A stretch of 64,000 nt of DNA from an uncultured Atribacterota bacterium (GTDB taxonomy: Bacteria > Atribacterota > Atribacteria > Atribacterales > Caldatribacteriaceae). How positions within the stretch are numbered: position 1 is the stretch's first letter; the number at the start of each line of letters is the position of its first letter. Under the pieces are notes generated by a model. It had not been told where the DNA came from. It did not search any database and was given only the letters and a program-made list of their open reading frames with translations. The stretch is taken from positions 56,155 through 120,154 of the forward strand of contig CAYRSB010000002.1 of NCBI GenBank assembly GCA_964426875.1, given 5' to 3'. The position numbers and the translations under genes are program-made. Below, in pieces: positions 1 to 64,000 of this stretch.

Positions 1-579
1 TACGCCGACAAGCTTGACGAATATCCGGTAGACCTTGTGTGGTGTGCTGAGGTTCCAGATGAAGAGAAAGTGGCTCTCCTCATTCAATCAAATGCCGCAG
101 AGCTCGGCATCAAGGTCAATGTCATTAAAACCCCCTGGATGAAGATCATTGAAGAAGTAGCCACTCCTGAAACTACCGCCCATATGTATCTCATTTTTGT
201 TTCACCGCACTACGCCGAGGCTGGCTCTATGCTTCAGTCCAAATACCACTCTTCTTCCTGTGGAACCTGGGAACAGACAGAATGGTTGCAGGATCCTGAA
301 CTCGATGCGATGATTGAAGATGCCATTGCTACCGTTGACAAAGAAGAGCGTTTTGCCAAGTATCGGAAGATTCAGGAGTACATCGTGAATCTCTGTCCCT
401 CACTCTTCCTTATCGACCAGCCTGAGAACTATGCTTACCAAGATTACTACGTCGACTGGACGGCAGCAGAGCGGGCGGAACGAGGTGAAAAAGTCAATCC
501 AGTTATGGGATACAACCACTACATGCCCGATATACGGATTTACCCTGAAAAGCGCGAGGAGTTGCTGAGAAAGGAATAG
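1..579 (+). CDS. ABC transporter substrate-binding protein, family 5 (peptide/oligosaccharide type), C-terminal part; 5' end lies outside the window
   Basis: Frame 1 is open from base 1 (YADKLDEYPVDLVW...). The C-terminal sequence is SBP family-5-like and is followed by DppB/C/D/F-type genes. Confidence 0.8.
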   Translation, partial: YADKLDEYPVDLVWCAEVPDEEKVALLIQSNAAELGIKVNVIKTPWMKIIEEVATPETTAHMYLIFVSPHYAEAGSMLQSKYHSSSCGTWEQTEWLQDPELDAMIEDAIATVDKEERFAKYRKIQEYIVNLCPSLFLIDQPENYAYQDYYVDWTAAERAERGEKVNPVMGYNHYMPDIRIYPEKREELLRKE

Positions 580-591
580 CAGGTATAATAG

Positions 592-627
592 GGGGAGGCC
601 CCGTAAAGGGGTCTCCCCATTCTTTTT
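592..627 (+). terminator. GC-rich hairpin plus T-run after the binding-protein gene (intra-operon attenuator/terminator)
   Basis: GGGGAGGCCCC / GGGGTCTCCCC forms an 11-bp stem (one G-U pair) with loop GTAAA, followed by ATTCTTTTT. Confidence 0.6.
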
Positions 628-646
628 CGAGGTTGGTGAAAGGGTA

Positions 647-1672
647 ATGAACTTTTCCCGGTATCTTGTGCGCCGATTGGGGTATTCTGTTTTTGTGCTT
701 TTGGGACTTTCCGTTGTTGTTTTCATTATTGCCCGCCTTGTTCCCGGTGATCCTGCCAGGGCTGCCTTAGGTCCCCGGGCTACGCAGGAAGCTGTGGAGG
801 CCCTGCGAGCAAGACTGCACCTTGACAAACCCCTCTATATCCAGTATTTCTTTTGGCTTAAGTCTGTCTTTCAAGGAGACTTTGGAGAGTCTCTCTATAC
901 CCGCCGTCCAGTGATTGAGGACATCGGTGAGTTCCTTCCGGCAACCTTAGAGCTCGCCCTTTTTGCCGGATTTTTCATGGCCCTTTTTGGGCTTCTTTTG
1001 GGAGTCCTCTCAGCCCGGTATGCCAACACCTGGGTGGATAACTTGGTGCGGATCTTTGCCTACCTCGGCATTGCTACCCCAGCCTTTGTGGTGGCCATTA
1101 TTCTCATCCTGCTTTTTGGGATGTACTACGAGGTTTTCCCCACCATCGGGCGCTTGAGCTCAGGGGTGAGTGCACCTCCCCGTCTGACCGGCCTTATAAC
1201 CCTCGACAGTCTCTTTACCGGCAACTGGGGTGCCTTTTTCGATGCACTCAAGCATCTCTTTCTCCCTGCTTTGAGTCTTTCTCTTGGTGGTCTTTTTCAG
1301 GAAGCCCGTATCACCCGTTCCAGTATGCTTGGGAATGCCAAAAGAGACTTTGTGGCTGCCGCCCGAGCCTATGGGGTTCCAGAAAGAGTTGTGATAGCGA
1401 AGTATCTCTTTAAGCCCTCTATTATTCCTACCGTTTCCATTTTGGGTCTTGACTTTGCTGCACTCATTGGGAACGCCTTTTTAGTAGAGCTCCTCTTCAA
1501 CTGGCCGGGACTTTCTCGCTACGGCATCAATGTTATGCTTCGCAAGGACATTGAAGCCATTGTGGCAGTGGTCATGGTCCTTGGAGTGGTCTTTACCGTA
1601 GTCAACATCATCGTCGACCTTGTTGTGGCGTATCTTGACCCAAGAATTCGTCTTGTAGAGAGGGGCGAGTGA
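647..1672 (+). CDS. ABC transporter permease, DppB/OppB type
   Basis: 341 aa, multi-TM. Typical N-terminus (RYLVRRLGYSVFVLLGLSVVVFIIARLVPGDP) and a C-terminal DPRIR motif. Confidence 0.9.
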   Translation: MNFSRYLVRRLGYSVFVLLGLSVVVFIIARLVPGDPARAALGPRATQEAVEALRARLHLDKPLYIQYFFWLKSVFQGDFGESLYTRRPVIEDIGEFLPATLELALFAGFFMALFGLLLGVLSARYANTWVDNLVRIFAYLGIATPAFVVAIILILLFGMYYEVFPTIGRLSSGVSAPPRLTGLITLDSLFTGNWGAFFDALKHLFLPALSLSLGGLFQEARITRSSMLGNAKRDFVAAARAYGVPERVVIAKYLFKPSIIPTVSILGLDFAALIGNAFLVELLFNWPGLSRYGINVMLRKDIEAIVAVVMVLGVVFTVVNIIVDLVVAYLDPRIRLVERGE

Positions 1673-1673
1673 G

Positions 1674-2528
1674 ATGCGACGGACAAAGATAGGCCGATGG
1701 TGGTATAAATTTTCCCGAAACCCTCTCTCAGTAGTGGGACTTGTTATTGTCATTATGGTGGTCTTTTGTGCCGTTTTTGCCCCCTGGGTAGCACCGTACC
1801 CTGACCATGCCGGGCCTTATGTAAATTACGGTGAGGCTAATCGTCCTCCTTCGCTTTCTCATCTTTTTGGAACGGATGTTTTCGGTCGAGATGTCTTGAG
1901 TCGGGTTATCTTTGCCCTTCGTTCCTCTCTTCTCATGGGGGCTGTGGTTTTGGCCATTGTGGTTCCGGTGGGAGTGACTCTGGGGCTTCTGGCCGGATAC
2001 TTCAAGGAGTCTTGGATTGATATCCTCATTATGCGTATTACTGACATTTTTCTCTCCGTTCCTCCTCTTATTTTGGCTTTAGCCATCACTTCTGTTCTCA
2101 AGCCCAACCTTACCAATGCCATGATTGCTGTATCTGTCATGTGGTGGCCTTGGTATACTCGCCTTGTCTATGGCATGGCTACATCTTTACGCAACGAATA
2201 CTTTGTACAGTCGGCAGAACTCATCGGAGCAAGCAAACCTCATATCCTTTTTCGGGAAATCTTGCCGAACTGTGTCTCCACCGTTCTCACTAAAATGACC
2301 CTGGATATGGGATGGGTAATCTTAATCGGCGCAGCCCTGAGTTTTGTAGGGCTTGGGGAACAACCCCCCAAGCCTGCTTTGGGGACCATGGTGGCTGATG
2401 GGGCAAAGTATCTCCCTGAATATTGGTGGATTTCTGTTTTTCCCGGGCTGGCTATCATGCTCATTGTCCTTGGTTTCAACCTTCTGGGTGACGGCATAGG
2501 AGACCTCTTCTCTCTGGAGGAAGCGTGA
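1674..2528 (+). CDS. ABC transporter permease, DppC/OppC type
   Basis: 284 aa. HLFGTDVFGRDVLSRV motif and an EAA-like loop; 1-nt gap from the upstream permease. Confidence 0.9.
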   Translation: MRRTKIGRWWYKFSRNPLSVVGLVIVIMVVFCAVFAPWVAPYPDHAGPYVNYGEANRPPSLSHLFGTDVFGRDVLSRVIFALRSSLLMGAVVLAIVVPVGVTLGLLAGYFKESWIDILIMRITDIFLSVPPLILALAITSVLKPNLTNAMIAVSVMWWPWYTRLVYGMATSLRNEYFVQSAELIGASKPHILFREILPNCVSTVLTKMTLDMGWVILIGAALSFVGLGEQPPKPALGTMVADGAKYLPEYWWISVFPGLAIMLIVLGFNLLGDGIGDLFSLEEA

Positions 2529-3514
2529 TAATGCAGAACGTGCTCTTAGACATTCAGGACCTTGTGGTGCACTTTCGGGTGTATGGAGGATATCTTAAGG
2601 TTCTTGATGGAGTACAGCTTCGGGTTCATCAACAGGAAAAAGTGGGCTTAGTCGGTGAAACGGGTTGTGGTAAGACGACCACCATGAAGACCATCATGGG
2701 CATTCTCCCTCAGCCCCCTGGGGTTATCAAAGGAGGAAAGATACTCTTTCGGGGGAAAGATGTTCTTTCCATGAAACCTTACGAGCTTGAAGATTTGCGC
2801 CGTCGTAGTATTTCTATGATCTTTCAAGACCCTACGGCGGCTCTCAACCCCGTCTTCACTGTGGGAGAGCAACTTAAAGATGCTGTTCGATATGCCCTGG
2901 GGAAAAGAGATCACGGTTCTCTTGAAGAAGTAGCCCTTTCGGCTCTTCATGCTGTAGCGCTTCCAGATCCTCTCCGCATTCTTGAGAGTTACCCCATACA
3001 GCTTTCGGGAGGCATGCGCCAGCGGGTGTGTATTGCCCTGGCTCTGGCCTGTCCTAAGGAACTTCTCATTGCTGATGAGCCTGGAACCTCTCTTGACGTG
3101 ACTATTCAGGACCAGATTCTGCGCCTCATCCATCGTCTGGCAGAAGAACGCAGAATGGCTGTCATTCTCATTTCCCATTCTCTGGGGGTCATACGAGAGT
3201 GGACGGAGAGAGTGTATGTGATGTACGCTGGGACAATTGTAGAGGAAGCTAAAACCGAAGAGCTCTTTTTCCATCCTCTTCATCCTTATACCAAAGCCTT
3301 GATGGATTGTGTTCCCAAACTCACCGGAGAGGGCATAGCTGAAGGTATCCCTGGAAGGATTCCTGATTACTTTGACCCTCCTTCGGGTTGTCGTTTTCAC
3401 CCCCGCTGTACCTATCGCATGGAGGTCTGTGAGCTGGAAAGGCCCCGACTTTTTGAAGTGGAGAGTGGGCATCGGGTGGCCTGCTTTCTTTTTGGGAGGA
3501 AAAGGGATGAGTGA
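2525..3514 (+). CDS. ABC transporter ATP-binding protein, DppD/OppD type
   Basis: Walker A GETGCGKT, signature LSGGMRQR, Walker [13 protein letters not shown], and a C-terminal oligopeptide-type Cys motif ([11 protein letters not shown]). Confidence 0.92.
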
Positions 3515-4463
3515 ACTCCTTCGTGTTGAGAATTTGCGAAAGTTCTTTGTCACATCCCGGGGAACGGTGAAAGCAGTGCAGGATGTGAGCTTTGTCATTC
3601 ATCCTGGAGAAACCTTTGGGTTAGTGGGAGAATCAGGCTCGGGGAAGAGTACTGTAGCCTACATGGTCATGGGGATGTATCGGCCGAGCGGTGGTCGTAT
3701 TCTTTTTAAGGGAAGAGATATCACCGTGCCTCATTCTCGCCGTCCTCTCTTTCTCAAGAAAGACCTGCAGATTGTCTTTCAGGATCCCGGCTCTTCCTTG
3801 AACCCTCGGCGTTCGGTCCAGGAAATCCTGGAACTTCCGCTTCTCGTACACCATATGGTTGACAAAAGGAGGGTTAAAGAGAAAACGGAGGAGCTCTTGA
3901 GTATGGTGGAACTTCCTCCCGATTACGCCGAAAAATACCCCCGTGCCCTTGGGGGAGGGGAGAAACAGATGGTAGCCATCGCTCGGGCCCTGAGTACCGA
4001 GCCATCCCTTCTTGTCCTTGACGAACCTACCTCGGCACTCGATGTTTCCATCCAGGCCAAAATCATCAATACTCTGGTACGGATCCAGAAAGAGCGTCGC
4101 CTGGGTTATCTTTTCATCACCCACGATCTGAGCCTTATGCGAAACATCGCCCATCGGGTGGCCATCATGTATCTGGGGAGAATCATGGAGCTTGCCCTGT
4201 CTCAAGTTTTCTTTGAACGACCTCTTCACCCTTATACCCAGATGCTTCTTTCTTCCATTCCTGTCGTTTCTGAGGAGGAAGAAAAGCTTAAACCGGGGAA
4301 GATCGTTTCTACTGGGGAAATCCCAAGCCCTGTTAATCTCCCTCCAGGCTGCTCCTTTCATCCTCGCTGTCACAGAGCGCAAGGTGTGTGCCGGGAAAAG
4401 GAGCCAGAGATGGTTGAGGTGGAAAAAGACCACTTTGTGCGTTGTCTTCTCTATGCTGGGTAG
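3507..4463 (+). CDS. ABC transporter ATP-binding protein, DppF/OppF type
   Basis: The ORF track starts at 3372, but ATG 3507 ([14 protein letters not shown]) overlaps the upstream stop (ATGAGTGA) and gives the normal N-terminus. Walker A GESGSGKS; Walker B LLVLDEPTSALD. Confidence 0.9.
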   Translation: MSELLRVENLRKFFVTSRGTVKAVQDVSFVIHPGETFGLVGESGSGKSTVAYMVMGMYRPSGGRILFKGRDITVPHSRRPLFLKKDLQIVFQDPGSSLNPRRSVQEILELPLLVHHMVDKRRVKEKTEELLSMVELPPDYAEKYPRALGGGEKQMVAIARALSTEPSLLVLDEPTSALDVSIQAKIINTLVRIQKERRLGYLFITHDLSLMRNIAHRVAIMYLGRIMELALSQVFFERPLHPYTQMLLSSIPVVSEEEEKLKPGKIVSTGEIPSPVNLPPGCSFHPRCHRAQGVCREKEPEMVEVEKDHFVRCLLYAG

Positions 4464-4477
4464 AGTAGGAGGAAGTT

Positions 4478-5041
4478 GTGGAACAAATCCTCTTTGTTAT
4501 CCTCTTTTGCACGTGGGGAAGTATGGATTTCTACCTCTTTTTTCTCCGCCGCCCGAAGGAGCACATCTTTTTGGTTGAAAGGCGAAGTAAGTATGTGCTC
4601 CTTATCTTTGTCCTCTTTGGCCTTTTGGGGGGATTTGCCGTTGTACCAGGAACTGTGGAAGCTTTTCGAGAGCCCTTTTCTTCCTCCCGCTACCTTGCTT
4701 TCCTCTTCATGCCTTTGGGGATTGCCTTGCGAATAGTAGCAGTGCGCCAGCTGGGTCCTTGTTTCTCTATAGATTTGGGATTGAATCGGGAGGCGAGGCT
4801 CTATACTGGAGGCCTGTATTCCATTGTTCGTCATCCTTCCTACCTGGGAGAAATTCTTTTCTGCAGCGGCGTGGCCCTTGCCTTGCATCACCCTGTGGCA
4901 TCACTGCTTGCCTTTTTTCTGCCCCTTTTGGCTTTTCTCTACCGTGTCCGTCTGGAGGAGAAAATACTCCTTAAGATGCTAAAGGACGAGTACCTTCATT
5001 ACCTCAAAAGGACCTATTGCCTGGTTCCCTATCTCTACTGA
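4478..5041 (+). CDS. isoprenylcysteine carboxyl methyltransferase (ICMT)/phospholipid methyltransferase family membrane protein
   Basis: GTG start after AGGAGGA. Motif LYTGGLYSIVRHPSYLGEILF...RVRLEEKILL is typical of the ICMT family. Confidence 0.75.
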   Translation: MEQILFVILFCTWGSMDFYLFFLRRPKEHIFLVERRSKYVLLIFVLFGLLGGFAVVPGTVEAFREPFSSSRYLAFLFMPLGIALRIVAVRQLGPCFSIDLGLNREARLYTGGLYSIVRHPSYLGEILFCSGVALALHHPVASLLAFFLPLLAFLYRVRLEEKILLKMLKDEYLHYLKRTYCLVPYLY

Positions 5042-5213
5042 GGGAGATTGTCGGAAAATTTTTCGCAGCTTGCGCAAAAGAGAATCTCCTTTCGAGTACC
5101 GGTACGTGGTGGTTGGCTTTGGGGGGTCTTCCTCCACCTGGTTCATTCCTTGTTGCTCCTTTTTGGAAAGCGGAAGGATTGGGAGAGGTGAGAGTAAGAA
5201 GGTCTCATCGTTG

Positions 5214-5222
5214 TGCTATAAT
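5214..5222 (+). promoter_or_regulatory. extended -10 promoter element (TGcTATAAT)
   Basis: TGCTATAAT lies 23 nt upstream of ATG 5245. Confidence 0.4.
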
Positions 5223-5244
5223 ATTTCTGTGAACACCTGTAACT

Positions 5245-5544
5245 ATGATGCCCAGAAAGCGGCCAACCGTTAGGGATATCGCTTTGATTTCCGGGTCTTT
5301 CCTTGGTACGGGGAATAGAGTAATCAATGGGAGAGCAAAGATTCGTTCTCAAGCCTGGGAGAAGATCCTGGCTATCGCGAAAAACGTGGGATATAAACCC
5401 AATCGAGTGGCCGGCGTCCTAACTCGAAAAGCCCCCGTTTTTGCCGTTGTTTTTCCCGGGAACCCCACTGCTTCCGAAAGATGTTCAAAGAGGAAAACCA
5501 GCGCGACAGCCCAACTTAGAGATTTATGGGATTGTCTTCGGTGA
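5245..5544 (+). pseudogene. LacI-family regulator remnant (HTH domain only)
   Basis: RPTVRDIALISG..LGTGNRVINGR...KILAIAKNVGYKPNRVAG matches a LacI HTH. The reading frame degenerates about 15 aa into the sugar-binding core, and only about 60 nt remain before the next gene. Confidence 0.65.
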
Positions 5545-5617
5545 AGGAAGTGAAAGGCTTTGGAAGAGGGGAATAGTATGAAGCAAACGCAAAGAACCAT
5601 TTAAGGAGGTGGAGGGA

Positions 5618-7515
5618 ATGAAGGGGAAAGTTGTAGTTTTGACGGTTTTGGGGTGTGTATTCCTTTGGATAGCTTCTGCCCTGGCTCAACTTCCTGCAGG
5701 AATACCTCGTGAAGAGACTCTCATATGTGCACAACTTACCGGACGGGTGGGTACTCCTACAAACTTTAACGAATGGGCGGGATGGCGATGGCAAGATCGA
5801 GGAACCCAGCAACTAGTTCATGAGCCTCTCTGGACGGTCGATTATGCCACTGGTCAAATTATTCCTGGCTTAGCTGCAAAGCTTCCTCAATATAATGAGG
5901 ATTTTACTCAAATGACGATCTTTTTGCGTCAAGGGATAGTGTGGAATGATGGAGTACCTTTTACTGCCGATGACGTAGTCTATACCATTGGCCTCCATAT
6001 GCGTGTTCCCGAACTTCTGTATCATGGACCGATTTCAGAATTCGTGGAAGAGGTAGAGAAGGTCGACGATTATACCGTGGTGGTGCATCTTAAAAAACCT
6101 AACTCTCGTTTTCACACTAATTTTCTGGACCGTTGGGGATGTTTGCGCATCTGCCCAAACATGTCTTTGAAAAGGTGGGAGATCCGATAACTTTTGAGTT
6201 CAATCCTCCTGTGGGTTGTGGACCGTATGTCCTTTCGGATTACGATCCAGCTGGTTTCTGGACATTGTGGGAACGAAGGGAAGAGTGGGATAAAACTCCC
6301 ACGGGGATACTCTACGGTAGGCCCCAACCGAGGTATGTGCTATTTCGAGCTTTTGAATCGGAAGAGGCTAAGGTTTTGGCGCAGCTTCGCCATGAATTGG
6401 ATGCTACTGACTATACCTTGGAAGCGTTACGGGCGGTGCTGGATAAAGGGGAAACAGTTCGGGCCTGGAAAAGGGAATGGCCCTGGGTAGAGTATCTCCA
6501 TCCTTGCATTACTGGAATAGTTTTCAACAACGCTGTTGCTCCTTATAATCTCAAGGAAGTTCGCTGGGCTTTGCTTTTAGCCATCGATATTGCCGAGTAC
6601 ATGTCTGTGGCCAACGATCTTATCGGTGCAGTAAGTCCTATTCACCTTCCCTGGGTACGTGCATATATGGAACCGCTTTTTAAGCCTATGGAGGAATGGC
6701 TGACTGATCTCACCATCGACTTAGGTAACGGCGAAACGTTCAAACCTTATGATGCAGAAGTTCCCCTAAAGCTTGCTCAGGCAGCGAAACAGAGGGGATA
6801 TCCGGTACCGGAGGATCCCCAGGTTATTCGAGAGATATTTGGCATGGGTTGGTGGAAACACGCACCCGAAGCAGCAGAGAAACTCCTTATGGAAAATGGT
6901 TTCCGGCGAGATGCCAGTGGGAAATGGCTCCTTCCCGATGGTTCTCCTTGGAAGATCAACGTTACTGCTGCTGTGAATCCCTCTCATCCTCCTTACAGAA
7001 ACGCCGTGGCTGTAGCGGAACAATGGAGGAAATTCGGTATCGATGTCGTTGTAACCCCTACTGAAGCGTTTGAGAGTATGGTCATGTTGGGGCAGTTTGA
7101 AGTGTGTACAACCTGGCCCTCCCGAGAGCCCTGGGGTGTGGGGATGGATCTTTACCGAACCTTTATGTTGTGGCATTCTAAATTGTTTGCTCCTATAGGT
7201 CAGTCTGTGACGGCTGCGCCTGGTGCCTCTGCACGATGGTATGATCTCCGCCTGGACAAGCTCATAGAGCAAATGGAGCAGGTCAATCCGTTTGCCGAAG
7301 AAACCCTTCGTCTTCTCAACATTGAAGCCTTAAAGATTGTAGTTGAAGAAATGCCCACTATTCCCACTTTTACTTATCCATCGGCGTTGGCGTGGGATGA
7401 ATACTATTGGACCAACTGGCCAGGAGCAGAAAACCCCTATTCGCAACCCTTTCATCATTGGCCTAACTTTAAGTACATGTTACCCTTCTTGAAATCGGCA
7501 AAATTGTTGTGTTAG
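5618..7515 (+). pseudogene. ABC substrate-binding protein, family 5, interrupted by a frameshift at 6121-6136
   Basis: ORFs 5609-6190 (frame 2) and 6133-7515 (frame 1) are the N- and C-terminal parts of one SBP (signal peptide MKGKVVVLTVLGCVFLWIASALA; ...HTNFLDR | LGMFAHLPKHVFEKVGDP...PVGCGPY). Frame 1 is closed by stops up to 6120, so the shift lies within TTTTCTGGACCGTTGG. Confidence 0.8.
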
Positions 7516-7724
7516 TGTAAGTTTGTAGTAGGGATTTTGAATGGTATTCTGAGAGGGGGTGGTTGATGCTGCTTTTTTCAGGATCCGTATCGTCGGGAGT
7601 TTGGGGCGAAAGCGGTACTTTTTCGATTCCTGGTAGAAGGAGTGGTTCTTCCTTCCCATTTTTACTCCGGACCGGTGATGGTAGTGTGGAGTAGAATGAA
7701 ATTTTACTATTCGGAGGAGAGAAG

Positions 7725-9062
7725 ATGAAGAGGTGGGTTTTCGCTGGGTCTTTGATTGCGTTGCTTGTGCTCGGTCTTTCCGTGACCTTTGCCGTGGATT
7801 TGACCGTGTGGTCCTCTCCGGACAACGCTGATGCTTTGTATGAACTCGCCCAGAACTTCATGCAGAAGAATCCAGATGTGAAAATTGAAATCACTCCCCT
7901 TTCTTGGGAGGTACTCTACCCGAGGATTCTCCAGGATCTCACCAGTGGTGCAGGGTCTTTTGACGTGACTACCTGGGATCTCATGACTGCTGGAGCCATT
8001 GCCCCCGGAATGCTCGACCTTGAGGCTTTTGCCAAGGAACATCCTGAGCTTGTGGATCCCAACTTTGATGACGAGGACTTTATCCCTACGGCAAAGTACG
8101 TCTACGGATACTGGAAGGATAAGCGCATAGGGTATCCCTTCTATGGAGCAGCGATGTTCTTCTTCTATCGCAAGGATCTCTTCAATAACCCTGCACTTCA
8201 GGAGAAGTTTAAAGCCCAGTATGGAAGGGATCTCGGGGTACCGAAGACTTGGCAAGAAGCTAAGGAGGTAGCTAAATTCTTCACCAAGAAATCCCATCCC
8301 GATTCTCCTACTGAATACGGCATCGCCCTCATGTTCCCCCGTACCCATACCCTCTTTTACATGTATCTCAACTTTTTCGGACCCTATCGGAGGAGTTCAG
8401 AAGGAATCGCCAAGTTTGGAAAGGTTGACCTTGACTGGGGTGATTACTTTACGGCTCAGGGGGAACCGGCCTTCAACTCTGAAGAAGGTGTGAAAGCGCT
8501 GCAGGATATGATCGATCTCATGCAGTACGCTCCAGACCCCTTGGGCTCAGACTATGGAGAAACGCTTGAAGCTTTTGGGAAGGGTATGGTAGCTATGGTA
8601 CCCCAGTGGACGGCTTGTCTGGCAAGCTGGAAGGAATCTCCCAACCTTCAACCCTTCGAGGAAAAAGTGGGTGTAGCAGTCATGCCTGGCGGGACGCCGG
8701 TGAGTGGAGGATGGGGCCTGGGTATCAATGCTGCCTCCAAGAACAAAGAAGCAGCTTTCCGTTTTATCCAGTATGCTACGAGCAAAGAGGGTGACAAAAT
8801 CCAATGGCTCAAATACCGGATCGGGCCGACCCGAAAATCTGTCGTTGAAGACCCTGAGGTTATTAGTGATTCTCCATGGCTCAAAGAGGCCTATGTTCCC
8901 TCCCTTGATGGTGCGTCGCATCGGCCTCGCATTCCCGAGGAACCTCGCCTTGAAGATATTCTGGTGGGGACCCTCTCTGAGGTTCTCTTAGGCCAGCAGC
9001 CAAATACCTTGGAAACCCTTGAGACGGTGGCCAAGGAGTGGAGAAAGGTCCTGGGGAAGTAA
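7725..9062 (+). CDS. sugar ABC transporter substrate-binding protein (family 1, CUT1 type)
   Basis: 445 aa with a signal peptide, an SBP family-1-like sequence and a GGAGGAG RBS. Confidence 0.85.
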   Translation: MKRWVFAGSLIALLVLGLSVTFAVDLTVWSSPDNADALYELAQNFMQKNPDVKIEITPLSWEVLYPRILQDLTSGAGSFDVTTWDLMTAGAIAPGMLDLEAFAKEHPELVDPNFDDEDFIPTAKYVYGYWKDKRIGYPFYGAAMFFFYRKDLFNNPALQEKFKAQYGRDLGVPKTWQEAKEVAKFFTKKSHPDSPTEYGIALMFPRTHTLFYMYLNFFGPYRRSSEGIAKFGKVDLDWGDYFTAQGEPAFNSEEGVKALQDMIDLMQYAPDPLGSDYGETLEAFGKGMVAMVPQWTACLASWKESPNLQPFEEKVGVAVMPGGTPVSGGWGLGINAASKNKEAAFRFIQYATSKEGDKIQWLKYRIGPTRKSVVEDPEVISDSPWLKEAYVPSLDGASHRPRIPEEPRLEDILVGTLSEVLLGQQPNTLETLETVAKEWRKVLGK

Positions 9063-9074
9063 GGTTTTGCAAAG

Positions 9075-9095
9075 AGGGGGGCCTTGTGCCCCCCT
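9075..9095 (+). terminator. GC hairpin after the binding-protein gene (weak or no U-tract)
   Basis: AGGGGGGC cttgt GCCCCCCT, an 8-bp stem 13 nt after the stop. Confidence 0.4.
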
Positions 9096-9115
9096 TCACG
9101 GGGGCTTAGGATAGT

Positions 9116-10000
9116 ATGAAGGTAAAAAGGCGCTTTAGAACTGCTGGCTTTGTTATGCTCATCCCTCTTCTTTGTGTGCTTTTGGGGCTTACTCTGTATC
9201 CTTTCGGATACATGGTGTATATGTCCTTCTTCCGGTATTCTTTAGCTTCCTGGGAAAAACCCCAGTTCATTGGTCTTGGGAATTATCGGGATATCTTGAG
9301 CGATCGGACAGCTGCCTCAAGTGTCGACTTTACCCTCCTCCTTCTTGCTGTAGCCGTTCCCCTTGAAATTGTTTTGGGGCTGCTCATTGCCTTCCTTCTT
9401 CGGGATACTTTTGGGGAAAGGATTTTTCGGGGCGCCATCCTCACCCCTATGATGGTCCCGGCAGTTGTAGCCGGTATTGCCTGGAAAATGCTTTATAACT
9501 TTGAGTTCGGTCCGGTGAATTACTTTCTTTCCCTTTTGGGCTTCTCCAAAGTTTCCTGGCTGGGAACCCAGTTTTTCTCCCGTCTTGGAGTAATCCTTAT
9601 CGACGTGTGGCAGTGGACTCCCTTCGTGTTTTTAGTGCTCTATGCTGGACTTCAGTCCATTCCCCGGGATGTGGTAGAGGCGGGCCTTGTCGATGGGGCG
9701 AGTGGTTTTTCCACTATGCGCTACATTGAGCTTCCCCTCCTGCGCCCTCTTCTTTTTGTGGTCCTCATCATCCGGGTGATCGATGCCCTCAAAATCTTTG
9801 ACATTGTGTACATGGTGACTTTTGGGGGACCGGGATCGAGTACCCATTCCTACAGCTTTTACATTTACAAGGTAGGGGTTTCCTTTGGCTGGGATGTGGG
9901 ATATGCTTCGGCTTTGAGCGTTTTTCTTCTCGTGGCGGTAGCTCTTTTAACGAACCTTCTTATCCGTATGCTCCGCTTAAAGGAAATCTTTGAGCTTTGA
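9116..10000 (+). CDS. sugar ABC transporter permease (MalF/UgpA-like)
   Basis: 294 aa with 6 predicted TM segments and an EAA loop (EAGLVDGASGFSTMRYIELPLLRP). Confidence 0.9.
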   Translation: MKVKRRFRTAGFVMLIPLLCVLLGLTLYPFGYMVYMSFFRYSLASWEKPQFIGLGNYRDILSDRTAASSVDFTLLLLAVAVPLEIVLGLLIAFLLRDTFGERIFRGAILTPMMVPAVVAGIAWKMLYNFEFGPVNYFLSLLGFSKVSWLGTQFFSRLGVILIDVWQWTPFVFLVLYAGLQSIPRDVVEAGLVDGASGFSTMRYIELPLLRPLLFVVLIIRVIDALKIFDIVYMVTFGGPGSSTHSYSFYIYKVGVSFGWDVGYASALSVFLLVAVALLTNLLIRMLRLKEIFEL

Positions 10001-10012
10001 GGGAGGAGTCCT

Positions 10013-10861
10013 ATGAGATGGCTCAGAAGTATCGTAAAGGGGGTTCTTGTGGTCTTAGTCCTCTTTTTCTTTCTCTTCCCCGTGTACTGGCTTGTCACCA
10101 TGGCCTTCAAAAAGAGCGAGGAGTGGTTCACCTGGCCCCCGACTTTTTGGCCCTCCTCCTTCACCTTGGGGAACTTCCTCGGTCTTGAAGGGGGATTTTT
10201 CGGAAGCGTCACCACCGCCATTGCCACCATTACTCCCTATCTCAGGAATAGCATCGTTGTGGCACTCTTTGTGGCACTCCTCTCCACGGTCATTTCGGCC
10301 CTGGCGGCGTATTCCATATCTCGTTTCAAGGTAGGAGGTATGCAACTTGTATCCTGGATTATTTCCGTTCGTATGCTTCCTCCCATTGCCTCTGCCTTGC
10401 CGCTCTATGTTATCTTTTCTCGTCTTGGCCTTATCAACACTTGGTGGGCCCTGATCCTCTCGCACCTTGTTATCACTACGCCCTTCGGTACCTGGATTCT
10501 CATCACCTTCTTCAACGAGATTCCCAAGGAACTTGATGAGGCAGCCTTTGTGGACGGGGCCGGAATATGGCAAAGCTTTTTTACCGTCATTCTACCCCTT
10601 GCCTCACCTGGTCTTGCTGCAGTGGCTACCCTCGCCTTTATCCAGAGCTGGGGGGAATTCCTCTTGAGCCTCGTCCTTACCACAGGCAAGGAGGCGCAGA
10701 CTCTGCCCCTCTACCTTGGCCGGTTCATCACCGGTTGGCGCATCGCCTGGGGGCCACTTTCAGCAGCAGGCCTTGTCACTATGCTTCCAGTAGTTGTCTT
10801 TTCTCTCCTTGCCCAGAGGTATCTTGTGCGGGGTTTAACCTTTGGAGCGGTGAAAGGATAA
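10013..10861 (+). CDS. sugar ABC transporter permease (MalG/UgpE-like)
   Basis: 282 aa with an EAA loop (EAAFVDGAGIWQSFFTVILPLASPG). No ATPase gene follows. Confidence 0.9.
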   Translation: MRWLRSIVKGVLVVLVLFFFLFPVYWLVTMAFKKSEEWFTWPPTFWPSSFTLGNFLGLEGGFFGSVTTAIATITPYLRNSIVVALFVALLSTVISALAAYSISRFKVGGMQLVSWIISVRMLPPIASALPLYVIFSRLGLINTWWALILSHLVITTPFGTWILITFFNEIPKELDEAAFVDGAGIWQSFFTVILPLASPGLAAVATLAFIQSWGEFLLSLVLTTGKEAQTLPLYLGRFITGWRIAWGPLSAAGLVTMLPVVVFSLLAQRYLVRGLTFGAVKG

Positions 10862-10909
10862 TGGTACAATGGAGTACGCAGTGAGTGCCGGGAAAGAGGG
10901 GATGGGACG

Positions 10910-11296
10910 ATGCTCAGAACGATCACTCTCACAACTACTCACAAAGAGGAGGTTGTCGACATAACTGAAGAGGTGGCGAAAATCGTCAAGGAGGCGGGAT
11001 TGGATGAAGCGGGGGTTTTTGTGTATGTACCCCATGGAGATGCGGCGGTGAACATTCAGGCGAAGAGAGCGACGTCATCCAATCCACCCTTGAACAGCCT
11101 TCTCAAAAAGGTCCTTGAGAAAGGGAACTTCGAGGAGCCAGAAACCGGTGCGGCTTTTGTTGCACCGACAGAGGTCCTCATCGCCTCAGAAGGGAAACTG
11201 CTTCTCGGGGAAGACCAGCGTATCCTCTTTTACGAGTTCAACGGGCCCAGAAAACGTTTCGTACACGTTCTCGTCATCCCCTCACCAAAATCCTAA
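10910..11296 (+). CDS. divergent YjbQ/UPF0047-family protein
   Basis: Family-like layout (ITLTT..VVDITEEV...GVFVYVPH....; LLLGEDQRILFYEFNGPRKRFVHVLVI), but the usual HTTA and GTWQ motifs are replaced by HGDAA and GEDQ. Confidence 0.55.
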   Translation: MLRTITLTTTHKEEVVDITEEVAKIVKEAGLDEAGVFVYVPHGDAAVNIQAKRATSSNPPLNSLLKKVLEKGNFEEPETGAAFVAPTEVLIASEGKLLLGEDQRILFYEFNGPRKRFVHVLVIPSPKS

Positions 11297-11444
11297 GTTT
11301 TCTTTTCTCGGGAAGAGCGCCCTTTTCTCTTCCTGGGAAGGACATCTCCGATTCCCCAGGCATCTTCCAGCACGTTCGTGTTGTGCCTGTGTGCTTTACT
11401 GAGGCTTGGAAAGACCCGAATTCCTGAGTGTAACCCTTGAGTCC

Positions 11445-11472
11445 TTGACGGGAAGGGTTTTGCTCCTATAAT
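11445..11472 (+). promoter_or_regulatory. sigma-70-type promoter (TTGACG, 16 nt, TATAAT)
   Basis: TTGACG at 11445-11450 and TATAAT at 11467-11472, upstream of the SorC-family regulator. Confidence 0.55.
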
Positions 11473-11517
11473 AGTTTTGAACGATTGCTTGGACATGTGT
11501 CTCAGGAGGGGATAGGA

Positions 11518-12513
11518 TTGATTCTCGAGGAAAAAGGCGACAAAGAACTCCTTCTTCTCTATGAAGTTGCTTGCCTGTACTATGAAGATGGTTTGACCCG
11601 GGAAGAGATTGCGCGGCAAACCGGGTTTTCCTCTTCCTACATCCAACGGCTTCTTGAAGCCGCCCGAAAAGAGGGCATCGTAGAGATACGTCTTGTCTGT
11701 CCGGCGCCATCTTTTGTCGAGCTTGAAAGGCAACTTACCGAGAGATTCTCCCTCAAAAGGGCCATAGTGGTTCCTACTCCTTCATCACCACCCTATTTCA
11801 TCCGTCGTGGTATCGGCAGGGCTGCAGCAAGGTGTCTTGAGTCTCTCTTGAGAGAAGGCGATATTTTGGGTATCGGTTGGGGGTGGACTGTCTATGAAGC
11901 CCTCAATCATTTCCAGAGGAAGGTTTCAGTGACCGTTCTCCCCCTGGTGGGAAGCATTGGGCAGGTGGATGTAGAGTTTGAGGTGAACGAGCTTGGTTAC
12001 CAGTTTGCCAAAAGAATTGGAGGTTTCTTTGTTCCCTTCTATACCCCGGCCCTGGTAGACCACGAAGACGTTGCTCGGACCCTTTTTTCTGACCAAAGTG
12101 TCCGTCGGGTAGTGGAGCTGTGGGATGAAATCAATGTAGCTATAGTGGGCATGGGAGACCCCCGAAAGGAAGGCTCTATTGTTCCCAAGTTTTTTCTGGA
12201 AGACCCTGTTTCCTCGGCCATTCTCAAAAGAGAAGGGGTAGTGGGAGACGTGTTGTACCACTTTCTTCGTGGAGATGGAGCTCTTGCTGATACAGAGTTT
12301 GACCGCCGGGTCATGAGTATCCCCCTTGATAAGCTCAAAGAAATCCCCTATGTTCTTGGGGTTGCAGGCTCCCTGGAGAAGGTGGAGATCCTTCGGGCAG
12401 TCCTTCGAGGAGGATACATTAATGTTCTGGTGACCGATGCAGAGGTGGCAAGGGCGTTGGTTGAAGGGAGTGAAAGAAGCCAAGAAGAGAGGAACGGAAG
12501 GTTGAACCATTGA
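11518..12513 (+). CDS. SorC/DeoR-type sugar-binding transcriptional regulator
   Basis: LLLLYEVACLYYEDGLTREEIARQTGFSSSYIQRLLEAARKEGIVEIRL plus a sugar-binding domain. The ORF is open from 11485; TTG 11518 sits 6 nt after AGGAGGGG and is the likelier start. Confidence 0.8.
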   Translation: MILEEKGDKELLLLYEVACLYYEDGLTREEIARQTGFSSSYIQRLLEAARKEGIVEIRLVCPAPSFVELERQLTERFSLKRAIVVPTPSSPPYFIRRGIGRAAARCLESLLREGDILGIGWGWTVYEALNHFQRKVSVTVLPLVGSIGQVDVEFEVNELGYQFAKRIGGFFVPFYTPALVDHEDVARTLFSDQSVRRVVELWDEINVAIVGMGDPRKEGSIVPKFFLEDPVSSAILKREGVVGDVLYHFLRGDGALADTEFDRRVMSIPLDKLKEIPYVLGVAGSLEKVEILRAVLRGGYINVLVTDAEVARALVEGSERSQEERNGRLNH

Positions 12514-12753
12514 GCGAGGTTGTACTTCCCGTGACAATATCGGGGGCGACGGAATGCCAGGAGATGGAAAGATGACGAAGGGAGAAGGTCGTGAGGCACA
12601 TCTTATCGTTCGGGTGGCCAGACCTTGAGGACCGACTCAGAAACCATGGAAACAGATGGGGAAATGGAAAGTTTCTGGGGGATATTGAGCAGGAAGGAGA
12701 GGCATAATTGTATGGAGAGTCTGCGTAGCACAGTTAGAAGAGGGATAGAGAAT

Positions 12754-14073
12754 ATGACCTGGCGCTTTCTTTTTATCTTTGGAGCAATTCTTCTTGGCTT
12801 CCCGGCGTTGGCTTTTGAAGATCCAAGGCATGTTGCTGAGGATTTTCTCGATCTTCTTCAAAGAGGCGTTTTTGAGGAAGCCCTGAACATGGAAGACGAG
12901 ACCATGCGGGAACTTCTTCCCAAGGAAGCGTTGCAAAAAATGTGGAAAAGCATGACGGAGGAATTGGGCAGGCTTGTAGAGTTCCGAACGGATAGGGTGG
13001 GGGAAAGGGGGGAATATCGCATAGTCTTCGTAGTCTCTCGTTTTGAGCGAATGACTCTAATGGCGCAGGTGGCAGTGAACGAGAGAGGCAAGATATCGGG
13101 ACTCTACTTTGTTCCCTTTGCGTCTGGGGAATACCCTCTCCCATCCTATGCCGGGACGGAACGTTTTATCGAGAGAGAAGTTACCTTCGGTGTTCCCGGA
13201 TCCGAGCTTCCCGGAACCCTCACCGTCCCAAAGGGTGGAGGCTCCTTCCCCTGTGTCCTCCTCGTGCACGGTTCAGGAGCTAATGACCGGGACGAAACCG
13301 TCATGGCCTGCAAACCCTTCCGGGACCTTGCCTTTGGTCTGGCCACCAGAGGTGTAGCCGTTTTCCGCTATGATAAGCGGACCTATGTGCACGGAATACA
13401 ACCTACCCTGTCTTTGCCATATTTTACGGTGGAGGAAGAAGTCATTGAGGACGCTCTTGAAGCTTTGAAATTCTTGCGCACACAAAAAGACGTCGATAGC
13501 AAGAACATATTTCTCCTTGGGCATAGCCTTGGAGGCTTTGTGGCTCCTGAGATTGCCTGTCGGGCAGACTTTGTGCGAGGAGTGATTCTCTGTGCCGCTC
13601 CTGCCCGTCCGCTTCACGAGCTTGTACCTGAGCAGATGGAATATCTTTTTTCCCTGGATGGGGTCGTCGACGAGAGAGAAGCCCGGATGCTTGAAGAAGT
13701 CCGGGGTGTTACCGAGAAACTCACTGGGCGTGTCTTTCAGCCCGAGGATTCTGTCCCTCAGCTGGGGGGATATGCCCGTTACTTTTATAGCCTTATGGAT
13801 CTTAAGCCTCTTGAGGTTGTCAAAAATCTCTCCTTACCCTTTTTGGTCATTCAAGGAGGGAGAGACTATCAGGTAAGAGAAAGGGATTTTCTTCTTTGGA
13901 AGGAAGCACTTTCTCTCAATCCGAGAGCCTTCTTTCGGTTCTATCCCTCTTTAAACCACCTTCTCATCCCTGGAGAAGGCCCCTCGAAGCCTGAGGAGTA
14001 CAAAAGACCTGGGCATGTGGACGAAACCCTCATTGAGGACCTGGCCTGTTGGATTGGTGAGCAGAAATCCTAA
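12754..14073 (+). CDS. secreted alpha/beta hydrolase with an N-terminal DUF3887-like domain
   Basis: ATG 12754 gives signal peptide MTWRFLFIFGAILLGFPALA. LLVHGSGANDRDE and the nucleophile elbow GHSLGG are present. The ORF track start at 12625 is less likely. Confidence 0.75.
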   Translation: MTWRFLFIFGAILLGFPALAFEDPRHVAEDFLDLLQRGVFEEALNMEDETMRELLPKEALQKMWKSMTEELGRLVEFRTDRVGERGEYRIVFVVSRFERMTLMAQVAVNERGKISGLYFVPFASGEYPLPSYAGTERFIEREVTFGVPGSELPGTLTVPKGGGSFPCVLLVHGSGANDRDETVMACKPFRDLAFGLATRGVAVFRYDKRTYVHGIQPTLSLPYFTVEEEVIEDALEALKFLRTQKDVDSKNIFLLGHSLGGFVAPEIACRADFVRGVILCAAPARPLHELVPEQMEYLFSLDGVVDEREARMLEEVRGVTEKLTGRVFQPEDSVPQLGGYARYFYSLMDLKPLEVVKNLSLPFLVIQGGRDYQVRERDFLLWKEALSLNPRAFFRFYPSLNHLLIPGEGPSKPEEYKRPGHVDETLIEDLACWIGEQKS

Positions 14074-14884
14074 CCTGAGAGAGGAAAACTCCAAGGAGGG
14101 TTGCGAAGGATCCAAGAATCTGTAACGGTTCTGGAATGTGTGTCATGAGGAGATACGTGAAGACATAGGCCCAGACCGGCACAAGGAGGGAAAAGGCGCT
14201 TGCGGTTGCTACTCCAAGGTTTTTAAGGCTCAGGAACCACAGGAGAAAGCCTGCCACCTGAGAGACAAAAGCAGTCAAAACCCCCCAGCCTATGGCCTCA
14301 AGGGAAAAATGAAAGCGAGCATCGACAAGGATTGCTAAAGGGGCCACGAAAATCGCCGAGAGGATGTTGAGGGAAGTGTTGAACTGGAGGACATCTTCGT
14401 TTCTGAGGTATTTTCGGTAGTACACGATGCCCGTGGCCCAGACAAATCCGGAGAAGATGGCCATCAGTACTCCCCGGTCAAAGTGCACACTCCCTGCCGA
14501 CACCACCACCCCAAAGAAAGCCAAGAGAACGCCAAAGATCTGTGTACCCTTGAGCTTCTCTCCGCTGCAACGCAAAAGAAGCATTACAAAAAGGGGCTGG
14601 GTGTAGACGAGGGCTGAGGCTAATGCCGGGTTGGTGCTCATCGAGACTGCTTTATTAACGAGGGTCACAAAGAACGCCCCGTTGAGTAGGGCTCCCACGA
14701 CTACTCGAGGAGTGAAAATCGGCCTTTGAGCAAAAAGAAGGAGGAAGAGGGCCCCTATAGAAAATCGCAAAAGAGAGAGGAGATAAGGAGACATAAAACA
14801 CAACGCCATTTTTGCTGAGGGCCAGGAGAATCCCCAAAAAAGGAGAACCCCAAGCATCGGGAGGTACCGGCGGAGAGCCCTCAC
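14030..14884 (-). CDS. EamA/DMT-family transporter
   Basis: 284 aa, about 10 TM, with two EamA-like halves. The 3' end overlaps the convergent hydrolase gene by 44 nt. Confidence 0.8.
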   Translation of the reverse strand: MRALRRYLPMLGVLLFWGFSWPSAKMALCFMSPYLLSLLRFSIGALFLLLFAQRPIFTPRVVVGALLNGAFFVTLVNKAVSMSTNPALASALVYTQPLFVMLLLRCSGEKLKGTQIFGVLLAFFGVVVSAGSVHFDRGVLMAIFSGFVWATGIVYYRKYLRNEDVLQFNTSLNILSAIFVAPLAILVDARFHFSLEAIGWGVLTAFVSQVAGFLLWFLSLKNLGVATASAFSLLVPVWAYVFTYLLMTHIPEPLQILGSFATLLGVFLSQVRISAHQSNRPGPQ

Positions 14885-14967
14885 TTCAAGTCCCCTTTTA
14901 GTTTTATTTTTAGTCTTCCATTATATCAGGCATGGCCCTTTAGAGTAATACATGCAAATTGCCTCGT

Positions 14968-15016
14968 CTAAAATCTTGACGAACTCCTATCGTTACCTAA
15001 CCTAAAAATCTTGACG
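14968..15016 (+). repeat. direct repeat CTAAAATCTTGACG / CTAAAAATCTTGACG, 34 nt apart, just upstream of the transposase fragment
   Basis: Copies at 14968-14981 and 15002-15016, read directly from the sequence. Possibly an IS end or promoter boxes. Confidence 0.5.
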
Positions 15017-15061
15017 TACATTATCCTGCCTCCAGGTGATTTTGAGGGAGGAGGTAAGGAA

Positions 15062-15247
15062 ATGAAGCTCACCATGAATACCAGGAGAGAAATTGTGCGG
15101 AAGATGGCACCAGAATACCAAAGAGCCACAAAGAGAGAAAAGAGAAAAATCTTGGATGAACTCATCCACCTCAAGGAAAAGCACCACAATGCTGACTTCT
15201 TCTGCTACATCGAAACTCCTGTCAGGAGCTCTAACTCAACCTTCTGA
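15062..15247 (+). mobile_element. N-terminal fragment (about 60 aa) of an rve/integrase-core type transposase
   Basis: MKLTMNTRREIVRKMAPEYQRATKREKRKILDELIHL matches the characteristic N-terminus (..RYRKASKKEKG.ILDEF..) of this transposase type. The frame collapses after about 40 aa, and a strong RBS (GGAGGAGG) precedes it. Confidence 0.6.
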
Positions 15248-15387
15248 GGACGGCCTTCTGAATTACTCTGAACCGATCCTTGACACCAAAATCCCTGTAA
15301 AGGTTCTCGGTAAGCGATCCTCTTGGGTAGTTGGTCTTCTCCTGAGTGACAAGGAACTTGGTGACGACAAGGAAGAACCGTTACGGG

Positions 15388-15558
15388 CTATGGAGGATCC
15401 TCGTCATCCAGCTCCTTCAGGAATTCAGATATCTCCTCAAGTTGCCACACCCTGCCGCATGGACATTCCCCTGCGTAGGTAGTTTGGTACTGCCCACCCA
15501 CAAGTTCAAGCTCGATTTGTCTTCCACAGAGGCATTTCAGGGATATTTTGGTGTCCAC
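15388..15558 (-). CDS. zinc-ribbon segment (CxC-17-CxC) with an acidic tail; probably the C-terminus of the upstream nuclease ORF
   Basis: (V)DTKISLKCLCGRQIELELVGGQYQTTYAGECPCGRVWQLEEISEFLKELDDEDPP. It begins 1 nt after the stop of ORF 15560-16126, and removing one G from the G5 run (15565-15569) fuses the two. Confidence 0.5.
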   Translation of the reverse strand: MDTKISLKCLCGRQIELELVGGQYQTTYAGECPCGRVWQLEEISEFLKELDDEDPP

Positions 15559-15559
15559 A

Positions 15560-16126
15560 TCAGTCCCCCTCTTTTGGCCCAAGCCGGAACCGTTCCCAGA
15601 GTTCATTGAAAGAGTACTCCTTAGAATTGTTGAGGCCCTCAAAAGAGTAAGTGAAGCACCGTATCCCCAGAGTCCAGTACCCTTGCAGAACCTTTTTGGG
15701 AAAACTCCCGGCGATGAGGAATCCACCCAGGCACTCTTCTCCTATTTCCTCCATGTAGATCCTGAGCTGATCCACATCTTTACGTTGGACCCTATTCAGC
15801 TTCGTTTCTACGATGATCTTCCGGGAACGTCCTACTGGTGAGCGATCCTTGATGAGGATGTCGATGTATCCCTCGGAGAGAGCTTTTTCCCCGAGTACCT
15901 CAAAATCCTCAGCACGAAGATCTCCAAGACCGCTGAGGTCGAAGAACCTCTGGAGATTTTCCTTGCAAGAGAGATGCCTCCGGACAAGCGACTGGAGAAG
16001 AAACTCCCTGAAGGGAAAGTTCTCCGGGGTTGATCCAGGGGTTTTCTTCCAGGCAATATATGGGGTGAAGGTACTGCAGTTGTCAGTGGCAAAGCTTTTC
16101 ACAGGCTTACGATACAAATCCCCCAT
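15560..16126 (-). CDS. PD-(D/E)xK (Mrr-like) restriction-endonuclease-fold segment
   Basis: [10 protein letters not shown], 13 aa, [21 protein letters not shown] gives the D...ExK signature. The 5' end abuts ORF 16099-16539 at a G5 run. Confidence 0.6.
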
Positions 16127-16539
16127 CCGGGAAACTGCTTGAAGAGTGGTCTGATTAGCCTGGAAGTGAGTCTTGCGGTAGCCACCCCGAAGGAGTAGGT
16201 TCTCGGCACGTAGGCAAGTTCGGGTCGAACCATGGACTCCGTAAAATCACGGATTAGTTTCAGGCGAAGGCGAAAGGGGAAGTAATAGGTCTTTCCTGAC
16301 ATCTGGAATGTGACGGAAGGCCAGGGACCGATGATGTCAACACCTTTGAGGGCTTCCTTTTCCTCTACCCGGTAGAGATTGAAAACTCTGGCACCATAGA
16401 GGAAGGAAACAAAGTCGCCCTCCTCAATGTCCACAAAGGTCCACAGTCCATTAATGCTGTTGGTGAACCCGGCGAGAGCGTACTCGATGCAGAGTTCAAG
16501 ATTTACTCTATTTGCGACTGAGAGAAGGAAATAAGCCAT
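16099..16539 (-). CDS. PUA-superfamily (EVE/ASCH-like) domain segment, N-terminal part of the nuclease reading frame
   Basis: [61 protein letters not shown] follows the usual EVE/ASCH-like pattern. One extra G at 16120-16124 gives ...[15 protein letters not shown].... Confidence 0.45.
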
Positions 16540-16967
16540 GGGCTCTTTGGAATCTCAGGGTTCCCCTGCAATACACCGACGCCGAAGGAGCTTGGCCTCA
16601 ATCGCTGTCGTCCCCCCCCACCCACAAAGTAATCAAGCACGAGATCTCCAGTCTTAGAGTACTTGAGAATCACATTAAGGGGGATATAGGGAGACCAGTT
16701 CCCCCGATATCCTCCATGGTGTGTGGCCCAGTCTCCTCGCTGAGGATAACTCCAGACCGTGGTTGTTTCCTTCCGGAAATCCTTTGGCTCCCAGGAAGTA
16801 ATGCGCCAGGGACGTCCGAGTGTCGAAATGTTCACTCCGTACGTCTCGGTGATGATACGCTCAAGTTGCCGGAAAGTGATCCCGAATATTTCTCCAATCC
16901 GGGCATCGGGAAGTCCAGATTTCTTTGCTTCGAGAACGGCTTTCCGGAAGGTTTCTTCTCCATGCAC
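16503..16967 (-). pseudogene. truncated and frameshifted N6/N4 DNA methyltransferase (HTH plus motif I only)
   Basis: TTVWSYPQRGDWATHHGGYRGNWSPYIPLNVILKYSKTGDLVLDYFVGGG is followed by a G8 run. With G9 the frame reads GGGTTAIEAKLLRRRCIAGEP-stop (AdoMet motif I). No (D/N/S)PP(Y/F) catalytic motif is present. Confidence 0.65.
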
Positions 16968-17002
16968 CTCCCGGAGGTGTTTCTCTCTTGGTGTTCTCCC
17001 TT

Positions 17003-17352
17003 TTACACAAAAGAGCGTACACTACCAAATCGGGCATAACCCCCTATACTGACGAAGCGTGGCTCTTGCCCTCGAACATAGTTGTGGGAACTGATGTTTA
17101 CTGAGTGCACGAGGGGAAAGTTGGTGTGTCGAAAGAGGGGTTGAATTTCCCCCCAACAATCTTTCCCTCGAAATCCACAACCACCGTGTTCTCCCAAGAG
17201 AGAGTATCGTATGGGACACCACTTGGCTTGATAACCACAAGACTCTTCTCCCGATCGATACCACTCCCAGTTCCCCAGGCGGGAATCGTAAGACCTTAGC
17301 GAAAGAGTTCTCAATTTGTCTCCCAAACTTTCTGTTTAAGCTCTTCGAGCAT
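17003..17352 (-). pseudogene. araD: L-ribulose-5-phosphate 4-epimerase (AraD, class II aldolase family) pseudogene, 5' third only
   Basis: Minus-strand translation from ATG 17352 gives MLEELKQKVWETN*ELFR*GLTIPAWGTGSGIDREKSLVVIKPSGVPYDTLSWENTVVVDFEGKIVGGKFNPSFDTPTFP. It is collinear with E. coli AraD ([80 protein letters not shown]). It has two in-frame stops plus a frameshift and ends at the methylase fragment. Confidence 0.85.
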
Positions 17353-17354
17353 TG

Positions 17355-17816
17355 TTATTCCCTCTCCCAAAGTGCCTGGATTTCTTGAGCAAAGCGCATA
17401 GCATTCTCGAGATCCTTTTCGTTTGGTCTTCCTCTGTTAATACCACCTATAAGCCACAAGGGCCCAAAGGTATCAAGGCCACGGCAGGTGAAGCTTCCAA
17501 GAAGAACAAAACCCCGCTGGATCAAGAGCTCTTCGAGGGGGCGGTTATACTCTTTCTTCCCCAGGCCGCTTGTAGAGAAAATGAAGCTTCTTTTTCCTTC
17601 GAAAAAAGGAAGACTCTTCGCGAAGCGCAAAAGACGCCTGTGAAACTTTCCAAAGTAAATTCCTGAACCAAAGCCTACGAGGTCGCACGACAAGAGTTCT
17701 TCTTGTGAAACTTCCTCCGGCTCCTTGATAACGCCTCCCAGAACTCCAGAAAGAGCTAAAGCCACTTTGCGGGTATTCCCGTGATGCACCGATACCACAA
17801 CGATGAGGCTCCGCAT
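17355..17816 (-). CDS. flavodoxin-family protein
   Basis: MRSLIVVVSVHHGNTRKVALALS...CDLVGFGSGIYFGKF. ATG 17816 is chosen over the ORF-track start at 18086, which would run antisense through the PAS gene. Confidence 0.75.
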   Translation of the reverse strand: MRSLIVVVSVHHGNTRKVALALSGVLGGVIKEPEEVSQEELLSCDLVGFGSGIYFGKFHRRLLRFAKSLPFFEGKRSFIFSTSGLGKKEYNRPLEELLIQRGFVLLGSFTCRGLDTFGPLWLIGGINRGRPNEKDLENAMRFAQEIQALWERE

Positions 17817-17892
17817 ATTGTACCTCTTCTTGCCTCTTTTCTCTCCTTCTATTATTATTCTAAGAAAAAATATAAGAGAGGGAAACCTCCTC

Positions 17893-18384
17893 ATGGAAAT
17901 CCTTCGCCTTCTCAGCGCAACTTGGGATGGCGTGCCCGATGGGGTGAGTATCCTTGATGCTTCTTTCTCTGTAATCGCGATGAATGCCACCATGCGCACT
18001 TGGTATGCCCACTGGGCACTTCGCCAGGGAGTAAAATGTTTTGAAGTGTACCATGGACGGAACCGACCCTGTCCTCGGTGTCCCACGCGCTACGCCCTCA
18101 GATCGAAAAATGCAGCAACGGGGACCGTCCCCTATCATGGGCCAGGAGGAGAAATTAAGGGGTGGCAAAAGCTTACCGTTTTTCCTATCTGTACGGAAGG
18201 GGAAGTTGTTGGTTTTATAGAGTACATACAGGACGTTACCGAAAGGAAACACCTTGAGGAGGAAAGAGAATATCTTCAAACTCGTGTTCGGTTTATTGAA
18301 GGGGAGGTTCAGCTCCTTACTGCGCTCTCTCCCGTGAAAGAGAAAGACAGAAAGAGCACCTGCGTTTCTTCACATCGAATATAG
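17893..18384 (+). CDS. PAS-domain protein (probable N-terminal part of a PAS-LuxR regulator)
   Basis: MEILRLLSATWDGVPDGVSILDASFSVIAMNATMRTWY...IEYIQDVTERKHLEEE is PAS-like. Start ATG 17893 follows GAGAGGGA. Confidence 0.7.
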   Translation: MEILRLLSATWDGVPDGVSILDASFSVIAMNATMRTWYAHWALRQGVKCFEVYHGRNRPCPRCPTRYALRSKNAATGTVPYHGPGGEIKGWQKLTVFPICTEGEVVGFIEYIQDVTERKHLEEEREYLQTRVRFIEGEVQLLTALSPVKEKDRKSTCVSSHRI

Positions 18385-18398
18385 CACCGCTTTTTGCC

Positions 18399-18692
18399 AT
18401 GCTTTCCTCGTCCCTCCCTCACGACTTCCAGAAGATGCTCTTTGGAACTCTGTGGGAAGCGGTCACACAGCTTTTTGAGGGCCGGATTGTTCCAGACTTC
18501 CCTCACTTCACTCCTCGGGAATGGGAAGTAGCGGGACTCCTCGCTCAGGGCTTGACGAGCAAAGAGATCGCCGAGGCTCTTTCGGTTTCGAAAAAAGCCG
18601 TGGACTTCCACCGGGGAAACATTCGCAAAAAGCTTGGGTGTATGGATTCCCACTCTCTCTTTGCCTTACTGAAACTCCTGGAAATCGCTTAG
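18399..18692 (+). CDS. LuxR/GerE-type HTH domain protein (probable C-terminal part of the PAS-LuxR regulator)
   Basis: FTPREWEVAGLLAQGLTSKEIAEALSVSKKAVDFHRGNIRKKLG. Its frame is open back to 18300 and overlaps the PAS ORF. Confidence 0.7.
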   Translation: MLSSSLPHDFQKMLFGTLWEAVTQLFEGRIVPDFPHFTPREWEVAGLLAQGLTSKEIAEALSVSKKAVDFHRGNIRKKLGCMDSHSLFALLKLLEIA

Positions 18693-18770
18693 GAACTTCC
18701 TGGTACTTTTCTGGTATTCCCCCGTACACGTTTCTCCTCTATCCTTTGTGGAAGAAGGGAGGTTTGCACC

Positions 18771-20009
18771 ATGACTGAAAATTTTCTCTTTATCCCCATT
18801 GCAATTGGAAGGAAAAGAGCCGAGAATCGCTTTGTCATCAATGCTATGGAGTGCTGTGATTCTGACGAACTTGGCAATCCCTCTCCACGGACATATCGGA
18901 GATATGCAAAACTCTTTGAAGGAAATGCTGGGGTCATTTTTCTCGAGGCGATCACGGTGAGCTATGAGAGCCGCGCGCGCTTGCACCAGTTGAGCATCAT
19001 GCCTCGCAATGCGAAAGCCCTTGAGCAATTCGTTGCCAAGATGAGGAAAATCAATCCCAAGCCCCTTTTCATTTTCCAGCTCACCCATGCAGGGGAGTTG
19101 AGTAACCCTGAGTTCTCCCGAAGGGTTTGTGTGAAACCTCTCCCAGGTCTTGGTGGGGATATTTTAAGCAAAGAGGACGTTGAAACTATTATTGACCAGT
19201 TTGTCCTGGGTGCAAAGATTGCCCATGATGCGGGAGCAGATGGTGTCGACGTGAAACTTTGCCACGGATATCTGGGAACACAAATCCTCCGCCCATACAA
19301 TGACCGTCCTTGGAAATACGGAGGACCGTGGGAGAAGCAGCGCCGATTTGCCTTTGAAATCTATGAACGTATCCGAAAGGCTATCCCCGACGCAAACTTC
19401 CTCCTGGGTTCAAAAGTTACCATGTGGGAGGGTATTCCCGGAGGTCAGGGGTGCGCGGGCCCGGATACAGCCATCATGGACCTCACAGAGCCCCTGGATT
19501 TGCTGCAAGGCCTGAGAGAACGTGGAGCAAACTTTATTCTTGTTTCTGCAGGAAATCCATCCCTCACTATTGCTCTGGCACACCCGGACAAGAGAATCCC
19601 TGATTACGCTTACCTCCACCATTACTTTCAGAAAGAAGCACGTAAAGTCCTTGCCCCTGAGGTCGTCACCATGGGCTCAGCGTATTCCATTTTCCGGGAC
19701 GGGAATAACAATTTTCTCGGTATAGAACGAGAAAAGAGTTCGCTTCTTTTCTGGGGAGACAAAAATATACGGGATGGGGTGGTAGATATGGTGGCCATAG
19801 GCCGTCAGTCTCTTGCTGACCCGCTTCTCCCCAAAAAGTTAAAGGAAGGAAAAACTCAAGAAGTTCAGTGGTGTACTCTTTGTGATGCCTGCATGGAACT
19901 CCTCATTCGGCAACAGCCCACAGGGTGTGTCGTACATAACAGAGAGTACGCCGAAATCCTTCGCAAAACTCGAGAGCAATATGGCGTTTTAAAATTCAAG
20001 CATACGTAG
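18771..20009 (+). CDS. NADH:flavin oxidoreductase, Old Yellow Enzyme / 2,4-dienoyl-CoA-reductase-like FMN domain
   Basis: 412 aa. LTHAGE, GADGVDVKLCHGYLGTQILRPYNDRPWKYGGPWEKQRRFAFEI and VAIGRQSLADP motifs are present. Confidence 0.8.
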   Translation: MTENFLFIPIAIGRKRAENRFVINAMECCDSDELGNPSPRTYRRYAKLFEGNAGVIFLEAITVSYESRARLHQLSIMPRNAKALEQFVAKMRKINPKPLFIFQLTHAGELSNPEFSRRVCVKPLPGLGGDILSKEDVETIIDQFVLGAKIAHDAGADGVDVKLCHGYLGTQILRPYNDRPWKYGGPWEKQRRFAFEIYERIRKAIPDANFLLGSKVTMWEGIPGGQGCAGPDTAIMDLTEPLDLLQGLRERGANFILVSAGNPSLTIALAHPDKRIPDYAYLHHYFQKEARKVLAPEVVTMGSAYSIFRDGNNNFLGIEREKSSLLFWGDKNIRDGVVDMVAIGRQSLADPLLPKKLKEGKTQEVQWCTLCDACMELLIRQQPTGCVVHNREYAEILRKTREQYGVLKFKHT

Positions 20010-20013
20010 GAGT

Positions 20014-20079
20014 ACAGCACCGGTGCAAAGGACGGCACAGGTGCTCAAAAGAGAGCATTCCAGCCACACGACCTGTGCC
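20014..20079. repeat. perfect 19-bp inverted repeat (TGCAAAGGACGGCACAGGT / ACCTGTGCCGTCCTTTGCA) with a 28-nt loop
   Basis: Arms at 20014-20032 and 20061-20079, read directly. Starts 5 nt after the OYE stop, with no U-tract. Confidence 0.8.
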
Positions 20080-20084
20080 GTCCT

Positions 20085-20610
20085 TTGCAGCAGAGACAGG
20101 GGCATTCCTTTGGTGAAGAGATTGTAGTTTCGCTCAAGCTCCGGGAAGAGATTGAAGAGACGTTTCCGAATTCCATCTTTCAGGTGGGAAACCTCTTGAG
20201 TGCGCCTTTCCCTTTCTGGGGAGAGGAACTTCAGTTCGATCAGTGTTCCCCTCCTTAAGGGTGCTGGTTGGGCAAGAGGAGGTAGCAAGCTTAGTAGGGG
20301 CATCCTTTCTCTCAGGCTCAGTATTTCTGATTGCAAGCCAAGAGGAGGTATTGATCACCAAAGGGTGGATGATGACGGTGTCTCTGTTGTTTTCTCCCAG
20401 GAAAAAGAAGAGATTCGGGAAGTAGATTCCATACTGGCAAGGAGAGGAGATTCTGGAGATATGGTTTCAGGGAAGCCTTGGAAACCCTTCAGGGATTGGG
20501 GGAATATGGAAAAAGCAGGGTCTGCTTTCTGTTCCTTCCTCCATGGTGACAGGGGCTTTAGGATCCAACCAACCTATTCGGTTTGAGGAAGCAGGAAACA
20601 AGCTCTTTGG
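20085..20610 (-). pseudogene. IS110-family (DEDD) transposase remnant, N-terminal half, multiply frameshifted
   Basis: Minus-strand fragments match IS110-type order: ..LLASMESTSRISSF.. (MEATG.Y), VINTSSWLAIRNTEPERKDAPTKLA (V.VVNP....F....KTD..DA..LA), and LIELKFLSPERERRTQEVSHLKDGIRKRLFNLFPELERNYNLF (ELR.L.R.R..L....T...N.....L...FPE). The C-terminal half is absent. Confidence 0.55.
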
Positions 20611-20660
20611 CGGGCTTACATAGTCCAGGTGAGGAGGATGTTTTCCTGCTTCTTTTTCTT
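20588..20660. repeat. 13/14-bp inverted repeat GAAGCAGGAAACA / TGTTTTCCTGCTTC (38-nt loop) followed by TTTTTCTT
   Basis: Arms at 20588-20600 and 20639-20652 with a one-base bulge. It sits at the 5' edge of the IS110-like remnant. Confidence 0.6.
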
Positions 20661-20948
20661 AACCTTCAAGACTTGAAATCACTTTACCAAAACCACTAGT
20701 AGGGGGTGAAGAGAAAGGCAAAGAAACGCTACGATGAACCCCAGAGGTGAGGCATCGAATCCGTTTCATCAAGATTTTTACCTGAGGCATCACGTCATGT
20801 TTCTCTTAAGCCTTGCGTGAGGTACCCCTTTCTTCTCCCCGTGTGAAAGGGGTCAATATCTGATCAACACCAGAACGAAAAGGGATTGGAGATGAACCGG
20901 TGTGAGTGGGAATGACCTGCAAGGCATTCAGTAGAACTTAAGGAGTTT

Positions 20949-20962
20949 TGTAATCGTTTGCA
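20949..20962. promoter_or_regulatory. cre/LacI-family-operator-like site TGTAATCGTTTGCA
   Basis: Fits TGWAANCGNTNNCA and lies 40 nt upstream of the -35 box of the sugar-ABC operon, which contains a LacI-family gene. Confidence 0.3.
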
Positions 20963-21001
20963 AACATCGTGTTTCTTTGAGCTTGTGGCGAGAGTATGTA
21001 T

Positions 21002-21030
21002 TTGACACGATAAGCCTTTCCTCTTATAAT
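21002..21030 (+). promoter_or_regulatory. consensus sigma-70 promoter (TTGACA, 17 nt, TATAAT)
   Basis: TTGACA at 21002-21007 and TATAAT at 21025-21030, about 100 nt upstream of ATG 21134. Confidence 0.7.
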
Positions 21031-21133
21031 AAAACTAAATCGGTTTCAAGGAGGTGGGAAAACTTTTAAAGAGACCAAATATCCCTCGGTTTTTCCGCTT
21101 TACCTTCACGACTTTAAAAGGGGGGTTGTTTTG

Positions 21134-22605
21134 ATGAGAAAAACGCTCTTTGTGGTTTTCGTGGGGTTTGTGCGATACTTTTTCTGACCGCTACGGCAGC
21201 CTGGGGTGAAGGGAAGACCATCAAAGTTTTAGCCATGACGGGGCCTTGGGTGAGCGGTCCGGTAAAGGTCCATGGAGAAGAGTGGGGAAAAATGACGGGA
21301 AACCGAGTGGAGGTCATTGAAGCCGACTTTGCCGACCTCTTCCCCAAGATGCAGCAGGCAGCAGCTACTCGTAGTAAGGCTTTTGACGTTCTTCTTGCCG
21401 GTAACATCTGGATGGCTGACCTTGTAGGGTGGGGGTATGTCATTCCTCTTGACGATTACCTCAAAGACCCTGAGGTCCAGTACGAGACCGACGTTCCTGA
21501 TGGTATCAAGCTCAAGAACATGTTCGGTGGAAAGACCTACGGTCTTATCTGCGACAACGATAACATGTATCTTTTCTACCGCAAGGACATTTTAGGGAAC
21601 CGCGACTACCGGGCGAAGTTCAAAGAGAAATATGGATATGAATACAACGTTCCTCCACAGACCATCGATGAACTTATCGACGTGGCAGAATTCTTTAACG
21701 GTTGGGATTGGGACAACGACGGGGAGATTGAGTATGGTTTTGTGCGAAGCACAAAACGTGGTGCTCAGACCTACTTCTATTCTCTTCCATGGGTAGCACC
21801 CTATGCAGTGGTACCTCGAGATAAGGCCCCGGCTCAGGGCATCCTCTACTTCCAGCCCGACATGACCCCTCTTGTAAACAGCCCCGGTTGGGTGAAGGGC
21901 ATTGAAAAATTCATCGAAATGGGGAAGCGGGGATGTGGTCCCGGCCTTGATTGGGTACGGGGTGACGTTATCAACGAGGTAATCCTTGGGCATGCCGCTA
22001 TGGCCATTGACTGGGGTGACATTGGTCCGAACTCCCATGATGTGCAGTCGAAGGTCAAGGGACTCATTGGCTATGCCCTTCCTCCCGGTACGAAAGAGTA
22101 CTGGGACTGGCAAAAGGGTGAGTGGGTAAAGACCGAGGAAGTCCACTATGCCCCCGTACACTGCTTCAACGGTTGGTCTTTCTACATCACCTCCACCACC
22201 GACTATCCGGATCTCTGCTGGGACTTTGTTAAGTACATGATAAGCCCCGAAGTCAGTGCCAAAGACGTAGCGAACCCCTTCTCCGGGTATCAACCCTGGC
22301 GGAAATCCCACATGGAAAACCTTGAAGCATGGGTCCAGGCCGGGTGGACGGAAGAGGAAGCACGGGAATACATCGCCAATACCCTTGCTGTTACTGATGA
22401 CCCCAATGCGGTCATTGACATTCGAATTCCGGGCTCGGCTGAATACATGGATGTGTATGAACTCCATCTAACTGTAGCCCTTTCTGGAGAGAAGTCGGCT
22501 CAAGATGCCATGAATGACTGTGCCGTAGAATGGAATGCTCTCACCGAGCGACTTGGAAAAGACGCTCAGGTCAAGTTTTACAAACAACACCTTGGAATCG
22601 AGTAA
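21134..22605 (+). CDS. sugar ABC transporter substrate-binding protein (family 1); signal peptide is out of frame with the mature part
   Basis: ATG 21134 (frame 2) encodes MRKTLFVVFVGFV.. then stops at 21185. The mature part is in frame 1 (..CAILFLTATAAWGEGKTIKVLAMTGPW..) and has no start codon before 21235. The shift lies within 21160-21185 (GGGG/TTT/TTTTT runs). Confidence 0.8.
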
Positions 22606-22609
22606 ATTC

Positions 22610-22646
22610 ATTCCCCCACCCCTTGTAAGGGGTGGGGGAATTTTTG
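22610..22646 (+). terminator. intrinsic terminator/attenuator after the binding-protein gene
   Basis: ATTCCCCCACCCC ttgtaa GGGGTGGGGGAAT followed by TTTTTG, 5 nt after the stop. Confidence 0.75.
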
Positions 22647-22662
22647 TTTAAGAGGTGAAACC

Positions 22663-23538
22663 ATGGCTCTTCGAGCAGAATGGAGAATGAAGTACGCGAT
22701 GATCCTTCCTGTGGTGATTTTTATCCTTGCTTTGGCCATTTTCCCCCTCATCTTTTCCATCCTCATGGCTTTAAGTCAATGGACTCCAGGAACCGGGGGT
22801 TTGCGTTTTGTAGGACTTAAGAATTTCATCGAGATGGTAAAAGATCCGCGTTTCAGACATGCTTTCTCTCTTTCTTTTGGCTATGTAGGGACGGTGGTGG
22901 GCATTGAGCTCCTTTTAGGTATTGTTTTAGCCATGTTCTTGCAGAAGGACGTCCTGGGTAAGAACTTCTTTCGGGTGACGTACATGCTTCCCATGCTTCT
23001 TTCTCCTGTAGCTATATCCTATGTCTGGAAGATGATTTTCGATTACAACCGAGGTCCACTGAACTATTTTCTGGGATGGTTTGGCATTACCCCCATTGAG
23101 TGGTTGGGAAAGGGAACAATGGCTTTTATTTCTCTCATTCTTGTCGATGTCTGGCAGTGGACTCCCTTCATGGTTTTCACCATTCTGGCGGCTTTTGAGT
23201 CTATTTCTGAGGAACTTTACGAGGCGGCGGTAGTGGATGGCGCATCTCACTCCCACGTTTTCTTCCGCATTACCCTCCCTGTAGCCTTTCCAGTCATCAT
23301 CACCATTGTTCTTTTGCGAACTATTGATGCCTTTAAGGTCTTCGATACCGTCTATGTTCTTACTGGAGGAGGCCCGGGAACGGCGACCGAGACTCTCAAC
23401 TTCTATATTTACCTCAAGGGCTTTCGAGCCTTTAACCTTGGCTACGGAACGGCGATGTCCTGGATACAGCTTCTCATCATCATTGTTATGTTTACCTATC
23501 TCACCCGATTCCTTCAGCGGATAGGAGCGTTGAGATAA
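22663..23538 (+). CDS. sugar ABC transporter permease (MalF-like)
   Basis: 291 aa with EAA loop EAAVVDGASHSHVFFRITLPVAFP. Confidence 0.9.
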   Translation: MALRAEWRMKYAMILPVVIFILALAIFPLIFSILMALSQWTPGTGGLRFVGLKNFIEMVKDPRFRHAFSLSFGYVGTVVGIELLLGIVLAMFLQKDVLGKNFFRVTYMLPMLLSPVAISYVWKMIFDYNRGPLNYFLGWFGITPIEWLGKGTMAFISLILVDVWQWTPFMVFTILAAFESISEELYEAAVVDGASHSHVFFRITLPVAFPVIITIVLLRTIDAFKVFDTVYVLTGGGPGTATETLNFYIYLKGFRAFNLGYGTAMSWIQLLIIIVMFTYLTRFLQRIGALR

Positions 23539-24440
23539 TGCCAGGAACCTACTTTAAGGTGAAAAACAAATGGTCGAAAGCGGGAATCTATGTGGTGCTC
23601 CTTTTCTGGCTCCTTTTTACCCTTTTTCCCATTTACTATAACGTAGTGACTTCTTTCAAAGAGCACGAAACGGTTTATGCTCCACGGCCAAAGTTCTTCC
23701 CCTTCATCGATTTCCGGCCCAGTCTCCTGGGGTGGATTCATCTTTTAGGAAGAACGGCCCCTGGAGAAGCAGAATACCAGGTGATGAAAGTCCTTGGCGC
23801 TCAGGGGGCATATCTCAAAAATAGTGTAGTGGTGGCCTTGGTCAGCTCTCTCATCACGGTGGTTTTGGGAATTATGGCAGGGTACGCCCTTACCCGTTTT
23901 GTATATCGCCGCTGGAGGAATGAGAGTATTGCTTTCTTTATCCTCTCTCAACGCATGTTTCCTCCGGTAGCTTTGGCCATGCCCTTTTTCATCCTTTTTA
24001 ACACCTTGGGACTTTTGGACAACGTCGTGAGTCTCATCATCGTTTACAGTATCATGAATCTGCCTCTGGTGACCTGGATTGTCAAGGAGTTTTTCTCAGA
24101 CCTTCCCAGGGAGCTTGAGGAAGCAGCAATGGTTGATGGGTGTTCCCGGTGGAAAGCACTCTTTTCGGTGGTCATCCCCCTTGCCCTTCCCGGTATCGCA
24201 GTGTCCTTTCTTTTCTCTTTTATCTTTGCCTGGAATGAATTTTTGGTGGCGCTTACTTTAACCTTTGAGAACGCCAAGACCTTACCCTTGCAGATGGCCG
24301 GGCTTACCACCCTTCGGGGACCACAGTACTGGGATATTGCCGCAAGTTCTCTGGTGATCATTATTCCCCCGCTTCTTGTGACTATCTTTGCCAATCGCTA
24401 CATTATCCGAGGTTTGTCCCTTGGAGCAGTGAAAGAGTAG
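23538..24440 (+). CDS. sugar ABC transporter permease (MalG-like)
   Basis: 300 aa with EAA loop EAAMVDGCSRWKALFSVVIPLALPG. Start overlaps the upstream stop. Confidence 0.9.
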   Translation: MPGTYFKVKNKWSKAGIYVVLLFWLLFTLFPIYYNVVTSFKEHETVYAPRPKFFPFIDFRPSLLGWIHLLGRTAPGEAEYQVMKVLGAQGAYLKNSVVVALVSSLITVVLGIMAGYALTRFVYRRWRNESIAFFILSQRMFPPVALAMPFFILFNTLGLLDNVVSLIIVYSIMNLPLVTWIVKEFFSDLPRELEEAAMVDGCSRWKALFSVVIPLALPGIAVSFLFSFIFAWNEFLVALTLTFENAKTLPLQMAGLTTLRGPQYWDIAASSLVIIIPPLLVTIFANRYIIRGLSLGAVKE

Positions 24441-24454
24441 AGGAGGAAATCTCC

Positions 24455-25582
24455 GTGGAGAGTGTTGAGAAAAAGAGGTCTCGAGTTCTTACAGCCTTGA
24501 AAGAGCATAAAGAACCGGATCGTGTTCCTCTTACGGATTTTTACTGGAGTTCTTTCTTAGAGCGATGGAGGAAGGCTTTGAATCTTCCTGAAGAAACAGA
24601 CATTTACGAGTACTATGATCTTGACGTCAAGGTCATTTCTCCTAACATGGATCCTAAGGTGGAAAGCTGTGTCATTATTGAGAAAACTCCAGAGTACGTG
24701 GTCTTCCGAAGCGGCTTCGGTTGTACGGTGAAGAAATTATTTTCTGCTCCTATGCCGATGTTTCTTGATTTTTCGGTGAAGAGTGCTGAAGAGTTTGCTT
24801 CTTTTACTTTCGACGACCCCCGGGATGATCGGCGATACTTTGAAAAACGCTGTGACATCATCAACTGTGGTGACAGCTTTGGAGTGTTGCCGAGTTTTGT
24901 GGAGGATATCGAAAGCAACAAAGACAAATTTTGCCTTTTTGGTTCTATATGTGAACCCTATGAATTCATGTGGCGTGTCCGAGGTACAGAGGGATTGCTT
25001 ATGGACCTTGCGCTTGAAAAGGACAAGGTTCGAGATTTTGCTGAGCGGGCTACCGATTTTATGCTTGAGATTGCCGAAAGAGAAATAGAACTTGCCCCCC
25101 TCGCCGGTATGATTATTTGGGGTGACGTGGCCTACGATAAGGGGATGTTTTTCTCTCCCAAACTCTGGAGGGAGATCTTCTTTCCTTGTGTCAAGAGACT
25201 TTGCCATTTTCTCCATCGCCACGATCTCCTTGTGGTGTATCACGGGTGTGGTCGAAGTCTTGACATTTTCCCAGACCTCATTGAGGCTGGAATCGATGTG
25301 TACAATCCCTTGGAGGCCAAGGCAGGGATGGACCCGGTGGAACTTAAGAAACTCTACGGTGAGAGGGTCTCCTTCTTTGGAGGAATTGATAATCGAATTC
25401 TGGGATATGGGACCTGGGAAGAAATCGAAAGGGAGGTGCTCTATAAGCTTAAGGCAGCAGTGGGGGGAGGGTATATGCCCGCTTCGGACCATTCGGTGGC
25501 GAGTAATGTCGATCCCTTGGTATACGACCGAATTGTCCGGCTTCTTAGAGAACGAGGGGTATATCCTTTGGAACTTTCGTAG
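24455..25582 (+). CDS. uroporphyrinogen decarboxylase (URO-D/MtaA-like) family protein, function unknown
   Basis: GTG start 8 nt after AGGAGG. KEPDRVPLTDF N-terminus, and YHGCGRSLDIFPDLIEAGIDVYNPLEAKAGMDPVELKKLYGERVSFFGGID is typical of the URO-D fold family. Confidence 0.75.
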   Translation: MESVEKKRSRVLTALKEHKEPDRVPLTDFYWSSFLERWRKALNLPEETDIYEYYDLDVKVISPNMDPKVESCVIIEKTPEYVVFRSGFGCTVKKLFSAPMPMFLDFSVKSAEEFASFTFDDPRDDRRYFEKRCDIINCGDSFGVLPSFVEDIESNKDKFCLFGSICEPYEFMWRVRGTEGLLMDLALEKDKVRDFAERATDFMLEIAEREIELAPLAGMIIWGDVAYDKGMFFSPKLWREIFFPCVKRLCHFLHRHDLLVVYHGCGRSLDIFPDLIEAGIDVYNPLEAKAGMDPVELKKLYGERVSFFGGIDNRILGYGTWEEIEREVLYKLKAAVGGGYMPASDHSVASNVDPLVYDRIVRLLRERGVYPLELS

Positions 25583-25591
25583 GTTTGGGCA

Positions 25592-26620
25592 ATGACAACG
25601 ATATACGATGTGGCCAGAAGGGCCGGAGTTTCTCCAGCCACGGTCTCTCGAGCCCTGAGTGGAGTTCCGGGGGTCAGTGAGGCAACACGAAGGAAAGTCC
25701 TTGAAGCTACGGAAGAACTCCACTATTCTCCAAACTACATTGCCAGGAGTCTTAAGAAACGTCAAACGAATACCATAGCACTGGTTATCTCTGACATCAC
25801 CAACCCCTTTTTCACCACCTTAGCCCGGGGCGTGGAAGACAAAGCCTCCGAGCACGGCTTCAACACCATCTTCTGCAACACCGACGAGGACCCCAAGACT
25901 GAGGAAGCCTATCTCGAACTCATGGTAAGGCGTCAGGTAGATGGGCTTCTCGTTTCAACCTGCAGTGACGGGAAAACCCTCGATCGCCTTTTTCGGAGAA
26001 ACGTTCCTGTGGTCCTTGTAGACCGAAGAGTCAAAGACGCTCCCTGGGATTACGTGGTAGGGGACAGTGAGTATGGAGCGTATGAGCTCACAAAACACCT
26101 CATCGAGGTCCACAGGAAAGAAAAGATTGCTATTATCTCTGGTCCTCTGGTGATTTCCACAAGCCGAGAGCGAGTGGAAGGATACGAGCGGGCCCTTAAG
26201 GAAGCAGGAATCCTTCTGTCTAAGGAGTATGTTCGCGTCGGTGCCTACAAGGAGGATTTCGGTTACCGAATGATGCGGGAATTCCTCAAAAGTGGGGTTC
26301 CGATTGAGGCCGTCTTTGCTGGAAACAATGTCATCGCCATCGGGGTGGTGCGAGCGGTTCAAGAGTTAGGCATGGGGATACCGGAAGACATCGCCTTGGC
26401 AGCCTTTGATGACTTTGATCTTGCCTCGGCTCTTTCTCCCTTTCTTACCGTGGCAAAACAGCCCGCCTATACCATGGGGACGCTGGCCGTCGAGGTGCTT
26501 TTGCAGCGCATTCGGGGGGAGAATATCAAGGAACGCCGAGAAATCATTCTGCGTCCCGAAATCATCATCCGCCGATCTTGTGGATGCAGTATAATGGAGG
26601 AAAAGGAGGGATGGAAATGA
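25592..26620 (+). CDS. LacI-family transcriptional regulator
   Basis: MTTIYDVARRAGVSPATVSRALSG HTH plus a periplasmic-binding-protein-like core; 342 aa, intact. Confidence 0.92.
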   Translation: MTTIYDVARRAGVSPATVSRALSGVPGVSEATRRKVLEATEELHYSPNYIARSLKKRQTNTIALVISDITNPFFTTLARGVEDKASEHGFNTIFCNTDEDPKTEEAYLELMVRRQVDGLLVSTCSDGKTLDRLFRRNVPVVLVDRRVKDAPWDYVVGDSEYGAYELTKHLIEVHRKEKIAIISGPLVISTSRERVEGYERALKEAGILLSKEYVRVGAYKEDFGYRMMREFLKSGVPIEAVFAGNNVIAIGVVRAVQELGMGIPEDIALAAFDDFDLASALSPFLTVAKQPAYTMGTLAVEVLLQRIRGENIKERREIILRPEIIIRRSCGCSIMEEKEGWK

Positions 26621-27882
26621 CGCCGAGAGAAAGAGTCATAGCTGCACTCTCTCATAGGGAGCCGGATGTCCTACCCCTTGATCTTGGTTCGACTCTTATC
26701 ACCGGGATTCACGTCTCGAGTCTTCACCGCCTCAAGGTAGCCCTGGGACTCATTCATCCGGAGGACCCGGTTAAAGTCATAGACCCTTTCCAGATGTTAG
26801 GGGAAGTGGATGACGAACTGCGAAAGGTCCTGGGGATAGACACCGTACCCCTCATGTCGCCGACGAACTTCTTCGGTTTCCGCAACGAGAACTGGAAACC
26901 CTGGAGGTTTTTCGATGGTACGCCTCTCCTTGTTCCTGAGAAGTTCAACACCGTTCCCGATCCCGAAGGCAACATCCTCCAGTATCCCCAGGGAGATACC
27001 TCCTGTCCTCCCTGTGCCAGGATGCCCAGGGGGGGATTCTACCACGATGCCCTCATCCGTCAAAAGCCCATCGATGAGAAGAATCTCAGGGTGGAAGACC
27101 AGATTGAGGAATACACCCTCTTGAGCGAGGAAGAACTCCGTTACTTTGAGGGAGAATCCAAAAGGCTTTTTGAGGAGACCGATTATGCCATCGTTTCTTC
27201 TGGTGTTCCTGGAACGAACCTGGGAGACATTGCCTTTGTCCCCGGCCTCTCTCTCAAGGACCCCAAGGGGATAAGAGATGTGGAGGAGTGGTACGTATCC
27301 CTCCTTACCCGTCAGTCCTTCCTTGAGGAAGTTTTCGCTCGCATGACTGAAATCGGCCTCCACAACCTTAAGATGTTCCACGAGGCAGTGGGGGAAAGGA
27401 TTCAGGCCATTGTCGTCTCCGGAACAGACTTTGGCTCACAACTTGGCCCCTTCATCGCTCCTGAGCTTTATCGGAAGCTCTTCAAGCCCTTTCACAGGAG
27501 AGTCAATGATTGGATTCACCGGCATACTGCCTGGAAGACCTTCATCCACACCTGTGGGTCGGTGTACGAACTCTTGCCTGACCTCTCCGAGGCCGGCTTT
27601 GACATTCTCAACCCGGTACAGATTTCAGCTGCCTCTATGGACCCCAAAACCCTTAAGGAGGAGTTCGGTGACCGTTTTGTCTTCTGGGGTGGGGGGGTGA
27701 ACACCCAAAGGACTCTGCCTTTTGGGACCCCCGAGGAGGTCAAAGAGGAGGTACGTCGACTCGTTGAAATTTTCAGAAAGGGTGGGGGATTCGTTTTTGC
27801 CACCGTCCACAACGTCCAGGCCCAAATCCCGGTGGAGAATCTCCTTGCCCTTTTTGAAACGGTCAACGAGTACCGTTCCTGA
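26611..27882 (+). CDS. uroporphyrinogen decarboxylase (URO-D/MtaA-like) family protein, second paralogue
   Basis: MEMTPRERVIAALSHREPDVLPLDLG...IHTCGSVYELLPDLSEAGFDILNPVQISAASMDPKTLKEEFGDRFVFWGGGVNTQ. The start is ATG 26611 or 26617, after AAGGAGGG, and overlaps the lacI-family stop. Confidence 0.75.
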   Translation: MEMTPRERVIAALSHREPDVLPLDLGSTLITGIHVSSLHRLKVALGLIHPEDPVKVIDPFQMLGEVDDELRKVLGIDTVPLMSPTNFFGFRNENWKPWRFFDGTPLLVPEKFNTVPDPEGNILQYPQGDTSCPPCARMPRGGFYHDALIRQKPIDEKNLRVEDQIEEYTLLSEEELRYFEGESKRLFEETDYAIVSSGVPGTNLGDIAFVPGLSLKDPKGIRDVEEWYVSLLTRQSFLEEVFARMTEIGLHNLKMFHEAVGERIQAIVVSGTDFGSQLGPFIAPELYRKLFKPFHRRVNDWIHRHTAWKTFIHTCGSVYELLPDLSEAGFDILNPVQISAASMDPKTLKEEFGDRFVFWGGGVNTQRTLPFGTPEEVKEEVRRLVEIFRKGGGFVFATVHNVQAQIPVENLLALFETVNEYRS

Positions 27883-27936
27883 CCTGAGAAGTTTATTTTG
27901 TCTCAATCTCGCTCTGTCGTTTAGTATTTGTGGTAA

Positions 27937-27965
27937 TTGACACGGCTCTTCCTCCTCCTTATAAT
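27937..27965 (+). promoter_or_regulatory. consensus sigma-70 promoter (TTGACA, 17 nt, TATAAT)
   Basis: TTGACA at 27937-27942 and TATAAT at 27960-27965, only about 15 nt before the first possible start of the ECF S-component gene. Confidence 0.65.
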
Positions 27966-27980
27966 TCAAGGCAATAAGGG

Positions 27981-28493
27981 GTGATAGTGGTGCACGAAAG
28001 AATGCGAACACTCGTTTTCGGAGCCTTGGGAATCGCTCTTGTGGCTTTTGCCACAATGAGTGTTCAGGTTCCCATCCCGCAAACTCGAGGATACATCAAT
28101 TTAGGGGATACTCTCATTTTTGTTTTTGCTATCCTCTTTGGAGCGAGAATTGGAGCCCTTGCCGGGGGAGTGGGTTCGGCTCTTGCCGATATTTTGACCG
28201 GCTACGCTCACTGGGCACCATTCACTCTCCTCATCAAAGGGATTGAAGGACTCATTGTTGGCCTTCTTGCCTCAGGAGAAAAGAGCAATATCCGACGTCT
28301 TTTGGGATGCATCCTGGGTGGCCTTGAGATGATTGCAGGGTATTTCTTGGTAGAGGTTTTCCTTTATGGTCTTGGTGCTGCTTTTGCAGAACTTCCGGGT
28401 AACTTTATTCAGGCAGGAAGTGCTGTTGTTGTGGGGCCACTTGTTGTTTTCGCCCTGCAGAGAATCGAGAAAGCCTTATTTCATCGGACTTAG
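27981..28493 (+). CDS. ECF-transporter S (substrate-capture) component-like membrane protein
   Basis: About 165 aa with 5-6 TM segments. IPQTRGYINLGDTLIF and the G-rich helices are typical of ECF S components. Start uncertain (GTG 27981 or ATG 28002). Confidence 0.6.
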   Translation: MIVVHERMRTLVFGALGIALVAFATMSVQVPIPQTRGYINLGDTLIFVFAILFGARIGALAGGVGSALADILTGYAHWAPFTLLIKGIEGLIVGLLASGEKSNIRRLLGCILGGLEMIAGYFLVEVFLYGLGAAFAELPGNFIQAGSAVVVGPLVVFALQRIEKALFHRT

Positions 28494-28494
28494 G

Positions 28495-29847
28495 CTATGG
28501 GTGAATTTTGGCAAGGACTTCCTGTTCTATCTCGGGAAATGCCCTCAGTAAGCGATGGACAAGGAGAGACAGAACGTCTCCTCTCTTTCCCTCAAAGCGC
28601 AAGGTGTAGACCGGCTCAGTGACCGACTTTCGAATGAGAGCCCATCCGTCTTCCCATTCTACCCTGAGGCCATCGATTTTTGAAACGGTTCCACCTTGTA
28701 CCTTTTCTTCAAGGAGCGCGAGGAGATTCTCCCGACCCTTTATGGGAATGCGAATGTCTGGAGTGGTGTAATTTTTGGGAAAGGAAGCAATGGTTTGGGA
28801 GAGAGGAGTGGTGCTTTCACTTAAAAGGTGGAGGAAGAGGGCGGCGGCATAGAGCCCGTCATCCCGGCGGAGTTCCCCGAAAAAGTAGTGGCCACTTATC
28901 TCCCCAGCCATGATAGCCTTTTCCTCGATGAGTCTCTTTTTGATGTAGGTGTGTCCTGAACGCTCAGGGATGGGAATACCCCCTGCTTTGCGTATCTCTT
29001 CGGGGATAACCGAGGAACACTTAAGGTCGTAAACGAATTTCTTTTCCCCAGGAAAACGAGCAAAATGGTAGCGGATAAAGAAAATCATACCCTTTTCGCC
29101 TTCAAGCACAGTTCCATCGTCAGCTACGAAAACAACCCGGTCACCATCCCCATCAAATGCCACACCCACATCGGCTTTAAGTTCTCTGACCTTATTACTC
29201 AAAGCTACAAGGTTTTTCGCCTGGGCGGGGTTGGGGGGACGGTTGGGGAAAGAACCGTCAAAAGTACAGAAAAGTGGTGTAACCCTGTATCTCAGGGATT
29301 CAAGGAATCGTGGAGCAAGGAGAGAGTAACACCCGTTACCGCAGTCGACCACGACATTAAGCGGCCGGTAGGGTCGAGAAAGAGAAGAAGAGAGGAAGGC
29401 AAGGTACTCTTCTTCAAGATTTCTTCTTTCGAGGCGTCCTTGCCAAGCTCTACGGAAGTCCTTTGCCTCTATTTTCCGGGCAAGTAGGGCAAAATCGGAA
29501 GGCGAAGGAGGACGGTCGGCAAAACCGATTTTGCAGCCGTTGTACTGAGGGGGATTGTGTGAAGCGGTGATCATAACGCCGGCCGATGCCTTAAGATGGT
29601 CTATGGCAAAGTAGAAAAGAGGCGTGGGGACAGTGCCTAAGTCCGCCACATTTTCCCCGCTTTCCCGCAACCCCTCGATGAGGGCCTCTTTCAAGGCAGG
29701 GGTGTGGAGGCGTACGTCTCCTCCTACCACAAGGAGTTCCCCTTCGGGAAAAAAGGAGCCAAAAGCCCGGCCAATGGCATAGGTAATTTCTTCGTTGATT
29801 TCCTCAGGGACAATACCCCGAATATCACAATCCTTGAAGATGCTCAT
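28495..29847 (-). CDS. phosphomannomutase/phosphoglucomutase
   Basis: 450 aa with active-site loop TASHNPPQYNGCK and metal loop FDGDGDR. Confidence 0.9.
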   Translation of the reverse strand: MSIFKDCDIRGIVPEEINEEITYAIGRAFGSFFPEGELLVVGGDVRLHTPALKEALIEGLRESGENVADLGTVPTPLFYFAIDHLKASAGVMITASHNPPQYNGCKIGFADRPPSPSDFALLARKIEAKDFRRAWQGRLERRNLEEEYLAFLSSSLSRPYRPLNVVVDCGNGCYSLLAPRFLESLRYRVTPLFCTFDGSFPNRPPNPAQAKNLVALSNKVRELKADVGVAFDGDGDRVVFVADDGTVLEGEKGMIFFIRYHFARFPGEKKFVYDLKCSSVIPEEIRKAGGIPIPERSGHTYIKKRLIEEKAIMAGEISGHYFFGELRRDDGLYAAALFLHLLSESTTPLSQTIASFPKNYTTPDIRIPIKGRENLLALLEEKVQGGTVSKIDGLRVEWEDGWALIRKSVTEPVYTLRFEGKRGDVLSLLVHRLLRAFPEIEQEVLAKIHP

Positions 29848-30854
29848 TTGTTCTTCACCTGCAGGATGCCTCGAGCAATCAGATCGTACATAGCTTCAAG
29901 GACTGCTCCTTCGGGAGTATATTGGGGAACAAAATCCAGGACTTTACGCGCCTTTTCCATGGATACGCAACACCCTTGACGGACGTGGAGCGCGGCCATT
30001 TCAGGGTATCCGAACCGGGCAGTGTACTCTTCCAGGGAAATGGAGCGAAAACGAAAAGGTTTCCCAAAGGAGCAAGCCAGAAATTCTCCAAGACCAAAGA
30101 AGGTCATGGCGTACTGTGCGCCACAGTTGAAGGCCTCCCCCTGAGAGGCCTTGGGGTTCGAGAGAGCAGCAAAGAAAAGATCGGCGACATCCCGGGGATG
30201 CACGTGATGCAGGGTGCTGAGTCCCCCATCAAGAAGGAAGATTTCTTCCCCGTTGAGGATTTTCTGAAGAGTTTCAGGATTATTGTCTCCGAAAGGTGTG
30301 ATGAAAGGCTTCCCTGGACCGGTGATGTGGGTAGGGCGAACAATCGTTACCATGAGTTTACCCTTTTGAGCAGCTGAAAAGAGCGTGTTTTCAATGAGGA
30401 CCTTCCTTTGAGCGTAGTCGTTCTCCGGGAAACGGAAAGCCTCTTCTCTGGTGGGGATGGTCCTCGTTTTTCCATAGACCCAGGCTGTACTACATACAAG
30501 AAGATGCGTTTCTGTCCCCGAGAGAAGGTCGGCAAGGAATGCGGCGCTTTCCGGCTCAAAGGCGATGAGGTCCACGATGATGTCGGGTCGTACGTGGCGT
30601 ATACGCTCTCCCAAGAGGCCACTCTTTTCCTCTTTTTCCCGTTCTCCCCGGATTGTGTTTACCTTGGCCCAAAGCGGCGAGGAAGGATAGGGATTCGTTG
30701 TCCCCCGGGCAAAAACCCATACCCTGTATCCTGAGGTCACAAGCCTTGGGACGAGGTAGCTTCCAATATGTCCTGTTCCGCCGATGACAAGCGCGGTTTT
30801 CTCCTGCATGGCTACATTGTACCCATTACAGGCCATTTCGAAAAGAGGATGCAT
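29844..30854 (-). CDS. NAD-dependent epimerase/dehydratase family protein
   Basis: ALVIGGTGHIGSYLV Rossmann motif. The 4-nt overlap with the downstream PMM gene suggests an operon. An alternative start is ATG 30809. Confidence 0.8.
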   Translation of the reverse strand: MHPLFEMACNGYNVAMQEKTALVIGGTGHIGSYLVPRLVTSGYRVWVFARGTTNPYPSSPLWAKVNTIRGEREKEEKSGLLGERIRHVRPDIIVDLIAFEPESAAFLADLLSGTETHLLVCSTAWVYGKTRTIPTREEAFRFPENDYAQRKVLIENTLFSAAQKGKLMVTIVRPTHITGPGKPFITPFGDNNPETLQKILNGEEIFLLDGGLSTLHHVHPRDVADLFFAALSNPKASQGEAFNCGAQYAMTFFGLGEFLACSFGKPFRFRSISLEEYTARFGYPEMAALHVRQGCCVSMEKARKVLDFVPQYTPEGAVLEAMYDLIARGILQVKNK

Positions 30855-30924
30855 TAGATAATGGAAAATGTCCGTGAAAGATATACTACCTCTTGAGAAA
30901 AAAACACCACTCGGGAGGGAAAAA

Positions 30925-31740
30925 TGCCCAAGGGGTTTGATATGGAGTTAGGGGAAAGATATGTGAAGAGAAAGAACTCCTTTGAATACCCCAAGATCTA
31001 AGGAGATGTTTTTGAACTTGGAGGATCCCTATGTATGAAAGAGCTCTGGAAAGACGGGTGTCTCTCTTGGTATGACCCTAAAGTCCTTGCCGAGACCAAA
31101 GGGGTCTTTTTGGGAACATGGAAACTCGTGGTCAGGCAATTACCCTCTCCTCATCCCTTGCCATAACTGCCATTGACACCAATCTTTTGAGTCAATGGAT
31201 AGTAAGGGTAGTAGAGGTGGGGAAAATCTTGGGAGTTTTCAAGAGATGGGTCAAAGAGCCCAGGGAGAATCCCCATTCCAGTTTGACAGTACCATCCTGA
31301 CAACCACAATTTTGAAGGTGCTCTTTGACCTGGTAGAGGGTGAAAGGGAAACTGACCCGGTCAAGATCCTGCAAGAAAAACGACCATGCTCATGTGGAAC
31401 AAAAAGGGGTGATACAGTCAGGAAACTGGTGGGATATTTCCGAAGTCAGCGAGGAAGAGATGATTTTGTGGAATGAGATTTATGGGGTTTCCGATCTCCT
31501 TGATAACTTCTGGGGAAGGCCAAAGACAAGAAGGGGAGGGTGCATAAGAGGTTCTACAATACACCCAAGACCCCCCACAAGAGACTCAAGAGTGCGTGGA
31601 GGTTTCTTTTCAGATCAAGGAAGCACCAAGAGAATGAGGCAAGAACTCAGCAGGGGAGAATTGGGAAGGGGATCAGGCGAGGTGTTAGAGGAACTCTTTG
31701 AGAGAAGTCCAGTGGGAGAAAGAGGCTGTATACGGGTTCG
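30925..31740 (+). pseudogene. rve/integrase-core (DDE) transposase remnant lacking the N-terminal domain, multiply frameshifted
   Basis: Fragments in three frames: ..PFQFDST.. (FDSDNGSEF region), LTRSRSCKKNDHAHVEQKG (FTRSRPY.KNDNAHVEQKN) and RVHKRFYNTPKTPHKRL (K.YD.PKTPYQRLL). ORFs 31118-31747 are pieces of it. Confidence 0.65.
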
Positions 31741-31994
31741 GTGTTAGCGCAAATTTATCGTAGCGTGGTACCCCATTTAGTGTGTCCGATCAACATGAAG
31801 CTATCTTCTTTCTTGAGGAGCATTCTTCAACCTTTAGGGTATCCTTCCTCTCTCTACCTTGAAAAAACATTCCCGAGGCACCTTCTATCGTCGGATAGAG
31901 AGGCCCAGAGTGAAAAGAAAGAGGACTACGTTAAGTGTCTTGAGGAACTTGACGTACCCGTCCTTCTTTCCTAAAGTGGAATGGGGGTGAGAGT

Positions 31995-32546
31995 ATGGAA
32001 GTCAAGGTAGGCAAGGCAAGGATTTCTCTCATCCAGGGAGATATCACCAGGCAGGAAACAGACGCCATCGTGAATGCAGCCAATCCCCGACTGGCCGGTG
32101 GGGGAGGAGTGGATGGAGCCATCCATCGGGCCGGAGGACCCAAAATTGCCGAGGAGTGTCAAAAGATTGGGGGCTGCCCTACGGGGAAAGCGGTGATAAC
32201 AAGTGGAGGCAATCTCAAGGCCCGTTATGTCATTCATGCAGTGGGACCGGTATATCGAGGGGGAAAAGAAGGAGAGCCGGAGCTTTTGCGAAGTGCCTAC
32301 CTTTCGAGTCTGGCACTGGCCGAAGAGAAGAAGCTTCGCTCGGCGTCCTTTCCATCCATAAGTACCGGAGCCTACGGGTATCCCATAAGGGAAGCCTCCC
32401 GCATCGCTCTGCGGGCAGTGATTGACTATCTACAGGAACATCCCGGTACGTCTCTTGAGGAGGTCGTTTTTGTCCTTTTCACACCACAGGACCTTGCAGT
32501 GTACGAAGAGGCTCTTCGAGAGCTTGCTGCTACGTACGGTCTTTGA
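31995..32546 (+). CDS. macro-domain protein (O-acetyl-ADP-ribose deacetylase, YmdB-like)
   Basis: ISLIQGDITRQETDAIVNAANPRLAGGGGVDGAIHRAGG...AFPSISTGAYGYP. Confidence 0.9.
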   Translation: MEVKVGKARISLIQGDITRQETDAIVNAANPRLAGGGGVDGAIHRAGGPKIAEECQKIGGCPTGKAVITSGGNLKARYVIHAVGPVYRGGKEGEPELLRSAYLSSLALAEEKKLRSASFPSISTGAYGYPIREASRIALRAVIDYLQEHPGTSLEEVVFVLFTPQDLAVYEEALRELAATYGL

Positions 32547-33138
32547 AGACCTTTTCTTTGAGGAACATCGCGCACTTTCTGAAGGCTATGGCCCGGTGGC
32601 TGACCCGGTTTTTCATTGCCGGGCCGAGTTCGGCAAAGGTCTTCTCATAGGGAGGGAAGACGAAAACAGGGTCGTATCCGAAGCCTTTATTTCCCCGAGC
32701 TTTCTCGGCTATCCATCCCTCACATGTACCTTCGAATACCTCTTCTCCTCCCGGCCACACCAGGGCCACGACACACACAAAGCGGGCAGTCCGGTTCTCA
32801 AGGGGCACACCTTCGAGTCTTCTCAGGAGAAGTTCGTTGCGCTCTTGGGAAGAGAGTCCTTGACCTCCGAAGCGAGCTGAATGTACTCCAGGAAGGCCAT
32901 CCAGAGCATCGACCTCAAGGCCTGAATCTTCCCCTGCACAGACGAGTCCGGTCCGGGAGAAGCCAAAGCGAGCCTTGAGCAGGGCGTTTTCTGCATAGGT
33001 CGCCCCTGTCTCCTCTATATCGTCTTCGAGTATGACTTCGAAGATGCTCTGGACTTTGATGTGGAAAGGAAAAAGGATTTCTCCTATCTCGGTGAGTTTG
33101 CCCTGATTCCTGGTCACTACGTAGAGCGTGGACTTCAC
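32530..33138 (-). CDS. rdgB: non-canonical purine NTP pyrophosphatase (RdgB/HAM1 family)
   Basis: [12 protein letters not shown]...[15 protein letters not shown]...[21 protein letters not shown]...GFGYDPVF. Conserved rph-rdgB pairing. Confidence 0.9.
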
Positions 33139-33863
33139 GGTAGACCCCGCTCAAGGATTTTTCGCTCCAGAGCAAGAATTTCCTGGATTCCTTTTTGTCC
33201 CAGGTTCAAGAGGGCATTCAAGGTCTCTCGGGAAAAGGGTTCCTTTTCGGCGGTACCCTGTACCTCCACAAACCTTCCACTTCCCGTCATCACAATGTTC
33301 ATGTCGACTTGAGCGTTGGAATCTTCCTCAAAGTTGAGGTCAAGGAGCATTTCCCCATTCACCACTCCCACACTGACTGCAGCAAGGTAATCCCGGACAA
33401 GGCCTCGCTCTGAGAGGATTCCCTGCTCGAGAAGGTTCCACAAAGCGTCTGCAAGAGCTATGAAGGAACCGGTAATGGCTAAGGTTCTTGTCCCCCCATC
33501 GGCCTGAATAACATCACAGTCCACAAGGATTGTACGCTCTCCCAGTTTCTCAAGGTTGACCACGGAGCGAAGGGCCCTTCCGATGAGACGCTGGATTTCG
33601 TGGGTTCGTCCGCCAACTTGCCCCTTTACCGCCTCGCGAATGTTGCGGGTGGTAGTAGCCCGAGGAAGCATGGCGTATTCGGCAGTGATCCATCCTTGAC
33701 CGGTGTTGCGCAAGAAGGGTGGGACCCTGTCCTCAAAAGATATGGCACAGATGATGCGGTTATTCCCTGCCTCGACGAACACGGAACCCTCGGCGTATTT
33801 CAGATAATTTCGCACGACGGTGATCGGCCGCAACTCGTCAGGTCTTCGTCCATCGCTTCGCAT
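33135..33863 (-). CDS. rph: ribonuclease PH
   Basis: [39 protein letters not shown]...[19 protein letters not shown] 33863 gives the canonical N-terminus; the ORF track extends to 33968. Confidence 0.92.
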
Positions 33864-33903
33864 AAGCGTCCTCTCCTTGAGGTATCGTCCTAATTCTTGA
33901 AAA

Positions 33904-34512
33904 CTATTGAACCTTTGCAATGATTCGCTCATCCCTTTGTAGAGGTTCTGAGATGTCGATGTGACCACAGAGAGTCTGGGTTTCTTTTCCGTCGATGAGT
34001 ATTTTCACTTTTTCGATGCCCGGGAAGGCGGTGAGGGTATCCACAATGGCGTATACGCTCAAGAACTCCTGAGAAGTTCCTCCTGACTGATTTTTGGCCA
34101 TTTCGACCGAGAGGTCCACATAGGCGATTTTCTCCTCCACGAAAACTGCATTGAGGCGGGTTCCTTGGGGCAGAGCGTTGAAAAGATTTTTATCGTTTGG
34201 TCCTTTCAGAAGTTCTCCGATCACTCGTTCGAGTCGTCGTTCATCGTTTGGAATACGTCGCTTTTCCCCCACAAGGGCCGTAAAGTCAGGATTGGCAAAG
34301 TACACCGTGACCTCCATTTCTTCTTTGGGAGGCAAAAGGATTCCTCCGGAGGGAGAAGGAGTGGGAGACGTTGGTCGGAAAAGCCGCAAAAGTATTTCCC
34401 CCCCGTAAACTACACCAAAAAAGAGCAGTACTCCCAAAAAGATATAAAGGAGAGCTTGCCAAGGAAAGGAGGATTTCTTTTTCTTTTTTCTTTGATAGCG
34501 AAACTCTCCCAT
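33904..34512 (-). CDS. GerM-domain membrane-anchored protein
   Basis: N-terminal TM segment, then [10 protein letters not shown]...LLKGP...[22 protein letters not shown]...[13 protein letters not shown], which is GerM-like. Confidence 0.75.
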
Positions 34513-34514
34513 CC

Positions 34515-36164
34515 TCAGTCTCCTTTGAGTAGTTTTTCAAGCACCGGACTTTTGGCAAAGGCCTCTATTGCTTCGGCAATGCCCTTGGCAATACGATCCT
34601 GGAAAGAACTTGAAGCGAGTTTTTTAGCCTCATTGGGATTACTCAAGAATCCAACTTCCACCAGACATGCCGGGTAGTACATATGCCCGAGAACCACCAA
34701 AGGAGCCTCTTTAAGACCCCGAGAAGTCTGTCCGGTGGCGGAGGAAATCTTGTCAAGAAGGAGCCTTCCGAGTTCGGCACTGGCCTCGCGGCTTTTGCCG
34801 TAATATGCTGAGGTGTAGACAGAGTTGAGTTTTTGGGGGTTAAGGCGCTTCTCTACCTCTTCCCTTCCGAAGGAGGCGTTCTCCCGATTGGCTACATCTA
34901 AAGCTCCTTCACCTCGGGGTTTTGCTCCTCCTAAAAATGCTTCAACCCCATCCGCCTTAGGGTTGGGACAGGCATTGCAGTGAATACTCACAAAGACAAA
35001 GGGATTTTTGCTGTTGGCAAGGTTATATCGATCATCGAGAGATGGATATGTATCGTCGTTCCGCGTCATGTACACTTCATACCCTCTGGTTTCAAGGAGA
35101 CCCTTGACTTTCTTGGCAATCTGAAGAACAATCGCCTTTTCCTCGTGTCCGTTATGGATGCACCCCGGGTCCTTTCCTCCGTGACCTGGGTCAAGAACGA
35201 CTGCTTTTGGGTTGATGATCTCGGGAGAGGGGCTCACCAAGAGAGGCGAGGGTAAGGGGGAAGGAGTACCTAAAGAGGGAGACGGTAAAGGGGAGGGACC
35301 GGGAGGGAAAGTGGAGGCAGTGGTGACTTCCACAAGGCTTACGAGGTCAAAGTAGGCTCGAGGATTTTCTCCCTCCAATTTTCCTTCCCTGAGTTGGACG
35401 GGTTCTTTAAAAGAGATTATGGCCTCAATTTGCCCGTTCTGCTTTTTTAGGGTTATTTCTTTTATGCGAGTATCGTTGACCGAGGTGGTTTCCGGAACAT
35501 CTCCAAGATTGCAATTTCGGAAGAGGATTCTTACTGTGTTCTGGGTTCGGTCCACCTGGGAGGAAAATGAGGGGACTCTTCCTCGAAAGTCAAAGGTTAT
35601 TCGTGTCCGCATTTCTGTGTCGTATGAGGCGAAACGAACACCGGAAAGAAGGGGGACCAGAAGGCGGGGAGAAGGAACAACCTCTTTCGGAGAGGGCGAG
35701 GGGACTTCTTCGCCCCTGGTAGAAACCTTGAATCCAAAGAGCTCTGCTAAAAAGGAAAGCGCTACGTAAACCTTGTTGTCTTCCACAAAGACATTCCCGT
35801 TGAGGGGAATTTCTTTGTCCTCGGAGACGGCTACGCCCTTGTCGAGGGAGAGAACAAAGGAAATCCTCCCGAGTTTGAGGTTGACCTTTTTCATGATGGG
35901 AGAATAGTATGCTATCCCCCCGATTTCTTTAAAGAGGTCTTCGACAGCGATGTATACCGTTTTATCCCGGGCTACGACACGGGCTGTGCTTGTGAAACGT
36001 TGCCCGTTAATCGTAACGGTAGTTTGGGCCTCACCCAAAGCAGGGAAGAGGAAGCCAAGAAAGACCAAAAAGGCGACTATATTAAAAAGGAACTTCTTCA
36101 GAGCCTTCATTATCTGCAAGCGGGATGTCTTCAAGATCTCCAAGAGGTCCTTCGCTCTCTTCAC
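34515..36164 (-). CDS. N-acetylmuramoyl-L-alanine amidase (Amidase_3) with N-terminal stalk, AMIN-like domains and a P/S-rich linker
   Basis: VVLDPGHGGKDPGCIHNGHEEKAIVL...FVSIHCNA. An alternative start at ATG 36110 (MKALKKFLFNIVAFLV) would shorten the overlap with ssb. Confidence 0.88.
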   Translation of the reverse strand: MKRAKDLLEILKTSRLQIMKALKKFLFNIVAFLVFLGFLFPALGEAQTTVTINGQRFTSTARVVARDKTVYIAVEDLFKEIGGIAYYSPIMKKVNLKLGRISFVLSLDKGVAVSEDKEIPLNGNVFVEDNKVYVALSFLAELFGFKVSTRGEEVPSPSPKEVVPSPRLLVPLLSGVRFASYDTEMRTRITFDFRGRVPSFSSQVDRTQNTVRILFRNCNLGDVPETTSVNDTRIKEITLKKQNGQIEAIISFKEPVQLREGKLEGENPRAYFDLVSLVEVTTASTFPPGPSPLPSPSLGTPSPLPSPLLVSPSPEIINPKAVVLDPGHGGKDPGCIHNGHEEKAIVLQIAKKVKGLLETRGYEVYMTRNDDTYPSLDDRYNLANSKNPFVFVSIHCNACPNPKADGVEAFLGGAKPRGEGALDVANRENASFGREEVEKRLNPQKLNSVYTSAYYGKSREASAELGRLLLDKISSATGQTSRGLKEAPLVVLGHMYYPACLVEVGFLSNPNEAKKLASSSFQDRIAKGIAEAIEAFAKSPVLEKLLKGD

Positions 36165-36573
36165 CGGGGAACGTGCCGAGATTCTCTACGTCTGCTTCAG
36201 GGGAGAGATCAATGACCTCTTCTTCAGAAGGTACGACTCCTTTGGGGGTGCTGAGGAATTGAATGTTTTCGGCTCGAATTTCATAGGAAGTACGCTTTCC
36301 TCCGTTTCGGTCTTCCCAAGAGCTGGAACGGAGAGCCCCCACGACGGCTACCCTGCTTCCTTTGTGGAGATAGCGGGCACAGACCTCGGCAAGTTTCGAC
36401 CATGCGGCAACGGTGATATACGTAACTTCCTCCACTGGCCCACTTTTACCCTGATAGCGCCGATTCATGGCCATTCGGAAACGACAAACAGGCGTTCCCT
36501 GAGGGGTATACCGGAGTTCGGGGTCCTTGGTGAGGTTGCCAATGCCGAAAAAATAATTGATGTCTCTGGCCAT
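36082..36573 (-). CDS. ssb: single-stranded DNA-binding protein
   Basis: MARDINYFFGIGNLTKDPELRYTPQGTPVCRFRMAMNRR...SSSWEDRNGGKRTSYEIRAENIQFL with an acidic tail ending EEVPF. Confidence 0.9.
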   Translation of the reverse strand: MARDINYFFGIGNLTKDPELRYTPQGTPVCRFRMAMNRRYQGKSGPVEEVTYITVAAWSKLAEVCARYLHKGSRVAVVGALRSSSWEDRNGGKRTSYEIRAENIQFLSTPKGVVPSEEEVIDLSPEADVENLGTFPGEESEGPLGDLEDIPLADNEGSEEVPF

Positions 36574-36793
36574 GCATCGATACCCCCACATCTCTTATTC
36601 TCTCTTTGAGTTTAACACAGAAGAGGGGAGGGGGAAAGACTCTCCCCGAAAATTATCCGAGTTGATTTTTGAATGGGGTTTCGCGGGATTGTTTTTCCAG
36701 GCTTATTTTTGGAAAATTACAAGAAAACAAAAGGCGAGGCTTACCTATCTGTCCCCTCGACGGGAGAAGAGGCTTCTTGTAGAATAAGAAGGG

Positions 36794-37387
36794 GTGATGA
36801 CACTGGCTCGGGAAGCGCGTATTCAGCGAACGACTAAGGAAACGGAAATTGAGGTATACCTCAATATTGATGGTGGGAGGCACCTCAGTCTTGACCTTGG
36901 AGCCCCCTTTTTCCCCCACCTTCTTGAGGCTTTGGCCTTTCACGCCGGTTGGGATCTGACGCTGAAAGCCAGAGGAGATACCCACGTGGATTATCATCAT
37001 GTAGTAGAGGATGTGGGTATCGTCTTGGGGGAGGCATTCTCTCAGTGCCTTTCTGATAAAAGGGGGATTCGACGTTTTGGTTTTGCACTCATTCCTATGG
37101 ATGAAGCTTTAGGGATGGCTGCCGTGGACTGTGGTAGCCGGGCATACCTTGTGTATGATGTGCCCTCCTCTTTGGGGTTATGGGTAGGGGATTTCGAAGT
37201 TTCCCTCGTTGAGGAGTTTTTGAAGGCCTTTACCTCTTTTGCGCATGTTACACTCCATGCTAAAATATGGTGGGGTAAGAATGCTCACCACGCTCTCGAA
37301 GCGCTTTTCAAAGCCGTTGGCCGGGCATTTTCTGAGGCAACGCAAATAGTAGGGGATACTCTTCCGTCAACAAAGGGGGTATTGTAG
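36794..37387 (+). CDS. hisB: imidazoleglycerol-phosphate dehydratase
   Basis: RTTKETEIEVYLNIDG...GDTHVDYHHVVEDVGIVLG...HHALEALFKAVGRA. Confidence 0.93.
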   Translation: MMTLAREARIQRTTKETEIEVYLNIDGGRHLSLDLGAPFFPHLLEALAFHAGWDLTLKARGDTHVDYHHVVEDVGIVLGEAFSQCLSDKRGIRRFGFALIPMDEALGMAAVDCGSRAYLVYDVPSSLGLWVGDFEVSLVEEFLKAFTSFAHVTLHAKIWWGKNAHHALEALFKAVGRAFSEATQIVGDTLPSTKGVL

Positions 37388-37399
37388 GAGAGGGTAGCC

Positions 37400-38029
37400 A
37401 TGATAGCCATTGTGGATTACGGAATTGGCAATCTCCGCAGCGTTTCTAAGGCCCTGGAGCGGTTGGGGAGGAGTGTTCTCGTTACTAACCGCTCCGAAGA
37501 CGTCGAGAAGGCAGAAGCGGTAATCCTTCCGGGTGTGGGGTCTTTTGGAGAGGCTATGGAGAACATGGACAAAAGCCAACTCATTCCGGTGATTCGTCAG
37601 GCTTTCGAGGATGGAAAACCCATTCTCGGTATTTGTCTTGGACTTCAGCTTTTTTTCGAGCGGAGTCAGGAGGCCCCCAGAAAGAAAGGCCTCTCTCTTA
37701 TTCCTGGGGAAGTGCGGAAACTCCCCCCCACCACGAAGATTCCCCATATGGGGTGGAACAGGATTTACTTTAAGCGGCCCACCCCGCTTACCGAGAATAT
37801 CCCCCAGGGGCGTTTTTTCTATTTTGCTCATTCTTTCTATGTCCTTCCTGAAGATGAATCCTGCATCGTAGGAATCTGTAACTACAACGTGACCATCCCA
37901 GTGGTGGTGAGCATGGGAAACCTCTGGGGGGTACAATTCCACCCTGAAAAGAGTGCCACTTGGGGCATGAAATTCCTGGAAAACTGGGTGAGGAAACTCA
38001 ACGGCGATGCTTCTTATTCCAGCGATTGA
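37400..38029 (+). CDS. hisH: imidazole glycerol phosphate synthase, glutamine amidotransferase subunit
   Basis: [19 protein letters not shown]...LPGVGSFG...[10 protein letters not shown]...HMGWN...QFHPEKS. Confidence 0.93.
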
Positions 38030-38729
38030 CCTTTTTGCCGGGCGAGTGGTACGTCTCACTCAGGGTGACTACGATCGCGTCGAAGTCTACCACGAAGACC
38101 CCCTTTTGGTGGCCAGGCGATGGGAGGAAGAAGGAGCGCCGATGCTTCACGTGGTAGACCTTGAAGGGGCACGTTTTGGGGAACCCAGAAATTTTTCTTC
38201 TATCGAGCGGATCATTAAGGGGGTTACCATTCCCGTTCAGGTTGGTGGAGGGGTCCGGAGTCTTTCGGTCTTCACGAGATATATTGAGGCAGGAGCAGCT
38301 TTTGTTGTTGTGGGGAGCGTGGTAGTAAAGGATTCGCAGACCTTTGAGAAGATGCTCGAGGTTGGGAAAGAAAAAGTCGCGGTGAGTCTTGACGTTCGGG
38401 ATGGAGAGCTTGTGGTTTCCGGATGGCTTGAAAGAACCCCTCTCCGGGCTGCCGACCTTGCTCGAGGTCTTTCTCAAAAAGGGGTCTCTCGTTTCATCTT
38501 CACCGACGTATCTCGGGATGGAACGCTTGAGGGGATTAATCCCGGGGTGATTCGAGAGTTCCTTGAAGAGAGCAGTGTTTCGATCATCGTTGCTGGTGGA
38601 GTGAGGGGGGAGGAAGATATCTTCCTTATTCGAGGCATTCGGGGTGTCGAAGGGGTCATCCTTGGAAAGGTTCTGTACGCCGGTCTTTTGAATTTTAAGG
38701 CAATCCTTAAGAAAATACAGGGGGAGTGA
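38007..38729 (+). CDS. hisA: 1-(5-phosphoribosyl)-5-[(5-phosphoribosylamino)methylideneamino]imidazole-4-carboxamide isomerase
   Basis: [22 protein letters not shown]...HVVDLEGA...[14 protein letters not shown]. Confidence 0.92.
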
Positions 38730-38730
38730 A

Positions 38731-39510
38731 ATGTTAGCCAAGCGAATTATTCCCTGTCTTGATGTGAAAGAAGGCCGAGTGGTCAAAGGAGTCCATTTTG
38801 AGGACCTCCGGGATGTGGGGGATCCGGTGGAGCTTGCTAAAAGGTATGAGGAAGAAGGTGCCGATGAATTGGTTTTTCTCGACATTACCGCTTCTTACGA
38901 GCAAAGAGAAATCATGATCCATGTGGCTGAGAAGGTGGCAGAGGTCCTCACCATTCCTTTCACCGTTGGTGGAGGGATTGGTAGTGTCGAACATGTGAGC
39001 AAGCTCCTCAAAGCCGGGGCAGACAAGGTTTCCATCAACACTCAGGCCGTCTTGAATCCCAATCTCATCACCGAGCTCGCTGAACACTTCGGAAGTCAGT
39101 GTGTGGTGGTAGCTATAGACGTGCGGCGAACCTGGGATCGCATAACTTCTCGAAGCTACTGGGAAGTATTCATCAATGGTGGTCGTACTCCCACGGGGAA
39201 AGACGCCATTGCCTGGGCCCAGCAGGTGGAAAGGCTGGGAGCGGGCGAAATCCTTTTAACCAGCATGGATGCTGATGGAACACAGTCAGGCTATGATATC
39301 AGCCTCACCCGGAAGATAGCCGAAAAGGTGAAAATACCGGTTATTGCTTCTGGGGGAGCAGGAAAGCTTGAGCATTTGGCTGCTGTTTTGCAAGAGGGGA
39401 AAGCCGATGCAGCACTGGTGGCCTCCATTTTCCACTATCGCCATTACACCATTCCTGAGGCTAAAGCCTTTTTGCGCAAAAGGGGCATCCCGGTAAGGAT
39501 GGAAGAATGA
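38731..39510 (+). CDS. hisF: imidazole glycerol phosphate synthase, cyclase subunit
   Basis: [20 protein letters not shown]...[12 protein letters not shown]...GGGI...[14 protein letters not shown]. Confidence 0.94.
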
Positions 39511-40181
39511 TGAATGTTCTTGGGGAACTCACCTTCGACGAACGAGGGCTCATTCCGGCAGTCATCCAAGATGTTGAAAGTGGCAGGGTCCTCATGGTGG
39601 CCTACATGAATGAGGAGGCGCTCCGGAGAACCCTGGAGAGCAAAACCACTTGGTTCTATAGCCGGAGCCGAAAGTCTCTCTGGAACAAGGGAGTAACCAG
39701 CGGTCACGTGCAGCATGTGGAGGGGATCTATGTGGACTGTGATCATGATTGTCTTCTTATCCAGGTGAGACAGGAGGGAGTAGCCTGCCACACGGGATTT
39801 TTCTCCTGTTTCCATCACCTACTCACCGAAAGTGGCCTTTCTTCTCCTTCAGAGGGATATCCCCCCTATGCCCTTTCGGCCTTTCTTGAAGAGCTTTCCT
39901 CGGTTATAAAGGAGAGAGCACAGAATCCCTCTCCTTCTTCTTACACGGCAAAGCTTCTCGTCGAGGGCAGGGAGAAAATCCTTCGGAAAGTGGCTGAGGA
40001 GACAATTGAAGTTCTTTTGGCCTCCCTTGAGGGAGGAGAGACAAAAAAAGACCACCTTCGTTACGAAGTGGCCGATCTCCTCTATCACCTTCTCGTCCTT
40101 TTAGAGGAGGAAGGCCTCACCTATGGTGAGGTTATGGAAGAGCTTAAAGAGCGACATGTAAAGAGAAAAGCGTCTCAGTGA
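39507..40181 (+). CDS. hisIE: bifunctional phosphoribosyl-AMP cyclohydrolase / phosphoribosyl-ATP pyrophosphatase
   Basis: [26 protein letters not shown]...[14 protein letters not shown] (HisI) plus a C-terminal [13 protein letters not shown]...[13 protein letters not shown] (HisE). Confidence 0.9.
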
Positions 40182-40194
40182 TGGGGGGTCTGAG

Positions 40195-41949
40195 GTGAAA
40201 AAGAAGGTGTTCCTTTTCCTTTGTGTCTTTCTTTTTGTGCTGAGTCTGTCTTGCGAGGTTTTCGCCCAGCCTACCCCGGTTGCCTGGGGTGACTTTCTGC
40301 AGTCACTCTCAAACATTTTGGGTATCTCTTGGCCCCTTCCTTCGGGCAAGAAAAAGACAGACCCGGTACTTCGTTTTGAGGCGATAAAAACCATGCTTCA
40401 AGTTTTATCGTACGACGATCTTCTCTCTTTTGTTGACACCACGAATACGGTTTTTAAGGATATCGAGGATTTGAGTGATGAAGAGAAACGATGGATTCTC
40501 CTTGCTGCTTCTCTGGAACCACCCCTTATTCGGGGAGATGTCTCAGGAAGGGTCTTTCCTAGAAGAGCCTTGACCACTCAGGAATTTGTCATCATAAAGG
40601 AGACCCTCAAAAATTACGCCTTGGGCACCATCCGCTTTGAGCGGCGGAAATCAATTCATCCTCACCTCGAGCTTGTGGTAAAGAAATGGGGCTTTTCCCC
40701 TCTCGAAAAGCAGAGCATTGTGCCCCCTACTTCTACTCCGGGAGAGACCTTTTTCCTTCAAGCAGGAGCTTATGAGAGCAAAGAGCGGGCAGAGCGGGTA
40801 GCAGGATGGCTTAAAGAATTAGGTTACGGTGTTGTTCTCCACGAAGAAGGAGGGCTTTTTAAGGTTCGAGTGGGGCCTTACCCAAAGGAGAGCCTCAAAG
40901 AGGTACAGAACCGCCTTGAGCGGCAGGGATTCCCTTCATACCCCGTTTTTACCCGCCAAGGGAAGCAAGCCGAGCAAGCCCTCCCCCCTGGCCCTTTCTT
41001 TACCATGGCTCTCCTTTTTGACCCTGAGGGTGCACCTTTTCGTCTCGAAGTGGCCCTGGCAAAAGATAGGGTCGTAGATCGAGAAAAGACGAGCGAGATT
41101 GCTAAAAGAAGAGGGGCACTCTTCGCCATGAATGCCAGTTTCTTTATCGAGAATGGGGACCCCATCGGTCTTTTCATGGTTGGGGGAAAAATCCTCAGTG
41201 AACCCCAGAAGGGATGGTACTCCCTGGGTATAACTGACGAGAACCACGTGGTTATCGGGGAAACTCGACTTGAATGCCGGGCCTTGGGAGGACAAGGAGA
41301 GGTAGGGATTGACGGGATCAATCGCTTGAATAACGATAACGAGGTTGTCTTTTACGATGCCTTTTTTGGAGATACGACCCCTGCCCAGGAAGGAGTAGAG
41401 GTCATCGTCCGACGAGGAGTGGTAGAGGAAGTGCGTCTTGGTGGAACGGGGAAAACTCCTATTCCCCAAGACGGTTTTGTACTTCTTGGGAGAGGCAAAG
41501 CCGGACAGGCCCTTCGCCAAGCCTTCTTCCCTGGAGACCACATCCGGGTGAAGATGACCCTCTATTCTCCTCCTGAGCAACTTGAAGAATGGCGCCGGGT
41601 ACGATATGCCATAAGTGGAGGACCTCTTCTTTTCTCTGGGGGACAGCCCGGTCCTTTTGGGGATTTCAATCCTGATATCGTGGCCAAAAGACATCCCCGA
41701 GCTGTTTCGGGGACTTTGGAGGATGGGCGGATTCTCTTCTGGATTGTCGATGGACGAAGACCAGGGCACAGCGTGGGTATGACGATTGAAGAAGTGGTGC
41801 AAGAGCTTCAAAGCTACAATGTGCGTGATGCTTTGAACCTTGACGGGGGCGGGTCAACTACCTTTTACCTTGAGGGAAGGGTCCTCAATCTTCCTTCAGA
41901 CCTCGTCGGGGAGAGAAAGGTTTCTTCGGCCATTCTTCTTATTCCATGA
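40195..41949 (+). CDS. secreted SPOR-domain / phosphodiester glycosidase (NAGPA, DUF2233) family protein
   Basis: Signal peptide. SPOR-like FFLQAGAYESKERAERVAGWLKELGY...FKVRVGPY, then C-terminal NASFF...GGPLL...RHPRAVSG...VDGR...LNLDGGGST. Confidence 0.75.
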   Translation: MKKKVFLFLCVFLFVLSLSCEVFAQPTPVAWGDFLQSLSNILGISWPLPSGKKKTDPVLRFEAIKTMLQVLSYDDLLSFVDTTNTVFKDIEDLSDEEKRWILLAASLEPPLIRGDVSGRVFPRRALTTQEFVIIKETLKNYALGTIRFERRKSIHPHLELVVKKWGFSPLEKQSIVPPTSTPGETFFLQAGAYESKERAERVAGWLKELGYGVVLHEEGGLFKVRVGPYPKESLKEVQNRLERQGFPSYPVFTRQGKQAEQALPPGPFFTMALLFDPEGAPFRLEVALAKDRVVDREKTSEIAKRRGALFAMNASFFIENGDPIGLFMVGGKILSEPQKGWYSLGITDENHVVIGETRLECRALGGQGEVGIDGINRLNNDNEVVFYDAFFGDTTPAQEGVEVIVRRGVVEEVRLGGTGKTPIPQDGFVLLGRGKAGQALRQAFFPGDHIRVKMTLYSPPEQLEEWRRVRYAISGGPLLFSGGQPGPFGDFNPDIVAKRHPRAVSGTLEDGRILFWIVDGRRPGHSVGMTIEEVVQELQSYNVRDALNLDGGGSTTFYLEGRVLNLPSDLVGERKVSSAILLIP

Positions 41950-42662
41950 TACGAGTTGGGGTGTGCGGCTTTCCCAAAAAGAGGGCCGAGATATTTGCAC
42001 TCTTTGATGTTGTGGAAGCACAAAAGACTTTCTACGATTTTGTGCCTTCAGAGACTCTTTTTCACTGGGCAAGAGAAGCACCACCCCATTTTACCTTCAC
42101 CATGAAGGCTTTTCAGGGCATTACTCATCCGGTGCTCTCTCCTACCTATCGTCGAACAAAGCTTCCTCTCCATTTTAGGTCGGAAGGCCTCGGATTTTTT
42201 CGAGAAACTCCCGAAGTTGAGGAGTGTGCCCGTCGCACTCAGGAAATGGCAAAGGTCCTCGGGGCTCGAGTTATCGTTTTCCAGTGTCCCCCTTCTTTTT
42301 CTCCTTCTTTGGAAAACATGAGGAATCTCACCCGCTTCTTCGAGCGTTTTCCCCGGGAAGGGAGCATTTTGGCCTGGGAGCCCCGTGGGAAATGGAGGAA
42401 AGAGGAGATACGGGACATTTGTGAGTCTCTTGACCTTGTGCATGTGGTTGATCCCTTCGTAGCCGAACCCCAGTGGGGGGGTATCTATTACTTTCGTCTT
42501 CACGGTAAGGGTTCTTACCACTACTTTTACGGTGATGAGGACCTCTCTTTCCTTTGTGACTTTGTAAAGGGTCTTGAGCGAGAGGTCTTTTGCCTCTTTA
42601 ACAACGTTCCGATGTTTGAGAATGCCCTCGCCTTCAAGCGAATGCTTGTGCCGTCTCCTTGA
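41946..42662 (+). CDS. DUF72-family protein
   Basis: MIRVGVCGFP....FDVVEAQKTFYDFVPSETLFHWAREAPPHFTFTMKAFQGITH. Confidence 0.75.
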   Translation: MIRVGVCGFPKKRAEIFALFDVVEAQKTFYDFVPSETLFHWAREAPPHFTFTMKAFQGITHPVLSPTYRRTKLPLHFRSEGLGFFRETPEVEECARRTQEMAKVLGARVIVFQCPPSFSPSLENMRNLTRFFERFPREGSILAWEPRGKWRKEEIRDICESLDLVHVVDPFVAEPQWGGIYYFRLHGKGSYHYFYGDEDLSFLCDFVKGLEREVFCLFNNVPMFENALAFKRMLVPSP

Positions 42663-43302
42663 GGCTCTTTCGCAGAAACTTTAAAAGGTCAGAAGGGCGA
42701 AGGAGCACGAAGTCGGGATGCATGGCCAAAACCCTCTTCCTTTCCAAAGCACCCCACAAAGCCAGGGCAAAAGGCATGCCTGCAAGGTGCGAGGCGGTTA
42801 TATCATAAACGCTGTCCCCCACGAAAATGGCCTCCTTCGGCCCTACTGAGAGCTCGGTACAGGCTACAAGAAGAGGATCTGGGTAGGGTTTAGGTCGTGG
42901 AGCATCCTCGGCACAGATGATGGCCCTAAAAAGGTGATTCAGCCCCAGGTGGTCAAACTGGTACGGCATTTCTGAACGAACCTTGGCAGTGACGATGGCC
43001 ATAGGTATGCCCTCTTCATGGAGGGTTTCGAGTACCTCTCTCATCCCAGGAAAGAGACTCACCCGGGACATGCCCTCTTTGATGAGCTCCTGCCAGCGCT
43101 GCACAAAGTATTCCGCCTGTTCTTTCGGAATACCTAGCTTTTTCACCGTTTCGGGGCTTGGAATTCCCAGGGTGAAGATAAAGAATTCCTCCGGTCTATT
43201 CTCTCTGGTTACTTCTCGATAGGCTTCTTTTACCGCCCAAAGAAAAAGAGTATTCGTGTCGGTTAGGGTTCCGTCTATGTCGAATATTACCGCTTTGAAC
43301 AT
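42634..43302 (-). CDS. HAD-superfamily hydrolase (phosphoglycolate phosphatase/PpaX-like)
   Basis: MFKAVIFDIDGTLTDT...VTAK...FVGDSVYDI. Confidence 0.85.
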   Translation of the reverse strand: MFKAVIFDIDGTLTDTNTLFLWAVKEAYREVTRENRPEEFFIFTLGIPSPETVKKLGIPKEQAEYFVQRWQELIKEGMSRVSLFPGMREVLETLHEEGIPMAIVTAKVRSEMPYQFDHLGLNHLFRAIICAEDAPRPKPYPDPLLVACTELSVGPKEAIFVGDSVYDITASHLAGMPFALALWGALERKRVLAMHPDFVLLRPSDLLKFLRKSLKETAQAFA

Positions 43303-43516
43303 GTTCTCACGCTCCGGTGCAAAGGCTTCTTTGTATTATACCAGGCCTGTCAAGGACACGTTCTTGGGCGACAGGCTGTGCAGCCGGCAGTGCCCGGTTG
43401 TGTACGGTGCCGGAGCTTGCAGTGGTTTTTCTCAAAGGTTTCTTGCCTGGAGATTTTGACTTTTGAGGGAATTCTTTCTAAAATTCAGGCAGAAGGTAAC
43501 CTTGGGAGAAGAGAGA

Positions 43517-46240
43517 ATGTCGTTGCGGTGGCGGGTAACTTATATTGTATGGAGTATCCTATTCATTCTTTTTGTCATCTTCTTTGTGACCCGTCGTTTT
43601 CTTACCCAGGATTTTCTTTCTCTTGAAGAGCTCGATATTTCAAAAAGCGCCGAGAGAGTTTTGGCTCTGGTGGAGAGTGAGAAGCAAACCCTTGAGCGTA
43701 GCCTCATTGACTGGTCTTTCTGGGAAGATACGTACCAGTTTGTGGGAGGAATGTATCCAGAGTACGTCAAGGTAAACTGTACTGATGACGTCTTTCTCAA
43801 CCTTCGTCTTCATTTTATGGGCTTTTTCCGGGAGGATGGAACGCTCTTTTTTGGAAGAAGGGAAGAGGGGAGTCTCCCTTTACCCTCTTTCCCACCGGAG
43901 ATTTTTGACCTTCTTAAGCCGCAGGACTTGCAAGATGTGAAGAGTGGCTTTTTCAAAACTTCTGAAGGGATCTTTATGGTGGCCTTTTCCCGTATTCTCA
44001 GAAGCAATCTTTCCGGTCCACCCCGGGGGTTTCTTCTCTTCGGTCGCCTTGTCGATGAGGAATTCATCGGGCGTTTGGAGGAACTCTCCGGTTTCTCTTT
44101 TCGCTTTGGAGAAGTGAGTGGGGTTCCCGAAAAGACTGTGCGGGTCGAAGAATTGTCCCCCAGGGAGAAAGGCGTTACCCTCTTTTTCCCTTATCTTCAG
44201 GGAAATGGGGCGTTGCAACTTTCTTTTCCCTATGAACGAGTAGTTTTCCTTAAGGCTCAAGAATCACTGAGAGCCCTCTCTCTTCATCTCTTTGGGGGGA
44301 GTGCCTTGCTGTTTCTCTTCCTTTTCCTCTTTATGGGGAGGACAGTTGTGCGGAGGATTCTTGCAGTGGCCTCTTTTCTCGAGGATGTTCGCATAAGGAG
44401 AGATTTTACTCCTCGTCTTTCCCCTTCAGGGGGGGACGAGCTACAGATTTTGCAGGAAGCGGTAAACGACCTTCTGGCAAGTATTGAAAAAGCCCAGGAG
44501 GACCTCAGGGCAAGTGAAACCCGGTTTCGGGAACTCTTTGAAAGAGTCCCGGTGGGAGTTTATCGGGCGCGCTTTGGAGGGGAAATACTCCTGGCTAATT
44601 CCCGAATGGTTGAGCTTTTCGGCTGTAGTAATCTTACAGAACTCAGAGAACAGGGCCTTGGATTCTTCAGAAGGGATGCTCTTTTCACCTTAGAGTATTT
44701 TGAACGTCTTTTAAGAGAGCAAGGCGAAATTCGAGGTCTTGTAAGCACCTGGGCACGGAGTGATGGTGTGCCTCTTTTCCTTCGGGAAAGCGCTCGCCTG
44801 GTGGGAGGAGAGTTTTATGAGGGAACCCTGGAGGATGTAACCGGTGAGGTTCTGGCCCGAGAGGATCTCAAAAAGAGTGAAATGTACTATCGGATTCTTC
44901 TGGAATACAGTTCCGATGGAGTAGTAGTTCTTGACCGGGAAGGACGAGTACGTTTTGCAACCTCTTCGATGGAGAACGTTACCGGTTTCAGGCCTGAGGA
45001 ACTTCAAGGAACCCTGGCTTTCACCTTTGTGCATTCTCAGGACGTGCGCTTGGTAAAAAGGGCCTTTTTAAGGGGCAAGGAGGGAGTAGTTAAGCGGGTA
45101 GAGTTTCGTCTCCGTCATCGTGATGGGAATTTCCAGGTGGTGGAGGCAGTAGGCAGAATACTCTTGGAACACCCTCTCGTCCAGGGGGTAGTGGTAACCG
45201 TTCGGGATATCACCGAAAGAAAAAAGATCGAAGAGGCCATTCGTTATGCCAGTTTCCGGGATGCCCTGACCGGGCTTTATAACCGGGCGTATTTTGAAGA
45301 GGAACTTACTCGTTTGAGCGGTACTCGCTTTTTGCCCTTGAGTGTTATCATTGGGGATCTCAACGGACTTAAAATCACCAATGATGTCTTTGGTCATGGA
45401 GAAGGAGACAAGGTCCTGAAGCTTGTAGCCAAGGTTTTCCGGGAAGTTTGCCGGCAAAGCGATGTTGTAGCTCGCTGGGGAGGAGACGAATTTGCCGTCA
45501 TCCTACCCAGAGCCGATGCACAGGTTGTTGTGAATGTCTGTGAGAGGGTGCAGAAGAGGCTCGGAGAGGAGGGGTTTCCACTCCCGGTGAGCATCGCCTT
45601 AGGCTGGGCCACCAGAGAATCCTCCCCTGTGGATCCCGAGGGTTTGGTTCGAGAGGCAGAAGAAAGGATGTATCGGGTGAAGCTTTCTGAAAGAGAGACC
45701 ATGTACCAGAGTATTCTGAAGACTCTTGAAAAGATCCTCAAGGAAGTTCAAGGAGAGGTATACCTTGTAAAGATGGAGCGTTTGGCCTCTTCCTTTGGAA
45801 GGAAGTTGCATCTTTCGCAGGAAGAAGAGGACCACCTCGTGCTTTTGGCTCGCTTTGTCGATGTGGGAGTGGTGGCTCTGGCTCAGAGAGGTTGGGGGTC
45901 GAATCTTGAGGGTGAAACCTTCATTCGCCAGCATACCGAGTCTGGGTACTTTATCGCCAGCAACATCCCTCTCCTTTCCCCTCTGGCAGAGGCGATTCTC
46001 TCCCATCACGAGCGGTGGGATGGCAGAGGGCTTCCCCGAGGGCTAAAAGGAGAAGAAATTCCTTTTCTCTCCAGGGTTGTGGCATTGTGTGAAGCTTTTC
46101 TTTTAAGACCTTATGAGGAGGCTTTGAGTTTTATTCAGAGCCAGAGTGGCTATATTTTTGATCCCTTCCTGGCCCTGGAATTCATCAATTTTGCCAAGAG
46201 TGACTTTGTCGAAAATGGTGCTGAGTGGATGAATCGATGA
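43517..46240 (+). CDS. membrane sensor: CHASE4-like, PAS x2, GGDEF (intact, with RxxD I-site) and a degenerate HD-GYP domain
   Basis: ATG 43517 (MSLRWRVTYIVWSILFILFV). WSFWEDTYQF is CHASE4-like. RQSDVVARWGGDEF holds the I-site and active site. SHHERWDGRGLPRGL marks HD-GYP, but the H and HD metal ligands are replaced (MERLA.., RFVDVG). Confidence 0.85.
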   Translation: MSLRWRVTYIVWSILFILFVIFFVTRRFLTQDFLSLEELDISKSAERVLALVESEKQTLERSLIDWSFWEDTYQFVGGMYPEYVKVNCTDDVFLNLRLHFMGFFREDGTLFFGRREEGSLPLPSFPPEIFDLLKPQDLQDVKSGFFKTSEGIFMVAFSRILRSNLSGPPRGFLLFGRLVDEEFIGRLEELSGFSFRFGEVSGVPEKTVRVEELSPREKGVTLFFPYLQGNGALQLSFPYERVVFLKAQESLRALSLHLFGGSALLFLFLFLFMGRTVVRRILAVASFLEDVRIRRDFTPRLSPSGGDELQILQEAVNDLLASIEKAQEDLRASETRFRELFERVPVGVYRARFGGEILLANSRMVELFGCSNLTELREQGLGFFRRDALFTLEYFERLLREQGEIRGLVSTWARSDGVPLFLRESARLVGGEFYEGTLEDVTGEVLAREDLKKSEMYYRILLEYSSDGVVVLDREGRVRFATSSMENVTGFRPEELQGTLAFTFVHSQDVRLVKRAFLRGKEGVVKRVEFRLRHRDGNFQVVEAVGRILLEHPLVQGVVVTVRDITERKKIEEAIRYASFRDALTGLYNRAYFEEELTRLSGTRFLPLSVIIGDLNGLKITNDVFGHGEGDKVLKLVAKVFREVCRQSDVVARWGGDEFAVILPRADAQVVVNVCERVQKRLGEEGFPLPVSIALGWATRESSPVDPEGLVREAEERMYRVKLSERETMYQSILKTLEKILKEVQGEVYLVKMERLASSFGRKLHLSQEEEDHLVLLARFVDVGVVALAQRGWGSNLEGETFIRQHTESGYFIASNIPLLSPLAEAILSHHERWDGRGLPRGLKGEEIPFLSRVVALCEAFLLRPYEEALSFIQSQSGYIFDPFLALEFINFAKSDFVENGAEWMNR

Positions 46241-46284
46241 AATTCTTTGCGATATAATAGGGCCACGGAAAGGAAGGGAAAATC

Positions 46285-46941
46285 ATGGACGAAGATAAAC
46301 TTCGCCAGGAGTTGGCTTTTTTCGGGCGAAAAATCCTTGAAGTGGGCCTTGTGGTAGGGCCGGGAGGAAACATTAGCGCAAGGTGTGGGGAAGACATGCT
46401 CATTTCTCCCAGTGGTCTTTCTTTTGAGGAGGTACCCCCGGAAGGATATGTCAAGGTACATATTTCTTCCCTGATTGCCAAAGAAGGAGGGCGGCCTTCT
46501 TCGGAAGTAGCGATGCACCGGGCCATCTACCTTGCCCGTCCGGATGTGAATGCCGTGGTCCACGTTCATCCCCCCTTTGTCATCGGAGTAGTGAGCGGAG
46601 GGGGAGAAGTTCGACCAATGTTCCCCGATTTTGTGGCCCTCATACATCGGGTTGTCGTCCTGGACTATATCCTTCCCTGTACTGAAGAACTGGCCTTGGC
46701 AGTGCAGGGTGCTGCCCAGAAGGCGGAGGCGATTCTTCTTCGAAATCACGGAGCGGTGACTGTGGGGACCACTCTCAAAGAGGCTTTCTACCGGGCCCAG
46801 ATTCTCGAGGAAGCGGCAAAAATCACCACCATTGCCCACCTTTTCGGAAGTCCGCATGTGTTAAGCGAGAAAGAACAAAGAGAATTACTCTCTCTTGATG
46901 CGGAGAAATATCGACAGAAAGTCCTGAAGGAATACGCGTGA
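46285..46941 (+). CDS. class II aldolase/adducin-family protein (L-fuculose-phosphate aldolase / ribulose-5-P epimerase-like)
   Basis: GPGGNISAR...ISPSG...RPSSEVAMHRAIY...AVVHVHPP...LLRNHGAVTVG. Confidence 0.85.
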   Translation: MDEDKLRQELAFFGRKILEVGLVVGPGGNISARCGEDMLISPSGLSFEEVPPEGYVKVHISSLIAKEGGRPSSEVAMHRAIYLARPDVNAVVHVHPPFVIGVVSGGGEVRPMFPDFVALIHRVVVLDYILPCTEELALAVQGAAQKAEAILLRNHGAVTVGTTLKEAFYRAQILEEAAKITTIAHLFGSPHVLSEKEQRELLSLDAEKYRQKVLKEYA

Positions 46942-46949
46942 GGTTCTTG

Positions 46950-47168
46950 TTATACGCGTTGATATTGAGTGAGGGATTTCATGTGCTCTTCAACGTTTCT
47001 CATACAGAGGTAACAGAGGTTGAGCTCATGATCGAGCCCAAGAGAGATATGCCAGTCGGCATCTCGGCCGCAAAGGTCACAAGTTATGAAGAAAGTCATA
47101 ATGGGTTCCTTGATATAGGAGAAATTCTGGAGTGCCCGGGCAATTTCTTCCTTGGTGCGCATCCCCAT
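46950..47168 (-). CDS. hypothetical small zinc-ribbon protein (72 aa)
   Basis: CDLCG, 16 aa, CYLC. Coding-like composition and it fills the aldolase-lipB gap. No homologue recognised. Confidence 0.35.
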   Translation of the reverse strand: MGMRTKEEIARALQNFSYIKEPIMTFFITCDLCGRDADWHISLGLDHELNLCYLCMRNVEEHMKSLTQYQRV

Positions 47169-47217
47169 ACCTCCTTTCTCTTCTTTTACAACCTCTCAAA
47201 ACAGAGAATATTCCGCT

Positions 47218-47913
47218 GTGCTTCGAGTTTCTTCTAAGGACGCCCTTTTCCCCTATCGAGTGTTGCAAGAGGTTGATTACAGAGAGGCTTTGGAATTTCA
47301 AAGAAAACTCGTGGAAGAGGTCTACGTCCGGAATGTGCCTGGGGTTTTTCTTCTTCTTGAACATCCTCCGGTTATAACTCTGGGGAGGGGAGCGAAAAGA
47401 GAACACCTCCTTTACCCCCAGGCGGTACTTGTGCAAAGAGGCATAGAGGTGTATGAAGTGGAGCGGGGTGGAGATGTAACGTATCACGGTCCCGGTCAAA
47501 TCGTAGGATATCCCATTGTGAACCTTCGCTTCTGGCAAAAGGACGTCCACGCTTTCTTGCGGGCCCTGGAGGAGCTTCTCATCCGCTTTCTGAAGATTTT
47601 TGGAATCGCGGCCTTCCGCTTTCCACCCTACACCGGAGTGTGGGTGGAAGAAAAGAGCCCGAAAAAGATTGCCGCTATCGGTGTAGCCGTACGGCACTGG
47701 GTGACGTTTCACGGCTTTGCCCTGAACGTGTGTGACGATCTTTCTCCTTTTCGGTATATTATTCCCTGTGGGATTCGAGGCTTTGGGGTGACGTCTCTGC
47801 AGAAAGTCTTGGGGGAAAAGCTTGGAAGAGAGGACCTTGAGAACATGAAACATCTTTTGGCCCATGAGTTTGGAGGGGTATTCGGTTTTCCCATGGAGGA
47901 AAGCCATGGGTAA
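47218..47913 (+). CDS. lipB: octanoyltransferase (lipoyl(octanoyl) transferase)
   Basis: DYREALEFQRKLV...LLEHPPVITLGRGAKREHLL...VYEVERGGDVTYHGPGQIVGYPI...KIAAIGV...HGFALNV. The ORF is open from 47152; GTG 47218 gives the usual length. Start uncertain. Confidence 0.88.
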   Translation: MLRVSSKDALFPYRVLQEVDYREALEFQRKLVEEVYVRNVPGVFLLLEHPPVITLGRGAKREHLLYPQAVLVQRGIEVYEVERGGDVTYHGPGQIVGYPIVNLRFWQKDVHAFLRALEELLIRFLKIFGIAAFRFPPYTGVWVEEKSPKKIAAIGVAVRHWVTFHGFALNVCDDLSPFRYIIPCGIRGFGVTSLQKVLGEKLGREDLENMKHLLAHEFGGVFGFPMEESHG

Positions 47914-48754
47914 GCTTCCCTCTTGGATTCGTCGGCGCTTCCCTCCTCAGGAAGAGTGGGAAGAGGTCCAAAGGCTTCTGCAAAAACTCTCCCTGCATAC
48001 GGTATGCGAGAGTGCTCACTGTCCCAATATTGGGGAATGTTTTCGCCGCGGAACGGCAACCTTTCTGATCCTTGGTGATATCTGCACCAGGAACTGCCGT
48101 TTCTGTGCGGTGCAAAAGGGACACCCTCTTCCCCCCGATCCTGAAGAGCCGAAGAGGGTGGCAGAAGCAGCCAAACAACTCAATCTGGAACATGTAGTCG
48201 TCACTTCGGTAACGAGAGACGATCTTCCCGATGGAGGAGCGGAACACTTTGTCAGAACCGTAGAAGCCCTAAGGAAGTTTCTCCCCGAGGCCACGGTGGA
48301 ACTCCTTATCCCCGATTTTTTGGGGGATTGGAAGGCCTTGGAGGTTGTTCTTTCAGTACACCCCGATGTTCTGAATCACAACGTGGAGACTGTTCCCCGC
48401 CTATACCCCCTCGTGCGGCCTCAGGCAGACTACTTTCGTTCTCTTGAGCTTTTGAGAAGAGCGAAAGAACGTTTTCCTTCGCTTTTGACAAAATCGGGGT
48501 TCATGGTGGGGTTGGGAGAGACGCAAAAGGAAGTGGAGGAAGTTTTGCAGGACCTTAAAGACTCGGGATGTGACATCGTAACCATTGGACAGTACCTTCG
48601 TCCTTCCATGCGACATCTCCCCGTTTCGGAATACGTGTTGCCGGAGGTTTTTGAGTACTACCGCAGATATGCCCTTCGTCTTGGATTCTTAGGAGTAGCG
48701 AGCGGTCCCTTTGTGCGAAGTTCGTATCGCGCCGAGGCTTTCATAAGGCCATGA
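47906..48754 (+). CDS. lipA: lipoyl synthase
   Basis: LHTVCESAHCPNIGEC plus the radical-SAM CTRNCRFC motif. ATG 47906 lies 5 nt after GGAGGA and overlaps the lipB stop. Confidence 0.93.
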   Translation: MGKLPSWIRRRFPPQEEWEEVQRLLQKLSLHTVCESAHCPNIGECFRRGTATFLILGDICTRNCRFCAVQKGHPLPPDPEEPKRVAEAAKQLNLEHVVVTSVTRDDLPDGGAEHFVRTVEALRKFLPEATVELLIPDFLGDWKALEVVLSVHPDVLNHNVETVPRLYPLVRPQADYFRSLELLRRAKERFPSLLTKSGFMVGLGETQKEVEEVLQDLKDSGCDIVTIGQYLRPSMRHLPVSEYVLPEVFEYYRRYALRLGFLGVASGPFVRSSYRAEAFIRP

Positions 48755-49281
48755 GTGTTGCAGGTCTTCTTCTTGGAATTTTGGGAATCTTTTTCTTTTT
48801 CTGGGTCTTCCCCCTCTTTTTTCGGGGCATCCCTTGGCAGCCTACCGATATGCGGCGGGTTCGAAGGATGCTCGAGATGGCTCAAGTACGCCCGGGGGAA
48901 GTGGTGTATGACCTGGGGTGTGGAGACGGGAGAATTGTCATTTGTGCCGTTCGAGAATTTCGGGCAAAAGCGGTAGGTATTGAACTCAACCCCTGGCTTT
49001 TTTGCGTGGCCTGGATGCGGGTTTTCTTTTCAGGTTTACGACCGAAAGCCCGAATAGTTTTTGGAAACATCTTTTCGGTGGATCTCAAAGCGGCTGATGT
49101 TGTCACCCTCTTTCTTTTCGAGCACGTCAATGAGGCACTGAAAGAGAAACTCGAACGGGAGCTCAAAAAGGGAGCGCGTATCGTATCGTACGTTTGGACT
49201 TTCCGGGGATGGATTCCGAAAGAGGTGGACCCCACTCTTCGGCTGTATCTCTACGTGAAGGACGAGAGGATTACTTTCTGA
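48751..49281 (+). CDS. membrane-anchored class I SAM-dependent methyltransferase
   Basis: N-terminal TM (LLLGILGIFFFFWVFPLFF), then VVYDLGCGDGRIVICAV..AVGIELNPWL. ATGA overlap with the lipA stop. Confidence 0.7.
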   Translation: MSVAGLLLGILGIFFFFWVFPLFFRGIPWQPTDMRRVRRMLEMAQVRPGEVVYDLGCGDGRIVICAVREFRAKAVGIELNPWLFCVAWMRVFFSGLRPKARIVFGNIFSVDLKAADVVTLFLFEHVNEALKEKLERELKKGARIVSYVWTFRGWIPKEVDPTLRLYLYVKDERITF

Positions 49282-49282
49282 T

Positions 49283-49309
49283 ATCCTGCGCCTTCAGGAT
49301 CAATTTTTT
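49283..49309 (+). terminator. weak intrinsic terminator after the lipBA-methyltransferase unit
   Basis: ATCCTG cgcctt CAGGAT followed by CAATTTTTT. Confidence 0.45.
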
Positions 49310-49366
49310 GTCTCTCCACTTTTCCCTCTAAAGTTTTCCTGTTTCTCTCCGATATAATAAAGCGGG

Positions 49367-49461
49367 AGGGAATGAAAGGGCAAACTCTCCGAAAGGGGAG
49401 GGCGCAAAGCCACGGACCTACAGCACGAAAAGTGCCACGGTGGCCGGGCTGCCAAGTCCCT
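49367..49461 (+). promoter_or_regulatory. cyclic-di-GMP-I (GEMM-I) riboswitch aptamer
   Basis: AGGGCAAAC-UCUCC GAAA GGGGA-GGGCGCAAAGCC-ACGG... is collinear with the Vc2 aptamer core (AGGGCAAACC-AUUC GAAA GAGU-GGGACGCAAAGCC-UCCGG...). It has a second hairpin GCAC GAAAA GUGC, and P1 is AGGGA/UCCCU. TATAAT lies at 49353-49358 just upstream. Confidence 0.85.
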
Positions 49462-49513
49462 TTTTTGTTGGCCGGCGCCCGCCCTCAAGGGGAGTCCCTG
49501 AGGGGGTGTAAGT

Positions 49514-50152
49514 ATGAGGAGCCGGATTCCGATTTTTGTCTTTCTCTGCAGCGCCCTTCTTGTTTTTGCTTCCGGTTGTGCGACGGATCTCACCACTCCT
49601 AAGAGCGAGGTTTCGGTTTCTTCGGAGCGTTTTGTCGAGAGAAACTTCGACCGTATACTCCTTGATGTTCCCTTTCTTCCTCAGGTTCCTCCAGGGGACT
49701 GGTCGAGAACACGAAACTGCGGCGTGGCTTCTGCAGCTATGATTCGGGCTTACTATTTCGGTACGATGCCGACGAAAGAAGACATCATGCGAGCCAATGA
49801 ATGGCTCAATGCCCGTTTTGGTTCACCCATCAACGGTTATAATGGCGACTATACAAACGTCTTTCAGATCCGGGCCTGGCTCGAAGCAGAGGGTGTTCCC
49901 ACAAGAATCGGCATGGGAAACCTTGGGGTTCTGCGTAGACTCCTTGAAGAAGGTAAGCCCGTTCTTGTTGCTGTTTATTCCGATATGAATCCTCGGGGGG
50001 CCAAACACGCCATGGTTCTTGTGGGCATGGATGGTTCCTCAATCTATGTGCATGACCCGGGGAAGACGAATGGGGCGAATAACTGCTATCCTACCTCTCG
50101 GTTTCTTTCCGTCTGGTCCTTGCAGAATAACTGGTATGTCACCATAGAGTGA
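49514..50152 (+). CDS. peptidase C39-like (papain-fold) lipoprotein
   Basis: Lipobox LVFASGC. LDVPFLPQVPPGDWSRTRNCGVASAAMI (catalytic Cys context) and ...HAMVLVGMDG...VHDP (His). Confidence 0.7.
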   Translation: MRSRIPIFVFLCSALLVFASGCATDLTTPKSEVSVSSERFVERNFDRILLDVPFLPQVPPGDWSRTRNCGVASAAMIRAYYFGTMPTKEDIMRANEWLNARFGSPINGYNGDYTNVFQIRAWLEAEGVPTRIGMGNLGVLRRLLEEGKPVLVAVYSDMNPRGAKHAMVLVGMDGSSIYVHDPGKTNGANNCYPTSRFLSVWSLQNNWYVTIE

Positions 50153-50787
50153 CTAATAGGAAGAATTTCCTATTGCCTTTTTCCCTCAAAGACTGGTATT
50201 TTTTCCTGAGAAAGGGGGGCCAGTCTCTGAGGGTAACATTCGGCTTTTTTGGAATCATGAGTATTCTCGTGGTCTTGGGTATTTCAGGGTGTGGAGGTGT
50301 ACCGCAAGGAGGGTGCTTGGGAGGAGATACTAAAATCACGGGGAAAGTGCTTCTTCCCGAGAGTTGTGGTTCTTGTCCTCTCTTTGTGATCCTCCGTGAC
50401 GAAAATGGTCCCGTATCTACGGTTTTGACCGATACCGAGGGACACTTTTCCTTTTCACAGATTCCCGGTCCTGCAGTACTCCTTTATGTGCGCTGTGGGT
50501 TAATGACTATGGCCAAGGGTGTGTATCCCCTCAATGAAGGAGAAGTCAACGATGTAGGCTGTATCGACGCCTTTTCCACCGCTCAGGTAGTGATCTATGA
50601 GGTAGCCCGTGAGAAGTATCCTGGAACGGTCTTCATCCGTGATATTCCCAATTTCCTTGTTCCGGAGAATTTCGTGTGTCTGGTAGAGGGGGCACTTTCC
50701 CACTGTGAAGACCCCCTTTCTTCTTCCCTGGTGCGTTCCGAGGCTCTTCGATATATAGATGTGTGGTTTGGAAACCCTCCTAAGTAA
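50149..50787 (+). CDS. hypothetical lipoprotein with a carboxypeptidase-regulatory-like (Ig-like) domain
   Basis: VVLGISGCGG lipobox and ITGKVLLPE...TDTEGHFSFSQIPGP. The start is uncertain (GTG 50149 overlapping the upstream stop, or ATG 50257). Confidence 0.55.
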   Translation: MTNRKNFLLPFSLKDWYFFLRKGGQSLRVTFGFFGIMSILVVLGISGCGGVPQGGCLGGDTKITGKVLLPESCGSCPLFVILRDENGPVSTVLTDTEGHFSFSQIPGPAVLLYVRCGLMTMAKGVYPLNEGEVNDVGCIDAFSTAQVVIYEVAREKYPGTVFIRDIPNFLVPENFVCLVEGALSHCEDPLSSSLVRSEALRYIDVWFGNPPK

Positions 50788-50826
50788 TTTCTTTCGATTC
50801 TCCCGTCTTTCCTTCTGCCTTATTTC

Positions 50827-50835
50827 TGCTACAAT
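50827..50835 (+). promoter_or_regulatory. extended -10 promoter element (TGcTACAAT)
   Basis: TGCTACAAT lies 21 nt upstream of ATG 50857, with GGAGGTGG as the RBS between them. Confidence 0.5.
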
Positions 50836-50856
50836 AATCATTGGAGGTGGTATTTT

Positions 50857-51873
50857 ATGAAACGCTCAGTGTTTCTCTCGGTGCTTCTCTTAGTTGGGCT
50901 TCTCGTTTTCACTTCGGTGTCTTCAGCAAAGACCTATGAAATTGCCGTAGTGGTGAAGATTGCGGGAATTCCCTGGTTCAACCGCATGGCTGAAGGCGTG
51001 GAACAGGCAGCCAAGGAGCTCGGGGTGAATGCATATCTCACTGGTCCGGCAACGGCTGACCCGGCACCGCAAGTGCAAATGGTGGAGGACCTCGTCACCC
51101 GGGGTGTAGATGCCGTCTGTGTAGTCCCCAATGACGCCAAAGCTCTTGTTCCAGTCTTCAACAAGGCGAGGGAGAAAGGCACTGTAGTCATTACGCATGA
51201 GTCACCTTTTGAAACCGAGGCTATCGATTGGGACGTGGAAACCATTGATAGTGTGCAATTCGGTCGGAATCCTATCGATGCCATTGTGGAGAAGCTCAAA
51301 GAATCGGGAGAACTTGAAAAGTACACTCCGGAGAATCCAGCAGGGTTCGTCATGCTGGTGGGTAGCTTAACTGTTCCACTTCACAACTTCTGGGCAGACG
51401 TAGCTCTTGAGTACGTCAAGGAGAAGTACCCATTCCTCAAGGAACTCACTTCTCGTTTGCCTACCGCCGAAAGTGTTGAGGATTCCCGGGCTGCTGTTCT
51501 GGACCTCATCACCACCTATGGTGATCAGTTTAAGGCGGTCATTGGATGGGGAAGCCTCGGACCGATCGGTGCCGCCCAGGCTGTGGCCGAAAAGGGGATG
51601 GAGGACAAGATTATTGTTGTAGGAAGTGCCATTCCCTCTACTGTTGCACCGTATCTTAAGACCGGGGCTGTTGACTGGGCACAACTTTGGGACCCCAAAG
51701 ATGCCGGATATGCCATGGTCTACATCGCCAAGCAGATTCTCGATGGAGTGGAAATCAAAGAAGGTATGGAGATTCCGGGTCTTGGTCCCATAAAGGTGGA
51801 GGGTAAGGTCATAAGCGTGAACCAGATTAAACTCATGCCCACTGCTGAAGCTGCAGAGGCTTTAGGGTTCTGA
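50857..51873 (+). CDS. sugar ABC transporter substrate-binding protein (RhaS/LsrB/ribose-type, Peripla_BP_4)
   Basis: Signal peptide. IAVVVKIAGIPWFNRMAEGVEQAAKELGV..YLTGPATADPAPQVQMVEDLVTRGVDAVCVVPND. Confidence 0.85.
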   Translation: MKRSVFLSVLLLVGLLVFTSVSSAKTYEIAVVVKIAGIPWFNRMAEGVEQAAKELGVNAYLTGPATADPAPQVQMVEDLVTRGVDAVCVVPNDAKALVPVFNKAREKGTVVITHESPFETEAIDWDVETIDSVQFGRNPIDAIVEKLKESGELEKYTPENPAGFVMLVGSLTVPLHNFWADVALEYVKEKYPFLKELTSRLPTAESVEDSRAAVLDLITTYGDQFKAVIGWGSLGPIGAAQAVAEKGMEDKIIVVGSAIPSTVAPYLKTGAVDWAQLWDPKDAGYAMVYIAKQILDGVEIKEGMEIPGLGPIKVEGKVISVNQIKLMPTAEAAEALGF

Positions 51874-51891
51874 GAGCAACAGGGAATGACA

Positions 51892-51925
51892 GAGATGCCG
51901 GGGTTCGAACCCCGGCATCTCTTTG
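51892..51925 (+). terminator. perfect 30-nt palindrome hairpin plus TTTG between the binding-protein and ATPase genes (attenuator)
   Basis: GAGATGCCGGGGTTC/GAACCCCGGCATCTC at 51892-51921. Confidence 0.6.
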
Positions 51926-51935
51926 AGGTGGTATA

Positions 51936-53435
51936 GTGCCGGGGAGAGAAGAAGTCCTTCACCTTGTGCATATTACCAAGCGATATGGAGGAGTGGTGGC
52001 GCTCCGGGACGTAGATTTTTCCGTTCTCCGGGGTGAGGTCCATGGTTTGGTGGGTGAGAACGGCTCTGGAAAGAGTACCCTTGTGAAGGTTGCCACAGGG
52101 GTTGTGCAGCCTGACGAGGGTGCAGAGATCTACCTTGAGGGACAGAGAATTCCCCGTCTGAATCCCTACCTTTCCTTCCACCGAGGAATTCACGTGGTGC
52201 ATCAGGACCTCTCTCTTTTTCCCAACCTCTCGGTGGCGGAGAACATTCTCTCCCATGAGTACATAGAGAAGCGACGTTCTTTGGTCTCGTGGTCGGATAT
52301 GGAGCGACGGGCAAAGGAAGTCCTTGAAAAGCTTGGAGTTGACCTCGATCCCAGGGAAATTGTGGGGCGACTTCCCTTTGCCGATCAACAACTTGTGGCC
52401 ATCTGTAGGGCGATTGCAAGCCAGGCAAAGCTCATCATTCTTGATGAGCCTACGTCTTCTCTCACTTTTCGGGAGGTACAGCGTCTTTTTGGCTTCATTC
52501 GAGAGCTTAAGGTTCAGGGAATAGCTACAGTTTTCATCAGCCATCGCCTTGATGAGGTGCTTGAGATCAGCGACCGGGTAACGGTCTTAAAGGATGGGGT
52601 CAAGATTGGTACCTTTTTGAAAGAGGAGCTCACCAAGGGCAGGCTTTCTTTTCTTATGACCGGGAAGGAAATCACGGCGCGTTCTTCTTTGTCTTTTCTT
52701 TCAGAGGCTCGAGAAGTCTTGCGGGTTGAAGGGCTGACCCGAAGAGGAGAGTACTACGATGTTACCCTTTCCCTATATCAAGGGGAAATCCTTGGTCTCA
52801 TCGGTCCTCGGGGAGCGGGGAGAACCGAACTTGCTCTGACGCTTTTTGGTCTTAATCCTCCCGACCGGGGAAAAATCGTCCTTGACGGACGTGAAGTGGT
52901 TTTTCGATCCAATCGAGATGCCATTCGTCATGGGATCGGATATGTACCGGAAAACCGCCTCCTTCAGGGGCTTGTTCTTGATCAGCCTATCGCCGATAAC
53001 ATTGTGGTAACCATCCTTGATTCTCTGGTGAACCGTGGGGGGTTCTTACGTCCCGCGGTGAAGTTTTCGGTGGCAGAAAAGGCGGTAAAAGACTTTGGAA
53101 TTAAGACCCAGGTAGTTGATGCTCCGGCGCGTTCTCTCTCCGGAGGGAACCAGCAGAAGGTTGTCCTTTCTCGTTGGATTCTCACCGCTCCGAAGATTCT
53201 GATCCTTGATGCCCCGACACATGGAGTCGATGTAGCGGCCAAAGAGAGTATCTATGAAACCATTCGGGAACTCTCCCAGAAGAGAGGTATAAGCATCCTT
53301 TTTATTTCCGATGAAGAGCACGAAGTTCTTGAAGTGTGCCATCGGATTCTTGTCATGCGCGAGGGCAGGATTGTGCGGGAATATAAAGCAGAGGAAGTTA
53401 CCGAGGAAGCGCTTCGGGAAGAAATTGTGGGATAG
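51936..53435 (+). CDS. sugar ABC transporter ATP-binding protein (duplicated ATPase, RbsA/MglA type)
   Basis: 499 aa with two nucleotide-binding domains (GENGSGKST; LSGGNQQKV; ILDEPT / ILDAPT). Confidence 0.92.
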   Translation: MPGREEVLHLVHITKRYGGVVALRDVDFSVLRGEVHGLVGENGSGKSTLVKVATGVVQPDEGAEIYLEGQRIPRLNPYLSFHRGIHVVHQDLSLFPNLSVAENILSHEYIEKRRSLVSWSDMERRAKEVLEKLGVDLDPREIVGRLPFADQQLVAICRAIASQAKLIILDEPTSSLTFREVQRLFGFIRELKVQGIATVFISHRLDEVLEISDRVTVLKDGVKIGTFLKEELTKGRLSFLMTGKEITARSSLSFLSEAREVLRVEGLTRRGEYYDVTLSLYQGEILGLIGPRGAGRTELALTLFGLNPPDRGKIVLDGREVVFRSNRDAIRHGIGYVPENRLLQGLVLDQPIADNIVVTILDSLVNRGGFLRPAVKFSVAEKAVKDFGIKTQVVDAPARSLSGGNQQKVVLSRWILTAPKILILDAPTHGVDVAAKESIYETIRELSQKRGISILFISDEEHEVLEVCHRILVMREGRIVREYKAEEVTEEALREEIVG

Positions 53436-53449
53436 AGGAGAGATAGCCA

Positions 53450-54448
53450 TTGCTTCGGCGAATTTCAGGGAGATCTGAAGTATACCTTGCCGGTGTTGTC
53501 ATTGCCCTTTCCGTGGTCCTTTTCTTCCTCAACCCCAAGTTCCTCACCGCCGAGAACCTCTTTGATGTCCTTCGAAACAATTCCTTTCTCGGTATTGTTG
53601 CCCTTGGGGAACTCGTAGTACTTATTTCCGGGGGAATAGACGTATCTTTCACTGCCATAGCTACAGTGGCGCAGTACATCATGGGAGTCATTATGACTCG
53701 TTACGCAGTGGAGAACGTGTTTTTGGCTTTCCTCATCCCCATCCCCATTGGTGTTGCCTTGGGAGCTTTCAATGCCTTTTTGGTCAACCGCACTCGAGTG
53801 CATCCCGTTATCATCACCATCTCGAGTCTCAATGTGTTTTATGGGTTTTTGATGGTGGTGAGTCGGGGAAAGTGGATTTATGGATTTCCCGTTCCTTTTC
53901 GAGAATTTGCCCGTCTGAAAGTTCTAACTCTTTTTTCAGGAAAGGGTGTAGAATATGGACTCTCCATTTTTACAGTCATATGGTTTCTCATTGCCGTGGC
54001 AACGTGGGTGATTTTGCAATACCTTCCCATCGGTCGGAAAGTCTACGCACTGGGGGGTAATAGTGAAGCAGCCCGGAGAGCCGGCTTTGACATCTTTCGT
54101 ATCCAAATTTTTGTCTATTGCTACATCGGGTTACTTTCAGGTTTGGCCGGTTTTGTCCATGCGGCGCTCAACCAGATAATCCAGCCAAATGCCATAGTGG
54201 GGCGAGAGCTTGACGTCGTGGCCGCTGCAATCCTTGGAGGCGCGAGTGTCTTCGGCGGAGCAGGCTCTCCTTTTGGAGTCATTTTGGGGGTGCTCTTCAT
54301 CGCCTTCATTAAGAATGGCCTCATTCTTATGAAGGCTTCGGCCTACTGGCATCAGGTCATCATGGGGCTCATTATCGTTCTTGCAGCAACGCTCAGTGCG
54401 TACCAGCAAAGTCTTGAGAAGAAGAGAAGAAGAGGAAGGAGTATATGA
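53450..54448 (+). CDS. sugar ABC transporter permease (RbsC-like)
   Basis: 332 aa, about 9-10 TM, GGIDVSFTAIA motif, TTG start after AGAGGAGAG. Confidence 0.88.
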   Translation: MLRRISGRSEVYLAGVVIALSVVLFFLNPKFLTAENLFDVLRNNSFLGIVALGELVVLISGGIDVSFTAIATVAQYIMGVIMTRYAVENVFLAFLIPIPIGVALGAFNAFLVNRTRVHPVIITISSLNVFYGFLMVVSRGKWIYGFPVPFREFARLKVLTLFSGKGVEYGLSIFTVIWFLIAVATWVILQYLPIGRKVYALGGNSEAARRAGFDIFRIQIFVYCYIGLLSGLAGFVHAALNQIIQPNAIVGRELDVVAAAILGGASVFGGAGSPFGVILGVLFIAFIKNGLILMKASAYWHQVIMGLIIVLAATLSAYQQSLEKKRRRGRSI

Positions 54449-55395
54449 GGGTCACACAGCATAGAAGAGAAACGCAGGCTCTGGTACTTGTTGTAGTGGT
54501 AAGTTTTTTAATCGTCCTCCTGGGCATTCTCACCAGGGGTAGGCTCCTCGGTTTTGACAGTCTCCAGTCTATCGCCTTTCAGCTCCCCCTTTTGGGTATC
54601 CTCACCCTTGCACAGATGACACCGATGCTTACCGGAGGTATTGACCTTTCCATCATCTCTACGGCCAATCTCTGTGGAGTGGTGGCTGCAATCTTAATGA
54701 CCCGCAGCGGTGTTTCTGTCCCGCAAGCTCTATTTTTTGGTCTTCTTTTAACTCTGTTCCTTGGGCTTTTGAAGGGCCTTCTCATTGCCTGGGTGTCGGT
54801 TCCGGCCATCATTGCTACCTTGGGACTCATGATCTTCATTGAAGGGGTATCCTTGGTCCTCACTCGGGGGTATGTGATCGCCGGGTTTCCGGAAAGTTTT
54901 CTCTTCTTAGGGAACGGAACGGTTCTTGGTATTCCCATGCCCTTTGTAATCTTTGCTCTGGTGGTGGTCTTTCTCTACATTCTTTTGGCTCGAACTCGCT
55001 TTGGAACACATGTTTACCTCCTTGGGTCAAACCCCGTGGCGACACTCTTTGCCGGAGTTAACAACAGTGGTGTACTCTTTAAAACCTATCTTCTTTCGAG
55101 CTTCCTTGCAGGTATTGCTGGTCTTGTTATGATTTCCCGTTTTAACGCCGCTCAGGCAGACTATGGAAAGTCTTACCTTCTCTTGACCGTTTTGGCCTGT
55201 GTTCTTGGGGGTGTGGACCCGGCCGGAGGATTTGGGCGTATTCCGGGAGTGGTGGTATCCATCGTTGTTCTGCAGGTTGTGGCTACCGGTTTCAACCTTT
55301 TAGGATTGAGTTCGCATCTTGCCAGCGCTCTGTGGGGATTGATTCTTCTTGGGGTCATTGCCGCGAATCGCATGCTTGGAGCAGAAAGGGCATAG
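54445..55395 (+). CDS. sugar ABC transporter permease (RbsC-like), second copy
   Basis: 316 aa, GGIDLSIISTANL motif, 4-nt overlap with the upstream gene. Confidence 0.88.
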   Translation: MRVTQHRRETQALVLVVVVSFLIVLLGILTRGRLLGFDSLQSIAFQLPLLGILTLAQMTPMLTGGIDLSIISTANLCGVVAAILMTRSGVSVPQALFFGLLLTLFLGLLKGLLIAWVSVPAIIATLGLMIFIEGVSLVLTRGYVIAGFPESFLFLGNGTVLGIPMPFVIFALVVVFLYILLARTRFGTHVYLLGSNPVATLFAGVNNSGVLFKTYLLSSFLAGIAGLVMISRFNAAQADYGKSYLLLTVLACVLGGVDPAGGFGRIPGVVVSIVVLQVVATGFNLLGLSSHLASALWGLILLGVIAANRMLGAERA

Positions 55396-55403
55396 AGCTA
55401 CTT

Positions 55404-56141
55404 CTATTCTTGAGGACTTTTGAGTACCCAGATTTCAGTAGAAGAGGGGAGGTCTTCTTTTTTGAGAATGATAAGGCCTCCTTTAAGGATGGTTTTCCAC
55501 GCCTTTGCCCAGGAGAGGAACTCTTCGCACGATGCCAAGGGCCAGTTTTGGGTTATGGAGGTTCTGTAGTGCATGGGAATAATAACTCGGGGGCTCAAAA
55601 CCTCAATGAACTCCTTGGCTTCCTCCAGGGGAATGGTGTAGTTTCCGCCTACCGGCATGAAAAGGACGTCAACACCCCTGAGTCTCTCCATGACGTCTTC
55701 GCTTGGTGGTGCTCCTATGTCCCCAAGGTGTGCAAGATGGAGGTCCTCACCCTCGATGACCACGATACTGTTTTTTCCTCGCAGCTTTCCTTCCTCCTGG
55801 TCATGGTATGAAGGGAGGGCAAAAAGATGCACTCCCTGTATGGTACGGTCAAAGAGGTTCCACTCTTTTTCATTGCCCTTCGTGCCTAAAAGAACCTCAA
55901 CGGACTTTCCTAAAAAGTCCGGATTGTAGTGGTCGAAGTGTTCATGGGTACTCACGAGGATGTCGGCGTCAATGCGAGGGATCGGATATCCGGTGCGAGG
56001 AGAGAAAGGGTCGAGAACAAGGCGCAATCCATTTTCGAAGGTCAGAAGAAAAGCAGAGTGTCCCAGGTAACGAATCTCTAAGGCCTGCGCAGGAAAAGCG
56101 CAACACAGAGAGAACAATACCAAAAGAAGCACTTTTCTCAT
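55404..56141 (-). CDS. secreted MBL-fold metallo-hydrolase (UPF0173-like)
   Basis: Signal peptide MRKVLLLVLFSLCCAFPAQA. IRYLGHSAFLL...LVSTHEHFDHYN. Confidence 0.8.
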   Translation of the reverse strand: MRKVLLLVLFSLCCAFPAQALEIRYLGHSAFLLTFENGLRLVLDPFSPRTGYPIPRIDADILVSTHEHFDHYNPDFLGKSVEVLLGTKGNEKEWNLFDRTIQGVHLFALPSYHDQEEGKLRGKNSIVVIEGEDLHLAHLGDIGAPPSEDVMERLRGVDVLFMPVGGNYTIPLEEAKEFIEVLSPRVIIPMHYRTSITQNWPLASCEEFLSWAKAWKTILKGGLIILKKEDLPSSTEIWVLKSPQE

Positions 56142-56233
56142 GGCAATCCCTCCTTCTCTTCTATTATATCCTATAATATTCCTAACGAGGCGCAGGGTAT
56201 GAAGCGCCAGGACCTGAAGGAGGCACAGGACTT

Positions 56234-57550
56234 ATGAAGGCAAGGCTTGCCCCTCTGTACTTTTCTTCCGGGATGGATGAAGAGTATCGCACACAACTCG
56301 ATGTGGTCCGAGAGCTTTTGTCCGAGGAAGCAGAAATCCTTGACCCGGTTCCGGTGGGGAGTAGGATTGCTGATTGTGATGCCCTTCTTTTCCCCCAAGT
56401 CATCGGAGAAGCTTATCGGGCAGCCAAGGACTTAAGGGAAATGGGTTTCCCCGTCATTCTTGTGACCTCTCCCTTCGGTACAGTGAACATGTGGGACTGG
56501 GAGATTGCCACATACTTCAGAACCCAAGGCATTGAGGTTTTTACTCCGTGTTCCCTTGAATTGACCAAGGAGATACTGCGGGCTTTTGCTTTTCGTCGCA
56601 GGGCTCAAGGAGCAGTTTTTTTGGTTTTCCAAGACAATCCGGGGGAAGGAATGCAGGCGGAAATTTTCAAGCGTTTCTTCTGGTGGGAGGAAGAGTGCCG
56701 GAAGGGGATTGAGGAGAAAATCGGAATCAAAGTGGTGGTAAGGAGCTTTAAAGAACTTGCTCATCGGGCAAAAGGCATCCCTGACGAGGTGGCGAAAGAG
56801 GAGTGGTGGAACTGGGATCTCCCCACAGAGGGAGTTTCAGAAAGGTCCATCTTGAGTGCGGTGAAGATGTATCTTGTTCTGGCTTCCGAGCTCTCTAAGG
56901 AGGGAAACGTCCTGGGTATAGGGATAAATTGTCTCAATGAGTCCTTTTTTTCTGACACTACCCCGTGCCTTGCCTGGAATATGCTCTTTGAAAGGCATGA
57001 CATTCTCTGGGCTTGCGAAGCCGATATTCTCTCTCTTCTTACCGAATGCCTCATCTGGTACCCGTTGCGTGTCCCCTTTATGATGACCAATATTTACCCT
57101 TTTCTTATGGGTGACGCCGCTTTGAAACACGAACGCATTGAAAAATTTCCCGATGTTTCTGAGCCGGAGAATCACCTTCTTTTTGCCCACTGCGGGTATC
57201 TTGGGGTACTGCCCCGACCCTTTGCTACCTCATGGTGTGTCCGCCCCAAAATCTTGAGAATTGTGGATGAGAATGCTGTTGCTCTCGATGCCCGTCTTCC
57301 TGAAGGGCTGGTAACTATTGTGAAACTCCACCCCTTGCTTTCCAAAATTGTTGCTGTCCAGGGAAATCTCGAGGGATATGTTCAGTATCCTGGGTCGGAC
57401 TGCGAGAACGGGGCGGTGGTAAAGGTCCGGGATGGTTATAGACTCGTTGAGGCACTCTACTCCCACCATGTGTGCCTCGTGAGTGGGCAGAGAATCCCTT
57501 CCCTGCGGATGATTGCTCGGGTCTTTGGGCTTGAGCTTGAAGAGCTCTAA
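56234..57550 (+). CDS. putative sugar isomerase (L-fucose/L-arabinose isomerase-like fold), function unknown
   Basis: 438 aa. GIGINCLNESFFSDTTPCLAWNML....ILWACEADILS resembles the substrate-pocket region of FucI/AraA-like proteins. Assignment is tentative. Confidence 0.45.
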   Translation: MKARLAPLYFSSGMDEEYRTQLDVVRELLSEEAEILDPVPVGSRIADCDALLFPQVIGEAYRAAKDLREMGFPVILVTSPFGTVNMWDWEIATYFRTQGIEVFTPCSLELTKEILRAFAFRRRAQGAVFLVFQDNPGEGMQAEIFKRFFWWEEECRKGIEEKIGIKVVVRSFKELAHRAKGIPDEVAKEEWWNWDLPTEGVSERSILSAVKMYLVLASELSKEGNVLGIGINCLNESFFSDTTPCLAWNMLFERHDILWACEADILSLLTECLIWYPLRVPFMMTNIYPFLMGDAALKHERIEKFPDVSEPENHLLFAHCGYLGVLPRPFATSWCVRPKILRIVDENAVALDARLPEGLVTIVKLHPLLSKIVAVQGNLEGYVQYPGSDCENGAVVKVRDGYRLVEALYSHHVCLVSGQRIPSLRMIARVFGLELEEL

Positions 57551-57568
57551 GGGAACCTGGATGAGAAG

Positions 57569-58753
57569 ATGACGAAGGCTATCCAGTTTGGTGCGGGGAA
57601 TATCGGACGGGGGTTTATGGGGCAGCTCTTCTTTGAAGCAGGATACCATACGGTTTTTGTAGAAGCCCGGAAAAGTTTAGTAGAACTCCTCAATGAAAGA
57701 AAGTCCTACCCCCTTCGTCTCCTCGATGCCTACAAAAAATCCATCGTCAACCTCGAAATTCGGGATATCACGGCGCTTCATACGGACGAGTTGGAAGTCG
57801 TGGCTTTAGCCTTTTCTGAAGCAGAGGTTGCCGGAACTGCTGTGGGGATCCAAAATCTTCCCGCCCTTGGCCCCTGCATTGCCCTGGGGATCGAAAAGCG
57901 GAGAGAGAAAAATGCTTGTCCTATCAATATCTACCTCTGTGAAAACGCTTCAGGCGCTGATCATGTCCTGAAGGAAGCGGTTTCCAGGCATCTTGATGCT
58001 GCTCTCATAGGCTGGGCAGGGGAAAATGTAGGTTTCGTGCGAGTGAGTGTGGCCCGAATGGTGCCCTCCCCGGAGAGTTTTCCCAAAGAGGCAGATCCCC
58101 TCCTTGTCGTTGCTGATTCCTATCACAAATTTCCCTACGATGCTAAGGCGGTGAGAGGGAAAGCTCTTGAGGTTGTCGGTGTGCAACCGGTACAGAGCTT
58201 TGAGGCCGAACTTGCCCGAAAGCTCTACACCCATAACCTGGGACATGCCGCCCTGGGGTATCTGGGGTACCTTAGGGGATACACCTATGTCTATGAGGGT
58301 TTTGCAGATCCCTGGGTAAGCGAGATCTTCGAGAGAGCCCTTGACGAAACCACCAAAGCCCTTCTTTGCCGTTTTTCTGGAGACCTTGACCCTCAAGAGC
58401 ACGAAGAGATTCGGAAGGACATCCGTATTCGTTTTGGTAACCCCCTTCTCAAAGACACGGTCCACCGTGTCACCCGGGATCCCTTGCGCAAACTCGAGCC
58501 TCAGGAACGTCTTATAGGAAGTGCTAAACTCTGCCTTGAGGAAGGTATCTTTCCTGAAAACGTTGCTCTTGTTTGCGCTGCCGCACTCCTCTACGATTGG
58601 GAGGGCGATGAGGAGGCGAAAAAGCTCCAGAGGATGCTCCGGGAAGAAGGGCTGGCCTGCGTCCTTGAGAAGGTGTGCGGTATACCTTACAAAAGCCCTC
58701 TGGGCGAGGCCATCAAGAGGCACTATCTTGCGCTTCGTCGAAGGAAGGAGTGA
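57569..58753 (+). CDS. mannitol dehydrogenase family protein (mannitol-1-phosphate 5-dehydrogenase-like)
   Basis: KAIQFGAGNIGRGFMGQLFFEAGYHTVFVE matches the MtlD N-terminal Rossmann motif. 394 aa. Confidence 0.75.
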   Translation: MTKAIQFGAGNIGRGFMGQLFFEAGYHTVFVEARKSLVELLNERKSYPLRLLDAYKKSIVNLEIRDITALHTDELEVVALAFSEAEVAGTAVGIQNLPALGPCIALGIEKRREKNACPINIYLCENASGADHVLKEAVSRHLDAALIGWAGENVGFVRVSVARMVPSPESFPKEADPLLVVADSYHKFPYDAKAVRGKALEVVGVQPVQSFEAELARKLYTHNLGHAALGYLGYLRGYTYVYEGFADPWVSEIFERALDETTKALLCRFSGDLDPQEHEEIRKDIRIRFGNPLLKDTVHRVTRDPLRKLEPQERLIGSAKLCLEEGIFPENVALVCAAALLYDWEGDEEAKKLQRMLREEGLACVLEKVCGIPYKSPLGEAIKRHYLALRRRKE

Positions 58754-58758
58754 GGGAA

Positions 58759-59814
58759 ATGAAAGCGGCCGTTTTCTATGGTCTGGAAGATATACGGGTT
58801 GAGGAGCGCTCTCTCCCTGCCATCGGCGAGGGGGAGATTCTCCTTAAAGTTGAAGCCTGTGCCATATGTGGGACAGATGTGCGCATTTTCCACCATGGAC
58901 ACCGGGGCGTGAAGCCGCCTCAGGTCATTGGCCATGAGATTGCCGGGATAATCGTTGATAAGGGGAAGAAGGTAGAGGGACACGAGCTCGGAGAATGCGT
59001 GGTCGTTGACCCTATTGTTTCCTGTGGATACTGCTACTTTTGCCGGAGGAATCTCACCAATCTCTGTCTCACCTTCAAAGAGAGGACTGAAGCCTTTGGG
59101 TACTTCTATCCAGGGGGATTTGCTGAGTACATGGTAATTCCTGAGAAGGCAGTGCGTCGGGACAACCTCATTAAATTCTCCCAAACTCTCTCTTTTGAAG
59201 AAGCGGCAATCTCTGAGCCCATGGCCTGTGCCCTGAACGGGCAGATGCTTTCCCAGGTTAAGGTGGGAGAACGGGTTCTCATCATCGGTGCAGGACCGGT
59301 GGGATGCATGCACATAGGTTTGGCCCGAATCTTTGGAGCTACGAAAATCCTTGTTGCTGAAGTCCAGGAGGCGCGGCTTGAAGTTGCTCAGAAGTTCGGT
59401 GCCGACCGCTACATCAATCCTGCAAGGGAAGACCTCAAGGAAGCCGTCCTCTCTGAAACAGATGGCATAGGTCCTGACGTGGTCATCGTTGCTGCTTCCT
59501 CGAAGAAGGCTCAGGAAGAAGCACTTTCTCTTGCTGCTCCTCGAGCCCGGATAAACCTTTTTGGCGGCCTTCCTAAAGAGGACAGCGTCCTCGGAGTCGA
59601 TGGTAACAACGTACATTACAAAGAGCTTTTCATCCATGGGACTTCCGGTGCTGCGCCTTCCCATATCCGCATGTGCCTGGAACTCATGGCTTCAAGGAGA
59701 ATTGACGGGAGTGCCTATATCAGTAAGATTGTTTCCCTTGAGGAGTTACCGGAAATGCTTCGAGAAATCCAGAGGGGACCGTACCTCAAAGTAGTGGTGA
59801 AACCAGGGGCATAG
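58759..59814 (+). CDS. zinc-dependent alcohol/polyol dehydrogenase (sorbitol/threonine dehydrogenase-like MDR)
   Basis: MKAAVFYGLEDIRVEE...CAICGTDVRIFHHGH...GHEIAG...CGYCYFC...IIGAGPVG. ATG 58759 follows GGAAGGAG. Confidence 0.88.
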   Translation: MKAAVFYGLEDIRVEERSLPAIGEGEILLKVEACAICGTDVRIFHHGHRGVKPPQVIGHEIAGIIVDKGKKVEGHELGECVVVDPIVSCGYCYFCRRNLTNLCLTFKERTEAFGYFYPGGFAEYMVIPEKAVRRDNLIKFSQTLSFEEAAISEPMACALNGQMLSQVKVGERVLIIGAGPVGCMHIGLARIFGATKILVAEVQEARLEVAQKFGADRYINPAREDLKEAVLSETDGIGPDVVIVAASSKKAQEEALSLAAPRARINLFGGLPKEDSVLGVDGNNVHYKELFIHGTSGAAPSHIRMCLELMASRRIDGSAYISKIVSLEELPEMLREIQRGPYLKVVVKPGA

Positions 59815-59876
59815 AAAAACTTGCAAAACAGCCTCCCTTGGGGTACTCTTATGACACTTGTAGAGGGGGTGCAAAA

Positions 59877-60269
59877 ATGGGGGAGAGGCTCTATCGTTCC
59901 CGGAAAGAAAGAATTTTAGGAGGGGTTTGTGGGGGAATCGCCGAATACTTTGGTATCGACCCGGCCATTGTGCGTATCATTGCTGTGCTTCTCGTTCTTG
60001 TAGGAGGCGGGGCAATATTGGCATACATTGTAGCATGGATCATCATTCCTGGAGAACCAAGGGAGGAAGAGAGTACCGAGGACAGGAGTCAAGAACCCCG
60101 TAAGGAGCCAAACCGTCAGGTCTTAGCCTGGTTTTTGATAATTGTTGGGGCGTTATGGCTTTCCCAATTCATTGTTCCCCTCTGGACCCCCTTTGCCCCC
60201 TGGGTCCATAGAGCCTTTTTGCCCATCCTTGTTCTTGCGCTGGGTATTCTCCTCCTTGTGAAGCGTTAA
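59877..60269 (+). CDS. PspC-domain membrane protein
   Basis: MGERLYRSRKERILGGVCGGIAEYFGIDPAIVRIIAVLLVL. ATG 59877 follows AGAGGGGG. Confidence 0.85.
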   Translation: MGERLYRSRKERILGGVCGGIAEYFGIDPAIVRIIAVLLVLVGGGAILAYIVAWIIIPGEPREEESTEDRSQEPRKEPNRQVLAWFLIIVGALWLSQFIVPLWTPFAPWVHRAFLPILVLALGILLLVKR

Positions 60270-60301
60270 AGACCTTCTTTCTGGCAAGGGACTAAGAAAG
60301 C

Positions 60302-60310
60302 TGCTACAAT
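60302..60310 (+). promoter_or_regulatory. extended -10 promoter element (TGcTACAAT)
   Basis: TGCTACAAT lies 38 nt upstream of ATG 60349. It is the same 9-mer as at 50827. Confidence 0.45.
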
Positions 60311-60348
60311 ACGCGCGGGATAGGTGAGAAAAGTTGTTTCTGAGAATA

Positions 60349-61419
60349 ATGGATCGCTACGTTGCCCGAGAGAGTGCCTTAGGTATGTTCACCTGGGTGG
60401 GAGCAGTTACTATTGTTATGCTCGTCCAGACGCTCTTTGAGCTCATGGACTTTTTCGTGAATCAGAAGGTTCCCTTCCTCATTACTCTGGAAATCTTGCT
60501 CCTTTACATCCCCGCACAGATGGTAATGACCTTTCCGATTTCTGGACTTCTGGCGGCGGAACTCAACATGGGGAGACTCTGTCGGGACAGTGAGCTCATT
60601 GCCATCGAGGCGAGTGGAGTGAGTATACGGCGTTTCCTTTTGCCTTATATCCTCTTCGCTTTCCTTGTGGCCATAGGTTCATTCCTCCTTAATGACTTTG
60701 TGGTTCCTGAAACGAATCACAAGGCTCAGACCATGGTTCGTTATTACGTCTACAAAAAGGCTCCCCCCAAGATTCAGCAAAACGTCTTCTTTCGTGATGC
60801 GGAGAATAGATACTTTTATGTCAACGAACTCGATGCCACAACCTGGGAGATGAAGAACGTCATCATCTATGAACTTGGGAAAAATAGGCAATTTCCAGAC
60901 GTCATCCTCGCACAGCGAGCCCGTTGGGTAGAGGACCAATGGGTCCTTGAAGAGGGAGTGCTGCATCGCTATGGAGAAAATGGGTCTTTGGAAGAGGAGG
61001 TAGAATTTGCCTCGATGACAATCGACATGAAGGAAGAGTTGCGAGAATTCTTTGAAAAGCAACGCAGCCCTGAAGAGATGTCTTCCCGAGAACTCAAAAA
61101 GCAGATCGACATTCTCAGGCAGGCAGGGAGCGAAACTCAAAAATTCGAGGTGGCTTACCACTTCAAGTACTCCCTTCCCTTTTCTGCTGTGGTTTTTGTA
61201 CTCATGGGGATGCCCCTCGGGGTACAAAGGACAAGGGACACGAAGACTCTTGGAGTTATTGTCACCGTTATTCTTGCCTTCGTGTACTACATGCTCCTTT
61301 CCATATTCCGCTCCCTGGGTAGGGGAGACGTGCTCTCTCCTTGGCTTTCAGCCTGGATGCCGAATTTCCTCTTTGGAGGGCTGGGGGCCCTCCTCTTTGC
61401 TCTGGTGGACCGACGATGA
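60349..61419 (+). CDS. LptF/LptG-family (YjgP/YjgQ) LPS export permease
   Basis: MDRYVARESALGMF... with 6 TM segments and a large periplasmic loop. The ORF track begins at TTG 60334. Confidence 0.85.
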   Translation: MDRYVARESALGMFTWVGAVTIVMLVQTLFELMDFFVNQKVPFLITLEILLLYIPAQMVMTFPISGLLAAELNMGRLCRDSELIAIEASGVSIRRFLLPYILFAFLVAIGSFLLNDFVVPETNHKAQTMVRYYVYKKAPPKIQQNVFFRDAENRYFYVNELDATTWEMKNVIIYELGKNRQFPDVILAQRARWVEDQWVLEEGVLHRYGENGSLEEEVEFASMTIDMKEELREFFEKQRSPEEMSSRELKKQIDILRQAGSETQKFEVAYHFKYSLPFSAVVFVLMGMPLGVQRTRDTKTLGVIVTVILAFVYYMLLSIFRSLGRGDVLSPWLSAWMPNFLFGGLGALLFALVDRR

Positions 61420-62087
61420 AAGGAAGATTTTTGCTTCTGGCCATTTTTGTGCTTTTCGTCGGAAATGTCGTTTGGGCTCAGGGTCTCTTTGACGAGGCTT
61501 TGGTAGCTAAGGAGAAGGGCGAGGTGGAAAAGGCCTTAAGCCTTTTTGAAGAGTGTATACGACGAGGTGAACGGATACTCGATGCGTACTGGGAGGCGGG
61601 AAACTTACTCGTTGCGCAAGGAAGATACCGCAAAGCCTTCAGCATGTCCCAGGGGGCCATTCCGGCCTTTGAGGAATACCTCGAGAATCACCCCGAGGAC
61701 CATTTCAATTGGTTCCGTTTGGGTTACGTTTTTGAGTTGCGCAGCGCAAGTGGTGTGATTCGAGAGTGGGACAAAGCGAAGGAGTGTTTCACCAGAGCTT
61801 TAGAGCTTCAGCCAGAAAATTCTCTCTACCTTTTGCATTTGGGATATGTATTGTATAAGATGGGAGAGAGAGAAAAGGCAGTCTTGGTCCTCTCGAGAAT
61901 TTTGGAGAGATATCCCGGAGACCTTGAGACTCGTTACTGGCTTGCGGTAGTGTTTGAGGCACAGAGAGAGTACGAAAGGGCGAGAGAGGAGCTGCGCTTT
62001 ATTCTTGCTCATGCTCCGGAGGGTTTTGGGAGACTTAGGGAAGTTGAGGCGCTTCTGAGGAGAGTGGAAAGGAAGGTGGAGCAGTGA
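61416..62087 (+). CDS. secreted TPR-repeat protein
   Basis: ATG 61416 overlaps the lptF/G stop (ATGA). Signal peptide MKGRFLLLAIFVLFVGNVVWA, followed by TPR repeats. Confidence 0.75.
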   Translation: MKGRFLLLAIFVLFVGNVVWAQGLFDEALVAKEKGEVEKALSLFEECIRRGERILDAYWEAGNLLVAQGRYRKAFSMSQGAIPAFEEYLENHPEDHFNWFRLGYVFELRSASGVIREWDKAKECFTRALELQPENSLYLLHLGYVLYKMGEREKAVLVLSRILERYPGDLETRYWLAVVFEAQREYERAREELRFILAHAPEGFGRLREVEALLRRVERKVEQ

Positions 62088-63265
62088 AGCGAGCGCTTTT
62101 CTTTCTTTTTGGAGTTTTTGTAGCCCTGGGACTTTACGGATGCTTCCGAGTTGGAGGACAGGGTAGTGTAATCGGAGAGGTATGGAGCAGTACCGGACCC
62201 ATAGAGGGAGTACTTGTGGAGGGAGGAGGAAAGAGTACCCTTACCGATGCAAATGGGCGATTCCTTCTTGAAGGCGTTCCAAGTGGCAACTGTTACATTT
62301 TCTTTTCTCACCCTTCCTACACCGGTGCCGTGCTGAAGGTAGAGGTTGTCGATGGGGAAACAAGAAGCGTCAACGCCGAGGGAAGGGTTGTCCTTAAGGA
62401 GCGCAGCGATGAGAATTTCAAGGAGTATCTCTTTACCCTTTACGAGCTCGGTTTTTATGAACGAGTACTTGAGGGCGCAAAGGATTTTCTCTCTGCCTAT
62501 CCGACGAGCCCCCTTGCTGCCGGCGTAACCTTTCTTGGGGGAGCTTCGCTCTTTTACCTTGGTCGATATCGGGAAGCGATTGAATCTCTGGGAATGGTTG
62601 TGGGACAGTTTCCCGAGGACCCCTTTGCCGACGATGCCCAGTATCTTTTGGCTAAGTGCTTTGGCGAGGGGCTACGGGATTACAGTCGGGCAATTATAGA
62701 GTATCGGAGACTTGTTGAGACGTATCCGGATAGCGAGCTCGTGGGAAGTGCCTGGTATGAGATGGGGGATTGCCTGTATATCCTTGGCTCTTTTCCAGAT
62801 GCCTTCTTTGCTTACGAAAATGCCGTGAATTCTGGGGGGGAGGTGGCACCAAGGGCCCTCTATTCTGCAGCCCACTGCCTCTACCGCATGGAGTTTTACC
62901 ACCGGGCGGCGGCAAAGTTTTTGGAGTACGTAGCCCTGTATCCGGCAACCGATCTCTCCGACGATGCCCAGTATTTTGCCGGAGCATCGCTGTACAAGGC
63001 AGGGCGGTTTGCCGAAGCCTTACAAGCCTTTGATGACTGTGTGAGGCTCTACCCTCAAGGGACTTGGTACAACGGTATTCTCATCGCTCCGGCAGCTCTC
63101 TTCCACAAGGGACTTTGTCTTGAGAAACTCGGTCGATATTTGGAGGCCTACAACCTCTATCTTGAGATCATCCGGAAGTACCCCGGGGCGCAATGGGCCG
63201 ATGGATCTTCTCTCATTCAGAATGTCCAGTTCCGGATCGAGTGGCTCAAGAAATACGTCCTGTAG
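62084..63265 (+). CDS. lipoprotein with a carboxypeptidase-regulatory-like domain and YbgF-like TPR repeats
   Basis: Lipobox ALGLYGC. TDANGRFLLEGVPSG, and repeated ..A.Y.LA.C.Y..G.Y..A TPR units. GTG start overlaps the upstream stop. Confidence 0.7.
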   Translation: MKRALFFLFGVFVALGLYGCFRVGGQGSVIGEVWSSTGPIEGVLVEGGGKSTLTDANGRFLLEGVPSGNCYIFFSHPSYTGAVLKVEVVDGETRSVNAEGRVVLKERSDENFKEYLFTLYELGFYERVLEGAKDFLSAYPTSPLAAGVTFLGGASLFYLGRYREAIESLGMVVGQFPEDPFADDAQYLLAKCFGEGLRDYSRAIIEYRRLVETYPDSELVGSAWYEMGDCLYILGSFPDAFFAYENAVNSGGEVAPRALYSAAHCLYRMEFYHRAAAKFLEYVALYPATDLSDDAQYFAGASLYKAGRFAEALQAFDDCVRLYPQGTWYNGILIAPAALFHKGLCLEKLGRYLEAYNLYLEIIRKYPGAQWADGSSLIQNVQFRIEWLKKYVL

Positions 63266-63275
63266 AGACTGTACC

Positions 63276-63848
63276 ATGCGGGAACGGAGTGATAGGGAAA
63301 TCATCCAAGATGTCCTTAACGGCAACAAGGACCTCTTTGAAGTTCTCGTGGCAAGATACGAAAAATCCATCTTCAACTATATTTACGGTCTGGTGCGACA
63401 ACGCCAGGAGGCGGAGGACCTAACTCAGGAGGCCTTTGTCAAGGCCTTTTTTGCCTTGCAGACTTACAATTGCTCTTTTGAGTTTTCCACCTGGATGTAC
63501 CGTATTGCCCGGAATGTTTGCCTTGACTACTTCAGGCGACAGAAAATTCGCTCTTTTCTCTCCCTCAATGCTCCGGTGGGGGAGGAAGAAGGAGAATTTG
63601 GAGATTTTCTTGCAGATGGCAAGGACCCAGAAGAGGGGATCCTTAAGGGAGAACTTCTTGAGCGATTGTCAAAGGCGATCGGAGAACTTCCTCTTAAATT
63701 CCGAGAAGTTATCGTTCTTCACTATGTGGAGGAGTTGCCTTACGAAGAAATAGCTAAAATTCTCAATCTTCCCGTGGGCACGGTCAAGACGTACATTCAC
63801 CGAGCCAAAGGGAAGCTCAAAGAACTTTTGGGAGAGGAATTTTCCTGA
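63276..63848 (+). CDS. ECF-type RNA polymerase sigma-70 factor
   Basis: REIIQDVLNGNKDLFEVLVARYEKSIFNYIYGLV...EDLTQEAFVKAF (region 2) and LPLKFREVIVLHYVEELPYEEIAKILNLPVGTVKTYIHRAKGKL (region 4). Confidence 0.9.
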   Translation: MRERSDREIIQDVLNGNKDLFEVLVARYEKSIFNYIYGLVRQRQEAEDLTQEAFVKAFFALQTYNCSFEFSTWMYRIARNVCLDYFRRQKIRSFLSLNAPVGEEEGEFGDFLADGKDPEEGILKGELLERLSKAIGELPLKFREVIVLHYVEELPYEEIAKILNLPVGTVKTYIHRAKGKLKELLGEEFS

Positions 63849-63893
63849 AACTCAAGATGTGCCTCCTTCGTATGTATAGTTGGGTGGGTTAGA

Positions 63894-64000
63894 GTGGAGA
63901 AGGAAAAACTCGAAGTGTATCTTGAATGTTTGCCGCGGGTTGAACCCCGCTGTGAGCTTGCGCCTCTTGTCATGGCGCGCATCAGAGAGAGGGCAAAACC
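63894..64000 (+). CDS. possible anti-sigma factor, N-terminal part (runs off the window)
   Basis: GTG 63894 opens VEKEKLEVYLECLPRVEPRCELAPLVMARIRERAK, 45 nt after the sigma gene. Called on position and Cys-containing N-terminus only. Confidence 0.35.
   Translation, partial: MEKEKLEVYLECLPRVEPRCELAPLVMARIRERAK

Follow-up and report, generated by a model that had tools for sequence, protein, structure and literature searches.

Enzymes that join a PUA-like reader to a PD-(D/E)xK nuclease are a known class of modification-dependent enzymes, and PUA-nuclease enzymes of this kind are reported to be located near methyltransferase (MTase) genes in fewer than 6% of cases (PMC6765204). EVE and YTH domains are proven sensors of modified bases in restriction enzymes (PMC7897488, PMC6765204, PMC12707154), and a search that started from an archaeal YTH domain had led to predicted fusions of YTH-like domains with PD(D/E)XK nucleases (Bell et al. 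2020, PMC7641849). About half of the homologues of MspJI adjoin MTase genes, where, according to a proposal made in the same study, the M gene is no longer needed and gathers mutations (PMC2938202). Here, we analyzed 64,000 nt of DNA from an uncultured Atribacterota bacterium (the window), in which positions 15231-16986 of the minus strand hold a four-part decayed cassette: a methylase stub (M'), a reader-nuclease pseudogene (R), a zinc-ribbon gene and the 3' end of a gene termed p185. The GC content of the cassette (0.51 vs. 0.50) is not distinct within the window. The features are as follows.

17003-17340, minus strand: decayed remains of the N-terminal part of an araD-like class II aldolase, bordering directly on the cassette (PF00596, E 2.9e-10; match to positions 1-79 of the 183 in the profile)
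16543-16986, minus strand: M', remnant of an HTH-N6/N4 DNA methyltransferase (PF01555, E 8.9e-10; PADLOC MTase_II, E 1.4e-30)
16612-16619, minus strand: G8 run in motif I of M', where the reading frame is lost; one additional G would give ...GGGGTTAIEAKLLRRRCIAGE
15560-16539, minus strand: R pseudogene of 326 codons, ATG at 16539, stop at 15560-15562 (homologue alignment; repair and translation)
16105-16539, minus strand: predicted N-terminal PUA-superfamily (YTH/EVE-like) reader domain of R, residues 1 to ~145 (AF2 model, Foldseek)
16206/16207, minus strand: inactivating 1-nt deletion in R, between GTG and CCGAG, where homologues have GTG GCC GAG (V-A-E)
15560-15955, minus strand: predicted C-terminal PD-(D/E)xK nuclease domain of R, NucS/Mrr-like (sub-threshold profiles, sequence and fold matches)
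15860-15862, 15806-15808 and 15800-15802, minus strand: predicted catalytic residues of R by translation, namely D (in YIDIL), E and K (in VETK)
15388-15558, minus strand: separate 56-codon zinc-ribbon gene with its own GTG start, CxC-20-CxC and an acidic tail, ORF intact
15231-15380, minus strand: p185 remnant, last 49 codons and stop, ending ...QEKTNYPRGSLTENLYRDFGVKDRFRVIQKAVLRRLS (tblastn, 71% identity to p135 of locus L003)
15062-15247, plus strand: 61-codon ORF (ORF call), antisense to the p185 remnant and overlapping it at its end

The minus strand has ORFs of 146 aa (16099-16539), 188 aa (15560-16126), and 154 aa (16503-16967), as well as a zinc-ribbon frame ending at 15388, which confirms the reading frames described in an earlier note made from the letters of this DNA alone. 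The note proposed that reader, nuclease and zinc ribbon would form one protein of ~385 aa after single-base changes in two G5 runs. The first two pieces are indeed parts of one 326-codon gene, but the zinc ribbon is not. Both G5 runs are present (16120-16124 and 15565-15569), but frameshifts within them were rejected because both encode conserved residues (16120-16124 = M-G-D); the lesion lies at 16206/16207. A single inserted base restores a protein with 79% identity to R of locus L005 (Ca. Caldatribacterium) and 77% to P0001, and the sequence at this site would be GTGGCCGAG if the frameshift were an assembly error. However, the two split ORFs recur on three contigs of NCBI/Logan assemblies, and an ENA variant that differs by one residue carries the identical out-of-frame tail. 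The frameshift is therefore real, and a sequencing error was rejected as its cause. The deletion site is not in a homopolymer. Moreover, at two columns that show no variation in the other sequences (100% conservation), the window's R carries substitutions, F108L and D129N; two substitutions at columns conserved in at least 98% is the maximum among 192 R sequences. Judging from its sequence, the enzyme of the window is evidently dead, with one inherited 1-nt deletion inactivating the gene.

The second G5 run is native and the zinc ribbon a separate gene because homologues of ~325 residues end at ...RFRLEPKEGD, the position of the window's stop. The 385-residue, three-part fusion was rejected on the same ground, as intact homologues terminate at the window's stop codon (15560), and the R protein ends before any zinc-ribbon-like part in 13 of 14 aligned sequences. 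The GTG of the zinc-ribbon gene, at 15558, is 5 nt past a Shine-Dalgarno sequence, GAGGGGGA (15564-15571). In homologues, reader and nuclease are fused, and the zinc ribbon is a separate neighbour: a homologous small ORF with its own start lies directly 3' of R in >20 loci. Its dN/dS is ~0.18, and the L005 copy contains a stop that interrupts it. The spacing of its cysteine pairs, previously given as CxC-17-CxC, is CxC-20-CxC, and the protein had no family match in Pfam or PADLOC. For annotation, the methylase stub, the split nuclease ORFs and the small zinc ORF are one decayed cassette rather than a three-domain protein. At its borders, the suggested truncated araD proved to be the class II aldolase N-terminal fragment that lies upstream (PF00596). 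The ORF at 15062-15247 had been called a transposase stub; a profile search gave no transposase family match and there is no second copy within the window, so that identity was rejected.

Structural modeling defined the two halves of R. An AF2 model of a homologue 77% identical to R was of high quality (pLDDT 91.9, pTM 0.90), and Foldseek matched its N-domain, at probability 1.00, to PH1033 (1wmm; E 2e-5, TM 0.65), to YTHDC1 and Mmi1 (TM 0.5-0.6) and to the EVE domain of VcaM4I (6yex). Together, these results point to a PUA-superfamily pseudo-barrel of the YTH/EVE/ASCH type, an assignment that comes from fold rather than from a sequence profile, as residues 1-146 had no Pfam match. Five conserved aromatic residues (W33, W73, F25, F46, and Y56) are candidates for its pocket. 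The C-domain matched EndoMS/NucS and the nuclease domains of Can2 and Cap4 in fold (Foldseek), and EndoMS/NucS in sequence (E 0.011-0.016). Profile matches to NucS_C, NA-iREase1, PDDEXK_9, and Mrr_cat (E 0.14) were sub-threshold; scores were 19.6 bits against Pfam NucS_C (PF01939; cut-off 24) and 24.9-30.9 bits against NCBIfam endonuclease NucS (cut-off 216). The D...ExK signature that the earlier note had picked out was located in the translation and is conserved, with D227 in 81 of 82 loci (one D-to-E) and both E245 and K247 in all 82. R is thus predicted, from model and conservation, to be an N-terminal PUA-superfamily barrel fused to a NucS/Mrr-like PD-(D/E)xK nuclease, in keeping with the fusion first proposed. 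Its likeness to modification-dependent enzymes was also borne out, since MspJI (4f0q) and AspBHI (4oc8) are among the whole-chain Foldseek matches and VcaM4I among those of the N-domain. The MspJI match (E 4.7e-5, TM 0.17, 12% identity) is at the level of fold only and does not amount to sequence homology. The earlier note could not name the architecture, but it belongs to a class already described (PMC6765204), and YTH-like fusions with PD(D/E)XK nucleases have been noted before (PMC7641849).

The R family comprises 933 protein clusters, all of ~325 residues, at 136 genome and 530 metagenome loci of Bacteria and Archaea, and R is intact in ~97% of 162 loci. A single architecture was seen among 242 clusters at 50% identity, and no other architecture for the reader domain came out of a profile search against 1.84 billion representatives, which returned this one and fragments only. 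IMG/VR holds no relatives, and a viral origin was rejected on that basis. The family as such is absent from PADLOC, NCBIfam, and Pfam. Its distribution is patchy and horizontally transferred, and its settings include restriction-modification wrecks, adjoining tRNA genes and a DUF1156/DUF499 defence neighbourhood.

The ORF upstream of R was rightly recognized as the 5' part of an N6/N4 MTase with an HTH and motif I. The PADLOC search advised at the time returned MTase_II for this stub (positions 5-82 of 249). By tblastn against the MTase of L019, the window's M' corresponds to residues ~6-127, comprising a weak HTH, the pre-motif-I region and motif I (DYFVGGGG); motif IV is absent. It keeps ~19 nt of upstream homology, has its GTG at 16967, and ends in a 12-nt relic, GATTCCAAAGAG (16543-16554), of codons 217-220 (DSKE). 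M' is colinear with the remnant in L005, which reads GGTGGAGGAG--TAACAG at the place of the G8 run. The search for intact orthologues and their neighbourhoods, likewise advised, uncovered a native two-gene operon in which an MTase of 512-518 aa is directly followed by p185 (185 residues), the latter being 80-97% identical across phyla. Over its residues 1-295, the native 515-aa MTase is 75% identical to M1. The fold of p185 was modeled with less certainty (AF2 pLDDT 78), and Foldseek gave no match below E 0.4. Because of gene order, p185 is taken as the restriction enzyme of the operon, which would presumably be a type II restriction-modification system. In the window, what is left of p185 is a dead 3' end, and by sequence the methylase stub and this remnant are the two ends of one MTase-p185 operon. 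The pairing with a truncated methylase, initially regarded as peculiar to this locus, is the rule in the R family, the stub being one end of a disrupted operon.

At every R-containing locus examined, the nuclease and zinc-ribbon pair occupies the place of the last ~220 codons of the MTase and the first 57 codons of p185, segments that are found in native loci only. Composite and native loci align as two blocks, separated by ~1162 nt (R and zinc ribbon) in the former vs. ~1365 nt (MTase C-terminus and p185 N-terminus) in the latter. From locus to locus the junctions do not vary, one following MTase codon ~297 and the other preceding p185 codon 58; as with homing endonucleases, the insertion site in a conserved host gene is fixed.

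Methylases next to R are mostly degraded or missing. No trace of this methylase family was present at 115 of the 162 R loci, although 21 of these come with <400 nt of upstream sequence, too short a stretch to establish absence. A solitary intact R occurs, for example, in Ca. Fervidibacter sacchari PD1 (NZ_CP130454, locus L023). Among the 47 loci with a trace, the methylase ORF is unbroken at 11, and the full-length 515-aa form occurs at none. The most complete is a 300-residue M' devoid of the C-terminal domain and of the last conserved strand (NFLLLAHEYLxxFEKP), which is retained in the native 515-aa MTase and in the 338-aa M2 form. At ten loci, an unbroken 300-codon M' lies immediately upstream of R, with the Shine-Dalgarno sequence of R inside the last M codons. 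The window does not have the intact cognate methyltransferase adjoining the nuclease of a classical type II system, as its M' is frameshifted and has no motif IV. Judged on locus-linked methylases only, R would function without a cognate protecting methylase. Observations that run counter to the reading we prefer include tight M'-R coupling at the ten loci, which resembles a cognate M-R pair, methylase traces in ~30% of R loci, vs. the <6% reported for PUA-nuclease enzymes, and the absence of the family as such from PADLOC, NCBIfam, and Pfam. Methylases of other classes were seen as well, intact and 3' of R in L048 and L067, and as fragments abutting R at other loci. Dam-like pieces occur as N-terminal fragments upstream or as a C-terminal half downstream of R, at different loci; a search for a single Dam-like gene interrupted by R, with one half on either side, found none. 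Several motif-scan candidates were discarded by eye: apparent NPPF "methylases" 3' of R in convergent orientation (L058, L060, L061, and L066) read as CysQ/inositol-monophosphatase-like, the L042 candidate reads as a THUMP-type RNA methylase, and those of L016 and L043 are GC-rich noise.

R and its flanks have had separate histories. Between L019 and L017, identity is 95.7% in R and 61% in M', and the breakpoints, ~55 nt ahead of the R ATG and immediately past the R stop, are sharp. Pairwise identities of M' and R are uncorrelated (r = -0.02), and composite flanks are interleaved with native alleles. These patterns show that recombination swaps R between diverged copies. The dN/dS of R between the window and L005, both with the same dead methylase remnant, is 0.14, and R thus remained under purifying selection after the neighbouring methylase lost its catalytic motif. 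Among composites, dN/dS is 0.048 for M' and ~0.05 for p135. While both could still be functional given these values, we do not accept them as proof of function, since we attribute them to recent recombination with functional native alleles. Across loci, dS is no smaller for R than for the flanks, so there are no signs of recent sweeps, except in single cases such as L017/L019. A further reading, in which M and R once formed a cognate operon that suffered nested deletions starting at a fixed end, was dropped in view of the native MTase(515)-p185 operon and of the decoupled histories of M' and R.

The locus is probably best explained as a decayed MspJI-style, modification-dependent (type IV) restriction gene. 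Intact R members would be solitary enzymes of this kind: flipping out a methylated base to inspect it would fall to the reader domain, and the cutting of foreign DNA with that mark to the nuclease domain. Given a YTH-like fold and neighbouring N6/N4 methylases, our best guesses for the mark are m6A or m4C. The neighbouring methylase would be an unneeded partner that decays, as proposed for MspJI. This explanation is supported because R is mostly found without a methylase and is under purifying selection after the death of the methylase.

A possible but unlikely variant is that the reader-nuclease pair, with the zinc ribbon, is a recombination-borne "restriction-modification-killer" cassette whose reader targets the N6/N4 mark of the operon's own methylase. 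The cassette would insert at one fixed site in a widely spread MTase-p185 operon, delete the essential ends of both genes, and move between alleles via the retained methylase and p185 arms. If so, a host that carries it would be immune to re-invasion by the selfish restriction-modification element and by the DNA of its carriers, and such immunity would therefore be a defence aimed at restriction-modification systems and not at phages only.

It is improbable that R took the place of p185 as an ordinary type II restriction enzyme, in which case the PUA-like domain would read an unmethylated target and M' (residues 1-297) or another genomic methylase would protect. The translational coupling of R to M', the ten unbroken M' ORFs, the low dN/dS of M', and the other-class methylases in L048 and L067 are all compatible with such a pair. 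So is the HTH on the MTase, which is typical of autoregulated restriction-modification operons. LlaJI, a McrBC-like system, offers a precedent for reading unmodified DNA (PMC12707154). Yet M' lacks the C-terminal strand, has been damaged by breaks or truncation at roughly three in four loci with a trace, and has left no trace at the other 115 while R is intact; in addition, purifying selection on R persists past the loss of motif IV, and M' and R histories are decoupled.

Improbable too is a selfish homing-like cassette, in which the nuclease would cut the uninterrupted MTase-p185 operon or methylase-marked DNA and the nuclease and zinc-ribbon pair would spread by repair from a copy that bears it, with host defence at most a by-product. 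The fixed junctions in a highly mobile operon, the conservation of p185 across phyla, the sharp breakpoints close around R, the interleaving of composite flanks with native alleles, and the fragments of other methylase classes that abut R elsewhere would all be expected of such an element. However, about two thirds of the loci have no operon trace and still keep R intact over deep divergence, which argues for a benefit at the level of the host. The size of R dS relative to that of the flanks also gives no sign of recent sweeps bar single cases, recombination footprints rather than any conversion event were seen, and the insertion destroys host genes, unlike classical homing elements.

Very unlikely is a NucS/EndoMS-like repair or recombination nuclease whose barrel reads a flipped damaged or mismatched base. 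The closest sequence relatives of the C-domain are NucS/EndoMS, and in NucS (5gke), too, this nuclease domain is joined to an N-terminal domain that recognizes bases. The patchy, horizontally transferred distribution of R, its location in restriction-modification wrecks, by tRNA genes and in a DUF1156/DUF499 defence neighbourhood, NucS scores of 25-31 bits vs. a cut-off of 216, and a YTH/EVE-like N-domain unlike that of NucS weigh against this role. Finally, it is scarcely credible that the window copy still works, with the frameshift an assembly error or bypassed or the 188-residue nuclease half sufficing: the frameshift is the lone one, the catalytic residues are intact, and among the 150 best cluster representatives, 12 have just 185-190 residues and begin at the position corresponding to Met139 (five of these sequences were read, one being the window's own ORF), but the split ORFs on three NCBI/Logan contigs, the unchanged out-of-frame tail of the ENA variant, a deletion outside any homopolymer, and F108L and D129N at otherwise invariant columns speak for a dead gene.

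If intact R members are modification-dependent, they represent a compact, thermophile-rich family of ~930 protein clusters with a YTH-like reader, and a plausible source of m6A-/m4C-dependent restriction enzymes, which are scarce as reagents. R sits at fixed junctions in a conventional-looking operon, replaces parts of both its genes, is shuffled between diverged copies, and outlives the methylase. This gives a concrete example, at the level of sequence, of the idea put forward for MspJI, in which restriction-modification loci give rise to methyl-dependent enzymes or are taken over by them. The locus also opens the possible conflict between such enzymes and restriction-modification systems to experiment.

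Among known systems, MspJI, AspBHI, and LpnPI (type IIM/IV) resemble R in plan, with an N-terminal PUA-superfamily base-flipping reader and a C-terminal Mrr-like D...(Q/E)xK nuclease, and are frequently found beside MTase genes that are apparently dispensable and decaying (PMC2938202). Nevertheless, R has no sequence homology to this family (8-14% identity, whole-chain TM 0.17-0.21), its reader is YTH/EVE-like rather than SRA-like, and it has ~325 rather than >400 residues. The methylases that adjoin R are of the N6/N4 rather than the 5mC type, and are the truncated end of another operon instead of an intact gene. The EVE-HNH enzymes VcaM4I and TspA15I and the YTH-like-McrB of Thermococcus gammatolerans are akin to R in the fold of the N-domain, which matches EVE (6yex) and YTH. 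Their effectors differ, being HNH and McrB GTPase, respectively, vs. a fused PD-(D/E)xK domain in R, and sequence similarity is undetectable. The fusions of Bell et al. share the domain combination of R and may include the R family, but the family, its operon context and its junctions are not described there (Bell et al. 2020, PMC7641849). NucS/EndoMS is nearest to the C-domain by sequence and fold and has the same plan of N-terminal base recognition and C-terminal nuclease; R scores far below its thresholds, has a different N-domain, and shows a mobile, patchy rather than a housekeeping distribution. In Streptococcus pneumoniae, the DpnI methyl-dependent nuclease and the methylase-containing DpnII restriction-modification cassette occur as alternatives at one locus, exchanged by homologous recombination. 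In contrast to DpnI/DpnII, the R pair sits inside the remains of an operon, at fixed internal junctions, and does so across many phyla.

In the window, the reader-nuclease gene (R, 326 codons when whole) is present as a dead copy, and the zinc ribbon that follows it is encoded by a separate gene (Zn). The minus-strand ORFs and the CxC frame reported in an earlier note were all found where it had placed them. The features of the locus are as follows:

17003-17340, minus strand: degenerate class II aldolase (araD-like) N-terminal fragment, one boundary of the cassette
16503-16967, minus strand: ORF of 154 aa, the upstream methylase fragment
16612-16619: G8 run
16099-16539, minus strand: ORF of 146 aa, the first piece of R
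16120-16124 and 15565-15569: G5 runs
15560-16126, minus strand: ORF of 188 aa, the nuclease piece of R
Open to a stop at 15388, minus strand: frame with the CxC...CxC motif
GTG 15558 to stop at 15388, minus strand: Zn gene, 56 codons, intact, starting 5 nt after GAGGGGGA
15231-15380, minus strand: translated remnant of p185 (a 185-residue protein of the operon described below), ending in QEKTNYPRGSLTENLYRDFGVKDRFRVIQKAVLRRLS and a stop, downstream of the Zn ORF
15062-15247, plus strand: 61-codon ORF of no detectable family, the other boundary of the cassette, its end overlapping the p185 remnant on the opposite strand

At 0.51, the GC content of the cassette matches that of the whole window (0.50).

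The earlier note had joined both pieces of R and the zinc ribbon into one protein of ~385 aa by proposing frameshifts in the two G5 runs, and homologues contradict this. Using its 383-residue conceptual repair as query, we recovered 933 matching protein clusters, nearly all of 320-330 residues and covering only 84-85% of the query; in alignment, their C-termini (...RFRLEPKEGD) coincided exactly with the window stop at 15560. Since the homologues terminate there, the second G5 run belongs to the native coding sequence, and R does not include the zinc ribbon, whose cysteine spacing is 20 rather than 17. The homologues are continuous across the junction of the first two pieces, where the window splits the same stretch over two frames, switching between GTG and CCGAG. 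Insertion of one base between 16206 and 16207 recovered a 326-residue protein, in which the G5 run at 16120-16124 codes for a conserved Met-Gly-Asp. Both runs are thus native, and the lesion lies between 16206 and 16207. Three contigs, from NCBI and Logan assemblies, encode the gene in the same two parts of 146 and 188 residues, and the out-of-frame tail is identical in an ENA variant that differs by one residue. In addition, two substitutions in the window R, F108L and D129N, fall at positions with 100% conservation among 192 relatives; no sequence in this set had more than two changes at columns with a conservation of 98% or higher. The lesion is therefore real, and the window R is a pseudogene undergoing locally ordinary decay, not a copy that still functions.

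Profile searches said little about R. The nuclease piece scored 19.6 bits against NucS_C (cut-off 24), NA-iREase1, PDDEXK_9 and Mrr_cat were likewise sub-threshold, and the first piece had no profile match. No PADLOC model matched the nuclease. We therefore turn to structure: an AlphaFold2 model of P0001, a homologue 77% identical to the repaired R, was built on 73 homologues and was very confident (pLDDT 91.9, pTM 0.90). In Foldseek searches of the PDB, residues 1 to ~150 matched PH1033 (1wmm; E 2e-5, TM 0.65), the YTH domains of YTHDC1 and Mmi1 (TM 0.5-0.6) and the EVE domain of VcaM4I, and the C-terminal half matched the nuclease domains of EndoMS/NucS, Can2 and Cap4. The whole chain loosely resembled two modification-dependent enzymes, MspJI and AspBHI. 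Among 82 loci, E245 and K247 were kept in all and D227 in 81, the sole exception being D-to-E in a frameshifted copy. These structural matches and conserved catalytic residues bear out the earlier assignment of a PUA-like reader joined to a PD-(D/E)xK fold. The earlier note could not name this architecture, which had already been described for modification-dependent restriction enzymes (PMC6765204). Bell et al. also mention YTH-like domains fused to PD(D/E)XK nucleases (PMC7641849), and our literature search found no paper on this particular R family. A NucS-like repair role would be an alternative in line with the EndoMS/NucS match; the NCBIfam NucS profile, with a cut-off of 216, gave 25 bits, and the N-terminal half resembles YTH and EVE readers.

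The R family forms a compact, uniform group: when 1.84 billion cluster representatives were searched with a profile, all 242 clusters recovered had the R architecture or fragments of it. R was found in 136 loci of a species-representative genome set and in 530 metagenome loci, with hosts including Caldatribacterium, Dehalococcoidia, Caldicoprobacter, WOR-3, Planctomycetota, Archaeoglobi, Thermococci and Bathyarchaeia; a search of viral contigs found no relatives. In ~97% of 162 loci, tblastn matched R in one piece, with no interruption. Among the best 150 representatives of clusters formed at 50% identity, 12 (P0272, P0285, P0290, P0302, P0319 and others) have only 185-190 residues, start at the equivalent of Met139 and resemble the 188-residue ORF of the window, suggesting either frequent N-terminal disruption or the existence of a nuclease-only form.

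A homologous small ORF of 50-61 codons follows R in more than 20 loci, with a dN/dS of ~0.18. In L005, from Ca. Caldatribacterium, this ORF carries a stop codon and R is intact, so R has no strict need of Zn. In Caldicoprobacter (L001 5207-5989; L014; L036), R comes after two ORFs, a zinc-ribbon one with four Cys (62 residues) and another of 195 residues, beside DUF1156/DUF499 genes. Two Dehalococcoidia loci (L022 2568-2753; L025 5749-5979) have yet another zinc-ribbon ORF, of CxxC type, directly upstream of R. Such small partners of R recur across loci and are mutually non-homologous.

Upstream of R, the truncated N6/N4 methylase with an HTH proposed earlier was confirmed by a clear N6_N4_Mtase match (E 8.9e-10), a weak HTH match and alignment to positions 5-82 of the 249-position PADLOC type II MTase model. 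Traces of this methylase family were found in 47 of the 162 loci, and only 11 are unbroken ORFs; the others are frameshifted, 3′ relics, or cut to very different extents. The window and L005 share exactly the same remnant, which comprises residues ~6-127 and, from codons 217-220, a 12-nt relic providing R's ribosome-binding region; their homology is limited to window 15253-16986 (76.7% over 1746 nt). These two copies split after motif IV was lost, so the dN/dS of 0.14 for R between them shows that selection kept R when that methylase was already gone. A less likely rival is that R is a conventional type II enzyme protected by the shortened methylase (M′) or by an unlinked one; R does stand before intact methylases in L048 and L067. 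The frame of the window remnant breaks at its G8 run; L005 has GGTGGAGGAG at the corresponding site, and the run arose in the window lineage via substitutions within motif I codons. In L035 (988-2037), R is continuous in frame with the first 19 codons of the short form of the methylase (MREITREEYLEFLKEHKSD), and in L050 and L052 just 16-25 codons of the same methylase are left upstream.

The p185 remnant points to the origin of these stubs. It matches the C-terminus of a 135-codon ORF (p135) that itself follows the Zn ORF in L003, and with that ORF we found 578 proteins, typically of 185 residues and 80-97% identical across bacterial and archaeal phyla. In its own loci, p185 directly follows a 512-518-residue HTH-N6/N4 methyltransferase (MTase) with a 4-nt overlap. 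Native operons were located at:

L165, 2919-5558: MTase-p185
L168, 3466-5558: MTase-p185
L169, 3448-5558: MTase-p185

The pair is presumably a conventional, very mobile type II restriction-modification operon. Structural and profile family searches gave p185 no recognisable fold or family; judged solely by gene order, it would be the operon's unclassified restriction enzyme. The C-terminal ~215 residues of the native MTase resemble a second, degenerate MTase-like domain. In the best-preserved R loci, the 300-residue M′ shares 75% identity with residues 1-295 of the 515-residue MTase and ends in ...GFWYEVS, without the conserved strand NFLLLAHEYLxxFEKP and the entire C-terminal domain. Composite loci, with R+Zn between the MTase and p185 ends, align with native loci in two DNA blocks, the first starting ~20 nt ahead of the methylase start and reaching codon ~297, the second running from p185 codon 58 to its stop; between them lie ~1162 nt (R+Zn) in composites vs. 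~1365 nt in natives. These blocks, junctions identical in all loci inspected, and the absence of the MTase C-terminal domain and p185 residues 1-57 from all 162 R loci show that the R+Zn pair replaced the inner part of the operon; the methylase and p185 stubs are the two ends of the disrupted operon. In the native operon of L165 (4469-4999), a 176-codon ORF lies between the full-length MTase and p185, at the inter-gene position that R+Zn occupies elsewhere.

R also has other surroundings. In other clades it follows N-terminal fragments of Dam-like methylases (KWAGGK, EPFVGGG) in L004 (7774-7974), L024 (5897-5986), L033 (3185-3238), L034 (2146-2367) and L100, and directly precedes a Dam-like C-terminal half (residues ~111-278) in L032 (1264-1770) and L044 (6977-7483), suggesting that R landed, independently, in additional methylase genes; a search for the two halves of a single Dam-like gene on either side of R found them at no locus. 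In L002 (5138-6016), a beta-class MTase (DPPY ... DPFCGSC) upstream of R is cut inside motif I, evidently a secondary rearrangement uniting two unrelated methylase genes. The cut gene joins a short DSKE-like relic (TNSKESNTR), the same as precedes R in the window lineage. L001, L014 and L036 place R in a DUF1156/DUF499 neighbourhood. In archaeal L012 (1904-2089) and L016 (5789-5986), the translated DNA upstream of R resembles a tRNA gene 3′ end (PPSLGCWRPEFKSRRPH), which hints at integration beside tRNA-like sequence.

A less likely reading is a homing-like selfish cassette formed by R+Zn. The histories of R and of its flanks are uncoupled. R is 95.7% identical between L019 and L017 and their methylase stubs only 61%; L142 and L101 have the reverse pattern (R 60%, stub 88%), and pairwise M′ and R identities are uncorrelated (r = -0.02). 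A sliding window over L019/L017 rises from 50-70% to 91-99% ~55 nt before the R ATG and drops just after the R stop. In a neighbor-joining tree, native methylases are interleaved with composite stubs, and shortened p185 forms are scattered among native p185 in a tree on 118 very conserved residues that is weak alone. From these decoupled identities, sharp breakpoints and interleaved trees, we conclude that R is exchanged between diverged locus copies by homologous recombination, its flanks drawing on a pool of native alleles. The latter would explain the low dN/dS of M′ and p135 among composites (~0.05).

We regard the fold, catalytic motif, family and separate Zn gene as established, along with the pseudogene status of the window R, the replacement within the operon, the recombination, and selection on R without the methylase. 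Intact R members would act alone, as MspJI-like modification-dependent restriction enzymes whose reader is of the YTH/EVE type, and m6A or m4C are our best guesses for the mark read. The family and its nesting inside the MTase-p185 operon merit experiment. Persistence of R without its methylase is the reverse of the orphan-methylase pattern usual in type II systems. About half of MspJI homologues adjoin MTase genes, and the M gene has been proposed to be dispensable and to accumulate mutations (PMC2938202); an R that outlasts its neighbouring methylase agrees with this description.

Follow-up and report, generated by a model that had tools for sequence, protein, structure and literature searches.

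A class-I c-di-GMP riboswitch predicted to control a C39-like peptidase lipoprotein in Atribacterota

In Bacillus subtilis, the sigma-D/sigma-28-dependent autolysins LytC, LytD and LytF are exported hydrolases of the motile phase encoded behind flagellar-sigma promoters, and LytF is a papain-like cysteine peptidase of the NlpC/P60 family. Class-I c-di-GMP riboswitches that act as OFF switches are described in Clostridioides difficile, where they precede the flagellar operon (flgB) and the gene for the secreted protease PPEP-1 (zmpI/ppep-1) (PMC11477304). A full-text literature search found no paper mentioning c-di-GMP riboswitches in Atribacterota.

The locus described here lies in a 64 kb window (the whole stretch of DNA analysed) from a thermophilic, flagellated Caldatribacteriaceae bacterium of the phylum Atribacterota. 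Isolates of Caldatribacterium are flagellated, carry complete flagellar gene clusters and have their growth optimum at 60-70 °C (PMC13408713), and every Caldatribacteriaceae genome examined contains flagellar genes (PMC11227167). The reading put forward, to which a probability of about 0.7 is assigned, is that a functional class-I c-di-GMP riboswitch, acting as a translational OFF switch behind a sigma-28-type promoter, controls a lipid-anchored C39-like peptidase. The identity of the aptamer, its covariation, its linkage to the peptidase gene, the alternative pairings, the promoter motif, and the fold and conserved residues of the peptidase were computed. The coordinates of all features are collected in Table 1.

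Table 1. Features of the riboswitch locus and its surroundings (positions in the window)
Feature	Position	Strand	Details
CHASE4-HAMP-PAS-GGDEF-HD(HD_5) sensor protein	43463-46240	+	CHASE4 115, GGDEF 111, HD_5 63 bits
Terminator-like hairpin and T-run	49283-49309	+	ATCCTGCGCCTTCAGGAT then CAATTTTTTG; ends the upstream lipB-lipA-methyltransferase unit
Sigma-28/FliA-type promoter	49329-49355	+	-35 TAAAGTTT (49329-49336), N11, -10 TCCGATAT (49348-49355)
Predicted transcription start	49362-49366	+	7-11 nt after the -10, just 5' of P1; from promoter geometry
c-di-GMP-I (GEMM-I) aptamer including P1	49367-49461	+	Rfam score and covariation
P1	49367-49371 with 49457-49461	+	AGGGA with UCCCU; closing helix
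P2	49385-49400	+	GAAA loop at 49391-94
Segment 1	49385-49405	+	CUCUCCGAAAGGGGAGGGCGC; both P2 strands and junction; can pair with the platform instead
P3	49408-49450	+	
U-rich tract	49461-49469	+	UUUUUUGUU; directly 3' of the P1 strand; possible ligand-dependent attenuator
Segment 2 (switching strand)	49475-49494	+	GCGCCCGCCCU CAA GGGGAG; alternative partners are Segment 1 (anti-aptamer) and the SD region
SD region and start codon	49499-49516	+	UGAGGGGGUG (49499-49508) and ATG (49514-49516); peptidase start
Lipoprotein cysteine peptidase	49514-50152	+	Papain fold, C39-like, 212 aa; PF13529
Two conserved non-coding hairpins	50155-50233	+	Between peptidase gene and ORF2; -38.2 kcal/mol, z -2.8
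First intergenic hairpin	50155-50174	+	Followed by GCCUUUUU; weak terminator-like
Second intergenic hairpin	50183-50233	+	ORF2 SD in the loop, ancestral start codon in the 3' arm
ORF2, small lipoprotein	50227-50787	+	Lipobox ISGC; possible N-terminal beta-sandwich, C-terminal helical part

The aptamer, its promoter and their distribution

The window was searched using cmscan (Rfam 15), which returned a single Rfam match in the 64 kb, to the c-di-GMP-I family (RF01051) at 49369-49456 on the forward strand. It scores 81.1 bits (gathering score 35 bits), and its E value over the whole window is 2.2e-14. The match is full length (model positions 1-87 of 87), and all consensus pairs are standard pairs. 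The aptamer is placed as a cis-regulatory element, in the 5' UTR on the coding strand and ending 57 nt before the start codon. J1/2 is longer here, which shifts P1 outward by ~4 nt relative to the Rfam variant model.

When 19 leaders were compared, 94% of the cells in P1, P2 and P3 were found to be paired, against 36-52% in slid controls, and the covariation score was reached by none of 500 shuffles. Twelve pairs were changed on both sides, and four of the five pairs of P1 carry compensatory changes; P3 covaries as well. The GAAA loop on P2 is invariant in these leaders, and the CCUAC...CACGG of P3 is aligned with the CUAA...AuG tetraloop-receptor columns of the consensus. From the model score, the three-helix architecture with compensatory changes, the GNRA loop with its receptor and the competing platform described below, the element in the window is a class-I c-di-GMP riboswitch, a member of a well-known class, and it is predicted to bind c-di-GMP.

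An aptamer of the RF01051 clan was found 5' of the peptidase orthologue in all 19 Atribacterota genome loci with upstream DNA and before none of 11 distant peptidase homologues, and the same aptamer-peptidase arrangement was present in 14 further metagenome loci. As the upstream context differs between loci, with CRISPR arrays in L002 and L004, the riboswitch and the peptidase gene travel as a module. The original prediction of a GEMM-I riboswitch in the leader of a C39-like peptidase lipoprotein gene is therefore borne out in its central point by the Rfam score, which lies well above the family threshold, by the phylum-wide linkage and by the covariation. The elements that it listed (GGCAAAC, a GAAA-capped hairpin, here P2, GCGCAAAGCC, a second hairpin, here P3, and a closing P1) are all present, and the extent it gave for the aptamer is accurate, given the two P1 strands.

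Compared with the sigma-28 consensus, TAAAGTTT-n11-GCCGATAA (PMC2859248), the promoter matches at 14 of 16 positions with a spacing of exactly N11, and no other site in the window scores 13 of 16 or more on either strand. An equivalent site, also with exact N11 spacing, was found in 18 of the 19 orthologous loci, with scores of 13-15 of 16. On the strength of the consensus match, it is most likely that sigma-28 is used at the peptidase promoter. The TATAAT previously noted ahead of the aptamer is present (49353-49358) but overlaps the 3' end of the sigma-28-type -10 element, of whose promoter it forms part, and has no -35 partner. A sigma-70 promoter was considered and replaced by the sigma-28 reading, as the hexamer 17 nt upstream of the TATAAT does not match TTGACA, and a promoter scan reported no sigma-70-type promoter at 49353 on the forward strand.

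Sigma-28 promoters start transcription about 7-9 nt after the -10 element, and transcription from the sigma-28/FliA-type promoter would start here at ~49362-49366. In all loci of the Caldatribacterium type, 10-13 nt separate the -10 element from the aptamer. A search for RNA-seq runs containing the sequence returned none. The terminator that had been placed at the end of the upstream unit was recovered by the scan as a hairpin followed by a T-run; the hairpin is kept in close relatives, among which L036 shows a compensatory change in the stem.

Expression platform and direction of control

A platform of three segments (Segment 1, Segment 2 and the SD/start region; Table 1) is common to every one of the 19 leaders. 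The 21-nt strand made up of P2 and the junction has a full-length downstream complement in all of them (-23 to -38 kcal/mol), the energy of which was unmatched by any of 200 shuffles in 12 leaders, and the SD/start region is a second partner of this complement (z as low as -5.5). In the window, the duplex of Segment 1 with Segment 2 has an energy of -30.1 kcal/mol, which was matched by 1 of 200 shuffles, and one internal A.G mismatch, while the duplex of Segment 2 with the RBS region has an energy of -26.4 kcal/mol (z -2.5). The segment partners covary, A13 being opposite U in 5 of 5 cases and A18 opposite U in 8 of 8, with positions 3 and 4 swapping together in L002, though the table of partners is biased towards pairing by duplex optimisation.

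Folding with the aptamer enforced left the SD/start region sequestered. In the fold predicted for the window with the aptamer formed, the SD is paired by 49479-49487, and the probability that it is unpaired is 0.23, compared with 0.62-0.67 when the helix between Segments 1 and 2 is enforced. The unconstrained minimum-energy fold of L004, L005 and L013 is the anti-aptamer, in which the RBS is freer. For the window at 60 °C, the energies are -42.6 kcal/mol for the aptamer and -42.9 kcal/mol for the anti-aptamer, and the ensembles are equal at 60-70 °C, with an SD accessibility of 0.23 against 0.65. At 37 °C, the lowest energy predicted for the window leader belongs to a third structure, with GGGAGG:CUCUCC and a long GAAAGGGGA:UCCCUUUUU hairpin stacked on P3, which lies 4-7 kcal/mol below both switch states. 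As the SD is also sequestered in this minimum, thermodynamic prediction alone gives no ON state for the window sequence.

The original prediction left the direction of control open. Because the expression platform is conserved, the most likely direction is repression, that is, a translational OFF switch in which high c-di-GMP would block translation. The nascent RNA would fold into the three-helix aptamer (P1, P2 and P3), and c-di-GMP-bound aptamer would keep the P2/junction strand, so that the switching strand is freed to pair with the SD and block translation. Without c-di-GMP, the switching strand would invade P2 and the junction, forming the anti-aptamer helix and releasing the RBS.

Control at a second level was considered, as in the window the P1 3' strand is followed immediately by U6GUU, which may add ligand-dependent transcription attenuation in this lineage. 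In such a dual-level OFF switch, P1 stabilised by the ligand would terminate transcription together with the U-tract, and transcripts that escape would be repressed translationally via Segment 2. The position of the tract, the covariation behind P1 and the agreement with the logic of the translational platform are all consistent with this arrangement. However, intrinsic terminators do not usually take the form of a 5-bp helix that closes a three-way junction, the tract is interrupted (UUUUAUGUU) in the nearest relatives of the window, and an OFF switch at both levels is considered unlikely.

A transcriptional switch, possibly an ON switch, was judged a poor candidate. It would have the 3' strand of P2, GAAAGGGGA (49391-49399), pair with UCCCUUUUU (49457-49465) when ligand is absent, extending P3 into a terminator hairpin followed by UGUU, and c-di-GMP would remove this hairpin by locking P2 and P1. 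The long hairpin is the one seen when the window leader is folded without constraints to its energy minimum at 37 °C, and 10 of 46 loci with an aptamer, from several lineages, have a comparable U-rich tract directly 3' of P1. However, the ligand-bound P1 (AGGGA:UCCCU) abuts the U-tract too, so that a GC-rich helix would stand before the Us in both states, and at 65 °C a truncated transcript already favours the aptamer-like fold. Most loci lack the tract, which is also broken in the closest relatives as noted above, whereas the universal covarying feature is the Segment 2 switch, with OFF logic.

That the aptamer binds another cyclic dinucleotide, either 3'3'-cGAMP (GEMM-Ib) or the unknown ligand of the RF03167 'GGC' variant, is very improbable, even though cmscan assigned three orthologous aptamers (L007, L009 and L021) to RF03167 rather than RF01051. 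The RF03167 consensus is CGCGAAG, with G after CGC, whereas the distinguishing base is the canonical A in L009 (CGCAAAG), in the window and in all relatives, the sequence being CACAAAG in L007, L008 and L021 and CGCAAAG otherwise. The specificity of the variant was therefore ruled out for L007, L009 and L021, and their assignment looks like an effect of a short P3 tip and clan competition. cGAMP-specific GEMM-Ib RNAs have A at position 20. At the ligand contacts of Vc2, which we take to be G20, A47 and C92, the window has G 49379, A 49406 and C 49452/49453, and these bases are invariant in the 19 leaders.

The peptidase and the downstream gene

The gene placed under the predicted translational OFF switch encodes a product that matches PF13529 (Peptidase_C39_2) with a Pfam HMM score of 50.8 bits against a cut-off of 24. 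It has a lipobox, MRSRIPIFVFLCSALLVFASG-C22, in which G21 and C22 are invariant in 18 orthologues, and of its candidate catalytic residues C69 and H165 are likewise invariant in this set, and D181 nearly so. The best Foldseek match of the AlphaFold2 model (pLDDT 82.7) was the C39-like peptidase 3erv (E 2.8e-8, TM about 0.6), followed by the C39 domains of PCAT1/ComA, PeiR and staphopains. The HMM score and the lipobox agree with the earlier description of a papain-fold C39-like peptidase lipoprotein. On sequence and model, the product is a lipid-anchored, papain-fold C39-like cysteine peptidase with predicted activity. It is a stand-alone lipoprotein of 212 aa, not a canonical bacteriocin-processing C39 peptidase, and the ABC genes that neighbour it specify a sugar importer whose binding protein is of the Peripla_BP_4 family. 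The peptidase family seen here is confined to Atribacterota.

The original prediction included a second lipoprotein gene (ORF2) overlapping the peptidase gene, but the two do not overlap. A GTG at 50149 that overlaps the peptidase stop was rejected as the start, since in relatives the gene begins 72 nt further downstream, at a TTG preceded by an AAGGAGG SD, and indels occur in the sequence between. In the window the TTG of the relatives is CTG (50227), and the next ATG is at 50257. The stretch from 50155 to 50233 is conserved at the DNA level but with 1-nt and 2-nt indels, indicating that it is not coding.

The product of ORF2 has a lipobox (ISGC). The Ig-like/carboxypeptidase-regulatory domain ascribed to it is weakly supported, with a score of 13.9 bits against CarboxypepD_reg (PF13620; cut-off 32.3) and a model of pLDDT 65.7, in which seven strands are followed by three helices. 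The best Foldseek match, to transthyretin/CnaB-type sandwiches, has an E value of 1.6e-3, giving weak support to a beta-sandwich fold.

Four homologues of ORF2 were found, all in close Caldatribacteriaceae relatives, and tblastn detected none beside the peptidase gene in the other Atribacterota genome loci examined. The idea that ORF2 is a conserved partner was therefore rejected. The gene that follows the peptidase gene in L003-L006 and L009 is convergent and encodes a thioredoxin-like lipoprotein. Co-regulation of ORF2 with the peptidase is uncertain, given this distribution and the two conserved hairpins between the genes, and the transcription unit is most likely monocistronic or weakly bicistronic. 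The same promoter and aptamer are also found before a CarboxypepD_reg lipoprotein gene elsewhere in Caldatribacteriaceae, to the product of which ORF2 of the window shows no sequence similarity (E 7.5).

Biological context and comparison with described systems

Binding of the ligand, the direction in which it acts, initiation by sigma-28 and the site where transcription begins are inferred, as is the substrate of the peptidase. With these elements combined, expression of the peptidase would require both an active flagellar sigma factor and low c-di-GMP, the conditions of the motile state. The link to the motile/sessile switch that had been suggested earlier gains unexpected support from the sigma-28-type promoter motif. 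A gene for a CHASE4-HAMP-PAS-GGDEF-HD protein, likely a c-di-GMP synthase/phosphodiesterase, is located 3 kb upstream of the riboswitch, outside its transcription unit.

More tentatively, and with the balance of probability against it, a two-input gate in Atribacterota (a sigma-28-type promoter and low c-di-GMP, the latter read by a translational OFF riboswitch) might drive a small regulon of envelope lipoproteins that remodels the unusual, multilayered envelope or sheds surface adhesins as cells turn motile. The regulon would comprise the C39-like peptidase, joined in Caldatribacteriaceae by at least one CarboxypepD_reg lipoprotein with a riboswitch of its own. If this gate exists, the peptidase family would act as a surface protease of the motility phase, specific to the phylum and governed by a defined on/off signal.

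As a member of a familiar riboswitch class, the element is unsurprising in itself; it is of value for the access it gives to the biology of a phylum that has hardly been cultured. Through it, one gene family, together with a second family of lipoproteins, is marked as a direct target of c-di-GMP with a predicted direction of control, and the promoter would tie the peptidase to the flagellar regulon. As Caldatribacterium isolates are available, these predictions are testable and could suggest what an uncharacterised family of peptidases cleaves.

The aptamer resembles Vc2 and other GEMM-I RNAs in its full-length family match, three-helix junction, GAAA loop on P2 and receptor-like CCUA...GG in P3, in having G, A and C at the three presumed ligand-contact positions, and in its location in a 5' UTR on the coding strand. 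It differs in its host phylum and longer J1/2, and in its platform, where a long anti-aptamer strand complements the whole of the P2 hairpin. The product resembles stand-alone C39-like peptidases (PF13529; 3erv of Bacillus anthracis) in HMM score, best structural match and catalytic residues, whereas the defining context of C39, an N-terminal double-glycine leader peptidase domain of an ABC exporter, is replaced here by a 212-aa lipoprotein.

Like the B. subtilis autolysin genes, the peptidase gene has a flagellar-sigma-type promoter before a sequence for an exported hydrolase, but its product is C39-like rather than NlpC/P60, and it has a riboswitch, which those genes are not known to have. 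The C. difficile flgB and zmpI/ppep-1 switches share with this locus a class-I aptamer, an OFF logic (here deduced from the platform) and control of motile-state genes, and thus offer a precedent for the control proposed here. In C. difficile, one of the controlled genes encodes an exported protease that remodels surface proteins, as the predicted exported peptidase may do here, and a combination of c-di-GMP control with the regulon of the flagellar sigma factor would be common to both. However, the C. difficile switches act by transcription termination and PPEP-1 is a secreted zinc metalloprotease, whereas the conserved mechanism in Atribacterota would be sequestration of the SD and start codon, controlling a lipid-anchored papain-fold cysteine peptidase.

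Identity of the leader and its promoter

The original prediction of a c-di-GMP-I riboswitch 5′ of the peptidase gene, which named an RF01051 score below gathering as grounds for rejection, was borne out when the whole window was compared with Rfam 15. The sole match above gathering was to RF01051 (81.1 bits against a gathering score of 35, E-value 2.2e-14, model positions 1–87 of 87), and it was recovered again when the sub-region was rescanned alone. In the window aptamer, each of the 22 consensus pairs is a standard one. When 19 leaders were aligned and scored on the Rfam structure plus P1, 94% of cells were paired (36–52% in slid-partner controls), both sides had changed in 12 pairs, and the covariation score was reached by none of 500 shuffles. 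P1 itself covaries, being GGAGA/UCUCC in L002 and AGGAA/UUCCU in L007, L008 and L021 (L numbers denote genome or metagenome loci). G 49379, A 49406 and C 49452/3 are invariant in this alignment, and align with G20, A47 and C92 of Vc2, which we take to be its ligand contacts. The position taken as equivalent to position 20 is G 49379, unlike the A that marks cGAMP-specific relatives. The window leader is a genuine c-di-GMP-I riboswitch, a known class.

The 'GGC' variant family RF03167 was assigned to three aptamers (L007, L009 and L021) but was rejected for each, as the defining base in L009 is the canonical A (CGCAAAG versus the variant consensus CGCGAAG) and L007 and L021 likewise carry A at this position. 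We read these assignments as probably arising from clan competition where an aptamer's P3 tip is short. In an unrelated, GC-rich organism, an RF01051 aptamer (L054, coordinates 3386–3530; L060, coordinates 2560–2704) has a P3 insertion of ~60 nt made of repeated GCTCGACAGCT-like units, and is followed by genes for an excisionase-type HTH protein and a response regulator. Another organism (L045) carries two RF01051 aptamers on one strand of a 6.3-kb contig (5170–5254 and 2634–2718), the first of which precedes a small secreted protein.

The predicted TATAAT and upstream terminator-like hairpin with T-run are present. However, the promoter type was corrected, as the promoter scan reported no sigma-70 site on the forward strand at the leader, where a site agreeing with the sigma-28/FliA consensus TAAAGTTT-n11-GCCGATAA (PMC2859248) at 14 of 16 positions was found. 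This was the sole site scoring at least 13 on either strand of the window. Of 19 genome loci, 18 have an equivalent site 5′ of the aptamer with the exact 11-nt spacer (13–15 of 16), and a sigma-28-type site is also present in most metagenome loci. In Caldatribacterium-type loci it ends 10–13 nt before the aptamer, and the transcript would therefore begin just 5′ of P1. These matches suggest that sigma-28 is used at the leader promoter. Isolates of Caldatribacterium are flagellated, carry complete flagellar gene clusters and have their growth optimum at 60–70 °C (PMC13408713), and flagellar genes are present in all examined Caldatribacteriaceae and Thermatribacteraceae genomes (PMC11227167). 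The organism has enzymes of c-di-GMP turnover, as a 925-aa sensor encoded 3 kb upstream of the riboswitch combines diguanylate cyclase and HD-GYP-type phosphodiesterase domains.

Features of the riboswitch region (window positions)
Feature	Position	Strand	Description
CHASE4-HAMP-PAS-PAS-GGDEF-HD(HD_5) protein	43463–46240	+	Sensor gene
Terminator-like hairpin and T-run	49283–49309		Upstream of leader
Sigma-28/FliA-type promoter (candidate)	49329–49355	+	TAAAGTTT-N11-TCCGATAT
TATAAT	49353–49358
P1	49367–49371 with 49457–49461	+	AGGGA with UCCCU; covariation
RF01051 match	49369–49456	+	c-di-GMP-I aptamer
Segment 1	49385–49405		Whole P2 hairpin and junction strand
Segment 2	49475–49494		GCGCCCGCCCU-CAA-GGGGAG; between aptamer and start codon
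Segment 3	49499–49516		SD/start region
Peptidase_C39_2 ORF	49514–50152	+	50.8 bits against a cut-off of 24
Two conserved hairpins	50155–50233		Peptidase–ORF2 spacer

The peptidase gene and ORF2

The gene downstream of the leader encodes a C39-like peptidase, as had been predicted. In an alignment of orthologues, lipobox residues G21 and C22 and residues C69 and H165 are invariant and D181 nearly so. The closest structural match of the model (pLDDT 82.7) was 3erv, a C39-like peptidase of B. anthracis (E-value 2.8e-8), and further top matches were the C39 domains of PCAT1 and ComA, the pseudomurein endoisopeptidase PeiR and staphopains; the assignment has sequence-level support too. The protein is not a C39 domain of the canonical ABC-exporter type.

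In a protein search, homologues were confined to Atribacterota, including Atrimonas thermophila (66% identity), Candidatus Caldatribacterium and Atribacter, and a metagenome-assembly contig that shares the window's gene order encodes an identical peptidase. A linkage scan using one genome per species yielded 20 Atribacterota loci (55–73% identity) and 11 distant homologues (26–30%) from Myxococcota, Acidobacteriota and other phyla. An RF01051-clan aptamer lies immediately 5′ of the gene in all 19 Atribacterota loci with upstream DNA, and none was found 5′ of the gene in the 11 distant loci scanned. As the aptamer is kept in 19 of 19 loci while the flanks vary, aptamer and gene form a conserved module. 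In several Caldatribacterium/Atrimonadaceae genomes, CRISPR arrays (RF01315 repeats) are directly upstream of this module (L002, 497–2401; L004, 3103–3335; L043, 9087–9584).

The predicted overlap of ORF2, the second lipoprotein gene, with the peptidase gene did not hold. The ORF2 start of the closest relatives is a TTG, 72 nt past the peptidase stop codon and preceded by AAGGAGG. This TTG is CTG in the window (50227), with an ATG 10 codons downstream at 50257. The spacer is conserved, yet includes 1-nt and 2-nt indels, and its second hairpin holds the ORF2 Shine-Dalgarno (SD) sequence in the loop and the ancestral TTG in the stem. The conservation expected of ORF2 was also revised, as only four homologues were found, all close relatives, and none beside the peptidase gene in other genomes. 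ORF2 scored 13.9 bits against CarboxypepD_reg, below the cut-off of 32.3; its model (pLDDT 65.7) has three helices after a seven-strand sandwich, with weak Foldseek matches to transthyretin/CnaB-type domains.

Alternative pairings and direction of control

A three-segment design is common to all 19 leaders. A platform complement spanning all of Segment 1 is present in each (−23 to −38 kcal/mol), and in 12 of them none of 200 shuffles was as good; in the window it reaches −30.1 kcal/mol, equalled by one shuffle of 200. The ribosome-binding site (RBS)/start region also pairs with Segment 2 (z down to −5.5 among leaders; window −26.4, z −2.5). Segment 1 varies at few bases, and these change together with their predicted partners: A at positions 13 and 18 faces U in 5/5 and 8/8 sequences, respectively, and positions 3 and 4 are exchanged jointly in L002. 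With the aptamer enforced, the SD/start is sequestered in the minimum-energy fold of every leader; without constraints, L004, L005 and L013 adopt the anti-aptamer as their minimum-energy fold, and the RBS is freer in it. At 60 °C, the aptamer and anti-aptamer states of the window have ensemble energies of −42.6 and −42.9 kcal/mol and SD accessibilities of 0.23 and 0.65, respectively. These conserved alternative pairings point to a translational OFF switch as the only consistent logic, because formation of the ligand-bound aptamer would release Segment 2, which would then mask the RBS and turn translation off.

At 37 °C the window leader has its lowest energy in a third structure, made of GGGAGG:CUCUCC together with GAAAGGGGA:UCCCUUUUU as an extension of P3. 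It leaves the SD masked and is terminator-like in the ligand-free state, and on this fold an ON switch with ligand-free termination in the leader could be built. However, such control is unlikely, as P1 likewise adjoins the U-tract when ligand is bound, only 10 of the 46 aptamer-bearing loci have this tract, which is interrupted in the nearest relatives of the window, and a truncated transcript at 65 °C already favours the aptamer-like fold.

Further targets and precedent

Searching metagenomes with the aptamer core yielded 24 loci, of which the 20 that were re-scanned were all confirmed as RF01051. The peptidase gene is downstream in 14, and in six (L051 and the near-identical L040, L049, L056, L057 and L059) the aptamer and a sigma-28-like promoter precede a gene for a ~350-aa lipoprotein with a clear CarboxypepD_reg domain (67–72 bits), whose homologues are named as Caldatribacteriaceae. 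By its gene context this lipoprotein is a predicted second direct riboswitch target in the family, and the anti-aptamer/anti-SD design of the OFF switch recurs in the L056 leader. The gene after the peptidase in L008, L013, L014 and L017 encodes a lipoprotein rich in beta-sandwich domains. This recurrent association gives some indirect support to the functional pair originally proposed; ORF2 of the window has no detectable relation to these lipoproteins. That of L014, an Atribacteria MAG (coordinates 5100–7874; 924 aa), has SdrD_B, SpaA (prealbumin-like) and CarboxypepD_reg repeats, an architecture typical of surface adhesins. The window also encodes, without a riboswitch, a lipoprotein in which an N-terminal CarboxypepD_reg domain (34.5 bits) precedes TPR/YfiO-like repeats (62084–63265, forward strand).

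Apart from the promoter type and the boundary and conservation of ORF2, the overall interpretation originally offered is supported. A full-text literature search for papers that connect c-di-GMP riboswitches with Atribacter found none. That a phylum-specific lipoprotein peptidase is governed by a sigma-28 promoter together with a predicted OFF switch is a clean, testable hypothesis, for which the newly cultivable Atribacterota provide a setting. The riboswitch class and the theme of c-di-GMP, motility and an exported protease are already established, and the closest functional precedent comes from C. difficile, whose flagellar operon and secreted protease PPEP-1 are both under class-I OFF riboswitches (PMC11477304).
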